This document shows positions 1 to 64,000 of a stretch of DNA of 64,000 nucleotides, piece by piece; position 1 is the stretch's first letter, and each line of letters begins with the position of its first letter. A program made the translations under genes and the position numbers. Source of the stretch: Balamuthia mandrillaris (Eukaryota); the NCBI GenBank assembly GCA_031835245.2, contig JAVKOQ020000050.1, positions 62,001 through 126,000 of the forward strand, written 5' to 3'. The notes beneath the pieces were generated by a model. The model was given only the letters and a program-made list of their open reading frames with translations, was not told the origin of the DNA and ran no database searches.

Positions 1-68
1 CTTCTCTTCTCTTCTCTTCTCTTCTCTTCTCTTCTCTTCTCTTCTCTTCTCTTCTCTTCTCTTCTCTT
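1..68. repeat. (CTTCT)n microsatellite, intronic
   Basis: Perfect pentamer repeat seen directly. Confidence 0.95.
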
Positions 69-112
69 GGTCGTTCTCTTCTCTTCTCTTCTCTCTAAAT
101 TCTGGATTTAAG

Positions 113-1308
113 GACAACACATTTCCGGGACAAGACGTAACGAGTACCATTGGAGAGGAGTTCAAAGTGAAGCAGGTCCAACTTGGCAAGTACCAAGTGA
201 CCGTAAAGGTTCATGTCCTTTCTTTTGCTTTGTTTTTTCCTCTTTGCGTCTTCCTTTCCGGTTTTCTTCTTACTCGTTTCTTGCTTTCACGTTTACTCTC
301 CCTCGTTGCCTGTTTGCTGTCTCTTTCACTCTTCTTATGCGTTACCTTCTTCTCTTTCTTGTTCTCTTTTTCTTCTCTTCTCATGCTCTTTATCTCTTTC
401 TTTATCTCTCTCTTTATTTCTTTCTCTTTCTCTCTCTCCCTTCTTCCCGTACTCTTCTCTCTTCTCTGCTTTCTCTCGTCTCTCTTCTCGCTCTCTGCTT
501 CTCTGTTCCCTTCTCTTTCCTGTAATAACATCAACATACACTGCAGTTAATAGACACAGCAGGACAAGAACGTTTCGGCACAATAACGAGCTCGTTCTAC
601 AGAGGTTCAGACGGCATTATCATAGTATACGATGTTGCTGATGAGCGCTCGTTGAAGAGTGCGGAGGGACTTTGGTTCTCTGAGATGAAGAGGTATGCAC
701 AGGAGAATGTTTGTTTGGCGGTGATGGGAAACAAAATCGACCTTGAAGACAGAGTATGGCTTCTTTTACTTCTTTTACTTCTGTTTCTTTCTCTATTCTC
801 TATTCTCTATTCTCTTTCGTCGTTTCTCTTTCGTCGTTTCTCTTTCTCTTTCGTCGTTTCTCTTTCTCTTTCGTCGTTTCTCTTTCTCTTTCGTCGTTTC
901 TCTTTCTCTTTCGTCGTTTCTCTTTCTCTTTCGTCGTTTCTCTTTCTCTTTCGTCGTTCTCTTTCTCTTTCGTCGTTTCTCTTTCTCTTTCGTCGTTTCT
1001 CTTTCTCTTTCGTCGTTTCTCTTTCTCTTTCTCTTTCTCTTTCTCTTTCTCTTTCTCTTTCTCTTTCTCTTTCTTATTTCTATATTTGCAAGGCGGTGGA
1101 CGCCGAAGCAGGCCAAGCAATGGCAGAGGAGAACAGCGCTCTATTTTTTGAGGTATCCGCGAAAACAGGAGCAAACGTGGAGGAGGCATTTCTGAGGTTA
1201 ACTTGTGATATAGTGGAGGAGAAGAGCGGGGAGACGATCAAACTGAAAGACAAAAAGTTGAACTTGCATTCAAGTAAGAAAAAGAAAGGGGGCAGATGTA
1301 TTATCTAG
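113..1308 (+). CDS. Rab-family small GTPase, 5'-partial (exons 113-208, 547-753, 1093-1308)
   Basis: Spliced translation gives STIGEEF (switch I), LIDTAGQERF (G3), YRGSDGIIIVYDV, MGNKIDL (G4), FFEVSAKTG (G5) and C-terminal KKKKGGRCII. GT-AG introns at 209-546 and 754-1092 are in phase. Confidence 0.92.
812..1072. repeat. Intronic ~21-bp tandem repeat (TTTCTCTTTCTCTTTCGTCGT) grading into (CTCTTT)n
   Basis: Seen directly, inside the Rab intron. Confidence 0.9.
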
Positions 1309-1838
1309 AAGGAGAACAACAAACAACAAATCCTATTTTTTCTGTCTCAAAGGAAAGAGAAGGAGAGAGAAGGAAAGAGAGAAAAGCTTTTGTTTCTTGT
1401 CGCTCTCTTTCTCTCTTTCTATAAACTTCCAATTGGGTTGAAACAAAGCGGATGCAGCTGGAAAATGAGGCGTATACAGCAGGTTCAGATCAAAGGGCAA
1501 AATGGAGAGACCATTCGAAAGAAGGCACGTCCAACCCTTCTCTATCTGTTCTAAAATTCATGTGGCGGAAAGGTAAAGGAGGCAAGGCGGTCTCGCATGT
1601 TCTGTGGACGAGTACAGTGTGGGATGACGAGTAAAAGAGTTAGTTAGTCAGCGGGTGTTCTGATTGTTGATTGGTGGTTTGAAACTTTTTAGCAATTCGA
1701 TCAGATTTCGATCAAAAGTTTGATTTTTATTTGCCCTTAGTTTCCTCAGATCAAACTGAGATCTTTCTCGTCGACATTATATTTCGTGACGACATGATGT
1801 AACGGTCGGTTAAACGTAAAAACAGACAAAGAAAAACC

Positions 1839-2328
1839 ATGCAGACGGGACACGAAGCGCAGCTGGAGCAACTGCCGGGCGAGCTCCTGGCCATGATATT
1901 CGGGTTCGTTCCCACCAAGGACTTGTATCCATCGTGCTTCGTTCTGTCTTCCGCCTGTTTGGCCGCTGTGCTGGACGAGCTTGCATGGCGTGCCAGAAGC
2001 GAGCAGGATCTGGGGGTGACGAGGCTCTTGGAGGGCCAGTCTTCCTGGTTTAACACCTACAGAGGTCGCTTGTCCTTTCTCTCGCTTCCGCCTCGCTGTA
2101 CCACTTTACTTCGCAGCTGACAAAAGGAACCCCTTCCAATGCAGACTCTCGCTTTGTGTGGGACCAGGAACAGGAGCTGCGCATCAGGTCTTTCTCTTGG
2201 GTTGGCAAGTGCAGTATATCTTTTCCCAGCCCGGACCTGGTTTTTTGGACACCAGATGCAGGGTACTTCTCCATTTAACGCTTTGTTTTGCTTTGCCTGG
2301 TCTTTACTCATTCTCACTCACTCGCTCA

Positions 2329-2373
<45 letters not shown>

Positions 2374-3030
2374 TCATCTTCTTGTTCTCCTTGTTCTTGT
2401 ACTTCGTATCCTTATTCTCCTTGCTGTTCTCCTTGTCGTTGTCGTTGTCGTTGTCGTTGTGGTTCTTGTGCTTGTGCTTGTGCTCTTTTATTCTATCATG
2501 AACAGTTCCCGCATGGATTATATAACGGTTCGCAGCAAACAAAGCTTCAGCACCGGCCTTATAGCAGTGGAGTTTATCATAGAACAGTGCAACACGTTCA
2601 CGTGGAGCGTTGGCTTCATTGACGACAACTTTGACGCTAGCACACGAGTATTTAACCAACCTCGCAATATTATTTGTTACAGCTGGTGCAATAAGCCATC
2701 CGCTTCTCATAGTGGTACACAACGTTCTCTCTGCTTTTCTCTCTTGTTTTTATTCACTCTTTCATATCAGTGACTGGGAGCCCGACAGAGTTTTCTCGGC
2801 AACGAAAAGTGCTGGAGGGATGGAAGGAAGGGGACGTGCTAGGAGCTCTGTTGGACTTTGAAAGAAGAGAAATCCAGTACTTCCGCAACAACAAATGGAA
2901 CGAGATGGTGAAGCTTCATCCAGAGTCCAAAAGGTTGTGGGCCATGACCAACATGTTCAGCTCGGGCAACGCCGTGAGGATTAGAATCAAGTCCGTGGGT
3001 TCCATCCCTCCCGAATGGCAGTTACGCTGA
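1839..3030 (+). CDS. F-box + SPRY/B30.2-like domain protein (4 exons)
   Basis: N-terminal F-box LEQLPGELLAMIFGFVPTKDL...W. SPRY-like segments TVRSKQSFSTGLIAVEFII...WSVGF and WKEGDVLGALLDFERREIQYFRNNKW. Exons join in frame via GT-AG introns. Confidence 0.8.
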
Positions 3031-3114
3031 GAGAGTGGAAGCAGTAATGTAACGCTAAGGTATATAAATACGAACCAAGAGCAAAGACGGAGAAGGAAAA
3101 GGTTGTGTCGTTAA

Positions 3115-3328
3115 GCTCCAGGGGAGGTCTTGGCCATGCTGTTTGGGTTCATTCCCACCGACGGTCTGTATCCCGAGAAGGGGGCGCTCCCTCCGTTTGT
3201 TACAGCTGCAGTCTTTAGTTTTTGACGAATGCACCGGCTCACGCCAGACTTCTAAAAAGCAGCAGGAGCTCTATGTCCTGCTAAACAGGAGCTGCAAGGT
3301 GTTGGTACACGAGTTAGGCCATCTCTTC
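3115..3328 (+). pseudogene. Chimeric relic: degenerate F-box copy followed by archaemetzincin-like metalloprotease fragments
   Basis: 3115-3174 encodes APGEVLAMLFGFIPTDGLYP, 14/20 aa identical to the upstream F-box, with an in-frame TAA just before it. VFSF*R at 3211-3228. LLNRSCKVLVHELGHLF at 3266-3328 in another frame. Confidence 0.6.
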
Positions 3329-3639
3329 TTGTTTTGCTCTTCTCCAACGAGTCTCGTGTCCTCTCTCAATGTCTAGCTCCACGTTTGATTTGTCATTGGA
3401 CAAAGCTTACGTCACAAATCAAAAAATCGCTGATGTCATCACAGTTCACGATCAAGATACCTGGAATTTCCTTGGGATTATGCGTTTCATCGTCCACCCA
3501 AACAAAAAAAATTAAGGCGCGGGAACCAAAAAAAAAAACGTAGCGTGGAAGAGGGTTAGAAAAGAAAGAAAGCACCCTCTCTCCTCTCTCTCTCGCACAT
3601 TCCTTCTTCTTCTTCCTACAGTGTTGCAAACGGAGAGGT

Positions 3640-3682
<43 letters not shown>

Positions 3683-3894
3683 ATTTTTGACACTTTATTT
3701 TTTTTGTTTCTTTTTTATTTCCTATATTTTTTTTAAAACAAACCTCCGGTGAAAGTAATAAAACGGTCACGCACGACCTGACGACGATCCGATTCGTATG
3801 TCTCACATGCTTGTTTGCTTGTTTTTTTTTTTTTCATCTTTTGTTTGTTTAACATACCGCAAAAACAAAAAAAAACAAAGAACAGAAAAAAAAA

Positions 3895-5751
3895 ATGTTG
3901 AAGCCAAATAGTTACAGCACTCGCAATAACTTTTCCAAGATGATGTCCCAATTGCGGACCGGGAGGACCTCTTCCGCCCGCCCTTCCGCTCTTCCTGTGG
4001 CAGCCACTGCCACAGCTACCGCTACTGCTACGGCTGCCACTGTACCAACGGCGGACCATGCCTCAGCGAGCTCCTCCGCTTATTCGACTGCTTCTTCTTC
4101 TTCTTCTTCTTCTTCTTCGATGGAGTACCCATTGAGGGGCGGTTATGTGGCCAACCACCAACGGCTGGCCAACTTTAGAACGCGAGCGACCACCCTATTT
4201 GTGTCGAGGAACTTGTCCACACGTTCCACTCCACGTGCGTGCTTCTCTCGCTCTCTCCTTTCTGCTTTGTTTCTCCTTTTCGCTTCGTTCTTTCTCTGCT
4301 CTCTCCTCTCTCTGCTCTCTGCTCTCTGCTCTCTGCTCTCTGCTCTCTGCTCTCTGCTCTCTGCTCTCTGCTCTCTGCTCTCTGCTCTCTGCTCTCTGCT
4401 CTCTGCTCTCTGCTCTCTGCTCTCTGCTCTCTGCTCTCTGCTCTCTGCTCTCTGCTCTCTGCTCTCTGCTCTCTGCTCTCTGCTCCCGTCTCTTTCGTGA
4501 AGAACTTATCTCGTTCCCTTTCTTTCTTCTTTTCTTTTGCCCTACAGTGGCTTCACGTCACAACCACATTCCCACAAGAAGGCTGGCAACATCAAACAAC
4601 AACGGAGGAAGCACTCGGGCTTCTAGCTCAACCTCTTCTTCTAATTCTTCTTCTTCTTCACGACTCAACACATTCAAGCGGGTAGGTGGCACTCAACGAT
4701 CTTTTATCCAAGTGAAAGCGAGCAAAGAGGGAAAGGTGGAAGAGAATACTGAAGTGGCTGAGGAGTGGGATGCGTTGCACGAGCGGCTCTCCCTTTTGGT
4801 CCAGAATGAGATCGATGACTGCCAAGCTGTTACCTCCTATCATAATGCCTATCTTCAATCCCATGGTTTCAAGGTCCGGCTGCACTATTCTCTCTTCTCT
4901 GTCTTTCTTTTTGTTTATGCTCTTTGCTTTTTTTTTCAAACTACAAAAGTTGGAAATCAAGAACGGACTTGCTATAATGACGAAGAACACACCAAAGCAC
5001 CGGTATGTTTCTTTCGTTCTTGACTTTAAATCTTTCTTCATATCTTTTGCAGCTATCTTACTCACTCGCCTTTTGTTATGTTATTTCATAAACAATAGCA
5101 TAAAGATTCAATGGCGACCTGACGACGATGAGGAAGACGAAGAAGCTACAGACGAAGAGGAGGAAGAGGAGGAGGAAGAAGAAGAGTCTATTGGCCTAAC
5201 AGACGTACTTCACGGAGAGGAAAAGCTTGCCGCGTTGCAAATTCCCTTTCTTGCTACTATCACCGCCGTTGATAAGTCGGTTCGTTATATATTTGGTTTT
5301 CTGCTTCAAAGTTTTGTTTTTGCTCAAACCTGACAAATACAAACAGAATAAAGAATTGGGCACGTTGAGCGTTACTTGCTCGGCCAATGGCGAACGCTTC
5401 TACATCGAAACCATTCGCAGCAGCGTCGGCGATCATCTCTTGGACTTCATAGAGCTCAAAGATGAGCTGCAATACAGACTCTATCAATATCTCTGCGGGC
5501 TCGACTTGAACAACGATTTGGCCAAGTTCATCTCCACCTACACTAAGCACTACAACACCTTTGCCAACGTGGAGCTCCTGCATGAGCTCAAAGAGTTTTT
5601 CAACTTGGGCGTCGATGCGAGGAAGAAGAAAGAAAGGAAGAAGAAAGACCTGAAAGCAGAAGAGAACGAAGCAGAGGAAGAAGGAGCAGGAGCAGGAACA
5701 AAAGAGATAAAACGAAGAGGACGACCGTCAAAGAAAGGAAAGGAAGAGTAA
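3895..5751 (+). CDS. Mitochondrial glycoprotein family (MAM33/C1QBP/p32-like) protein, multi-exon
   Basis: Basic Ser/Thr/Arg-rich presequence, acidic loop, and the C-terminal family pattern DFIELKDELQYRLYQYLCGLDLNNDLAKFISTY...LLHELKEFF. Confidence 0.75.
4306..4484. repeat. (CTCTGCT)n heptamer microsatellite, intronic
   Basis: Seen directly. Confidence 0.95.
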
Positions 5752-6085
5752 GAATGAGTTCAAATGGGTGAGGTGAAAACGAGCGAGAATGATGTTCTTG
5801 TTTTTGTTTTTTGTTTTTTTTGTTTTTGTTTTATTTTCGATTTATTTATTAAAAATAATAAGCTTTGAGAACAAATGCTGAACAATTTGTACACGAAAAT
5901 CAAAAATGACAACCAAAACTGCACAATAGGTTAACTATTCGCGCACAAGTTGAACTCGAACTGTCCGTGGAGAACAACTGTTGAACCATTTGTGCACAAA
6001 TGAACGAAGACGACAACGATTACTGCACAAAAAGTACACAGCGTGAGCTCAAAAAGTGAAAAGGACCAAAAAAAAAAGAAAAGAA

Positions 6086-7752
6086 ATGAACGACAAGAAA
6101 AGAAAGCATCCACCGAAAGCAGAAGGGGAAGGGCCATACGAAGAACGAACAGAAGAAAAAGACAACCACCAGCAGACCAAAGAAAAAAGAGCAGGTCGCA
6201 AAAAGAACAAGAAAGCGAAAAGGATGAACAACAATAACAACCCCGAACCAAAGCACAACGGTGGCTCCAAAAATGCATTCAGAGAGACTGAAAAACGGTT
6301 CAAACGATACAAGTCGGTGGTTGGGCCAGTAGACCTTTCGTGTACGTTTTCTCCTCTCGTTTTTTTAACTCTTCTTTCACTCTTTGACACAAACATAACA
6401 AAGCTGTGGTCGATTTCTATGCTGTCGACAAAAACTCGACTGCTCATCAACAATACATCATCTCTCATTCAACTCGTTTTCGTCTTCCTTCTTCTCTTTC
6501 TTCTTCTTCCTCTCCTTCTCCTTCTCTTCATCTACACAAAACCAACACAACAAATGAACAACCAGATCAAGAAGAAGATGTAAGAGGAAAGATATATTCT
6601 CTGCAGGACGTGCCCGGCTTCTTCTTCGTCTGTAATCCTTTTCCGGCGATGGACCATCTGCTCTGGTCGGAGCGATGTCTGCGGCACTATGCCCAGCCTC
6701 CCAACGTCTCCAACTTGGACCAACACTATGGCCCTTGTTATGACCTCTTTGATCTTTATTTTGATTCTTCTCGTGGCTCTTCTTCTTCACCTTCTCTTTC
6801 ACCAACATCCCTATCTTCGTCATCTCCGTTGCCACCTTCTTCTTCTCCTTCTTCCTCTTCCTCTTCCTCTTCCTCTTCCTCTTCCTCTTCCTCTTCCTCT
6901 TCCTCCTCTCCGGATGCAAAAATGTTGTTGACAAAGTTGAGATGGGCGACACTGGGATATCACTACGACTGGACCAAACGATGTTATGTGAAAGAGCACA
7001 AAGGAGAGTTTCCTTCTGAATTGGCAGGACTGTGTTCAGCGTTGGCAGAGGCCGTTGGTCAGAAGCTCATCGCAGAAGCTGCCATCGTTAACTTTTATGC
7101 TCTCGGTAAACGTCGTCTTATTCTGATTGCTTTCACTCGTAGCTCTTTGCTTCTATCGTCTCATTGTGTTCTCTACTTCTCCATCTCTCTCTCGTCAACA
7201 GATACTGTTTTGTGCGGACATCGCGACGATGCGGAGTTCTACTTTGATGCACCCATCGTGTCTATAAGCTTTGGCAAGCCGGCCATCTTCCTTTTAGGCG
7301 GAGAACAAAAGGAACATCCTCCCATCCCCATCCTTGTCCGCAGCGGCGATGTAGTTATTATGGGTGGCAGCTCTCGTCTTGCATATCATGGTAGTACTTT
7401 CATTCATTCATTCATTCATTCTTTCTTTCTTTCTTTCTATTCGTTGTCCTTTTCTTTTTCTTACAATGAAGCACCACACAAAACAGGAGTACCAAGAATA
7501 TTGGAATACGAGCCTTTGCCAACAGAGTTGTTGGCCTTGGACCTATCCAACAAAGAGGAGGAGAGCAACAACCACAAAAACACAAAAGAAGAAGCGGAAG
7601 AAGAAGGTCAAGAACAGCAAGTGCTTCCGCTCGTTCGACAATACTTGCAAAACTATCGCATCAACATCAACGTTCGGCAGGTTCTCCCTCCCAACACTCC
7701 CTTTCCCGATCCTCCAAGCGATGCTGTTGCTCCCATCGCTATCACGAAATAA
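6086..7752 (+). CDS. ALKBH1: AlkB homolog 1-like Fe(II)/2-oxoglutarate dioxygenase
   Basis: KLRWATLGYHYDW, AEAAIVNFY, GHRDDAE (HxD), PIVSISFG..AIFLLGG, RSGDVVIMGGSSRLAYHG, RININVRQV. Short GT-AG introns. Confidence 0.92.
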
Positions 7753-8177
7753 AATAACAAAAAAATTAGCAATTTTATTGCAAATTTATTGTAGATCGAC
7801 TATTCTCAATAATTGACAATTATTAACGATTTACAACAACTTGTCGTTTATCGGATAATTTTTTTTCGGCCCTTTATTTTTTTTGACGGGAGTGACAGTG
7901 CAGGGCTTGTTAAGGTGTACAATAATTTTTTAAGGTGGCCCAACACCTTTTTTTTTTTGGTTGTATGATTTTTTTTTAATTTTTTTGTTGAAACAAAAAA
8001 TAAAAAACAAAAGGACTAAAACTTTTTTTTGTTTCCTTCGTTTTCTTTTTTTTTTTTGGTTTTTTTATTTATATTTGTTTTCGATTAAAATTTCTGTTTT
8101 TAGTTTTTTTTAGTTTTTTTTTTAACATTTATTAATTTTATTGGCAATAAAATCAGAAAATTGGTCAATCGATTAAT

Positions 8178-9125
8178 ATGGCCAAGCATAAGAATAACAA
8201 AGAAGCCAAACCAAAAACGGAGGAGCTCTCCACCGAGGCCACCAGCACGTGGAAACCCAAGCAGCTGCTCCTCGGGAGATGGTCTTTGCTGCCACGCCTT
8301 CTTCGACGAGGAAGAACAACAACAAGAACGAGCGACGACCACCCCAACACCGCTCATTGTAACGACAACAGAAAGACCTTTGTGAAGCCAACAACAAGCA
8401 TTCTCTGTTGGCACAAAAGGATGAGGAGGGAGGAGGAGGAAGAGGAGGAGGAGGAGAAAGCAAGTTTTATGGAAGAGGACGATGATAACAATGAAGAGGA
8501 AGGAGAAGAAGCAGAAGCAGGATCAAGAGGGAGAAGCAGGAGAGACTTTATCATGCACCCAACGAAGATCGAAAGTGACGACGCAGCTTTTGACGAAGAA
8601 GAAGAAGAAGAGGAAGAGGAAGAGAGTGAGGGGGAGCAAGCAACTTCGTTGCGAGACGACCAACACAACCCGACAGAAGGAGGAGAAGAGAGTTGCTCGG
8701 CTTCCGCTTCTTCTTCTCCTCTCCCTTCCTTTGCTTCTCCTCTTTCCATCTTCGCTCTGCCTATCATCAAGGAAATACCTGTGCACTGTTCTTCCAGCGC
8801 CTCAAGCTCTGCCTCCTCTTGTTTCCGCCTTTGCCGTTGCTCTTTATCCTCTTCTTCCTCTTCTTCGCTATCTTCTTCTTCGTCATCTCTTTTCTCTTCT
8901 TCTGCTTCGCTCTCTTTTTCATCATCCATGGATGAGGATGTGACTTCATTCACTCTCTCCGTTGCTTCGGATGAAGAAGAAAACGAACAAGAACAAGAGC
9001 CAGAACCCGAGTCAGAACACCTGGAACATGAGGACCAAGATGAGCAGCAGCAAGTACACGAGCATGACTTGAGAACCACTGCAACAAGAGCTCTCTTGCT
9101 AAAGTTTCGGATAAAGAAGAGATAG
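8178..9125 (+). CDS. Hypothetical acidic/Ser-rich low-complexity protein
   Basis: 315-aa ATG-initiated ORF flanked by T-rich intergenic DNA; no recognisable domain. Confidence 0.5.
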   Translation: MAKHKNNKEAKPKTEELSTEATSTWKPKQLLLGRWSLLPRLLRRGRTTTRTSDDHPNTAHCNDNRKTFVKPTTSILCWHKRMRREEEEEEEEEKASFMEEDDDNNEEEGEEAEAGSRGRSRRDFIMHPTKIESDDAAFDEEEEEEEEEESEGEQATSLRDDQHNPTEGGEESCSASASSSPLPSFASPLSIFALPIIKEIPVHCSSSASSSASSCFRLCRCSLSSSSSSSLSSSSSSLFSSSASLSFSSSMDEDVTSFTLSVASDEEENEQEQEPEPESEHLEHEDQDEQQQVHEHDLRTTATRALLLKFRIKKR

Positions 9126-9183
9126 CTTTTTGTTTTTTTTCATTCCTCTTTTTCGTTATTGTTGTACATATTGGTTGTGAAAG

Positions 9184-9496
9184 CTAAGAAAGAAAACGAC
9201 TTTCCTCAACATAAGATCTGGCCTTTGTTAAGCCTCCTCCTTTTGCTTTTCCTTTCTCTCCTCCTCCGGGAAGGTTTCGTTGTTCCACCGCCATGCCGTC
9301 CGTGTTTCTTCTTCGTCCAACTGCCAGCCTGGTCCGAAGGTGTCTCCACTTGAACCGTTTGTCAGCTTTTTCGTCTTTGTCAGCTTTTTCTTCTTCTTCA
9401 ACTTCGCTTTGTTCATCAATCGTTTTCTTCAGCTCTTCTCTCAAAAATTCTTTGCTTCCATGTTTCCACGGTTTTTGCTTTTGTTTGGGTTGTTCT

Positions 9497-9527
<31 letters not shown>

Positions 9528-9921
9528 TGTCAGTTCCTTTTTGTTGTGCTGCTTCTTCGGTTCCAAAAGCTTTGAGATTATCCCAAAGAAAATCTTCTTC
9601 CTCCATCAAAATGTTTCGTATTCCCGTTGGAACTCGTTTCTGCTGCTTCTTTTTCGTTTTCTGTTGCAGCAACCAGTTTCCTGCGCTTTGGGTCAAGTGT
9701 CCATATTCTGAAGAAGCGTCGTTGCTCGAAGAAGAGGGTGAAGGCAGATCTTTGCCGTTACGCTCTTCCGCATGAAGTTCATCTTTTTTGGTGGAGGACA
9801 AGAGCTTGTCGATCTCTTGAAGATCTTTATCGCCGCTTCTCTTGTGATTGTTATCTTGCTTCCATTTTCGTCCTCGTTGCATGCGCGTCAGCGAAAGCTC
9901 ATCGCCTTCTGTTCCTTTCAT
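9184..9921 (-). CDS. Hypothetical charged protein
   Basis: Open frame from the first ATG (MKGTEGDEL, 9921) to the stop at 9184; Lys/Glu-rich; no recognisable domain. Confidence 0.5.
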
Positions 9922-10134
9922 CTTTCTTTCTCTGTTGCGATCAAGTTCGTCCCAAAGCAAGAAAACGTTACAGCATTATAATTATTAGATCCTATATTAA
10001 TTAAAGTTATTTGAAACATCCAAAACATTTAAATGTCGACATACTATCTCTATCCTCTCTCCTGTCCTCGCTCATCTCTTTGCTTATTCTCTTTTTTTTA
10101 TTTACAAAATATTTTCATAGCAGTTATTCACTCG

Positions 10135-11653
10135 TTAAGAAGAAGAAGGAGAAAGGCTTTTCAGCTCTTCCACGAGGGCAGGTAACACCTGGCCAGAGGG
10201 GCCTTGCAGAAACACGTCCACGTCGTTGCTAAAGGTGCTGGGCTCTGGATTGACCTCGATCACCCTCACGCCGCCCTTTGCGATGGCTCTGTCCGCAAGG
10301 CTTGCTGCCGGATAGACCTTTACGTTTTGGTTGGAGAGTGGTTAGAAGGAAAAGGAGGAACGAGGAGGAAGGGGAAAGAATGAAGAAAGGCATAGGAGGG
10401 GAAGAAAAAGAAGGAAGATGATGTTTACCACGCCCGAAGTTCCGACGATGATCATGCAATCCCCTTTGGTCATTCTGGCCACGGCTAGCGAGGCCTCGGT
10501 CCATGCCTCATCGGGCAAGCCTTCCGTGAATAGCACTGCATCCGGCCTCAAGTAACTGCCACACTCTTGGCAACGGGGAAACTTTTTCTTATCATGAGTG
10601 AAGAACTCATCTTTCTCTGGATCATATTCTTCTTCTGCTTCTTCTTCTCTTGTAGCTTGTTGAGTAGAAGAAGACGATGAAGAAGAAGAAGAAGCAGAAG
10701 AGGAGGAAGCAGGTGGTTTGAGGGTGGCAGGATCGAGGACGTAAGGATGAAGGTGACGGTTCTTGCTGCAGATGTGGCGGTAGACAGTGCCGTGGAGCTC
10801 GTGGACAAGGGAGTTGGGGCTGCCGGCCCGTTGGTGCAGCCCATCCACATTTTGGGTTATTATGCAGAAGGAATGGTCATCAGGCTTGGAGTCATGGACG
10901 TGTTGAAGTTCAGTGATGGCATAGTGACCTCTCTGTAAGAGCACGTTGCAGAGTAAGAAGAGGAAGTAAAGGGGCAACGAATGTCGGAACGCGGGGAGAG
11001 AAAGAAGAGACTAATAGTAGAGAAGCAGCAGAGAAGCGACAGAAGAGAGAAGAGCGAAGAGAACGAGAAGGAGAGAAAAGAACGAGAAAAAGAGAAAAGA
11101 GCAGAGAAGGAAGCGAAAAAGGAATCGGTTGTGGCTGGAACAACATACGTTGGGCTTTGCTCTGGCAATGGGATCGCGAAACTTGCTCAAGTAGATGCTC
11201 CACGCTGGTTGTGTTCGTTTTTGCAAAGTTAACAAATAGAAGAGCAGAGAAGAAACCAACGAACCGAGTTTAGGGGTGAGCCACCACCCGAACGGCGTGC
11301 CGTAGAGAGCCAGACCGACCTTGTTGGCCCATACGCCAACCTCTGGAGCTCTAAACGTTGAAATACCACCTTTTGTTCAATGAAGAAGAAGAAGCAGCAG
11401 CAAGAAGCAGCAAGAAGCAACAAGAAGAAGCAAGAAGCAAGAATCAATTAATTTGTAAAATGAAGTGCAAAAATATCATCTCAAATCAAAACGCACTTTC
11501 AGCAGAGATGCCAGCGCCTGAATATACCACGATGCGTTTGGCCTTTGCGAGGTACTTGGCTGCCTTGTGGAGCTTCCGTTGGAACATATCCTCGCCTTGT
11601 TGTGGTTGGTCTTCTTCTGCCTTGCGCTCCTCCTCCTTTGTCGGTGGCTCCAT
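10135..11653 (-). CDS. NAD-dependent protein deacylase, class III sirtuin (CobB/SIRT5-like), multi-exon
   Basis: IVVYSGAGISAES, GISTFR, IITQNVDGLHQRAGS, ELHG, PRCQECGSYLRPDAVLF, VGTSGV|VYPAASL, VIEVNPEPS, LQGPSGQVLPAL. Confidence 0.92.
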
Positions 11654-11794
11654 CTGTCCAGCAACTTTCTTCGTTTTTTTTTTCCAAGATCTCTTGTTGG
11701 TCCAACCAAAATTCATATCTATGTCGACAAATAACAACAGTCAACCTATCGTCCAATCGAAATTCATAAATGTCGACAAAAATCCCAATGTGAT

Positions 11795-13749
11795 CTAACA
11801 TTTCTTGGTCAAAAGGAAGAAGAGACGGGAAGAAACACGGCCTCCATCGTGGAAGCAGACGGGGAGGAGGATGAAGAGGAAGAGGAAAAGGAAGAAGAGG
11901 AAGAAGGGGTGGAAGAATTAAAAGGAGCTAGACCGCCTTGAGAGGAAAACAATCGGGTGGCATCAGCACCACATTGACTTGCAGCGACAGCGGCGTAATG
12001 CTCGTTTAGCTTTTGGGTGAAGTGAACGTATTGTTGATAGTAATGCTGGGTTTTTTTTTAAAAAAAAAAGAATAAAAAGGTTAAGAATAGAATGGGAAAA
12101 AAAAAGACAGAAGGACAAGAAGAAGAAGAACAAGAACAAGAACAAGCACAAGAACAAGAACAAGAACAAGAACAAGAAGAAGAACAATAAGAAGAAGAAG
12201 AACAAGAAGAAGAACAATAAGAAGAAGAAGAACAAGAAGAAGAACAATAAGAAGAAGAAAAAGAAGAAAAAGACGAACAAAAAGAGAAACGAAGAAAACA
12301 AGAGAAAGAAATAAACTGAGAGATCGTACTTCATATTCCTGGATTGTCATCAATTCTTTGTCTTGTGCCGTAACTTGGGTGATCGGAATGCTCTTATCCC
12401 CCACCTGAACCACCATTTCCTGTGCCAAAGCAGCCACCAACCTAACTTCCTCTTCATCCTTTTCCTCCACTTCCTCCCCTGCGTTGTCTTCAGTATCATC
12501 GTCATCGATAATGATGATGGATTCGTCTGCTTCCTTGTCTTTGCCTTTTTCTCTTTTCAGCTTCTGCAATTGCTCGAACCGTTCCAGTGCTGTTACTGCG
12601 TCGCCGGATGGACCCCAAAATTGCTTTCGCAGTGCTTCTGCGTATCTTTGTACATCTGTTCGTTGAATGGAACATCGTCGTCAGAGAAGAAGAATGGAGG
12701 GGAGGTAAACAAAGAAAACGAGAGAGAGAGAAAGAGAGAGAAAGAGAGAGCGAGAGAGAGAGAGAGAGAAATAATGCGCGTACATAAACTTTGCCAAGAA
12801 CCAAGCTGCGAAGACGGTACATCGGGTTTCCGTTCTTTCTCTTGTTTTACATCAGCAGGCGCTGTTGCCTTGCTCTGTTCTTCCTTCTTTCTCTTGTCCT
12901 CCTCCTCTTCATCCTTTTTTTCGGTTTTCACTGTAACCACATTCATCGCGTCTGTGTGTTTGTTCGTTTCTTCTTCTTTTTCTTTTCCTTTTTCTTCTTT
13001 GACTTGTTCCATCTTGACTGCATTCTCACTGATGCCATGAAAGTTAACACGATACTGTGAGATAACGTTACCGCCAAACTCAACGCCAAGATTGAGTGCT
13101 CCACCGATGGAGTCTTCCTCGTTTTGTTCATTGGAGAGCAGCTCTTCGCGTTCTTTTCGTTCTTGTTCTTCTTTCTCTTTTTTGATGCGCATCTCTTTCT
13201 TGAACTTGGAGGCCATCCATGGTGGTAATCCTATTATAATGAGAATTCGGTTGGGTGTGAGAAATAAAGGAAAGAAGAAGGAGAAAAAAAACAAGAAAGG
13301 AATTGCAAGATGCGATAAGAAAATAAATGAGACAGTAGCAGAAGAACCAGGAAGAGGAGGAGGACAAGAAGATGAGAAGGAGGTGAAGAAAAACACAAGG
13401 AGACTAAGAAACAGAACAAGAAGAGCAAGCAGAGAAAATTATGAGACAAACAAACGAACCAGACTCATCGCCGAGCATACGACTAAATGGACTGCTCTCG
13501 TTCTTAGCATTTTTGACCTCTGCTTTCTTAACCACCACTCCCGTGTCAGATATAGAAAGATTCCTGAGATCATATAGTCCGTTCATGCGAGCAAAGTCAT
13601 CCCTCTCCAAGTCGATGATAATGCTGTACTGAGCGGATTGAAGGTGAGAAAGGCGGGGGACCACCCCTCCTTCTGCCGTTGATGCTCTCTCGGCTTGAAC
13701 CACCGAGAGTGGAACCCATTGACCGCTGTTGAGAGAGAGAGATCAAAAG

Positions 13750-13781
<32 letters not shown>

Positions 13782-13941
13782 AGCAGAAAAAGACAAAAGA
13801 AGCGAGTTAGATGCCTTCTATTAATGTAAGAATCCACACTAGAGCGACGCACTTTTGAAGAACTACGGCTGACTTGTCGGAGCTAAAAGAAAGCATTGCA
13901 AGGCAGTGTTAAGTCAGCAGGAAAAAAAAAAGAAACAATAT

Positions 13942-13981
<40 letters not shown>

Positions 13982-14758
13982 GAACGGAGGAATTGTAATC
14001 TCATCAGTGCTCCTCAACAGGTCCACAATCGGTTTCAGCTGTTTGGCCATCATAGAGCGTCTGGCATGAGCGCTATGAGTGGTCTCTGCATTGCTCATTT
14101 CGTTTAACTCCACTTGACACGTTTCGCACTGAAAGGTGCCCGTCTCCATATTTAATATGCGAACAGCATCTAAATCGTTGTAACGCTGTCCGCATTGAGG
14201 ACATTCGTAGAGTTGATAGTCTACAGTGGAAGAGGACGAAGAGGATGAAAAAGAGGAGGACGAAGAGGATGAAAAAGAGGAGGATGAAGAGAAGCCAAGA
14301 TCGAGAACGAAGCCAGCAGAGGCACCGTCTTGAGAGGATACCTTTTGGTTGATGATGAAGAGCTTGTAACGGAGGACGTTGATAAAGTGTTTGTAGTCGA
14401 TGTACCAGTAACGTTGTTTATTGGAGTAGGTGCGACCGGTTAGCGTGTTAATGAGCTGTTCACTCAACGTTTCGCTGTGTGGAGAGAGAGAGAGAGAATG
14501 AGAGAAAGATAGAGCCGAGAAGAGAAGAGAGCCCCATGGGGAGAAGGGAGGAGGAGGAGGAAGAAGAAGAAGAAGAAGAAGAAGAAGAAGAAGAAGAAGA
14601 ACAAGAAGAAGAAGAAGAAGAAGAAGAACAAGAACAAGAAGAACAAGAACAAGAACAAGAACAAGAAGAAGAAGAACAGGAACAAGAAGAAGAAGAAGAA
14701 GAAGAAGAAGAAGAAGAAGAAGAAGAAGAACAAAGAACGAAGACGAGTTAGAAGAAAG

Positions 14759-14802
<44 letters not shown>

Positions 14803-15023
14803 AACACGAAAGGAAAGCGACGAACAAAAAACAAACCTTTTGACAAAATGGTCGGCTTTGAGCTGTGAGAGAAGAGCGCTCACCCGTTTGACTTGGAGGT
14901 GGACATAATGTGCCAGATCGACGTCCCTTACTCTGTTTCTCGCAAAGATGAGGAAAGAGAAGAAAGCAACAAGGAAGAAGAAGGAAGAAGAATGAGAAGA
15001 GGCTAGAAAGGAAGGAGATGAGG

Positions 15024-15074
<51 letters not shown>

Positions 15075-15347
15075 GGGGGAGAGAGAGATGAGAAAGAGAG
15101 AGCGAGAGAGAGAAGTGAGAACATACAGCCGGTTGGCGCGAACCATGGCATCGATAAGCACCACGTGTTCGTCGCTGTAGAAGGCCCTCACGACCATGCG
15201 CACCAGGTCCTCCAACACCCTTCTTCCGGTCCTTCGCGCGTTGACCACCACCGAAGTGGCCTTCTTGCCTGAGCCTCTTCCTGATTTTTTGGCGGCGGAA
15301 GAGCCCGCTCCTCCTCCTCTGCCTCCTTTCCCTCTTGCCCTCTTCAT
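11795..15347 (-). CDS. GTF2E1: General transcription factor IIE subunit alpha, multi-exon
   Basis: LVRMVVRAFY, YWYIDYKHFINVLRYKL, zinc ribbon YECPQCGQRYNDLDA...FQCETCQVEL, QLKPIVDLLR, C-terminal VQVGDKSIPITQVT..DKELMTIQEYE. Confidence 0.9.
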
Positions 15348-15395
15348 TCTGTTTTCTTTTCTTTCTTTTTTCACCAAAAATAAAAATGATAACAG

Positions 15396-15446
<51 letters not shown>

Positions 15447-15591
15447 GGAGAGAGAGAAGTGTGGATCAAACCACTTCTTTTCTTTCTTCTGTTTCTTTAA
15501 AGTTCATTCGTGACGACATGGTTCATTTCCAGGTCGGCACAAAATTTCTGCCACAAGGACGACACGATGATTCATTTCGACGAAATCTATT

Positions 15592-15684
15592 TACTAAGGA
15601 CGACATGGATATTATTTCGTGACGACGCGGGCGAAGAGTAGAGTGATGCGTCGTCACGAAATAATCTCCATGTCGTCCTTAGTA
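15592..15684. repeat. 37-bp near-perfect inverted repeat with 19-bp spacer (MITE-like or cruciform)
   Basis: TACTAAGGACGACATGGATATTATTTCGTGACGACGC (15592-15628) matches the reverse complement of 15648-15684 with one mismatch. Confidence 0.9.
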
Positions 15685-15999
15685 CACAGGCAAAGAAGAA
15701 GGCGTGGGATTTTATTCATTACCGGAGAGGAGCTGCGCGGCGAGAGACGACTGGCAAGAAAAAAAAAGAAAAAGAAACCAAACCGGCCGAGGCGAAAGAA
15801 GGAGGTAAGGCACTATTTATTTATGTTTCTTCTTCGTTCTCTCTCTCTCCTATTTTTTAAAAAAAAAACGACACTTATTTCAGCGTTTGACTTTTAGGAG
15901 AAGATTAGGACATTACGCGCGCACGCGGCTTTCCGTCGTTAAGTTGATCTCCTCTTTTTTTTCTTCTCTCTGGGAACAAAAAAAATAGTGTACACGACG

Positions 16000-16997
16000 A
16001 TGCGTCTTCTGCGACTCTCCATCTTTTGTATTTTACTGTTACTCCTTCTCGCCTCCTCCTCCGCTTCCTTCCCCTCTGCCGCTTTCTATTTGTCTTCCTC
16101 TTCCTCCAATTCTTCTTCTTCTTCCTCCTCCTCCTCCTCCTCCTCTTCCTCCTCCTCTTCTTCCTCCTCCTCTTCTTCCTCCTCCTCTTCTTCCTCTTCT
16201 TCCTCTTCCTCCTCCTCCTCCAATTCTTCTTCCTCTTCCTCTTCTTCTTCCTCTGCTTCTTCAGAAGACGGTCCACCAGGCCCCGTTCCCTTGGCTCCTT
16301 ATCTGCTCGCCACGGAGCAAGTGGCTTACCTCTTCCGCGACCCGAGTCCCGCTTTCTACATGACCTTCAACAAGACCACTCACCACGACACTTCCTTTTA
16401 CGCCTCCCTCAACCTTTCCTCTCTTCACGAATATTCTTCTCTCTCTTCCTCTCGTCCCTCTCATTCCTCTTCCCTCTCTTCTTCTGCTCCTCTTGCCTCT
16501 TCGACTTCAACCCCGACTTCAACTCCCACTTCGCTGCTTTCTTCCTTGGCCTCTTCTCTTTCTTCCTCTCTTTCCTCGCTTTCCTCCTCTCTGTTGGCGG
16601 CTTCTCTTTCTGCCTCCTCCTCCTTGCCTTCTGCAACCATTCCATGGACTTGGCCCTACATAGCCAAAGGACCCATCCCGGTTCCCCCTTACTATCCCGA
16701 CCTCAACGAGACCGATTCCAAGGCCCTCACCCTAAACTTTTCGACCCCGCTCGACGTTGTTTATCCTCCTTCTTCGCATGCTTTTGCTTTGTTTGGAGAT
16801 GCTCTTGGAAATGAGACGCTTCACGCGAGAATGAAGGTGGACGCCATGCTGTATTTGAACGATTCGTACTTTGTTTCGACCGAGGAAGAAAAAGACGGAA
16901 GCAACCGAGCAGCAGGACATGATAAAGATGCTATTAGCAACCATCTTACTCCAAGTACTATGTTGCTTCGTTTTAAGGTCTCTTATTTCTTCTGCCT

Positions 16998-17047
<50 letters not shown>

Positions 17048-18833
17048 CTTTTTTTCCTCTCTCTTCTCGTTACAATTGTACTAATTCTTTTTTGTGTAAC
17101 TATAGATAGAAGATTGGCCATTTTCAAGTATGCATCATGGCTTGACCTTAGATACAGTACTTCAGGCTTCTAGTAGTTCTTTGCACGTTTACAAGGTTTC
17201 TTCTTGTTCTTCTTTTCTTTTCTTTCTTGTTAAAATAAAATGGAGCTGATAAATAAACGTGACAAAGGCACAATACGAAGATTCCAACAATTGGAAGTTT
17301 ATAGGCATGCAAGGCGGCCCTAAAGATGTGGTCCTCTATCTTAGTAACAATGCTACCTTTACTTGTGACGGCGGTACGATTTTTCTCTGGCCACTGTTTC
17401 TTTTCATGTTTCTCCGCTTCTCTCTTATTTTTTAGCTCACCAAACAAAACCAAATAACAACTAAAATAAATTCAACAGAAACGGTGGTGAAGCCCATTGT
17501 TTCTTCCTTCCAACTAGAAGACTTCAGCTCCATTCGCGCCACTCTCTCATTCTCCTTTCCTCCTTTCTCCTCTATCTTTTCCTTTCAGCCCATTACTCCT
17601 TCTTCTTCCTCCTCCTCCTCCTCTGCCTCCTCTTCTTCCGCTTCCTCCGCTTCCTCCTCTTCGTCCTCCTCTTCTTCGTCCTCCTCTTCCTCCGGTCATG
17701 ACATGTGCACTTCGTCTTCCATTACCTATTGGGTATACATTCGTTTGCAGCCCGTTCAAAAGAATTTGTGGCAGTGGAGTCTTATCATGGTAGGTGGCCT
17801 TCTCGCAGCCAGTCTCGTTTTGGGCATCATCATCCTGTTTTGCTGCGTGAGGGGACGTTACAGGACACGCCTGGGGGAGGAAAGGAGGAAACTGGGCGTC
17901 GTGTCGAGGAAACAGTTTTTGTTGGCGTTAGAGAGACAGGAGTTGGATGGCTTTGAAGATTCGGATGAAGATGTGGAAAAAGTAGTAAGAGGAAGAAGCA
18001 GAAGCGGAACTATTGATAAAGAAAAAGTGAGAATTGAAGAGGAGGAAGAAGACGTAGATCTAGAAGCACAATTAGAAGAAGATGACAGTGGAACGTCAGC
18101 ATTATTGTCGAAGGAACAGCAACAACAAGGAAGAGCAGGAACAAACCAGACGAACTACTTTTTGGACAGTCAGCGTATGTCGGAGAACGAAAAAGAGAAA
18201 GAAAGAGAGAAGCACAAGATACTTTTTGAAATAGGTGATGATGCAAAAGCGGGCAATAAGAAGCAACAAAAGAAGGAAGACAAGAAAGCCAGAAAAGTGG
18301 TGAGGAGGACGAAGAAACAGAAGAAGAAGGAGCTGCGAAAGGCGCGAAAGGAGAAGGAAAGAGAGCGCAAGGAAAGAGAGATAGAACGATTGGAGCGCGA
18401 AATAGAGCAGCTCGAACGAGAGGAAGCCAATCTGAAGAACAAACGCAAACAGCAAAAGGGCAAAGAGGTGGAACATCTCCGATTGGATGCGGAGGAAGAA
18501 AAAGCCATCGAAGAGCAGGAAGGTCATCTTCTGGACGAACTGGAAGAGGCAGAGATAGAGAGAAGCAACGTTTTCACTCCTCTTCTTCCTTCTCAGCACC
18601 CTCCTCAGCATCCTCCTCAACCTCATCCTCAGCATCAGCATCTTCCTCTTCCGCCTCCTCTTTCTCCTATGGCCCCACGAACGACTTCATCCTTGGAGAC
18701 GAGTCCGAGCTTGAGCCCAAGAGAGCCGTTAACCCCGGAGGACAGGGAAAGAAGAAGGCAAAAAGAGGAAGAGAGAAAGAAGAAGAAGAACCGTCGGGCA
18801 GGCATTCGCATTATGGATTTTGAGGACTTTTAA
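16000..18833 (+). CDS. Single-pass type I membrane protein of unknown function, multi-exon
   Basis: Signal peptide MRLLRLSIFCILLLLLLASSSA, Ser-rich ectodomain, TM WSLIMVGGLLAASLVLGIIILFCCV, charged coiled-coil cytosolic tail. Confidence 0.7.
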
Positions 18834-19179
18834 GAAATAAAAAATTGGCGTTGCTGTTAATTATGCGATTACTTATTTTATAATTGGTTAGTTCAATATA
18901 ATACTATTACCCAGCACTTTCAAGTTTTTCCAAAATACTTTTTTTCCCACTTGTTACTTGTTTTATGGATAAACCCAGAAATTTGGAAAAACTTGATTGT
19001 GCATGGTAATAAACTTCTCTAATATAAAAGTCCAATAATACTAACTTTAATTTGCTAAACATTGTGTACACGATCAGTGGAGTTATCGTCCAATGTACAA
19101 AAACAAACAATAAACGAAAAAAATGCTCTTTTTGCGCTTTGCTTTCTCTCTCTCTTTCTTTTGTGTTGTTTCCTGTTTT

Positions 19180-19454
19180 TCAAGCCCGTAGGTGATTGGT
19201 GCAGTGGTAGCAGGTACACCGGCATTGAGGACAGGAGCAGTGCGCGACAACATTTCCACCAGAAGACATTCGCAACGAAGAAGAGGAAGAGGATGAGGAA
19301 GGCGAATAGTTGTACTTGTAGTCACCACTCGTCGCTGTTGTTGTTGTTGGGGTGGGCTGCGGCCAACCGGCACGATAATACGGCGCAGGAAGAGGGCGTT
19401 CATTAACCGTATTTGTCGTCTATTATCGATATAAAGAGGCGTAAGAATCCAGCG

Positions 19455-19493
<39 letters not shown>

Positions 19494-20702
19494 GTTACCT
19501 CTTTACCATAGAACCAATGCGCTTGTTGTGGTTGTTCGTAGGAGTCTTGTTCCTCTTGAGCCGGCAAACTCAACCAACGAAAATAGTCGTTTGAATAACT
19601 TGTCGAGAAAGGTAAGGCGCTTGTTGATTCGATGGAAGAGGAACCGGACTCAAACAACGGGCCAGGAGAGGACCTTCCGGAGGCACTGTCCGAATGACTG
19701 GGCGAAGAGGAACCTCCTCTTCCTGCCGCAGCTCCATAGCCACTGTCACTTCCATCTTCAGCGAAACAGCCTGCATCGAGCGAGGTTCTTTCAAGCTTGA
19801 TGCCGGAAGGATTGAATGGATAGCTTCTCGATATTGTTGTCATGGAGGACGAAGAAGTGGGTGGTGATGATGAAGAAGGTGCTTTTTTGTCTTGTCGAAT
19901 ATCGTCCAATAGTTTTCGCCACAAATGCTCCGTACTTTCTGAACCAGGAAGAGAGGGAGGAAGAGAATGAGGATGAGGTTGAGGGTGCGAGAGTTGAGAG
20001 GACGTAGAAGAGGGAGCAGAAGAATAAGCATAAGCAGAAGAAGAAGAGAGCTCAGAAGGGTTGGAATAGATTTGCGGTTCAGAGGAAGCTTGTTGTTGGG
20101 GATGGCGAAGTGGAGAAGAGGAAGAAGGACGTCTGGTAAGCGTAAAGTGCCTGAGTGTGGAGCCGCGTTTGCCGCGCCGACATTTGATGACCCCAGGAAA
20201 AGCCAAGCGGACAATCTTGCCAAAGATGGGGCGCGTGGCGGAGGGCAGGTTTTGGGAGGCGGAGAAGGCTCGGTAGTCGTGGTACATGGTTTCAATGGCG
20301 GTCGTGTGTTGTTCGCTCAGTTGGTAGTTCTCTCGTAACCTTCATTTTATAGAAGAAAAAAAATAACAATAATAAAATAGCATAAATAAAAAAAACGGAA
20401 TGAATGGATCGAATGTCAGAAAGAAATATACTTTTTTTTAAAAAAAAATTGAAAAGAGAGCAAAAAAACAAAAAAGAGGAGTGGGGAGTTGTGTGTTGTT
20501 TTGTTGTTGGTGGGGTGGTGGTGGTGGAAAAGAGAAGAAGAAGCAGGAAGTAACATTTAAAAAAAATAAAGTACCATGAGATGGTAGTTTTCTTGGCGAA
20601 GCTTTTCATGAACGTTTTAGGCATGCCCTTGGGGCGGTTGCCGTGGAGCACCGGGATGTTCCGACTGGCGTCACCAGCGACGTCGTCAGCGTCTCCTTGC
20701 AT
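19180..20702 (-). CDS. RFX winged-helix DNA-binding transcription factor with C-terminal Cys/His cluster (3 exons)
   Basis: Spliced TISWLRENYQ...IETMYHDYRAF...ATRPIFGKIVRLAFPGVIKCRRGKRG matches the RFX DBD pattern (WLxENY, FGKxIR, RRLGxRG). Intron 19420-19498 is phase 0; the last exon 19419-19180 ends HCSCPQCRCTCYHCTNHLRA*. Confidence 0.8.
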
Positions 20703-21725
20703 GATTCACTGCCTTAACCCAAAAAAAAAAGAGGTGGGCTGTTTTTTTTTTCTGTTATGGCTGACGAAGCGGAGGTGTGGAGCGTGCGATCCAACTATTT
20801 GCTTTTTTAAGAAGCAGTCTCCTGTTTTTATTTTTTATTCCTTTGTTTTGTGTTACTTCTCTTTTTCCTTTTGTTGTTTTTTTTTTCTAGCGAAAAAAGA
20901 AAGAGAGAATGCTTTGTGTGTGTGCTTTTTTTTTTCTTCTCCTCTTTAAAACTCTGCAAAACAACGCACAAAGAAGAAAAACAGAAAAATAGGAACCATC
21001 AGCTGCAATGGCAAATGGAACTCAATTCTTTTTCGTGTTTGCTGCTCATTGGTGCCGAAGAGAAAAAACAGCGTTTCATCATGCCTTTATCTATATCTAT
21101 TGTTCGAGTGATAACTCCAGATTTCGTAGAGTTTAAAACATCTACGCTTCGCAAGCGTTGCCTTAAAAGGAATCCGTTCCGGACGTCAAATCCCCGGATG
21201 GATGACCTTTTTTGTATTTCGGCCAATTAATAATCGCTATATTTAACATTAACTGTCCGAAGATAGCTTTTATGGCGCATAGAAAATCCGAAGAAATTTC
21301 AAATTTTCACGTGAGATAAAAATCCCCCGATTTGTTTGAAACCGGTAGATAAGGCCGATCAGCAAGTACAAATAAGCTGCGGTGAATTCCATAGTGCGAT
21401 AACGTCAAATCCCGAAAAATCGCCGGAATCCTTGCTGCACTCACACCCTAGTTAAGGTAATTATTCCACCTTAATAGCAGGTCGTACAACCTCCTTTGCA
21501 ACGCGCGAAAGCACTGCTTTGCCGCTTTGGTTGACGACTTGAAATCCTTAAAGAATTATGAAAATCGGGCGAAGCGCAATGGAGCACCGGGTTTTTATCT
21601 TTACGATAAGCATTTGTTAGGTGACTTGCCTTTTGCTAGATCATTTCAATAAAAACCACGGTTCTTTCTCACGTGAAAAAGGGTTTTGTCTATTTTTTTT
21701 TTCGCTTCGCCAAGCACTCAAGTTT

Positions 21726-24700
21726 TTATTTTGGTTGAACGTTTCGTTTGTTGCGGAAGAACGTTGCCAAGTGACTGAAAACAGGGCCGAAAGAAGTAGA
21801 AGACAGAGAAGAAGAAGAAGAAACAGAAGGAGGACAAGACGGCGAGGAAGAGAGACCAGAAGAAGAGAAAGAAGAGACGTGTTGTGGAGGGTTGCCCAAT
21901 CTAGAGGATATCCATTTTGGAAGCTTGGCAATTACACTTTGTCTTTGGTACCTGTGGGTGTTTTTGGTTTCGGTGTTTTTGCTGGTTTTTAGGTCTTGCT
22001 GTGACAAATCAAGAGAGAAGAAAGAGGAGAGAAGAAAGGAGAGTAGAAGCGGGAAACAGGAGAGAGATAGAGAGAGAGGGAGAGAGGGAGAGAGAGTGGA
22101 AGCAAGAAGAAAGAGAAGAGAGAGGAGAGGAGGAGACAAAAGGAAGAACCTTTGGTCGATGAATACGATGGCGGCATAGTCGTTGGCATGTCGAATGGCA
22201 CGCCCGATGGATTGGTTCACAGCCCTCATGCACAGGTTCTCATAGAAGGAAGATCCAGGAGTGGATGAGCTTTGCGTTTCTTGATGATGTTGGGAGATAT
22301 AGCGGATCTTTTCTTGAAGAATGGGGTCGCTTTTGTTTGGATAAGGGAGACCCACCATCACGATGCACCTGTTTCATCCACAGGAAGATGGTCAGACAAC
22401 GAACAACCATTTGGTAACTTTTGAAAGATATTTAAAGTTGAATGGACATCATCGAGAGAGAGAGAGACCTGGCTAAGCCATCGCTAAAGTTAATGCCTTC
22501 AGACATTTTACCGCCAACCACAGAGCAAAGCATGGCTCCTCCTTTTGCTGTGGCCGTTGAGGCAACACCACAACTGCTGTTGTTTCCTTGGGTGATGCAT
22601 TCTTTGTACTGCCGTAATGTTTCTGGAATGTCTCCTGCTTTCTTGGGCTCAACAAAAACCTTTTTCTTGGCGTTAAGCGTTTCCAGGAGTCCACTTTGTC
22701 GCCATGTGGACATGACGGAATCGGCGTACGCATACGATGGAAAGAAACAAACCAAACCATCTGGAATGACGTGACAAAGATTCAACAAAGCGTATCCCAA
22801 TTCTTCCATCTTGTTTGTTTGTTTTATTGTTAGTCAGTTCTTCTTCGAAGAACGAACAAGAGAAAGAGAGAGAGAGCAGAGAGAGAGAGAGCAGAGAGAG
22901 AGAGAGAGAGAAGAGAGAGAAGAGAGTAAGCGACGAACAAAAATAGAAGACAAACCAGTTTCGGAGAAGAACGGGATTGATAGGTAAAGTCAAATGGAAC
23001 ATCGGAAGGTCCCTTAGATAAGATCAGCGCCACGAGGTTCTCCTCCGGGATGACATGGCCACAAGAGAAGACGTGAAGCTTGGCGATGGCCTTGCTGGCT
23101 TTCCTCTCTCTTTCGGTTGCCGCCAATTCATTCAACGAATCGACAATGGCAGAAGATAACTTGACATTGTTGCTGCTGTCGTTTTGAGTTGAGGCAGACG
23201 ATGGAGAAGACTTGCATTCGGGAGACGGTTGATGCAAAGGTCCGAAGAGATGAGCAACGTAATCTGATAACTATCCAGCAGTTGTTTTTGGTTAGTGAAC
23301 AATAATAAAAGAGAGAATCGTAAAAGAGAACAGAAGAGAGGAATGAGAGTTTTCCCGCAGACGAGTAGGTATAGAGGTAAGATACCGGTTGCATAGTTCC
23401 GCCTGCAAGAATGAGGGCGTGAGCATCCTCCACCACTTCTTTAATGTGAGCTGCTGGATTGAGCAACACGAATTGAACTTTGGAATGTCTTTCATTTTCT
23501 GCATTTTTTGTGCGATTGTTCAGCATACACAGAGAATAGAGAAGAGAGCGGAGACAAGAGACAACGAGACAAGAGAGAAGAGCGAGAGAAGAGAAAAAGA
23601 GACAAGAGAAGAGAGAACAGAAGCAAAGAGATAAGCAGATATGATGTACGGGCATTGCGAGAGACAACAACTCGACCGTCCTTATTGGCATTTGTCATTG
23701 CCACCAGAAAGGCTTCCACCTGTCCCAAAGCCGGTCTGTGTTTTTCTATTTCTGCTTCTTTGATAAGGGAAAATAGACGGGCTTTTAACAAAGGATGGAT
23801 AAGAGAAATGTTACAAAAGACAAACCGTCTTCATCGTCTTCATCTGGAACAGCAATCCCCATTTCAGCATCCCACCTTTCAAAAAAGCCGTTCAACTTTG
23901 TTCAGAACGAGAAGCATATGTTAACAAATAAAGATAAACGAATAAGATAAGAGAGTGGCGTGAGTGACATCGAACCTTCCTTACAATGTCGCTGCGTTGA
24001 AAATACTTTTCTATCTTGAAGAGATTTAAGTGTTGAATCTTGCAACTCGCCGCAAAGTCATTAAGTGTAGATAAAGTTTGCAATTGTGACGAAACCGAAG
24101 AAGTGGAAGAAGAAGAGGAGGAGGAGGAAGAAGAAACTTCTTCTGTCTTGTAGCCTTCTTTTTGTGATTTGCATGTTGGTTGCAGCGAAGGAGGAGAAGA
24201 AACCTTTAGTGCTTTGATCAATGAACGAATGAAGAAAAGGATGCGTTCGATGTATTCCAGATTTTTTTGAAGCAGTCGAGAGGAGTATCTTTCTTTGTAC
24301 TGACTCAGCTGTGAATGCGCTTTCATCAACTTTTTCGATGATGAAGCAAAAAAACGAGGATATGAAGAAGCAAAAAAATAAGAATGTAGAAAGAGAAGAA
24401 AAGAAAGAAAGGAGAAGGAGGAAAGATTACTTGAGCCATTGAGAGTGAAGTACTATATATCTCGTTTATGGCATCAATAAGGTTATGCGCCTCGTCTACG
24501 ACCACAATGTTACCTTTGAGATCAATGCCCATTGACTCTCGTGTGCTTTTATGCAAAAGTGTTGCATAAGGCAACGTTACAAGCTAGCACAAATGTACAA
24601 TAACGTTTAGCTCACCAAATCAATGATGCAGAATAAAAACAAGAAGAAGAACCTCAGCAAAAGGTAGAGCTGCTCTGCTCCCATAGTAAGGGCAACATTT

Positions 24701-26359
24701 TTGTTTCTCTCCAAGTTCCAAAAGCTCTTCAATGTCTCTCACTTTTAGCTATCGTTGTTGTTACACAAGGCGGCGTATGAAAGAAAGAAATGAAGATAGC
24801 ATACCAAAACATGATCACGGAACAAACGTTGAGAAGTCGGTTCAAGAAATGGGCATTTGGAGATACTTGACTTCTTATTCTTATTCTTCTCGCTTTTGAT
24901 CATGTCCAAACAACGATCGTTCATGCGAGAAACTGAGCCTAAACGCTTCACTTGAGCGTTGATGCAGAGGTTCTTGCGAGAGCCTAGAGACACTGTTCTT
25001 ACGTGACGAGCAAAAGAGGTCTTCTTCACTTCGCTGACGAACTGGTCCAATTGCGAGTGAGTTCTGCTGCAGTAATAGATCTGTTTTATGTATGTTTTTT
25101 TTTAAAAAAATAGATAAGCAGTGAAGAGAACAGAAACAAAAAGAAGAACGAAGAAAAAGAGCAAAAAAGCGAGACCTTACGAATGGAGGAAGCAATCTCG
25201 GCCTCCTCTTCACCCTCTTCATCCGAAGAGCACGCGTTGCGGTCATATATCTGCAACAGCTGACGATACAATTCGCTTTCCTTCTTCCTCTCTCTTTTCC
25301 TTCTCCTTCTTTCTTCCTCTTTCTCCGTTTTCTTCCGTTGTCGTTCCTCTTCCTCATCTTCGCTCTGATACTCATCTAAACAAAACTCTTCATCACTAAA
25401 GTCCAGTTCTCCTTCATCACCACCATCGTTGCTTATCTTGCTTCCTTTTGCTTTTCTTCTTCCTCGTTTTCTCTGTCTCTCCTTCTCGCTTCGTGCTAGC
25501 CTCATTCTTTCCTCTCTTTCTCTTTCTTCTGCCTCCGCCAACATTTGTTCCACCACGCGAAGGTTGTCTTTGTTCTGCCTTCTCTTTATCTCTCTCTTTT
25601 CCTCTTCAGAGCCTTCCATGTTGAATATTGCCGGTTTGTTGTTATTTACACTTGCCCTTGCTCGCTTCTTATGTTGTTGTTCGTCTTTGCGTTCGTTGAG
25701 ATGAGATGAAGAAGAAGAACAAGAAGATGGTGAAGAAGAAGAGTCAAGAATATCACGTAAAAGAGAAAGTCTGGTTTTGAGTTTATCTCTCTTTCGTAGC
25801 TTTTCTTCGATGAGGAACTGTTTCTCTTTCTCTTTCATGCGCTCGTAATGAGCAGCCATCCAGTCCTCCTCTTCATCTTCCTCGTCCTCCTTTTTGCCTT
25901 CTTCCTTCTTTTCCTCTGGGGAGAAAAAAAAGAGTAAGAAAGAAAAGAAAAGATTAAAAAAGATATAAGAACGAATGGAAAACGGAGAAGAGAGAAAGCT
26001 GAGGGACAAAAAAAAAAGAAAGATAACGGTGTACATACCTTCAGTTGGAGCAAGTTCCAACTTGTTTTCATTGTCTTTGAGCCATTGAAGCGTACTACAA
26101 ATGATGCTCAACGACTTACCCTATTTCCAGAAAGAGGAGAGCGCAAAGATCAACACCTATGAAAGAAAAGAGAAGCGAGAAGAAGAAGTGGGATGGCAAA
26201 AATAAAAGGTAGTACGGTGCCAGTGGGGCTTTCGAAGATGCCGATGCCGCCTTTGTCAAGTACAGCGTAGAGCTGCTCCATAAAGTCCTTCTGAATGGCA
26301 TACGGCCGGAAGGGAAAAGAAAAAGGGTTCCTCTCCCACTGCTCTGCCGTCGGTTCCAT
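21726..26359 (-). CDS. DDX11: ATP-dependent DNA helicase DDX11/Chl1 (XPD-family Fe-S helicase), multi-exon
   Basis: FSFPFRPYAIQKDFM, GIFESPTGT|GKSLSIICS, YCSRTHSQLDQFV, SLGSRKNLCIN, CPYYGSR, VVVDEAHNLIDAI, LILAGGTMQP, FSCGHVIP, GGKMSEGINFSD, MRAVNQSIGRAIRH. Confidence 0.95.
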
Positions 26360-26431
26360 GCTACCAATTTCTTGTCGTTGTCGTTGAAAGCTTCTTCTTG
26401 TTCTTGTTCTTGTCTTCTTGTTGTTGTTCTT

Positions 26432-26573
26432 CTTCTTCTTCTTGTTCTTCTTATTTTTCTTCTTCTTCTTCTTCTTCTTCTTCTTCTTCTTCTTCTTCTT
26501 CTTCTTCTTCTTCTTCTTCTTCTTCTCCTCCTCCTCCTCCTCCTCCTCCTCTCTCTCTCTTTCTCTCTCTCTC
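26432..26573. repeat. (TTC)n/(CTC)n/(CT)n compound microsatellite in the DDX11 5' region
   Basis: Seen directly. Confidence 0.9.
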
Positions 26574-26867
26574 CTGATGCGTACACAACGATGCAAAAAA
26601 ATTGGCGGGAAAATTTGGTCGGTGGATCGATCTATTTTGTCGACGCATACATTGTTTTCGTGGGCAAGACAAAAAGATACATAACACATCACGGTATTTC
26701 CCTTTGTCTCTGTGGGGATGATGCATGACTCATCACAACATATGTCTACCGTGTAGCTCAACCCCAACAATCTGTTCTGTTCTGTTCTGTCCTTTTCTCT
26801 TTGTTTCGGTTCACACGGTAGAACGCAGGTTTTCTTCTGCTGAACTTTTATTTAAATAAATAGTTTC

Positions 26868-28067
26868 TTAGCAGTGAGACTGTGGAATCATGCCAGCAAA
26901 GTTGAAGTTGATATGCGTCTTGGGTGCGGCCGGTTCGGGGCATTCATGCTCGGGTTCCTCCTCAGCAAAGCTGGTCAGCTTTCTGGCGTTGAGAGATTGG
27001 ATGGGTCTGTTGTTGTGGTGAAGCACCTCCTCAAAGAGCTCCAGCTGAGCGGCAGTTGCCGTGATGGGGCTCTTCACTACGAACCACTGTTTTTGGTGTT
27101 GGCAACAAAGCCATAGAAAGGAAGAAAGGCACGAGAGGAAGGGCAAAACGATAACAAAGAAAAGACACAGTCGGATGGAAAAAAGCACAAAGGACAAGAA
27201 AGAAAGACGAGAAACGAGAAACAATCGTCGAAAAGAAGTTATAACGGGACAATACCATGACATCCTCGGTACAGGGAGGGGTGGTCAAAGAGCCGTGCAA
27301 GTGGAAGTAGTCCAAGGCAGCGACCTCCTCAAAGAGGGCATCGAAGTTGACAGAGACGTTGCGGTGCTGGCTCTCCTCATCAACGGGGAGGTTGTGCTCA
27401 ACATAGAGTTGGGCGAGGAAAGCGCTTTCCTGGGAACCTTCCTCGAAGAGGAAGCCCACAACAGCAAGTTTGACTCCCTCGTCATCAACTTTGTTTCAAG
27501 TTTTTGATGAGGAGACAAAGCTAAACAAGTCAGGGCGATAAAAGAATACAAAGGAGCTTGGAAAGAAGGAAACCAAGAAGTCTTACCAGATGTATGAACA
27601 AAGTGAACTTCGAGGGGGAAGCTCTTGCCGTCGATGGTGTGCTCAGAAGGAGCGTGGAAGTGGAACTGCGCCAAACCATATTGCCGTTCCAGGGAGAGTA
27701 TAGAGGGAACATGCAAGGAGGAGCCGCCTTCGACCTCTACCTCAACGGTGTGACCGTTGTGGAAGATGACTGCATGCTCCTGGTTCTCCCAATCAATCTC
27801 CAAGTCGAAGCTCTCGCCATAGAGACGACGGTTGACTGTGCCCTTGGCCTCCTTGAGGTCCACAGGGGATTGCTCCACCCCTGAAGCACACACGGGGAAG
27901 GAGCCTTGGCAAATGGTCCCCCAGTTGTCAGGCCCGGTCTCGCCCTCGTACTCCCAGTGGCACTCCTCCTGGCGGGAGGTGAGGTGACCACGGTAACAGT
28001 AGGCATGCGTTGCGGTGACGGCAGCAACCACAAGAACAGCCAACAAAGCGAAAGAGGAGGAACCCAT
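26868..28067 (-). CDS. Secreted alpha-class carbonic anhydrase
   Basis: Signal peptide, HWEYEGETGPDNWG, QSPVDL, HNGHTV, QFHFHAPSEHTIDG...EVHFVH (Zn ligands), GSLTTPPCTE. Confidence 0.93.
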
Positions 28068-28340
28068 TGAGAACAGAAAGGAAGCCAGAAAACACACACA
28101 CAATAGCTTATCCCTGCTTTCTTTGATTTCCGTGGAAAAAAAAAAACGGTTTATATTGGCCGCTTGCAGCAGCGAAGCAAAACCTCCACTACGTTTCATC
28201 AAAAGTTCTTTCATAAATTTGACCAATCGCGCTTCACTGCTTTTTCCTTGTAAAGATAACTGACGTCAGTTCTGAGGCATCTTGAAGCGACGTCACCGTT
28301 TCTTTAAAAAAAAGTCGTTTGCTTGGAGTGGTCCCTCCCC

Positions 28341-28706
28341 TCACGCAGTCGCTTGCGGTGCTTTGCGGTCAGTGAAGCGAAGCTTGACGTGCTCCTTCGG
28401 CACAAGAAGCAGGTTCAATATATCCTCGGCAGGTTGCTCCCCAGCGTAGGAGAATGAAAAGTTCTGCGCCATATGAGCCAGAGTGACGTACATCTCCATC
28501 TCGGCCACTCGCCGGCCGACGCACATGCGCGCACCAAAGCCGAAAGGCAAGGAGGCGTAAGGATGATGATTATCGTTGAGGTATCTTTCTGGACGGAACT
28601 CGGTAGCCCTGGGGAAGTATTTCTCGTCCAAGCCCATCGTCTTTGTGACCATGTTCAATTGTACCTTTTTTTTTGTCGGGTTGGGAAAAATAGGAACGAA
28701 AGCTAG

Positions 28707-28745
<39 letters not shown>

Positions 28746-30566
28746 AGGGAGGGAGAAAGAAGAGACTACTTACACCAGCAGGAATGCGGTATCCTTTGAG
28801 CTCAATCTCGTCATCAAGAATACGAGGGATCATGAATGCAACTGGGTGTATTCTTTTTTTGTTCGACAAAAGAAGATAAGAAAGAGCATTAAGACAAAGA
28901 AAGGAGAAAAGATGTTAATAAAAGAACAAAGCGAAATAACGAACCTGAGAGCTTCTCGGATACAACCTTTGACAATTGGCAAATGTTTGAGTGTTTCAGC
29001 GTTTGGCAGCTCTCCTTTCAGCACCTCATCTACCTCCTTTTGCAACAGAGCTTGCGCCTCCGGATTGCGACTCAGCTCATACAAAGTCCACAACAACGTA
29101 TACGAAGTCTATGGACATAAAAGGAACCAAGAAAAAAGTTGGATAACTGTAAACACAAGACAAACAAAACAAAACAAAAGAAGAGAAGAAATGGAGAGGG
29201 GCAGATGGAATACAGAAGCAAGCAAAGGTGAACGTACAGTATCAACACCTCCAGCTAGCAAATCGATACAATTCACATTTACTTCCTCCGGAGTGACGCC
29301 CTCCTTCGTCAACATGAAGGTTAAAAAGCTGTGACTGTCCTGGAGCGCCTCCACTCCCTGCTCCTTAACGATTTTGTTGATTTCCTGCATCTTTCTGTCC
29401 ACATAGACCTGTCCGACCTTCATGATGGTGTCCCAATGGGCAACCATTCTCTTCCAAGCCGGAGTGGAGACCCATTGGTAGAGCGGGAAGCCGAACATGA
29501 GCTCTTGAGTTGCTGAGAACATGCCGCCCACGGCTTTGACGAACTCTTTGACTTGGGGCTCTGGGTTGGCCACGAGGCTGCCTACTCTGGCGTCGAAGAT
29601 GACTGTGCCAATTGCTGGATATATTTATATTTTTTTGTGTTTGTTTTTTGTTTTGTGTTAAGAGATAGAGATAGCAAGAAAGAAACAACGAGAATGAAGA
29701 GATAAGAGAAAGGCTCTAGAAGATACCTTCCATGCCAAAGCGGAAGAGAATGTTTTCAATGTCAGGAATGTACCCGGTAGCATCACGGCTCTGTTTCATC
29801 AGCTCTACGACGTCGACGGCAACTTTGGCTACCTCTGGTACGTAGTTCTCGACGGCGGGTGGGCGCAAGAGCTTCTCGTTCAGGACACGTCTTCCGTTGG
29901 CCCATGGTTCTCCCTTCCTTTTTTATTTCACAAGTTTCGTTTGTTTGAACAGAAGAAGGAGAAAAGACGAACAAGAACAGGAAGAGGGACAAGAACCAAG
30001 AGAGAACGCAAAACATACATATTAACAACACCAGGAAAGATCTTGGAGTGCTCTCGGTAGAGCTGCCAAGGCAAGACCGGCGCACGAACGGGGTACCTCC
30101 CCGCCGCGCGATGAATGGCCGCCGAGTCATCAGCGTCCGTCACCAGCACGGCCTTTTGGCTCAACATCTCGTAGCGCACCAAGGGGCCATAGCTGGCGAC
30201 GAGCTCATCTATCTTTTCGTGCATCTTGTGAAAGCCGCCGGGAAAGGTGGCAAACTCTAGGAGGTTGCCAAGAATGGGATAGCCTTTGGGTCCAGGTATT
30301 TCTTCCCAAGGCTTTGCTTGTTGTTGCGGCTGCGGTTGTTGATCGGCTTCGGTGGAGGAAGCAGAGGCAGAGGCGGGAGCGGCATGTTGAAAGGAGGCAG
30401 AAGAAGGGCGAAAGCAAGCGGAAGCCTGAGAACGAGAAGAGGAGGAAAAGGCAGAGGTGGAGAGAGCTGGGGCAGAATGAAGGTAGGAAGGCAGACGACG
30501 TTGAGGAGAGAAAACGGGTCTGGCTGTGGATGCGAAACGAACGGTGGTGGGCAGGCCTCTCCTCAT
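28341..30566 (-). CDS. Cytochrome P450 with mitochondrial-type presequence (mitochondrial-clan-like), multi-exon
   Basis: KPWEEIPGPKGYPILGN, WANGR (WxxxR), LLAGGVDT (I-helix), KGCIREALR (ExxR), FRPERY, LPFGFGARMCVGRRVAE (heme Cys). Confidence 0.92.
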
Positions 30567-30876
30567 TTTTTTTTTCTTACCGTGGTCGTTTTAATAAAAG
30601 AAAGAGAAAAGAAAGAAAAAGAAGAAGAAAAGGGAAAAACAACCTCGGAAAATGCTCCTTTTATTTCGGCATTACCTTTAATGATGCTTATAACACAAAA
30701 AAGGTATGAAATTCGGTATTTATGGTGATAATTACATAGATTCACCTTATTAAGATAGGTTTATCGGTAATGCCGATGTTGATGGGTCATTATTGCAATA
30801 TTATTAATAATATGCAATATTCGGCCTCTTTGGATAATAATTTGGGTTTATTCTTAATTTTTTGTAAATTGTTTTT

Positions 30877-31359
30877 CTAGCGTTTGCCTTTGTTCAAGAA
30901 TCGCAGGAGAAGATAAAAGACGATCCTGTAGAAGAGGAACATGCCCAACAGAACCAAGTACCAAGCCCATATCTTCACGTCCTCGTACTCGTACTCCTTC
31001 AGGATGTCCTCCCCGGTGAGCACCGAGGGGTCGCTACCCAGGTTGGGGTAGGCGCAGTAATAGAGCGTGGTGTTGCCGATGTCGCCCATCGGGTCGCATG
31101 GGAAGCTCTCGCCCTCAAACTCGTTGTACATGTAAGCCTCGAATGTGTACTGCAGAAAAAAAAACAAGAGGTTAAGAACAACGATGAATAAAGGAATACA
31201 ATTAAAGAGAAGGACAATGGAAAAGAGAGTACCTTGTGGAAGGAGATATAATGAGCCCATATCCACCATGGAGGCTATTTCATGCAACAAAAAACGGAAT
31301 CGTGATAATAAGCGTCAGTGATAGTTATACCAGACAGAGAATAATAATAGTAAGAGGAA

Positions 31360-31402
<43 letters not shown>

Positions 31403-33600
31403 AGCGTACAATGTTCGTAGCACGAACAAAGAATCCACAACACAACATGAACATGCCAAACAATCCGGCGCCAAACGCAATGCCCATGATGAAGTTTGGC
31501 ACAATAGCACTTATAGCGGTCACCAATGACTCTGCCACTATAAGAGACAAGAACAAGCCCAAAAGGAAGTAACCGTAACCTTCCGTTTTCAGGCCAATCA
31601 TGAAGTAAGAGATGAGGGAGAACAACAATGCAATAAGGAGAATGAATGGCAGTCCGACGATGGTATGCGCTAAGGCATATGCTCCAACTCTATGTATTTT
31701 TGAAGGAGTTAAAAGCAAATTAAACAAAGCAAGCGGAAAAGAAGAAAGAAATGGTACCGATAAGCTCCGTTCATTCTTTCACGCACGAATAATAGACGAT
31801 CTTCAATGAAGGCAGGGAGGGCAGCAATAGACATGAAAGTAAGAAAAGCCACAGAGAAGAACAGTACAGAAACACGATCTTGTATAGCCTGAAAGAAGAA
31901 GGAAAAAAGAAATGAATAAATACAGAAAGAAAAGACAAAAAAGAAAGAGCAAAAAGATTAATGAGAGAGAAGGAGAAAGTACGTCTTGGTCGTCATCGAT
32001 TTGTAAGTACAGCGTGCCCATCATTATCGAAAGCATAACGTACATGGCCAAACGAGCCCAATAATGGCCGGGATTACGCACAAATACCAATAAAGTACGA
32101 TAGATGACAATGAAGGTTTGCCACCAGAATGGTGTGGCGTACTTGCCCTTTAATTTGGAAGCTACAGAGGAGGCTTCCTCCGTGAATGAAGCCGTTTTGG
32201 ACTTGTCTAAAAGAAATTATTAATATGCAATAAAAAGGAATGGAATGTTATGGTAAGAAAGAAAGTAGTCGAGCAAAAAAAAAAAAAAAAGGAGATTAAG
32301 AAAAAGCGTACTGGCAAGGTCGTGAACTTCTTGTGCGACTTTGGATTGAGGATAAGCATCCACCAGGCTCTGCACTTCCTTGGGAGGAGAATCCAGCTTT
32401 TCAAAGTCGTAGTTGATGACGTCCAAGAAGTAATCTGCCGGGTTGACGTGCCTGCCGACCTTCAAGCCTTGACTGGCAAAAAATGGGACTGATTCTTCCG
32501 TTGGACCACAATAAATAAGTTTTCCTCTGCTCAGCAACTTTAAAAGAAATTAATAAAAAGCAGAGCAGAAGATGAAAATAAAATAAAAAGGAGAACAAAC
32601 CATAACATCATCAAAGGATTGGAAGACCTGAGAGGAAGGAGAATGTATAGTACAGATGATGGTACGATTATACTCTCGAGCAAGCTTCACCAAACTATCC
32701 ACCTTTTTGTTAAGACGGCAATACATAAGAATGATATCCAAAAGAATGAAGTTTAAGAACATTGAAGAGAAGAAGGAGAAGAACAAGAAGAACAAGAACA
32801 AGAAGAAGAAGAAGAAGAACAAGAAGAAGAACAAGAACAAGAGAGAATAAGTACCACGCTAGCTGCGCTCTTGCTGTCGAGGCCGCTGGTGGGCTCATCG
32901 AGGAAGATGACGGAAGGATCAGTGATGAGCTGCATACCAATGGAGACACGCCGCCTTTGACCACCGCTAATGCCTCGGCGAAAGACGGTGCCAACGGCAG
33001 TGTTGGCACAATCGGTTAGGCCAAGCTCGGTGATAATCTGCTCCACCTGTTATTGGAGAAAAAAAAGAGGAAGGCAACACTTAGAAAGAAGAAAAAGAAT
33101 GGCAAACAAAGCAAAAGAAAGAACGAAGAAAGAAAGAAGACAGACAGGGTAGAGAAGAAATAAACTAAGAAGAAAGTACTTTTTCTTTCTTTTTGGCAAT
33201 AGAAATGCTTAATGGGAGACGCAACAAAGCGGAGAAGTAGAGGTTCTCTCGGACTGTCAGGTCGCCAACCAAAGTATCTTCTTGCATCACGTATGCTAGT
33301 TTTTTGTTTAAGTTGCAGTCAGTGTGTTGCCAAGTATGAAAGAAAGCAGGAGAAACGAGGCGATAACCGTACCCATGTGACGTTTAAACTGCTTTTTGGT
33401 GAGAGGTTCGCCGTTGACCGTGATGTCACCGGAGAGAGATCCGCTTTTCACTCTTCCAGCAAGTATGTCCAAGAAGGTTGTCTTACCACAACCAGAGGGA
33501 CCCATTATCGCAAGCACTCGTCCTTAGGAGAAAAGCAATAGGTACCATCAGCTGCCAGACCAAAAGAAAGGAGCAACAAGAAAGCGAAGCGAAAGAGAAG

Positions 33601-33647
<47 letters not shown>

Positions 33648-34002
33648 AGAGAGAGGGAGAGAGAGAGGAAGAAAAAGAGAAAAAGAGAAGCGAAAAGAGA
33701 AAAAGAAGCAAGCAAAGAAAGAACAACGAATTTCAAGACATACCAGCTCCCGCAAACCCGCTCAGGTTATCCAAGATTGTTTTGTCTCCACGGGTGTCCG
33801 CGCAGCGGGGAGGGAACAGGCTGCAGCGACTTCCCGTCTGCACGGTGTAGGTGAGGCCCTCCCAAGCTATGTTGAAGCCCTCCGAGGAGACGTGACGCTT
33901 GGCGTGGGCGGAAGAAGAGGCGGCTTTGCCCCCGTAGTCGTCTTCCGAGGAGGAGAGATCTTCCACTTTTTCTTTGTGCTTGCTGTCTTCGTCTGATGAC
34001 AT
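30877..34002 (-). CDS. ABCG (White-family) half-size ABC transporter, multi-exon
   Basis: Walker [10 protein letters not shown], signature [12 protein letters not shown], Walker [24 protein letters not shown], and a C-terminal six-helix TMD (NBD-TMD order). Confidence 0.93.
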
Positions 34003-35302
34003 TTCTAAAGTCGTGTTTCCTTTTCTTTTATTTTATTTTTTGTTGTTTGATGAAGAAAAAAAAGAGTGAGAGACTGAAGAAGAACTAGAGAGGGAGAGAG
34101 AGAGAGAGAGAGAGAGATCTTCGTACCGGTTTCGTTGGTCTTTTCTTTATTTTTTGGTTGGAGCGGTCAAAAAGGGCGGAAAAGGCAACGGCTTGCGGTG
34201 GACGAGCGTTACTTTCTTACCGTCGTGCGTTTCTAACGTCAGTGTTGTGGTCGTTTATTTCTTTTCTTCAAGTAATTGCCCATTTATGCACCATTTCATC
34301 ATTACGGGGTTTGCGAAAAAGCGAAATTCCAGCGGGAACGGGTCGATTTTCCGCCAATATGTCGGCAAAAATTCGTAATCTACCGATAGCGCGATCAACT
34401 CCACCGCCGATTGGCTCCTGTTTGATTTCTCTGTTTTTCATTCTCCGCAGGTCGTCGTGGAAAAAAAAACAACTACTGCTTTTATTTTCTTTTCTTTTCT
34501 TTTTTTTTTGAGGTTATTTGTGTTTGTCAAACCCTTCTTCTATTCTCACAAAAAAAAAAACTGCATAAACACATTGTGTGTTCATTCTTGTTGCGTTGTG
34601 GTTTGTTGCTCTCTCACGCCGGGGGGGAGTGGTTTCTTCATTGCTTTTCGCCTTTCGCCTCCCGTGAGTTGGTCTTTTGTTTGCGTTACGTTAGTTTCCT
34701 TTAATATTTATTTTTTTGCAAACATGAAAACATTGGTAAAAAATACACAAAGAACAAAAGTTACCAGTGGAGTCCCAAATCTTTTTTGTTTGTTTAAGAT
34801 GTCTGGCCGCTACATCCTGCGCGGACACCTGTTTTTCTCCGCTAGCAGCCTTTGTGAAAGAAAAAACAGAGAAGAGAAGAACCGAAAAAAAAAAGAAAAG
34901 AAAAGAGACAAAACACCATTGTTAAAGCTGGAGTGGAAACAAAAAAAGAAACGAAAACTTTAAACCTGTTGAGTTGGTTCTTCTTGTTGCATCGTTCTTC
35001 TTTTCGTTACGCGCAACTCAGTCTTTTTTTCTTTTTATTTGGACCGTTAAAATCAAACTTTCTTTTTGTCGACGTTGAATTCGCAGCACAACCTGTGCTT
35101 CATTTCTGCACTACCTCCTAAAGTATTTACTTTAAATAGACAAGAACTCCCTTAAAAATTTCCCTTTTTTAGGGAATGCCACAACAAAAAGTAATCTTTC
35201 TTCCAAGAGAAGAACACAACCAAAAAAAAAAGAGTTACTCTATCTTTGTTTCCAACAACAGCAAAAACCCACACCGGAGGAGGAGGAGGAAAAAAAAGAC
35301 AA

Positions 35303-37364
35303 ATGTGTCGCTGGGTGGTGTACCTCACGACGGCGGGACAGGAGGAGATCCTGTTGGCGGACCTCGTCACACGACCAGTCAATTCGGTAATTCTCCTCCT
35401 CTCCCATCAAAAAAAAAGTAAAAGAAGAGAGGCTAACGATTGAGATTGTGTTTTTTTTTTTGTTCAGATCATTCACCAGAGTAGGCATGACCCTTACTTG
35501 CCGTACATAACTGGATGTCCTCAGGAGATAAGCGCGAGGAATCACGGGATCAACGGAGACGGCTTTGGCGTTGGATGGTATGTTTTTTTGCTCCCCCTTA
35601 ACGAAGAAAGAAGAAAGAAGAACAAGAATAAGCAGAGGCAATAGAAAGAGAGCAAAGAAAAACGAGAGAACAAGAATGAGAACGAGAAGAAAATAGATCG
35701 AGAGATGAGAAGAAAAAAATGAAGATAGTCATTGAATGGCATTGAAACAGGTATGTTTTCTCGGAGAGCACCATTCCTTGTGTGTTTACCTCCACACAAC
35801 CCTCTTGGAATGACCGCAATCTACAGCGACTGGCCAACTATGTTCGCTCTCACTGTATATTCGCTCATGTACGAGCTGGTATGTATCGGTTCCGTTTCTC
35901 TCCTTGATTTCTTACTCTTCTACGTCTTCTCTTCTTCTTTCTGCTTCTTCACTCAAACTTTTTAACACAGCTTCTCCTGGTTCTCTTATATCTCTTGCAA
36001 ATTGTCATCCATTTCAATTCGGAAGGTATCCTTCACTCTCATTCGCGCTCCCTCTCTCCCTCTCGTTCTAATCCTTTTAACCCGTTACAACGAAACCCCG
36101 CGCAACTAAAGGCTAATGTTTATGCACAATGGGGCAGTTGCTCATTTCAAAGACCTCCGTTATCTCATATTAAAAGCCATTCATAAGACCAGTGCACATT
36201 ATATTGAAGGGACAACCGACTCAGAGCACGTCTTTGCTCTCTTCGTGCACTATCTTCCCAATCACGACCCTTCAGCTGATCACAACGGACACGTTTTGAA
36301 AAAGGTGGCTCTCCTCTTCTTTCTGTCTTGTTTCTTTTTTTTTTTTTCATTCTTTTCGTTTATCTAGTCTTTAAGTATTTTCTCATTCGTGTTTTTTTTT
36401 TCACTTTCATTCTTGTTTTATTTTTTGCAATAAGGCGATGTTACGGACTATTCGACACGTGATAGCTTTGGTAGAAAAGGTAGAAGCAAAGAATGGGTGG
36501 GAGCATGTACCTTCTTCCTTGAACTTCTCCGTCACAAATGGCAATGTGGTCATAGCAACTCGCTTTAGAGATTGGTATTGTTCTTGTCCTTAGGTCCCTT
36601 CATTTGTTATATCATCGCTAATGTCTTCCTCCTGTAGCAAGAACCAAGATCCACCGTCCCTCTACTACTCTGAAGTCTATAAGTTCCATCCTCCCAACAA
36701 ATCCGACACTCCTTGTCACAAAACCAAAACAACTACAACATCCTCGTCCTTATCTTCTTCCTCGCCCTCGCCCTCATCCTCTTCTCCTTCTTCTTCCAGT
36801 AGCAACCCCACCCGACGGCTCCAAAGGGAGTCCAGCTGTGCATCCAACGAGATGAGATGGCAAGGCCCTTTGAAAGGAGATCAAGTGGCTCCGGGTGAGG
36901 TCCAGTCGGTGGTAATCGCCTCCGAGCCGCTCACTAGAGACGAGTTGCAATGGAAACTGGTCCCAAAGAACAGCCTTTTGGTGGTCACCCACACCAAGAA
37001 GACGATAGTGGAGCCCATTTCGTTGCTTCCTTCTTCCACGTCAATGACCAGTCTTTCTATTGTCGCAAAGGAGGAAAAGGAGAAGAAACAAAAGGATATG
37101 ACTGGAGAAAAGGAGAAAGACAACCTAACCGAAGAGGTAGGCGAGGAAGCAGAACAACCACAAAACGCTGAGAATTACAAAGAGAATGAAAGCAAAACAG
37201 AAGAGGAAACGGTGAAGAACGAACGGCGGCAAACGCGGAGCGCTTTGTGGCCGGACTTGCGGTTAGGCTTCATGGTAGGCCTGCTTCTTGCCGTCGCTCT
37301 TGTGTTTTGGCTACAAGCCGCGGCACCCTTGCCGTCCCTGTCGCAATCCACATTCTCGCCATAA
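35303..37364 (+). CDS. Class II glutamine amidotransferase (DUG3/EgtC-like Ntn hydrolase) with a C-terminal hydrophobic helix
   Basis: N-terminal nucleophile MCRW, INGDGFGVGWY, QPSWNDRNL, FAHVRAAS, NCHPF, FMHNG, GTTDSEH, SLNFSVTNG, VVIASEPLT...WKLVPKNS. Confidence 0.9.
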
Positions 37365-37502
37365 ATTTTTTACTTTCTTGTAAAAACTTTTGAATTATTT
37401 TCGTTTTAGCTGTAAAATCGCGATAATTTGACCATATTAGGGTTGAGTATTGCAAAAAAATTCTTATTGTATCGACAAAATTGCTTGTGATGTTTTAAAT
37501 AA

Positions 37503-39062
37503 CTAGTTCTCTTCGGCAAAGAACTTCTCGAGAGCTTCAATGTCCTGGCGACTGCCCAGGAAGACGGGAGTGCGTTGGTGGACAGAGTCGGGCACCACCT
37601 CCAACAGCCGGCCTTTGCCTGTTGTGGCTTTGCCTCCTGCTTGCTCCGTCAACAACGCCATCGGATTCGCCTTGTAGAACGCAAAAAAGAATAAGAAAAA
37701 GAAGAAACAAAACACAAAACACAAAACACAAAACAAACAAACCTCGTACAACAAACGAAGCTTTCCGTCTTTGCTCCTGGTATCAGCGGGGTACATGAAG
37801 ACGCCGCCGTAGACGAGGGTGCGGTGCACGTCCGCCACCATGCTGCCCACGTACCTAAGGCTGTAGGGCGAGCCTTCCTTTGGGTACTTGAGAGAGTCGA
37901 CATAGCGTTTGACGGGCTCGTGCCAAAACTTGGAGTTGCCTTCATTCACCGAGTAAATATTTCCCTTTTTGTTTTTTTTTTTTTTCAAGACGTTGAGTAT
38001 TAACATATTGGAGGAAGTAAAGAGAAAAGAGAGAAAGGAAGAAGGAGAACAAAGCGAATAGCAAGAAGAGAGAACAGCAGTAACGAGGAAGGAATGTGTT
38101 GAACGAATGACATTAAACAAAGGATGGACACGAAACATTGACCAACAAGAAAGAATGAGCGAATGAGCGTTTTAGAAGAGATACCTTTGGCTTCATGGTG
38201 ATGTTGGGATGAGTCAAGACAAACTCTCCGCTGGTCGTGTCCAACGTGAAGCCATTGACGCCGTTACCAGTGGTCAACACTAGCAAGGTGGCCGAGCCGT
38301 ACAAGGTATAACCGGCCGCCACCAAGCTGGTGCCCGGCTGGAGAAGGTCCTCCACGGTGGCGTCTTTGCTCTTGTCGGAGATGCGGTGGTAGATGCCAAA
38401 GATGGTTCCAATGGAGACATTGGCGTCGATGTTGGAGCTGCCGTCCAGAGGGTCAAAGACGCAGCTGTAGTTGCCGTCAGAGCCAGAGACCACGATGGGA
38501 TGCTCGTCCTCTTCGCTGTGAGAGAGAGAGAGAGAAGCAAGGGAATGAATAAGAGTAGTGAGTATGAAAGAGAGCAGGGAAGGAGAGTGGGAGGGAGAGA
38601 GAAATCGAGAGAGAGTGAGAGGGGAGAGAGAGAAGCAGAGAACATAAGAGAAGAGTGTTGTTACCTGGCCATGATGCACACTTTCTTGCAGCGTTTGAGG
38701 GAGGTGATGAACGACTGGTTGGCCAACGTGTCCAGTTTCTTCACCACCTCACTTTGTAAAATCAATCACAAAACAAAACAAAACAAAAAATGATCAAGTT
38801 TAGTTTTTGTTGTTTATGCACAACCAACAGTGGCTGATTCTGTTTTTGTGTGTGCTGCTTACCCTTGAATGTTGGTGCTGCCTTCATTGCCGTACAAGTC
38901 AAAGATGCCAGCGGCACGGACCTGCGCGCTGACGTACTTGCTCGCGATTTCAATGGCGTGCAGCAGGATGGAGAGGTCGCCAGAGGCCATGGGGTGGCGC
39001 CTCTGTTCCTCCAGAATGTAGTGAGTCAGTGTGATGGGCTGTTGTTTGAGCGCGCTCTCCAT
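37503..39062 (-). CDS. FBP1: Fructose-1,6-bisphosphatase class I
   Basis: [76 protein letters not shown]. Confidence 0.96.
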
Positions 39063-39873
39063 CTTTTTTTTCCTTAGGTTTTGACCGAACTGCTTTTCAA
39101 CAAAGTGTTTTGCAAACACAAACAGATTTTTTAAAAAAGAAAAATCGAGAGAGGACTCTCGCACTATCGCGTAACACTCTACAAAAAAAATAGAAAATGC
39201 GTTTCTTTTTGGCCGTTAAAAATATTTTTTCTTTCTTTTTTGGTTTTTTTTTCAAACGACCAATCGCTATCCAACAAAACGGGTGAACTTTCATTTGAAA
39301 TCGATCTCGAACTGCTTTCGAATTTCTCAACAAAACGGCGCACGTTCGACTCCAACTGCTGTTCTCAACGTTGTTTTAATTACTGTCGACGCAGTTAGAC
39401 CGTGCCGACATGAAACGTCGACATAATTTGGATTCGTGCGAAGAAAGAAAAGAGAGGAAAGCAGCAGTCTCTACGGTGCGTGAACTACAAACCAACCAAA
39501 TTTCTTCCTTCTTTCGTTTAAAATGGAGAATGGCATTTGGTGTGACCTATCCTACGACCTTTCTTTTGTTCATTGGTCAAACCCCAGGCGGAGAACAGAG
39601 AACCACGAACCAAACAAATGAGCTCGGTGTATGTATGACTTTGGGTTTCTTCGCTCGTCTTTCCTTCGGCTTTCCTCTCGACTCGTTGAGAACTCGTTTG
39701 TTCTTTGTTCTCCACACGTGTGCCCTTCATATATATAACAAGTCCAAAAGGAAAAACAACACCACCAGATTCTTTGAAATATTTTCTTTCTTCACTTCTC
39801 TCTTCAAATTTTTTTTTGTTGCAGATCTTTATTTTCTTTTTTTCTTTTCCAACTTTCACCAAAAAAACGAAAG

Positions 39874-40235
39874 ATGAAGTTCACTTTCACTTTTAAACTT
39901 TCTTCACTCTTGCTGCTTCTTCTTCTTCTGATCAGTACGCTTTGTTCTTGTGCAGAAGCACTGGCAACAGCAGAAACGAGCGTTGCCTCACATTTGGCGT
40001 TCAGAGCGCCACCGTTTCAATGGAAGAACTGTGACCGCGGGGGCAGTGGGTTGAGCTCGTTGAAGGTCAGCCCGCACCCTGTCCAACTGGGCTCTGATGT
40101 TCGTATTGAATTTGCTGGTCGTCTAAGTACGTTTTTCTTTCTTTCTTTCTTGTCGTTTCTTTCTTTCTTTCTTTCTTTCATTTTTTGTTTCTTTCTTTCT
40201 TGTCGTTTCTTTCTTGTCGTTTCTTTCTTGTCGTT

Positions 40236-40279
<44 letters not shown>

Positions 40280-40285
40280 GTCGTT

Positions 40286-40343
<58 letters not shown>

Positions 40344-40921
40344 TTTCTTGCCATCTCTGTCTTTCTTGTCCGTTTCTTGCTGAACTATAAAGATAACCTC
40401 TCTTTCTTATCCCTTTCTTGCTGCACTATAAAGGTGAAGACATCGACTGGCACTCGGGTCACAGCCTCCACCTTCTCTTTCAAAAGAAGTTGTTTGGAGT
40501 GTTCGTGAACGTGCCCTGCGTGGACGGGATCGGCAGCTGCACCATCCCCAACGTGTGCTCCCTCTTTGGCAGCACACCGCATGGCTGCTACGAGACCTCC
40601 TCCTCTAATCTCCGTTTCGATGTACCATGTGGATGCCCTTTTCCAGCGAGGAGCTATGCGGTCTTCTCTCCAGGCATTTCTTTTTCTCTGCCCTCTTTTG
40701 GTGATTTCAAATGGCTTGCTGAGGTACTTTCTTCTTTTTTATAATCCTCTTCTTTCTTCTCCCTTCTTTCTTCTCTCTTCCTTCTTCTTTTTCTTTCTAT
40801 TTCTAACCAAAGCATTGCATATAAACAGGGAGAATTCAGGATGCAAGCGACCATCAAGAACAAGCATGGAAAGGAGATAGCCTGTCTTGACACGGACTTC
40901 ACCATCGCCCCCAGCAAATGA
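39874..40921 (+). CDS. Ganglioside GM2 activator-like ML-domain lipid-binding protein (secreted)
   Basis: Signal peptide, FQWKNC...SLKVSPHPV, VPCVDGIGSCTIPNVCSLF, VPCGCPF...Y, WLAEGEFRMQA...IACL. Confidence 0.88.
40134..40340. repeat. (TTTC)n intronic microsatellite
   Basis: Seen directly. Confidence 0.9.
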
Positions 40922-41081
40922 ATGTAGTTTGGTTTAAACAAAAAAACCTTTTTGTGCTTTCTTTAGTTTGTACAACAAAATGCTTCCTTTCGTTTGTTCT
41001 TTCTTTCATGCAAGCCATTCGTCTCGTGATTAGGCATTGCCTGCCTCAAATTTGTCCGCACCCAATTCCCTATTGCCATGA

Positions 41082-41129
41082 TGACGTCAGGATAGAAAAG
41101 GGGGAAACCCCCTTTACCGTGTGACGTCA
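41082..41129. promoter_or_regulatory. Two CRE palindromes (TGACGTCA) flanking a short G/C hairpin
   Basis: TGACGTCA at 41082-41089 and 41122-41129; AAAGGGGG-AAA-CCCCCTTT at 41097-41115. Confidence 0.45.
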
Positions 41130-41252
41130 TGCAAAATCATTGCTCTTGCGGCGCAAGTAAATTTTGTCCAACTGCCGGTTTTTCGTCCCATAAAGAAATT
41201 CGGGCAAGCGGGACATATAAATGCGGCAAACGAAGAAGGGAAGCTCTTTACC

Positions 41253-41452
41253 TAAGCTTCAGTACACTCGCTCGGTGTTGGCCAGGGGGAAGGGTTAAAC
41301 AGTTGCCCATTCTCTCATCACTGAAAGTGCAGCGATTGTCAGAGTATCCGTTAAAACAAAGGAACAGCTCTCTCTTACTATTCTTCGCCAGCGAGTCCTT
41401 ATGTCTCGTGCTGCTCGGAGAACGCTGGAGAGGCTTCATTCATCGCAGCTCA
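41253..41452 (-). ncRNA. Putative long box C/D snoRNA/scaRNA
   Basis: On the minus strand: terminal stem TGAGCT/AGCTTA, C box GCGATGA (41446-41440), D' CTGA (41342-41339), C' GTGATGA (41321-41315), D CTGA (41262-41259). Lies downstream of a candidate AG|GTTAGG donor and T-rich tract. Confidence 0.65.
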
Positions 41453-41908
41453 AACAAAACAAAAAAACAAAAAATTAAGAACGAGAACAACCGCAAAGCC
41501 TAACCTATGCTTCCCGTCCCCACTCATTCCCAAACGTTTTCGAAACCCAGGTAAAAAACAGAACGATCAAGCCAACCGTTCTTCCCATGTTGAGTTTGGT
41601 TGCTGCGCTGCGCCGATGGTTACCATCTCAAAGGCTGTTTTTTCAAGTAGTGGTGCGTTCGCTCCACGGCATCTTCCCGCCTTTTTTCTTTTTTCCTCGA
41701 AATCCATGCCCCCTTCCAATCCAGGAAATGGAGGAGGCGCTTCCTCCGCACCTGCCCTCGGTGATGTTAGACGCTCCCTGCCCCGCACCTTTGCGCAAAC
41801 CCCACCCGCCAATTTATTTTTTTCCCCTTTTTTTTTTTCTTTGCAGCACAAAAAGCAAACGGTAAAAGATTTGATTTTGATTTTGATCGAACCGCAACAA
41901 CAACAACA

Positions 41909-42443
41909 ATGGGCAAGAAAGAACTCGTGGAAGCTCTCTACCAGCACGCGGCCACCTCCGCCAAGGGCGTTCCCCTGTCCAAGACCTTTTGCGCCTCCCT
42001 GGCCGACACTGCCTTCCTCCACCTTCGCGACACCCTCAAGGCCGAGGGCCGTTTTGCCTACCCTGGTTTCGGAAGCTTGGTCGTCAGGTTTAGTTTCTTC
42101 CTCCTCCTCCTCCTTGCATCTCTGCTTTTTTTTTCCTTCTCCTCTTCTTTGCTGTAGTTGTTTGGTTATGTGGATTCATCAAACTGACTCGAAAAAAAAA
42201 AATCAAATCAATCAAACACACTCATAACAATGCTTGCTACTCCTTTTTTTTTTCGTTCATGCGATTAGACGCCGCCCCGAGCGTGAGATTCGAGTGTTGA
42301 AGGGCATCCCCAAGAAGGGCGAGAAGCTCGACCCAAGCGCGGTCACAAAGGAGAAACGCCCCGCCTACAACTACGTGGCCTTTAGGCCTTCCACCCAGCT
42401 GAAGAAGGAAGCCAAGGGCTTCAAGGAGTTTGCCCGCGAGTAA
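41909..42443 (+). CDS. Bacterial-type histone-like DNA-binding protein (HU/IHF family), 117 aa, one intron (42088-42268)
   Basis: MGKKELVEAL...LSKTFCASLADTAFLHLRDTLKAEGRFAYPGFGSLVVRRRPERE...PAYNYVAFRPSTQLKKE matches the HU pattern (MxKxEL, GFGxF, RxxR, PAxxxxxFxPxxxLK). Confidence 0.85.
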
Positions 42444-42879
42444 ACGACTTGGCTTTTTTGTGTGTGTCCGTGTGTGTTGTTATACCAAAACAATCAAAAG
42501 AGAGAGCAGAGGCACCAAAAAGTGAGCGGAGAGTGAGGAAGACACATCCTTTTCTTCTCTCTCTCTCTCTCTCTCTCTTATCTTTGTTGATGTCTCTCTC
42601 ATCTCTATCCTGTCCATTGAATACGATCTTTAATCTTTGAAAACAACAAATCTTTTTATTCGCTCTCCCTCTCTTCAGAGCTCCTCCTTCGTTGCAGTTC
42701 CAAGACCAGAAGAGCAGAAGAGAGAGTAACGTACAGCTTACAAACAATAAATAGATAAATAAGAGAAGAGGCGCAAAGGGCGTTCACCAAGCCTTAAGGT
42801 CCCTCGTCTTCTGCATGCTCTTGCATCCTCTTCCTCTCTCTCTCTTTCAAGATGGAGGCTGTGTACAAACCGCAACACT

Positions 42880-42949
42880 CTAATTCTCCCCGCCATGAAA
42901 TAGCAATCTACCTGTTGAGCGGTGTGAGAGGTTAACAAACGCTTCTCCT

Positions 42950-42987
<38 letters not shown>

Positions 42988-43908
42988 CTCTCTTGGACAA
43001 TCAGATGACTCACCTCTGGCATACATCAAGAACATGAACAACGCAAAGCCACCCAAGATGAGCACCATGAGCACCAGCGCCGCCACCAACACCAACGTAT
43101 CCGTCTTCGTGTAACGCCCAGCAGCAGCGTTTCGTCGACGTCGTCTTCTGGCTCCCGCTCGCCGCCAAAACGCCCACCCTTCCTTGCCCTCTTCTCCAAA
43201 CTCCTCTCCATCCTCGTCATCCTCCATTCCAACGAAGTGCATCATCATAAGGGGCCTTCGGTCGTAGTCCTCGTTGCTGTCGGCCAGGAAGACATCGGTC
43301 ACCGCCCCAAAGAGGACGTACTCTCGCCCCTTCTCTTGGTCCACCCAACTGACCGACTTTTTGGGAGTGGTTGCCTTCCGCTTCTTCACGCTTGTCTCGT
43401 CTGCCTCGGCTTCAACCCCTTGCTGGTCGCTCTGTTCTTTGTCCTCAGGAACAGCATGAATAAGGCTCCATGCCCCTTCGTTCTGTTCGTTGTTCTCTTT
43501 TTCGTTTTGTGGTGGTTGTTGCAACAACAACAAAGCTCCTCCTCCCCCTTCTTCGAGTCGCCTTAGTTCAGCAGCTTCTCTCCGTTCTTGTTGTTGGAAC
43601 CGCTGCCGCCGTTCATTCTCTTCCCCCTCCTTCTCTTTCTGCTTTTGAAGAAGAAAGGTTCCTTCTCCTTCGTCCCCTTGCTCTTCTTGTTCTTGTTCTT
43701 CCTCTGCGTCGTCGCGCTCGCGTGTTCGTTGAAAGTCAGCAGTTATTGCTTTGGCGTTCTCCTCTCCTCCTCCTCCACCTCCCTCTTCCCCGCTTTCTCG
43801 TTCCTCCAGGAAAAAGAGGTCCTGCTTCCTCCGGTCCAACAAAAGGGAGGCATCAACCTTTAGCCGGCTCTCAGGAGAAGGCCCTGAAAAAAAAGTTTCA
43901 AGTTCCAT
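42880..43908 (-). CDS. Acidic tail-anchored protein with PP1-docking motifs
   Basis: KKSVSW (RVxF type), VFLADSNEDYDRRP, TM LVLVAALVLMVLILGGFALFMFLM. Probable final intron then GRLLFHGGEN*. Confidence 0.65.
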
Positions 43909-45057
43909 GGTTTTTTGTGTTTGATCGATCGATGAACGTTTTGTTTTTGGTTGGGTGGTGGTGGTAGTAGTTGGAGGGGGACAAATGCAGGAAAGAAAGA
44001 GGTGGAAGAAGAAGAAAAGGGGAGGAGAGAAGGTAGGAGTTTTAAATTTTTAATCAGTTTTTTGACCTTTAGGAAGGTCCGTTTTTTTCTCTCTGTCTTC
44101 TCCCTACCAACAACAACAACAAAACAAAGAAGTTAATCACATATGAAGAAATACAAACAAAATAACAAAAAGGAGGGAGAGAGGGTAAGCAGAGCGAGAG
44201 AGAGAGAGGTGAAAAGGACCAAAAGCAAAAGGGGAGAGAGTGGAAAGAAAGTTCACAGAGATGGAAAAAAAATCGTTTGTTGTTCTTTCCTTATAACAAA
44301 AACCACCAACCAAGCAACAAAGAAGGGTAACAGATAGAGAACGAACACATCACACATATAAAGCACAGTAACATCACATGTGAAGGGAGCGGTGTTATTA
44401 CCTTTTAGCTCTTCGGCAGCAATAAGGATAGTAGAGAGGCAAGTTGAGCGAAAGCTTTTTCTCCTTTCCTTTTTCTTCCGTGCTATGCGCTCGCATCATG
44501 TCGTCACGAAGTCGACAAAATGAGCATCGTTGGCCCTCTCGACGCATCCCTATGGCGCAAAGATCAACTTCCTTTTGCGGGGCCGTTTTCTGCAGGTTTT
44601 CGCGTCGGTTTGCCATCATCTTGCCGGGAGATTTCCCCATGAACACCCCCAAAAAGCACTGTTTGTCACTTTTTTCCGCCGCTTTTCCTCAAAAAATACC
44701 AGCAAAAGTACGGGCCGTCATTTTGTGTAACGTGCGCGACTCGCTGTGTGGCGGAGAAGAACAGAGAAAAAAAAGTAAACTCAAAAACAAATACTCCATT
44801 TTGTTTGTTAACACACTTGATTGACATCCCTCAAACAAACACATCCTGTCCCCGCTGTGCCCCCTTTTTCTTTCTTTCTTTTTTTAAAAGCCCTTTTCCT
44901 TTGTGGTGTTTGGGGGCGAGAAGCTTCTTCCTTCATTCCGAGTTTATTCCAATCGGTTTATTTATTTGTTTTAACTTAAAATATTTTTTTCTCGTATTGA
45001 AAAGATAATTTTTCTTTTTGTTTTTTTTTGTTGTTGTTTGACCACATTCAAAAAACA

Positions 45058-46280
45058 ATGCAACAAGTCATTCAACCTCACTTCACCGATCCGTTCTTGT
45101 CCTCCTCCTCTTCTCCTGCTGCCGCTGCCCCTCCCGCCACGTCAACGATGCTCATGAAACGGCTGCTGACAACCTCGGGCGTCCTCCTTCCTGCCATCGC
45201 CGCCGCCGCCACCACCCCCGCGGAACCGGCCGCCGCCAAGGAGGTCATGGCCATGATGCACCAGCTCCCGCTGAAGAAGCGCAAGCTGGAGGTGCTGCTG
45301 CGCATGCAGAAGCAGCACCAGGGGGCATGGTGCGCCGAGCAGGAGGAGGTGGCGCCGAGCAGCAGCAAGCTGCCCCCACCAAAGGCTTTGTTGTCGACGA
45401 AGCATTATTGCGGTGCAACGCAGGAAGAAGCAAGGAGAGAGGCCGTGGCGGTGAGCACCATGCCCGACGTGGTTGCGGAAGAGGAGGACTCAACGTATGA
45501 TACCGAGGAAGAGGAGGAAGAGGAGGTGGAAGAGGAGGAGGAGGAAGAAGAAGAAGAAAGCGAAGAGGAGGAGGAGGAAGAAGAAAGCGAAGACGAAAAC
45601 GAAGAGGAGGAGGAGGAAGAAGACAGTGAAACAACGGACATAGAAGAAGGGTCGGAACAAGAACGCGAGCTGACCCGAGTTCGCCGTCGTCGTGTCACCG
45701 TGCAAGAGGAGGAGGAAAGCGAAGAGGAGTTTGTGGTGGTGGAACAAAAATGGGTGCAAGTGGCCAAGGAGGACGACTTGCAGGAAGACAAAGGCTTTCT
45801 CGTGGAGGACGTCGAGGGGGTGGAACACGGCATCGCTCTCTTCCTCCACCGCCAACGGATCTACGCCATCGAGAACCGTTGTCCTCATGCTGGGGGTTCG
45901 TTTCTGCTGCTGCTCTCTTCGTTAGAACGGAACAGGATGCTCATCTCAAACTTCAAACAAAAATAGGACCACTTGTGGAAGGAGAGATAGAGGACATTGA
46001 AGACTGCGCCACTGCTGTTTATCCTCGTTTGCCTAGGCGGCCTTCATCCATGATGATGATGCGGTGCAACGGCAGCAGCGGCAACAACTCAGCAAAGAGC
46101 CCAGAGGAGGAGGTCAAAGTGATCTGTCCGTGGCACTCGTTGCGTTTCGGCCTGGAGAGCGGCCGATGCACGACCGTTCTTTTGGGCAACCCCAAAGCCC
46201 GAGTGTTTCCGGTGCGAGTGGATCCTTCCTCTCGACAGGTTTTCGTGCAGCTCTCTTTGCCTCGTTCCACACGTTTTTGA
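45058..46280 (+). CDS. Rieske [2Fe-2S] domain protein (RFESD-like) with a long acidic N-terminal extension; one intron starting 45896
   Basis: IYAIENRCPHAG|GPLVEGEIEDIED...VICPWHSLRFGLESGRC (CxH...CxxH). Confidence 0.85.
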
Positions 46281-46529
46281 GCGGCAATGAGAGAGTCGTA
46301 ATCATTTCTTTTGTTGGTGTATGTGTTGTAGCAATATTGTACAAAGCGGAGGGTGTTTTTTTTCTAGAGAGAAAAAAAAGAAAAGAGTTTTAAACTTTTA
46401 TTTAACTATTTGTTTGTTTTGTCAGCAAGGAAGGAAGGAGAAGAAGAAAAAACAGAGGCACCCATTGATCGTTGAAGGGAGAGAGACTGCGGCGCCGGAC
46501 GACTTTCTTCTGTCCGTTTCGAAATTATT

Positions 46530-46596
46530 GTCGACAGTCGACGAAAAACATTACGTCGACAGTCGACAGAAACACGGACTAAATAACATTGTCGAC
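46530..46596. promoter_or_regulatory. Cluster of five GTCGAC palindromes directly upstream of the GH172 gene
   Basis: GTCGAC at 46530, 46537, 46555, 46562 and 46591. Confidence 0.45.
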
Positions 46597-46640
46597 AAAA
46601 TAATGTGCAGACGAAGAAAAAGAAAACAAATGTTTGCCTG

Positions 46641-60999: not shown

Positions 61000-61905
61000 T
61001 CAGAAGGAGAAGAAGAAGGAGGAAAGAGAGGAAGCACTGCTGGTGAGATCGGATTCCTCTGAAGACTCGCTGCCCAAGCTCACGGAACCAGCACTGCTGC
61101 TCTCGCTCACATCATCTCCATCTCCGGTGGGAGGAGGGATGACAGGGCCACTGGAGGAGGAGGACTCTGAGCCCTCCGAGGAAGAAGCACCAGAGGAGAC
61201 AAGGATGGCAGGGTCAGCCTCCAGGAAGAGCTCCGTGGCGTTGGCACCAAGAAGAAAGACGGTGCCAGCACCAGAGTTCCTCAAGGCTGCCACACTCCGC
61301 GTGGCCGTGAGGAGCTCCTCCAAAGCCAGGTCGGAGAAGCGGAAGGTCAGGGCATCAGCGGAAGGGATGGTCATGTAGTTGGTCCTCTGTTGGAAGTTGG
61401 CGATGGCGGAGAGCACTGTCTCGTTGCCATTCAAGACATCCATCTGGACCTGCTCCAAGCGCACCACAGGGGCGTAATGCCAGAAAGCCATGTTGATGGT
61501 GCCCTCCTCCGTTTGGGGAATGGCAATGGCCTCGTGGGAGAGCAAGAAGACGTTGGTGTTGGCTGGCTCGCGGAGCTCTCCTCCGAAGACGATGTAGTTG
61601 ATGACATTCTCTCCCTCAGCCAGGGCAAAGTTCTCGGAGCGGAAGCTGTCGCCTTGCATGCCGCTGGCAAAGAGCTGGACGTTCTGGAGGCCACAAGGGA
61701 GGTTGGGTTGGGAGGTTTGGGAGCGGAGGAAAGCCAGGTTGGCAGCCACCAGTTGCTCACCCACTCGCACATCGATGGGGGAGCCGCCCTGGAGGAGATG
61801 CACCACCTTGACTCGGCAGTTGTTGGGTGGTGGTTGTTCTTGGGCGAGGGCGAGGTTGAAGGTGGCGAGAAGAGCGAGAAGCACGAGCGTGGAACAGCAC
61901 TTCAT
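61000..61905 (-). CDS. Secreted or surface DUF4397-like protein, intronless, with Ser-rich C-terminal stalk
   Basis: Signal peptide MKCCSTLVLLALLATFNLALA, RVKVVHLLQGGSPIDVRVGEQLVAANLAF, and a second repeat MAFWHYAP...MDV. Confidence 0.7.
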   Translation of the reverse strand: MKCCSTLVLLALLATFNLALAQEQPPPNNCRVKVVHLLQGGSPIDVRVGEQLVAANLAFLRSQTSQPNLPCGLQNVQLFASGMQGDSFRSENFALAEGENVINYIVFGGELREPANTNVFLLSHEAIAIPQTEEGTINMAFWHYAPVVRLEQVQMDVLNGNETVLSAIANFQQRTNYMTIPSADALTFRFSDLALEELLTATRSVAALRNSGAGTVFLLGANATELFLEADPAILVSSGASSSEGSESSSSSGPVIPPPTGDGDDVSESSSAGSVSLGSESSEESDLTSSASSLSSFFFSF

Positions 61906-62002
61906 GGTGGTTTGTTGCGTTGTGTTGTTTGGTGTGATGGTCGTTTGTTTTGTTTTGCTTTGTTCTTGTTTTGTTGGACGAGGGACAAGAGGAATGGATG
62001 GA

Positions 62003-62010
62003 TATTTATA
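62003..62010 (-). promoter_or_regulatory. TATA box (TATAAATA) of the DUF4397-like gene
   Basis: Consensus TATA about 100 bp upstream of the ATG, followed by an A/C-rich leader. Confidence 0.55.
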
Positions 62011-63090
62011 GTGGAAGCTCAAGAGCGATCAAGTGATGGTGCGGGGGAAGGGCATATGACTGGATTGGGAATCACTTTCTGGAGGGTTTCCGTGGAGTTG
62101 AGTCCAGAATGGCTGGGGAAGATTCGGGTGGAATTCCTGCTTCAATTGTGGAATGAGGCACGTGCCCCCATCTTGCATTTCCTTTTTTGTTGCTGTTTTC
62201 TTTGGCTTTCCTTCTTTTGTTTTCCTCCCTGTGTTTTCCTTGATATTTTACTTTGGGGTTATTTTCTGTGTTCCTGGGGGTTTTCGTTGATATGATTCTT
62301 CAGCCTGAGAATTAACTTGGAGCTCTTTTCTTGAGTGACCGCTTTCGGAGCTACTTTTGTGGTTTTGGTGTACTATGCAATTGTCATGTTTATTCGTTAT
62401 TCTTTTCTCGCTGACGACGACTGCCGGCCATTGTTACGCGGAGGATTATGGAGACGGAGAAATAGGAGCGGAACTTCCGTCGCCTTTCCTTCAGGTATGA
62501 TGTCTTGGTTAGAGACATGAGGGAGAGGAACACATCGGAGGGAGACTATTTTGGCTGGAGGACGTCGAAACAGGATACATTACATTCCGGCGGTGGTAGC
62601 GCTAGGCAGACGTTACCTCTTCTGTGTTTGCTGGCCAGGAGAATGCAGGACTAACGGAAGGAGATTTTCCTTGCATCGGTTGTGGTTGAACCACCAATTG
62701 CCAACGCACATGCCTTCCGCCGACTCGGAGCATTGGTCGAGTTGAAACAGACCTCATACGTTGATGAAGATGCAACGGGAATGATCTCCTTAAACTGAAA
62801 ATCGTTAGCCAAAGTTGCGCGCAACTCCTTTGGCGATCCGTTTCCACTTCACCGAACTCGCAGTATGCGAGAGCCTTAACCGAAAGGGGAAAGACTACGC
62901 TGCGGTCTGCCAAACAACCCGAAATAAAATGCGATATGAATTAAAATTTGCTATAATAAGAGTTTAATATATACTTCAATAATAATATAGCCATTCCGAT
63001 AGACCTTTTATGATCTCCCTTCCGCAACTCCGGCCGCTCCAGGAAACACGATGCCCTATCCAACTCGGTTCTTCGTATCCAGGCGTCTTC

Positions 63091-63098
63091 TATAAATA
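63091..63098 (+). promoter_or_regulatory. TATA box (TATAAATA) of the 63173 gene
   Basis: Consensus TATA about 80 bp upstream of the ATG, followed by an A/C-rich leader. Confidence 0.6.
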
Positions 63099-63172
63099 CG
63101 TGAGACTGAAGGCCTAACCCTTTTTTCTCACACAAACATTACAAAACAACACAATCTTCACAACAAAACAAA

Positions 63173-63988
63173 ATGAAGTTCGTTGTAGCACTTGCTCTGT
63201 TCGGTCTTGTTGCGGTGCTCGCCGTGCCTGCCGCAGCTTACCACCAGGCCCACTTTGACGGCCTGCGCAGCTACTTGGAAGAACGAGGCTTGCCCTTGCC
63301 TGATGCCCTTGCTCAAGCCAACACTGCCGCCAAGAGGGAGAGCTGGGAGGACAAGGTGTGCCGTCAAACTCACGCTTTCACTGGTCCTCTCTTTGCTGCT
63401 TCCACCAACCCTTCCTTGTGGTTCGCCCAAGGTGTTTTCAACGGTATCGTATGACCCGCCGCCTTTGCAACCTCTTTTTCTTATTCGTTGACTCTTGTAC
63501 TTCTTTTCGCCTCAGGCACCACGAGGAACTACATCCAGTACTACAACGGAACTGTTGTGCCTGCTGATGCTGCCCCAACCTACACCCAACAAACCAAGTA
63601 CTGGGTGATTGACCGTTACATCGACACCTTTTGCGTCATCCAAAACGGAGCCTGCTCCGGGTCCGTCAGCACCTACCACACCTTCCTGGAGCGCTTCACC
63701 GGACCATGGGCCCTCCACAAGCCCACTGCTCAGGGATGCGCCACCTCCAACGACGCCGTGTTGGGCAACAAGGACGCCACCGGCGCCGAGACCAGCCCCT
63801 ACAACTGGGCCGTCAGCTACCGTGACGCCGTGACCGGAGAACTCTTCGCCACCGAGAGCTTGGTCACCACCAACCCCGACCCCGACAACTTCGAAAGGGA
63901 CATCACCTTCAAGACCTACGGCGCCGGCATTCCCGACGGCATCTACGTCTCCCTGATCCACCAAGTTCGTGTGGTCAACCCCTTCTAA
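63173..63988 (+). CDS. Secreted protein of unknown function (pre-pro form), intron 63444-63515
   Basis: Signal peptide MKFVVALALFGLVAVLAVPAAA, pro-region ending AAKR, in-phase GT-AG intron, strong C-ending codon bias. Confidence 0.8.
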
Positions 63989-64000
63989 GAGTCAAAGGCT

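What the first reader, a model, noticed from the sequence alone, without database searches (positions are those of the whole stretch)
19180..20702. RFX transcription factor ending in an exact Mac1/Cuf1-type copper-sensing motif
Seen: splicing the phase-0 intron 19420-19498 opens a last exon absent from the ORF track. It ends ...VAHCSCPQCRCTCYHCTNHLRA*. Residues at 19239-19192 fit C-x-C-x4-C-x-C-x2-C-x2-H exactly, plus one extra Cys. Established: this spacing is the Cu(I)-binding Cys-rich repeat of the fungal copper regulators Mac1, Cuf1 and GRISEA, which use a copper-fist DBD rather than RFX. Inference: a winged-helix RFX DBD has been coupled to a metal-sensing module, which could be an undescribed copper/metal-responsive regulator in this lineage.
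Basis: partly seen in the sequence, partly recalled or inferred. Interest (0 to 1): 0.85.

Follow-up and report, generated by a model that had tools for sequence, protein, structure and literature searches.

The report
Amoeba RFX factor with tandem Cys-tail
An amoeba gene encodes a spliced RFX-type DNA-binding protein whose tail ends in six cysteines spaced exactly like the yeast copper sensor Mac1; the tail likely binds a metal, but it was probably built by doubling a short cysteine motif common in amoebal RFX proteins, and copper sensing is untested.

Summary
The minus-strand gene has three exons (20702-20575, 20339-19499, 19419-19180; 402 aa). The 19420-19498 junction is in assembled contigs of 3 runs from 2 studies, and the protein is identical to Balamuthia mandrillaris KAL6070049.1. 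The N-terminus is a divergent RFX winged helix (Pfam E 6.5e-10; Foldseek to hRFX1 E 1e-6). C384-H399 fits S. cerevisiae Mac1 REP (CXCX4CXCX2CX2H) exactly, but not S. pombe Cuf1 (X3). The copper inference is only partly supported. None of 188 related RFX rows has a REP pattern, and no ortholog outside Balamuthia was found. The island reads as two tandem CxCxxC units plus His. Single CxCxxC islands recur in amoebozoan-type RFX tails (4 of 43 clusters, 0.17 expected) and are conserved within subfamilies. The island also fits the Sp buttonhead box and the dMTF-1 copper cluster start, so spacing does not name the metal. Best reading: a home-grown six-thiolate metal module that converged on Mac1 spacing. 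A true copper-homeostasis sensor has about 17% odds.

The parts
20575..20702 (-). Exon 1 coding part (M1 to the first two bases of W43); start of the RFX domain
   Evidence: NCBI model identical
20340..20574 (-). Intron 1, 235 nt, GT..AG, phase 2, inside the RFX domain
   Evidence: joint in raw RNA reads X7 (4), X8 (2) and 2 contigs of X1
19499..20339 (-). Exon 2: rest of RFX domain and Ser/Pro-rich disordered region
20144..20591 (-). RFX winged-helix DNA-binding domain, residues 38-108 (split by intron 1)
   Evidence: Pfam PF02257 39.9 bits, cutoff 27; Foldseek 1dp7_P E 1.1e-6, rmsd 1.0
19889..19933 (-). Isolated predicted helix, residues 179-193, in the disordered tail; candidate activation or partner-binding element (inferred)
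   Evidence: model secondary structure, pLDDT about 74 in block 181-190
19420..19498 (-). Intron 2, 79 nt, GT..AG, phase 0, holds a CT repeat
   Evidence: skipped in contigs of X1, X2, X3
19180..19419 (-). Exon 3 coding part with stop codon
   Evidence: the one indel listed in it is 3 nt, those just past the stop are 1 and 2 nt
19222..19239 (-). CxCxxC unit 1 (C384, C386, C389); also fits buttonhead-box consensus CXCPXC
19201..19218 (-). CxCxxC unit 2 (C391, C393, C396); with the following T-N it resembles the CxCxxCTN island of the P0023/P0025 subfamily
   Evidence: (E 0.095 in a small set, not significant alone)
19192..19242 (-). Whole Cys6-His3 island H383-H399; C384-H399 fits Mac1 REP spacing

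Best explanation
This is a spliced Balamuthia gene for a divergent RFX winged-helix protein whose disordered tail ends in two tandem CxCxxC units plus His, which likely fold around a thiolate-bound metal (Zn(II) or Cu(I)) and likely tune the factor's contact with cofactors. Shown: gene structure, RFX fold by prediction, the Cys island, and recurrence of single CxCxxC islands in related RFX tails. Inferred: the tandem arose within the amoebal RFX family, giving one chain six thiolates; the Mac1 spacing is a by-product of two units and a His, i.e. convergence and not a borrowed fungal module. Inferred mechanism: the DBD binds DNA (probably not a standard X-box, since the wing is altered); the tail is unstructured until metal loads the six Cys, and the folded knot gates the activation region or a partner.
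For: Splice and frame. Gene-wide purifying selection: 25 synonymous and 11 non-synonymous of 36 listed coding differences, 3:0 in the DBD. Cys clustering P 1.5e-5. CxCxxC in 4 of 43 non-canonical RFX clusters, 0.17 expected, P 2e-5; 0 of 14 canonical clusters. It is kept in 5 of 5 and 6 of 6 members of two subfamilies, in which one pair each shares only 26% and 32% of the tail. Of 25 three-Cys spacings only CxCxxC and CxxCxxC occur in multi-member clusters. Island of P0006/P0010 88% identical against 19% for the rest of the tail, 0 of 343 windows as high. Six Cys suffice for a Cu4-S6 cage in dMTF-1, which its authors call convergent with Mac1 (PMC2396432).
Against: No metal-binding data. No ortholog outside Balamuthia, so selection on this island itself is not shown: three non-ligand changes (V380A, A382T, T392S) and no ligand change among alleles is too little (about 0.2 by chance, my arithmetic), and exon 3 shows 2 non-synonymous to 1 synonymous. 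The enrichment pattern was chosen after seeing the data, one of the 4 hits is a poly-Cys run, and there is no whole-proteome control for Cys clumping. Island conservation does not stand out in the P0011 subfamily (27-107 of 226 windows as high). Similarity of unit 2 to relatives is not significant alone (E 0.095). The DBD sits on a long branch and no grouping was rejected or shown, so common descent of the units is unproven.
Confidence: 0.45

Rival explanations
1. A true Mac1-like copper sensor: Cu(I) forms a four-copper cluster on five or six Cys and His, the tail folds back on the DBD or activation region, and copper-uptake genes are switched off.
For: Exact REP spacing; C-terminal position after a disordered region, as in Mac1 (PMC6354809); given the island's composition the pattern arises in 4.7e-4 of shuffles, or about 1.7% if only CxC and CxxC gaps are allowed; the first four Cys also fit the dMTF-1 copper cluster.
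Against: 0 of 188 relatives carry a REP, Cuf1 or CxCxxCxxH pattern; single copy with an extra Cys, whereas ScMac1 has two repeats; no copper-fist domain; even in fungi REP motifs were dispensable in Aspergillus under starvation and in Cryptococcus Cuf1; the genome scan looks at very many genes, so a 1-2% coincidence is expected somewhere.
Confidence: 0.17
2. A neutral tail: the last exon is weakly constrained low-complexity sequence and the cysteines have no function.
For: Exon 3 has more amino-acid than silent changes in the few seen and tolerates in-frame indels; nearest paralog P0096 lacks an island (record marked partial); Cys-rich strings with this spacing arise readily from TGC/TGT repeats (103 of 117 metagenome matches).
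Against: The island's other codons are not a TGY repeat (9 of 11 differ at two or more bases); clustering P 1.5e-5; related islands are conserved in relatives; all nine Cys/His are unchanged in the second allele.
Confidence: 0.15
3. A zinc clasp or hook: CxxC halves from two chains share Zn(II) and dimerise the factor, replacing the dimerisation domain that amoebal RFX proteins lack.
For: Acanthamoeba RFX lack the dimerisation and C domains (PMC3493443); X-boxes are bound by dimers; no dimerisation-domain family is found here; paralogs with only three Cys could not fill a site alone (inference).
Against: Six Cys in one chain can be satisfied without a partner; no structural support; Rad50/CD4-Lck precedents seen only as search listings.
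Confidence: 0.12
4. A metal-independent element: a buttonhead-box-like protein contact, a redox switch or lipidation site.
For: Unit 1 fits CXCPXC, tentatively linked to transactivation and found in many eukaryote genomes (PMC4558859, PMC3820594).
Against: The box has unknown function and was dispensable for Sp2 binding (PMC4368557); 0 of 188 relatives have CXCPXC; nine potential ligands in 17 residues favour metal binding (general knowledge).
Confidence: 0.11

Closest known systems
Acanthamoeba castellanii RFX expansion (22 genes; e.g. ELR19686.1, ELR25061.1)
   Same: One RFX DBD near the N-terminus followed by a long disordered tail; several subfamilies carry short conserved Cys islands (CxCxxC or CxxCxxC(xxC)).
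   Different: DBD only about 37% identical and on a long branch; relatives have three or four Cys in the island, not six plus His, and none fits REP.
S. cerevisiae Mac1 REP-I/REP-II
   Same: Spacing CXCX4CXCX2CX2H, C-terminal, in a transcription factor.
   Different: RFX instead of copper-fist DBD; one copy; an extra Cys; no sequence evidence of homology; copper binding untested.
S. pombe Cuf1, Aspergillus and Cryptococcus Mac1/Cuf1 REP
   Same: Share the CxCxxCxxH end.
   Different: Their gap is X3, not X4, so the match is not exact.
Drosophila MTF-1 Cys cluster
   Same: Starts CxCxxCxC; six Cys; C-terminal to an unrelated DBD; a precedent for convergent Cu4-S6 sensing.
   Different: Last two Cys spaced differently; zinc-finger DBD; function shown there, not here.
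Human RFX1 DBD (PDB 1dp7)
   Same: Same fold by prediction, rmsd 1.0 over 75 columns; K45, R58, G60, R62 positions kept.
   Different: 31% identity; S65, K66, Y67, Y69 positions are T, L, R, F; no B/C/dimerisation domain.
Sp-family buttonhead box (CXCPXC)
   Same: Unit 1 fits the consensus.
   Different: Not beside a KLF zinc-finger domain; six residues only, common in many genomes.

Membership tests
RFX transcription factors | RFX DBD profile above the curated cutoff | tested here: met
   PF02257 39.9 bits vs 27, residues 38-108
RFX transcription factors | Winged-helix fold like hRFX1/RFX5 | tested here: met
   Predicted model; only two Foldseek hits at E<=0.001 are 1dp7 and 8zjr
RFX transcription factors (strict definition of Chu et al. 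2010) | At least 40% identity to known RFX DBDs and all nine DNA-contact residues | tested here: not met
   31% to hRFX1; wing positions 65-67 and 69 changed; criterion in PMC2873420; which nine residues is recalled, the figure was not seen
RFX transcription factors | B, C and dimerisation domains (most animal and fungal members) | tested here: not met
   Only PF02257 found; tail disordered; also missing in Acanthamoeba RFX
RFX transcription factors | Binds X-box DNA | not testable with these tools
   needs SELEX/ChIP
Mac1/Cuf1/GRISEA copper regulators | N-terminal copper-fist DBD with (R/K)GRP | tested here: not met
   No such Pfam hit at E<=1; feature
Mac1/Cuf1/GRISEA copper regulators | REP spacing CXCX4CXCX2CX2H (ScMac1) | tested here: met
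   C384-H399
Mac1/Cuf1/GRISEA copper regulators | REP spacing CXCX3CXCX2CX2H (SpCuf1) | tested here: not met
   gap is four residues
Mac1/Cuf1/GRISEA copper regulators | REP conserved in orthologs | tested here: inconclusive
   Kept in the second Balamuthia allele; 0 of 188 other rows, none shown to be an ortholog
Mac1/Cuf1/GRISEA copper regulators | Cu(I) cluster binding and copper-dependent control of uptake genes | not testable with these tools
Sp/buttonhead factors | Btd box directly before a three-finger KLF DBD | tested here: not met
   CXCPXC present but no zinc-finger domain

The most novel reading that the evidence does not exclude
Amoebozoan RFX factors use an undescribed CxCxxC/CxxCxxC metal-thiolate micro-module, and this Balamuthia protein doubled it into a Mac1-like Cu(I) cluster site: a copper-sensing regulator built on an RFX scaffold, convergent with fungal Mac1 and fly MTF-1.
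Probability: 0.17. Interest if true: 0.78.

Novelty: new variant of a known kind. Interest (0 to 1): 0.45.

Why it matters
Amoebozoan RFX factors are listed as of unknown function (bioRxiv 2022.11.11.515474), and my searches (listings only, open-access library) showed no paper on a metal-binding RFX or on Cys islands in amoebal RFX tails. The recurring conserved Cys micro-motifs give a first, cheap handle on how this expanded family is regulated: a 30-residue peptide titration separates the main explanations. If copper is the ligand, it would be a further independent origin of a Cu(I)-cluster sensor and a candidate copper regulator in a phagocytic amoeba. If not, it is a caution that REP spacing alone does not identify a copper sensor.

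Tried and rejected
No whole genome was held, so Balamuthia copper-fist factors, Ctr genes and promoters could not be surveyed. Metagenome scan with the protein: 70 pattern matches, none confirmed. Metagenome scan for the six-Cys-plus-His DNA pattern: about 15,000 stretches estimated from 1 of 64 parts; of 117 loci seen, 103 are Cys runs from triplet repeats and 0 hit the RFX profile; L101 looked similar but lies in GC-rich DNA with overlapping open frames and no evidence of being a gene. Pfam on exon 3: nothing. PDB sequence search with the last 30 residues: only weak hits, E 0.13 or worse. ESM Atlas on the tail: no usable hit; on the whole protein only RFX clusters, scores 0.82 or less. Trees: Balamuthia row on a long branch; four candidate groupings all unrejected (p-AU 0.77-0.86) with a free tree that was not the best, so no ortholog call (8 rows dropped as too short, 16 more as redundant or long). 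Complex prediction of DBD with tail and zinc: tool not available, nothing folded. Other splice choices: retention, the donor at 19506 and the acceptor at 19335 lose the island, the acceptor at 19357 keeps it; none was seen in the contig pieces listed. X4 (small share) and X9 (4 reads) add nothing. Earlier findings: three look-ups, nothing. Supplement search of PMC4053784 for RFX: 0 hits in the one file held, so its section on RFX genes was not seen and may describe these tails. TCACGTGA twice upstream is within chance (16 of 100 shuffles). An X-box scan of the window was not done.

Full report
Observation. Reading the minus strand gives three exons, 20702-20575, 20339-19499 and 19419-19180, 1,209 nt, 402 aa. 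Intron 2 (19420-19498) is GT..AG and phase 0. The junction is contiguous in one contig each of X1, X2 and X3: three runs, two studies, all only guessed to be RNA, with 72, 351 and 38 nt on the shorter side. A contig of X5 enters the intron. Intron 1 is seen in raw RNA reads of X7 (4) and X8 (2) and in X1; raw reads list no joint for intron 2, where reads are cut at a CT repeat, though depth there falls to 0.4 or less. The NCBI protein P0004 (KAL6070049.1, Balamuthia mandrillaris, hypothetical) equals my translation, so the exon is annotated publicly though without a function. P0001 is a 97% identical second copy, probably the other allele. Of 36 coding differences listed (four non-coding rows left out, five rows not shown by the tool), 25 are silent and 11 change a residue; 3:0 in the DBD, 1:2 in exon 3.

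The DNA-binding domain. Pfam PF02257 scores 39.9 bits over residues 38-108, the only family found. The model has pLDDT 94-97 for residues 31-110 and mostly under 60 beyond, apart from a helix at 179-193. Foldseek's only hits at E<=0.001 are hRFX1 (E 1.1e-6, rmsd 1.0, 31% identity) and RFX5. In the gapless alignment to hRFX1, K45, R58, G60 and R62 are kept, while positions 65, 66, 67 and 69 read T, L, R, F (their role as DNA contacts is recalled). It fails the strict 40% rule of PMC2873420 (passages), so it is a divergent RFX whose target sequence may differ. RFX genes are known across amoebozoans, with 22 in Acanthamoeba (PMC4053784, passages), lacking the dimerisation domain (PMC3493443, passages) and of unknown function (bioRxiv 10.1101/2022.11.11.515474, passages; supplements not seen).

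The Cys island. H383-H399 holds six Cys and three His; six of the tail's seven Cys this close has P 1.5e-5, and it is not a decayed TGY repeat. C384-H399 fits CXCX4CXCX2CX2H, which PMC4992176 gives for both ScMac1 repeats; the same passage gives X3 for S. pombe Cuf1 (also PMC10816978 and PMC1636697, passages). So the match is exact for Mac1 only. Given the island's composition it arises in 4.7e-4 of shuffles, and in about 1.7% if Cys gaps are limited to CxC and CxxC: unlikely for one gene, not for a scan of many genomes. The same residues also fit the first four Cys of the dMTF-1 copper cluster (PMC2396432, passages) and the buttonhead box CXCPXC (PMC3820594, PMC4558859, PMC4368557, passages).

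Relatives. Three word searches and one full profile search (best 150 of 1,376 hits listed) gave 188 non-self rows, redundant and partly fragmentary (135 of 200 aa or more). None has the Mac1, Cuf1 or CxCxxCxxH pattern; 11 have CxCxxC and 22 CxxCxxC. The nearest DBD is a Balamuthia paralog, P0096 (40%, marked partial), without an island; two more Balamuthia paralogs also lack the pattern. No ortholog from another genus could be named: the row is a long branch and four groupings were all unrejected. Among 113 of 195 rows with one DBD and a tail of 100 aa or more, clustered at 70%, CxCxxC occurs in 4 of 43 non-canonical clusters (0.17 expected, P 2e-5; one is a poly-Cys run) and 0 of 14 canonical ones. 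'Non-canonical' means lacking RRLGxRG; most rows are unnamed, and those named are Acanthamoeba, Balamuthia or Pellita. The unit is kept in 5 of 5 and 6 of 6 members of two subfamilies, with 26% and 32% tail identity in the pair compared from each. Of 25 three-Cys spacings, only CxCxxC and CxxCxxC appear in multi-member clusters. The P0006/P0010 island is 88% identical against 19% for the rest of the tail; in the P0011 subfamily the island does not stand out. The pattern was chosen after seeing the data and there is no proteome-wide control.

Reading. I infer that the tandem arose in this family and meets the Mac1 spacing by convergence. Six thiolates and three His in 17 residues most likely bind a soft metal and fold a small knot that gates cofactor contact or activation (0.45). 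A real Mac1-like copper switch remains open (0.17): six Cys build a Cu4-S6 cage in dMTF-1, but REP motifs were dispensable in Aspergillus and Cryptococcus tests (PMC6354809, PMC13343922, passages), and no copper link exists here. A neutral tail (0.15), a zinc clasp replacing the dimerisation domain (0.12) and a metal-free contact or redox element (0.11) are the other rivals. Selection on this island itself is not shown: alleles differ at three non-ligand positions and at no ligand, too few to test.

Verdict. A real, expressed, correctly spliced gene; not a member of the Mac1 family; a divergent RFX with an unusual six-Cys tail. My five relevant paper searches (listings and abstract starts only) showed no description of a metal-binding RFX, but the Acanthamoeba paper's RFX supplement was not seen. 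The more solid new point is the family-wide Cys micro-motif. New variant of a known kind; interest 0.45.

Noticed in passing
window 20144-20591; proteins P0003, P0005: NCBI lists a second isoform for both copies that starts at M61, which would remove the first third of the DBD and keep the Cys tail; X1 and X8 show some cover inside intron 1. A possible DNA-binding-dead isoform.
   Followed up: partly
window 19889-19933 (-): Single amphipathic-looking helix (residues 179-193) in the disordered tail, a candidate activation or partner motif.
   Followed up: no
window 21726-26120 (-): Upstream neighbour is a DEAD_2/Helicase_C_2 helicase, by recall DDX11/Chl1-like; no copper-related neighbour was seen in the seven ORFs scanned.
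   Followed up: partly
window 21307-21314 and 21669-21676: Both TCACGTGA palindromes of the window lie in the intergenic region upstream of this gene; the count is within chance.
   Followed up: partly
window 13883-15503 (-): Gene that by inspection resembles TFIIE alpha (CxxC...CxxC ribbon); no Pfam hit on the two pieces scanned.
   Followed up: no
proteins P0073-P0079, P0089: Proteins of about 660-1,090 aa with two to five RFX-like stretches each scored among the best profile hits; left out of the tail statistics.
   Followed up: no
protein P0148: Unnamed RFX with a Ser run followed by one CxCxxC unit close to the C-terminus, the same layout as the Balamuthia tail.
   Followed up: partly
protein P0096: Nearest paralog is named 'Cellulose-binding protein, partial' by its source although it carries an RFX domain.
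   Followed up: no
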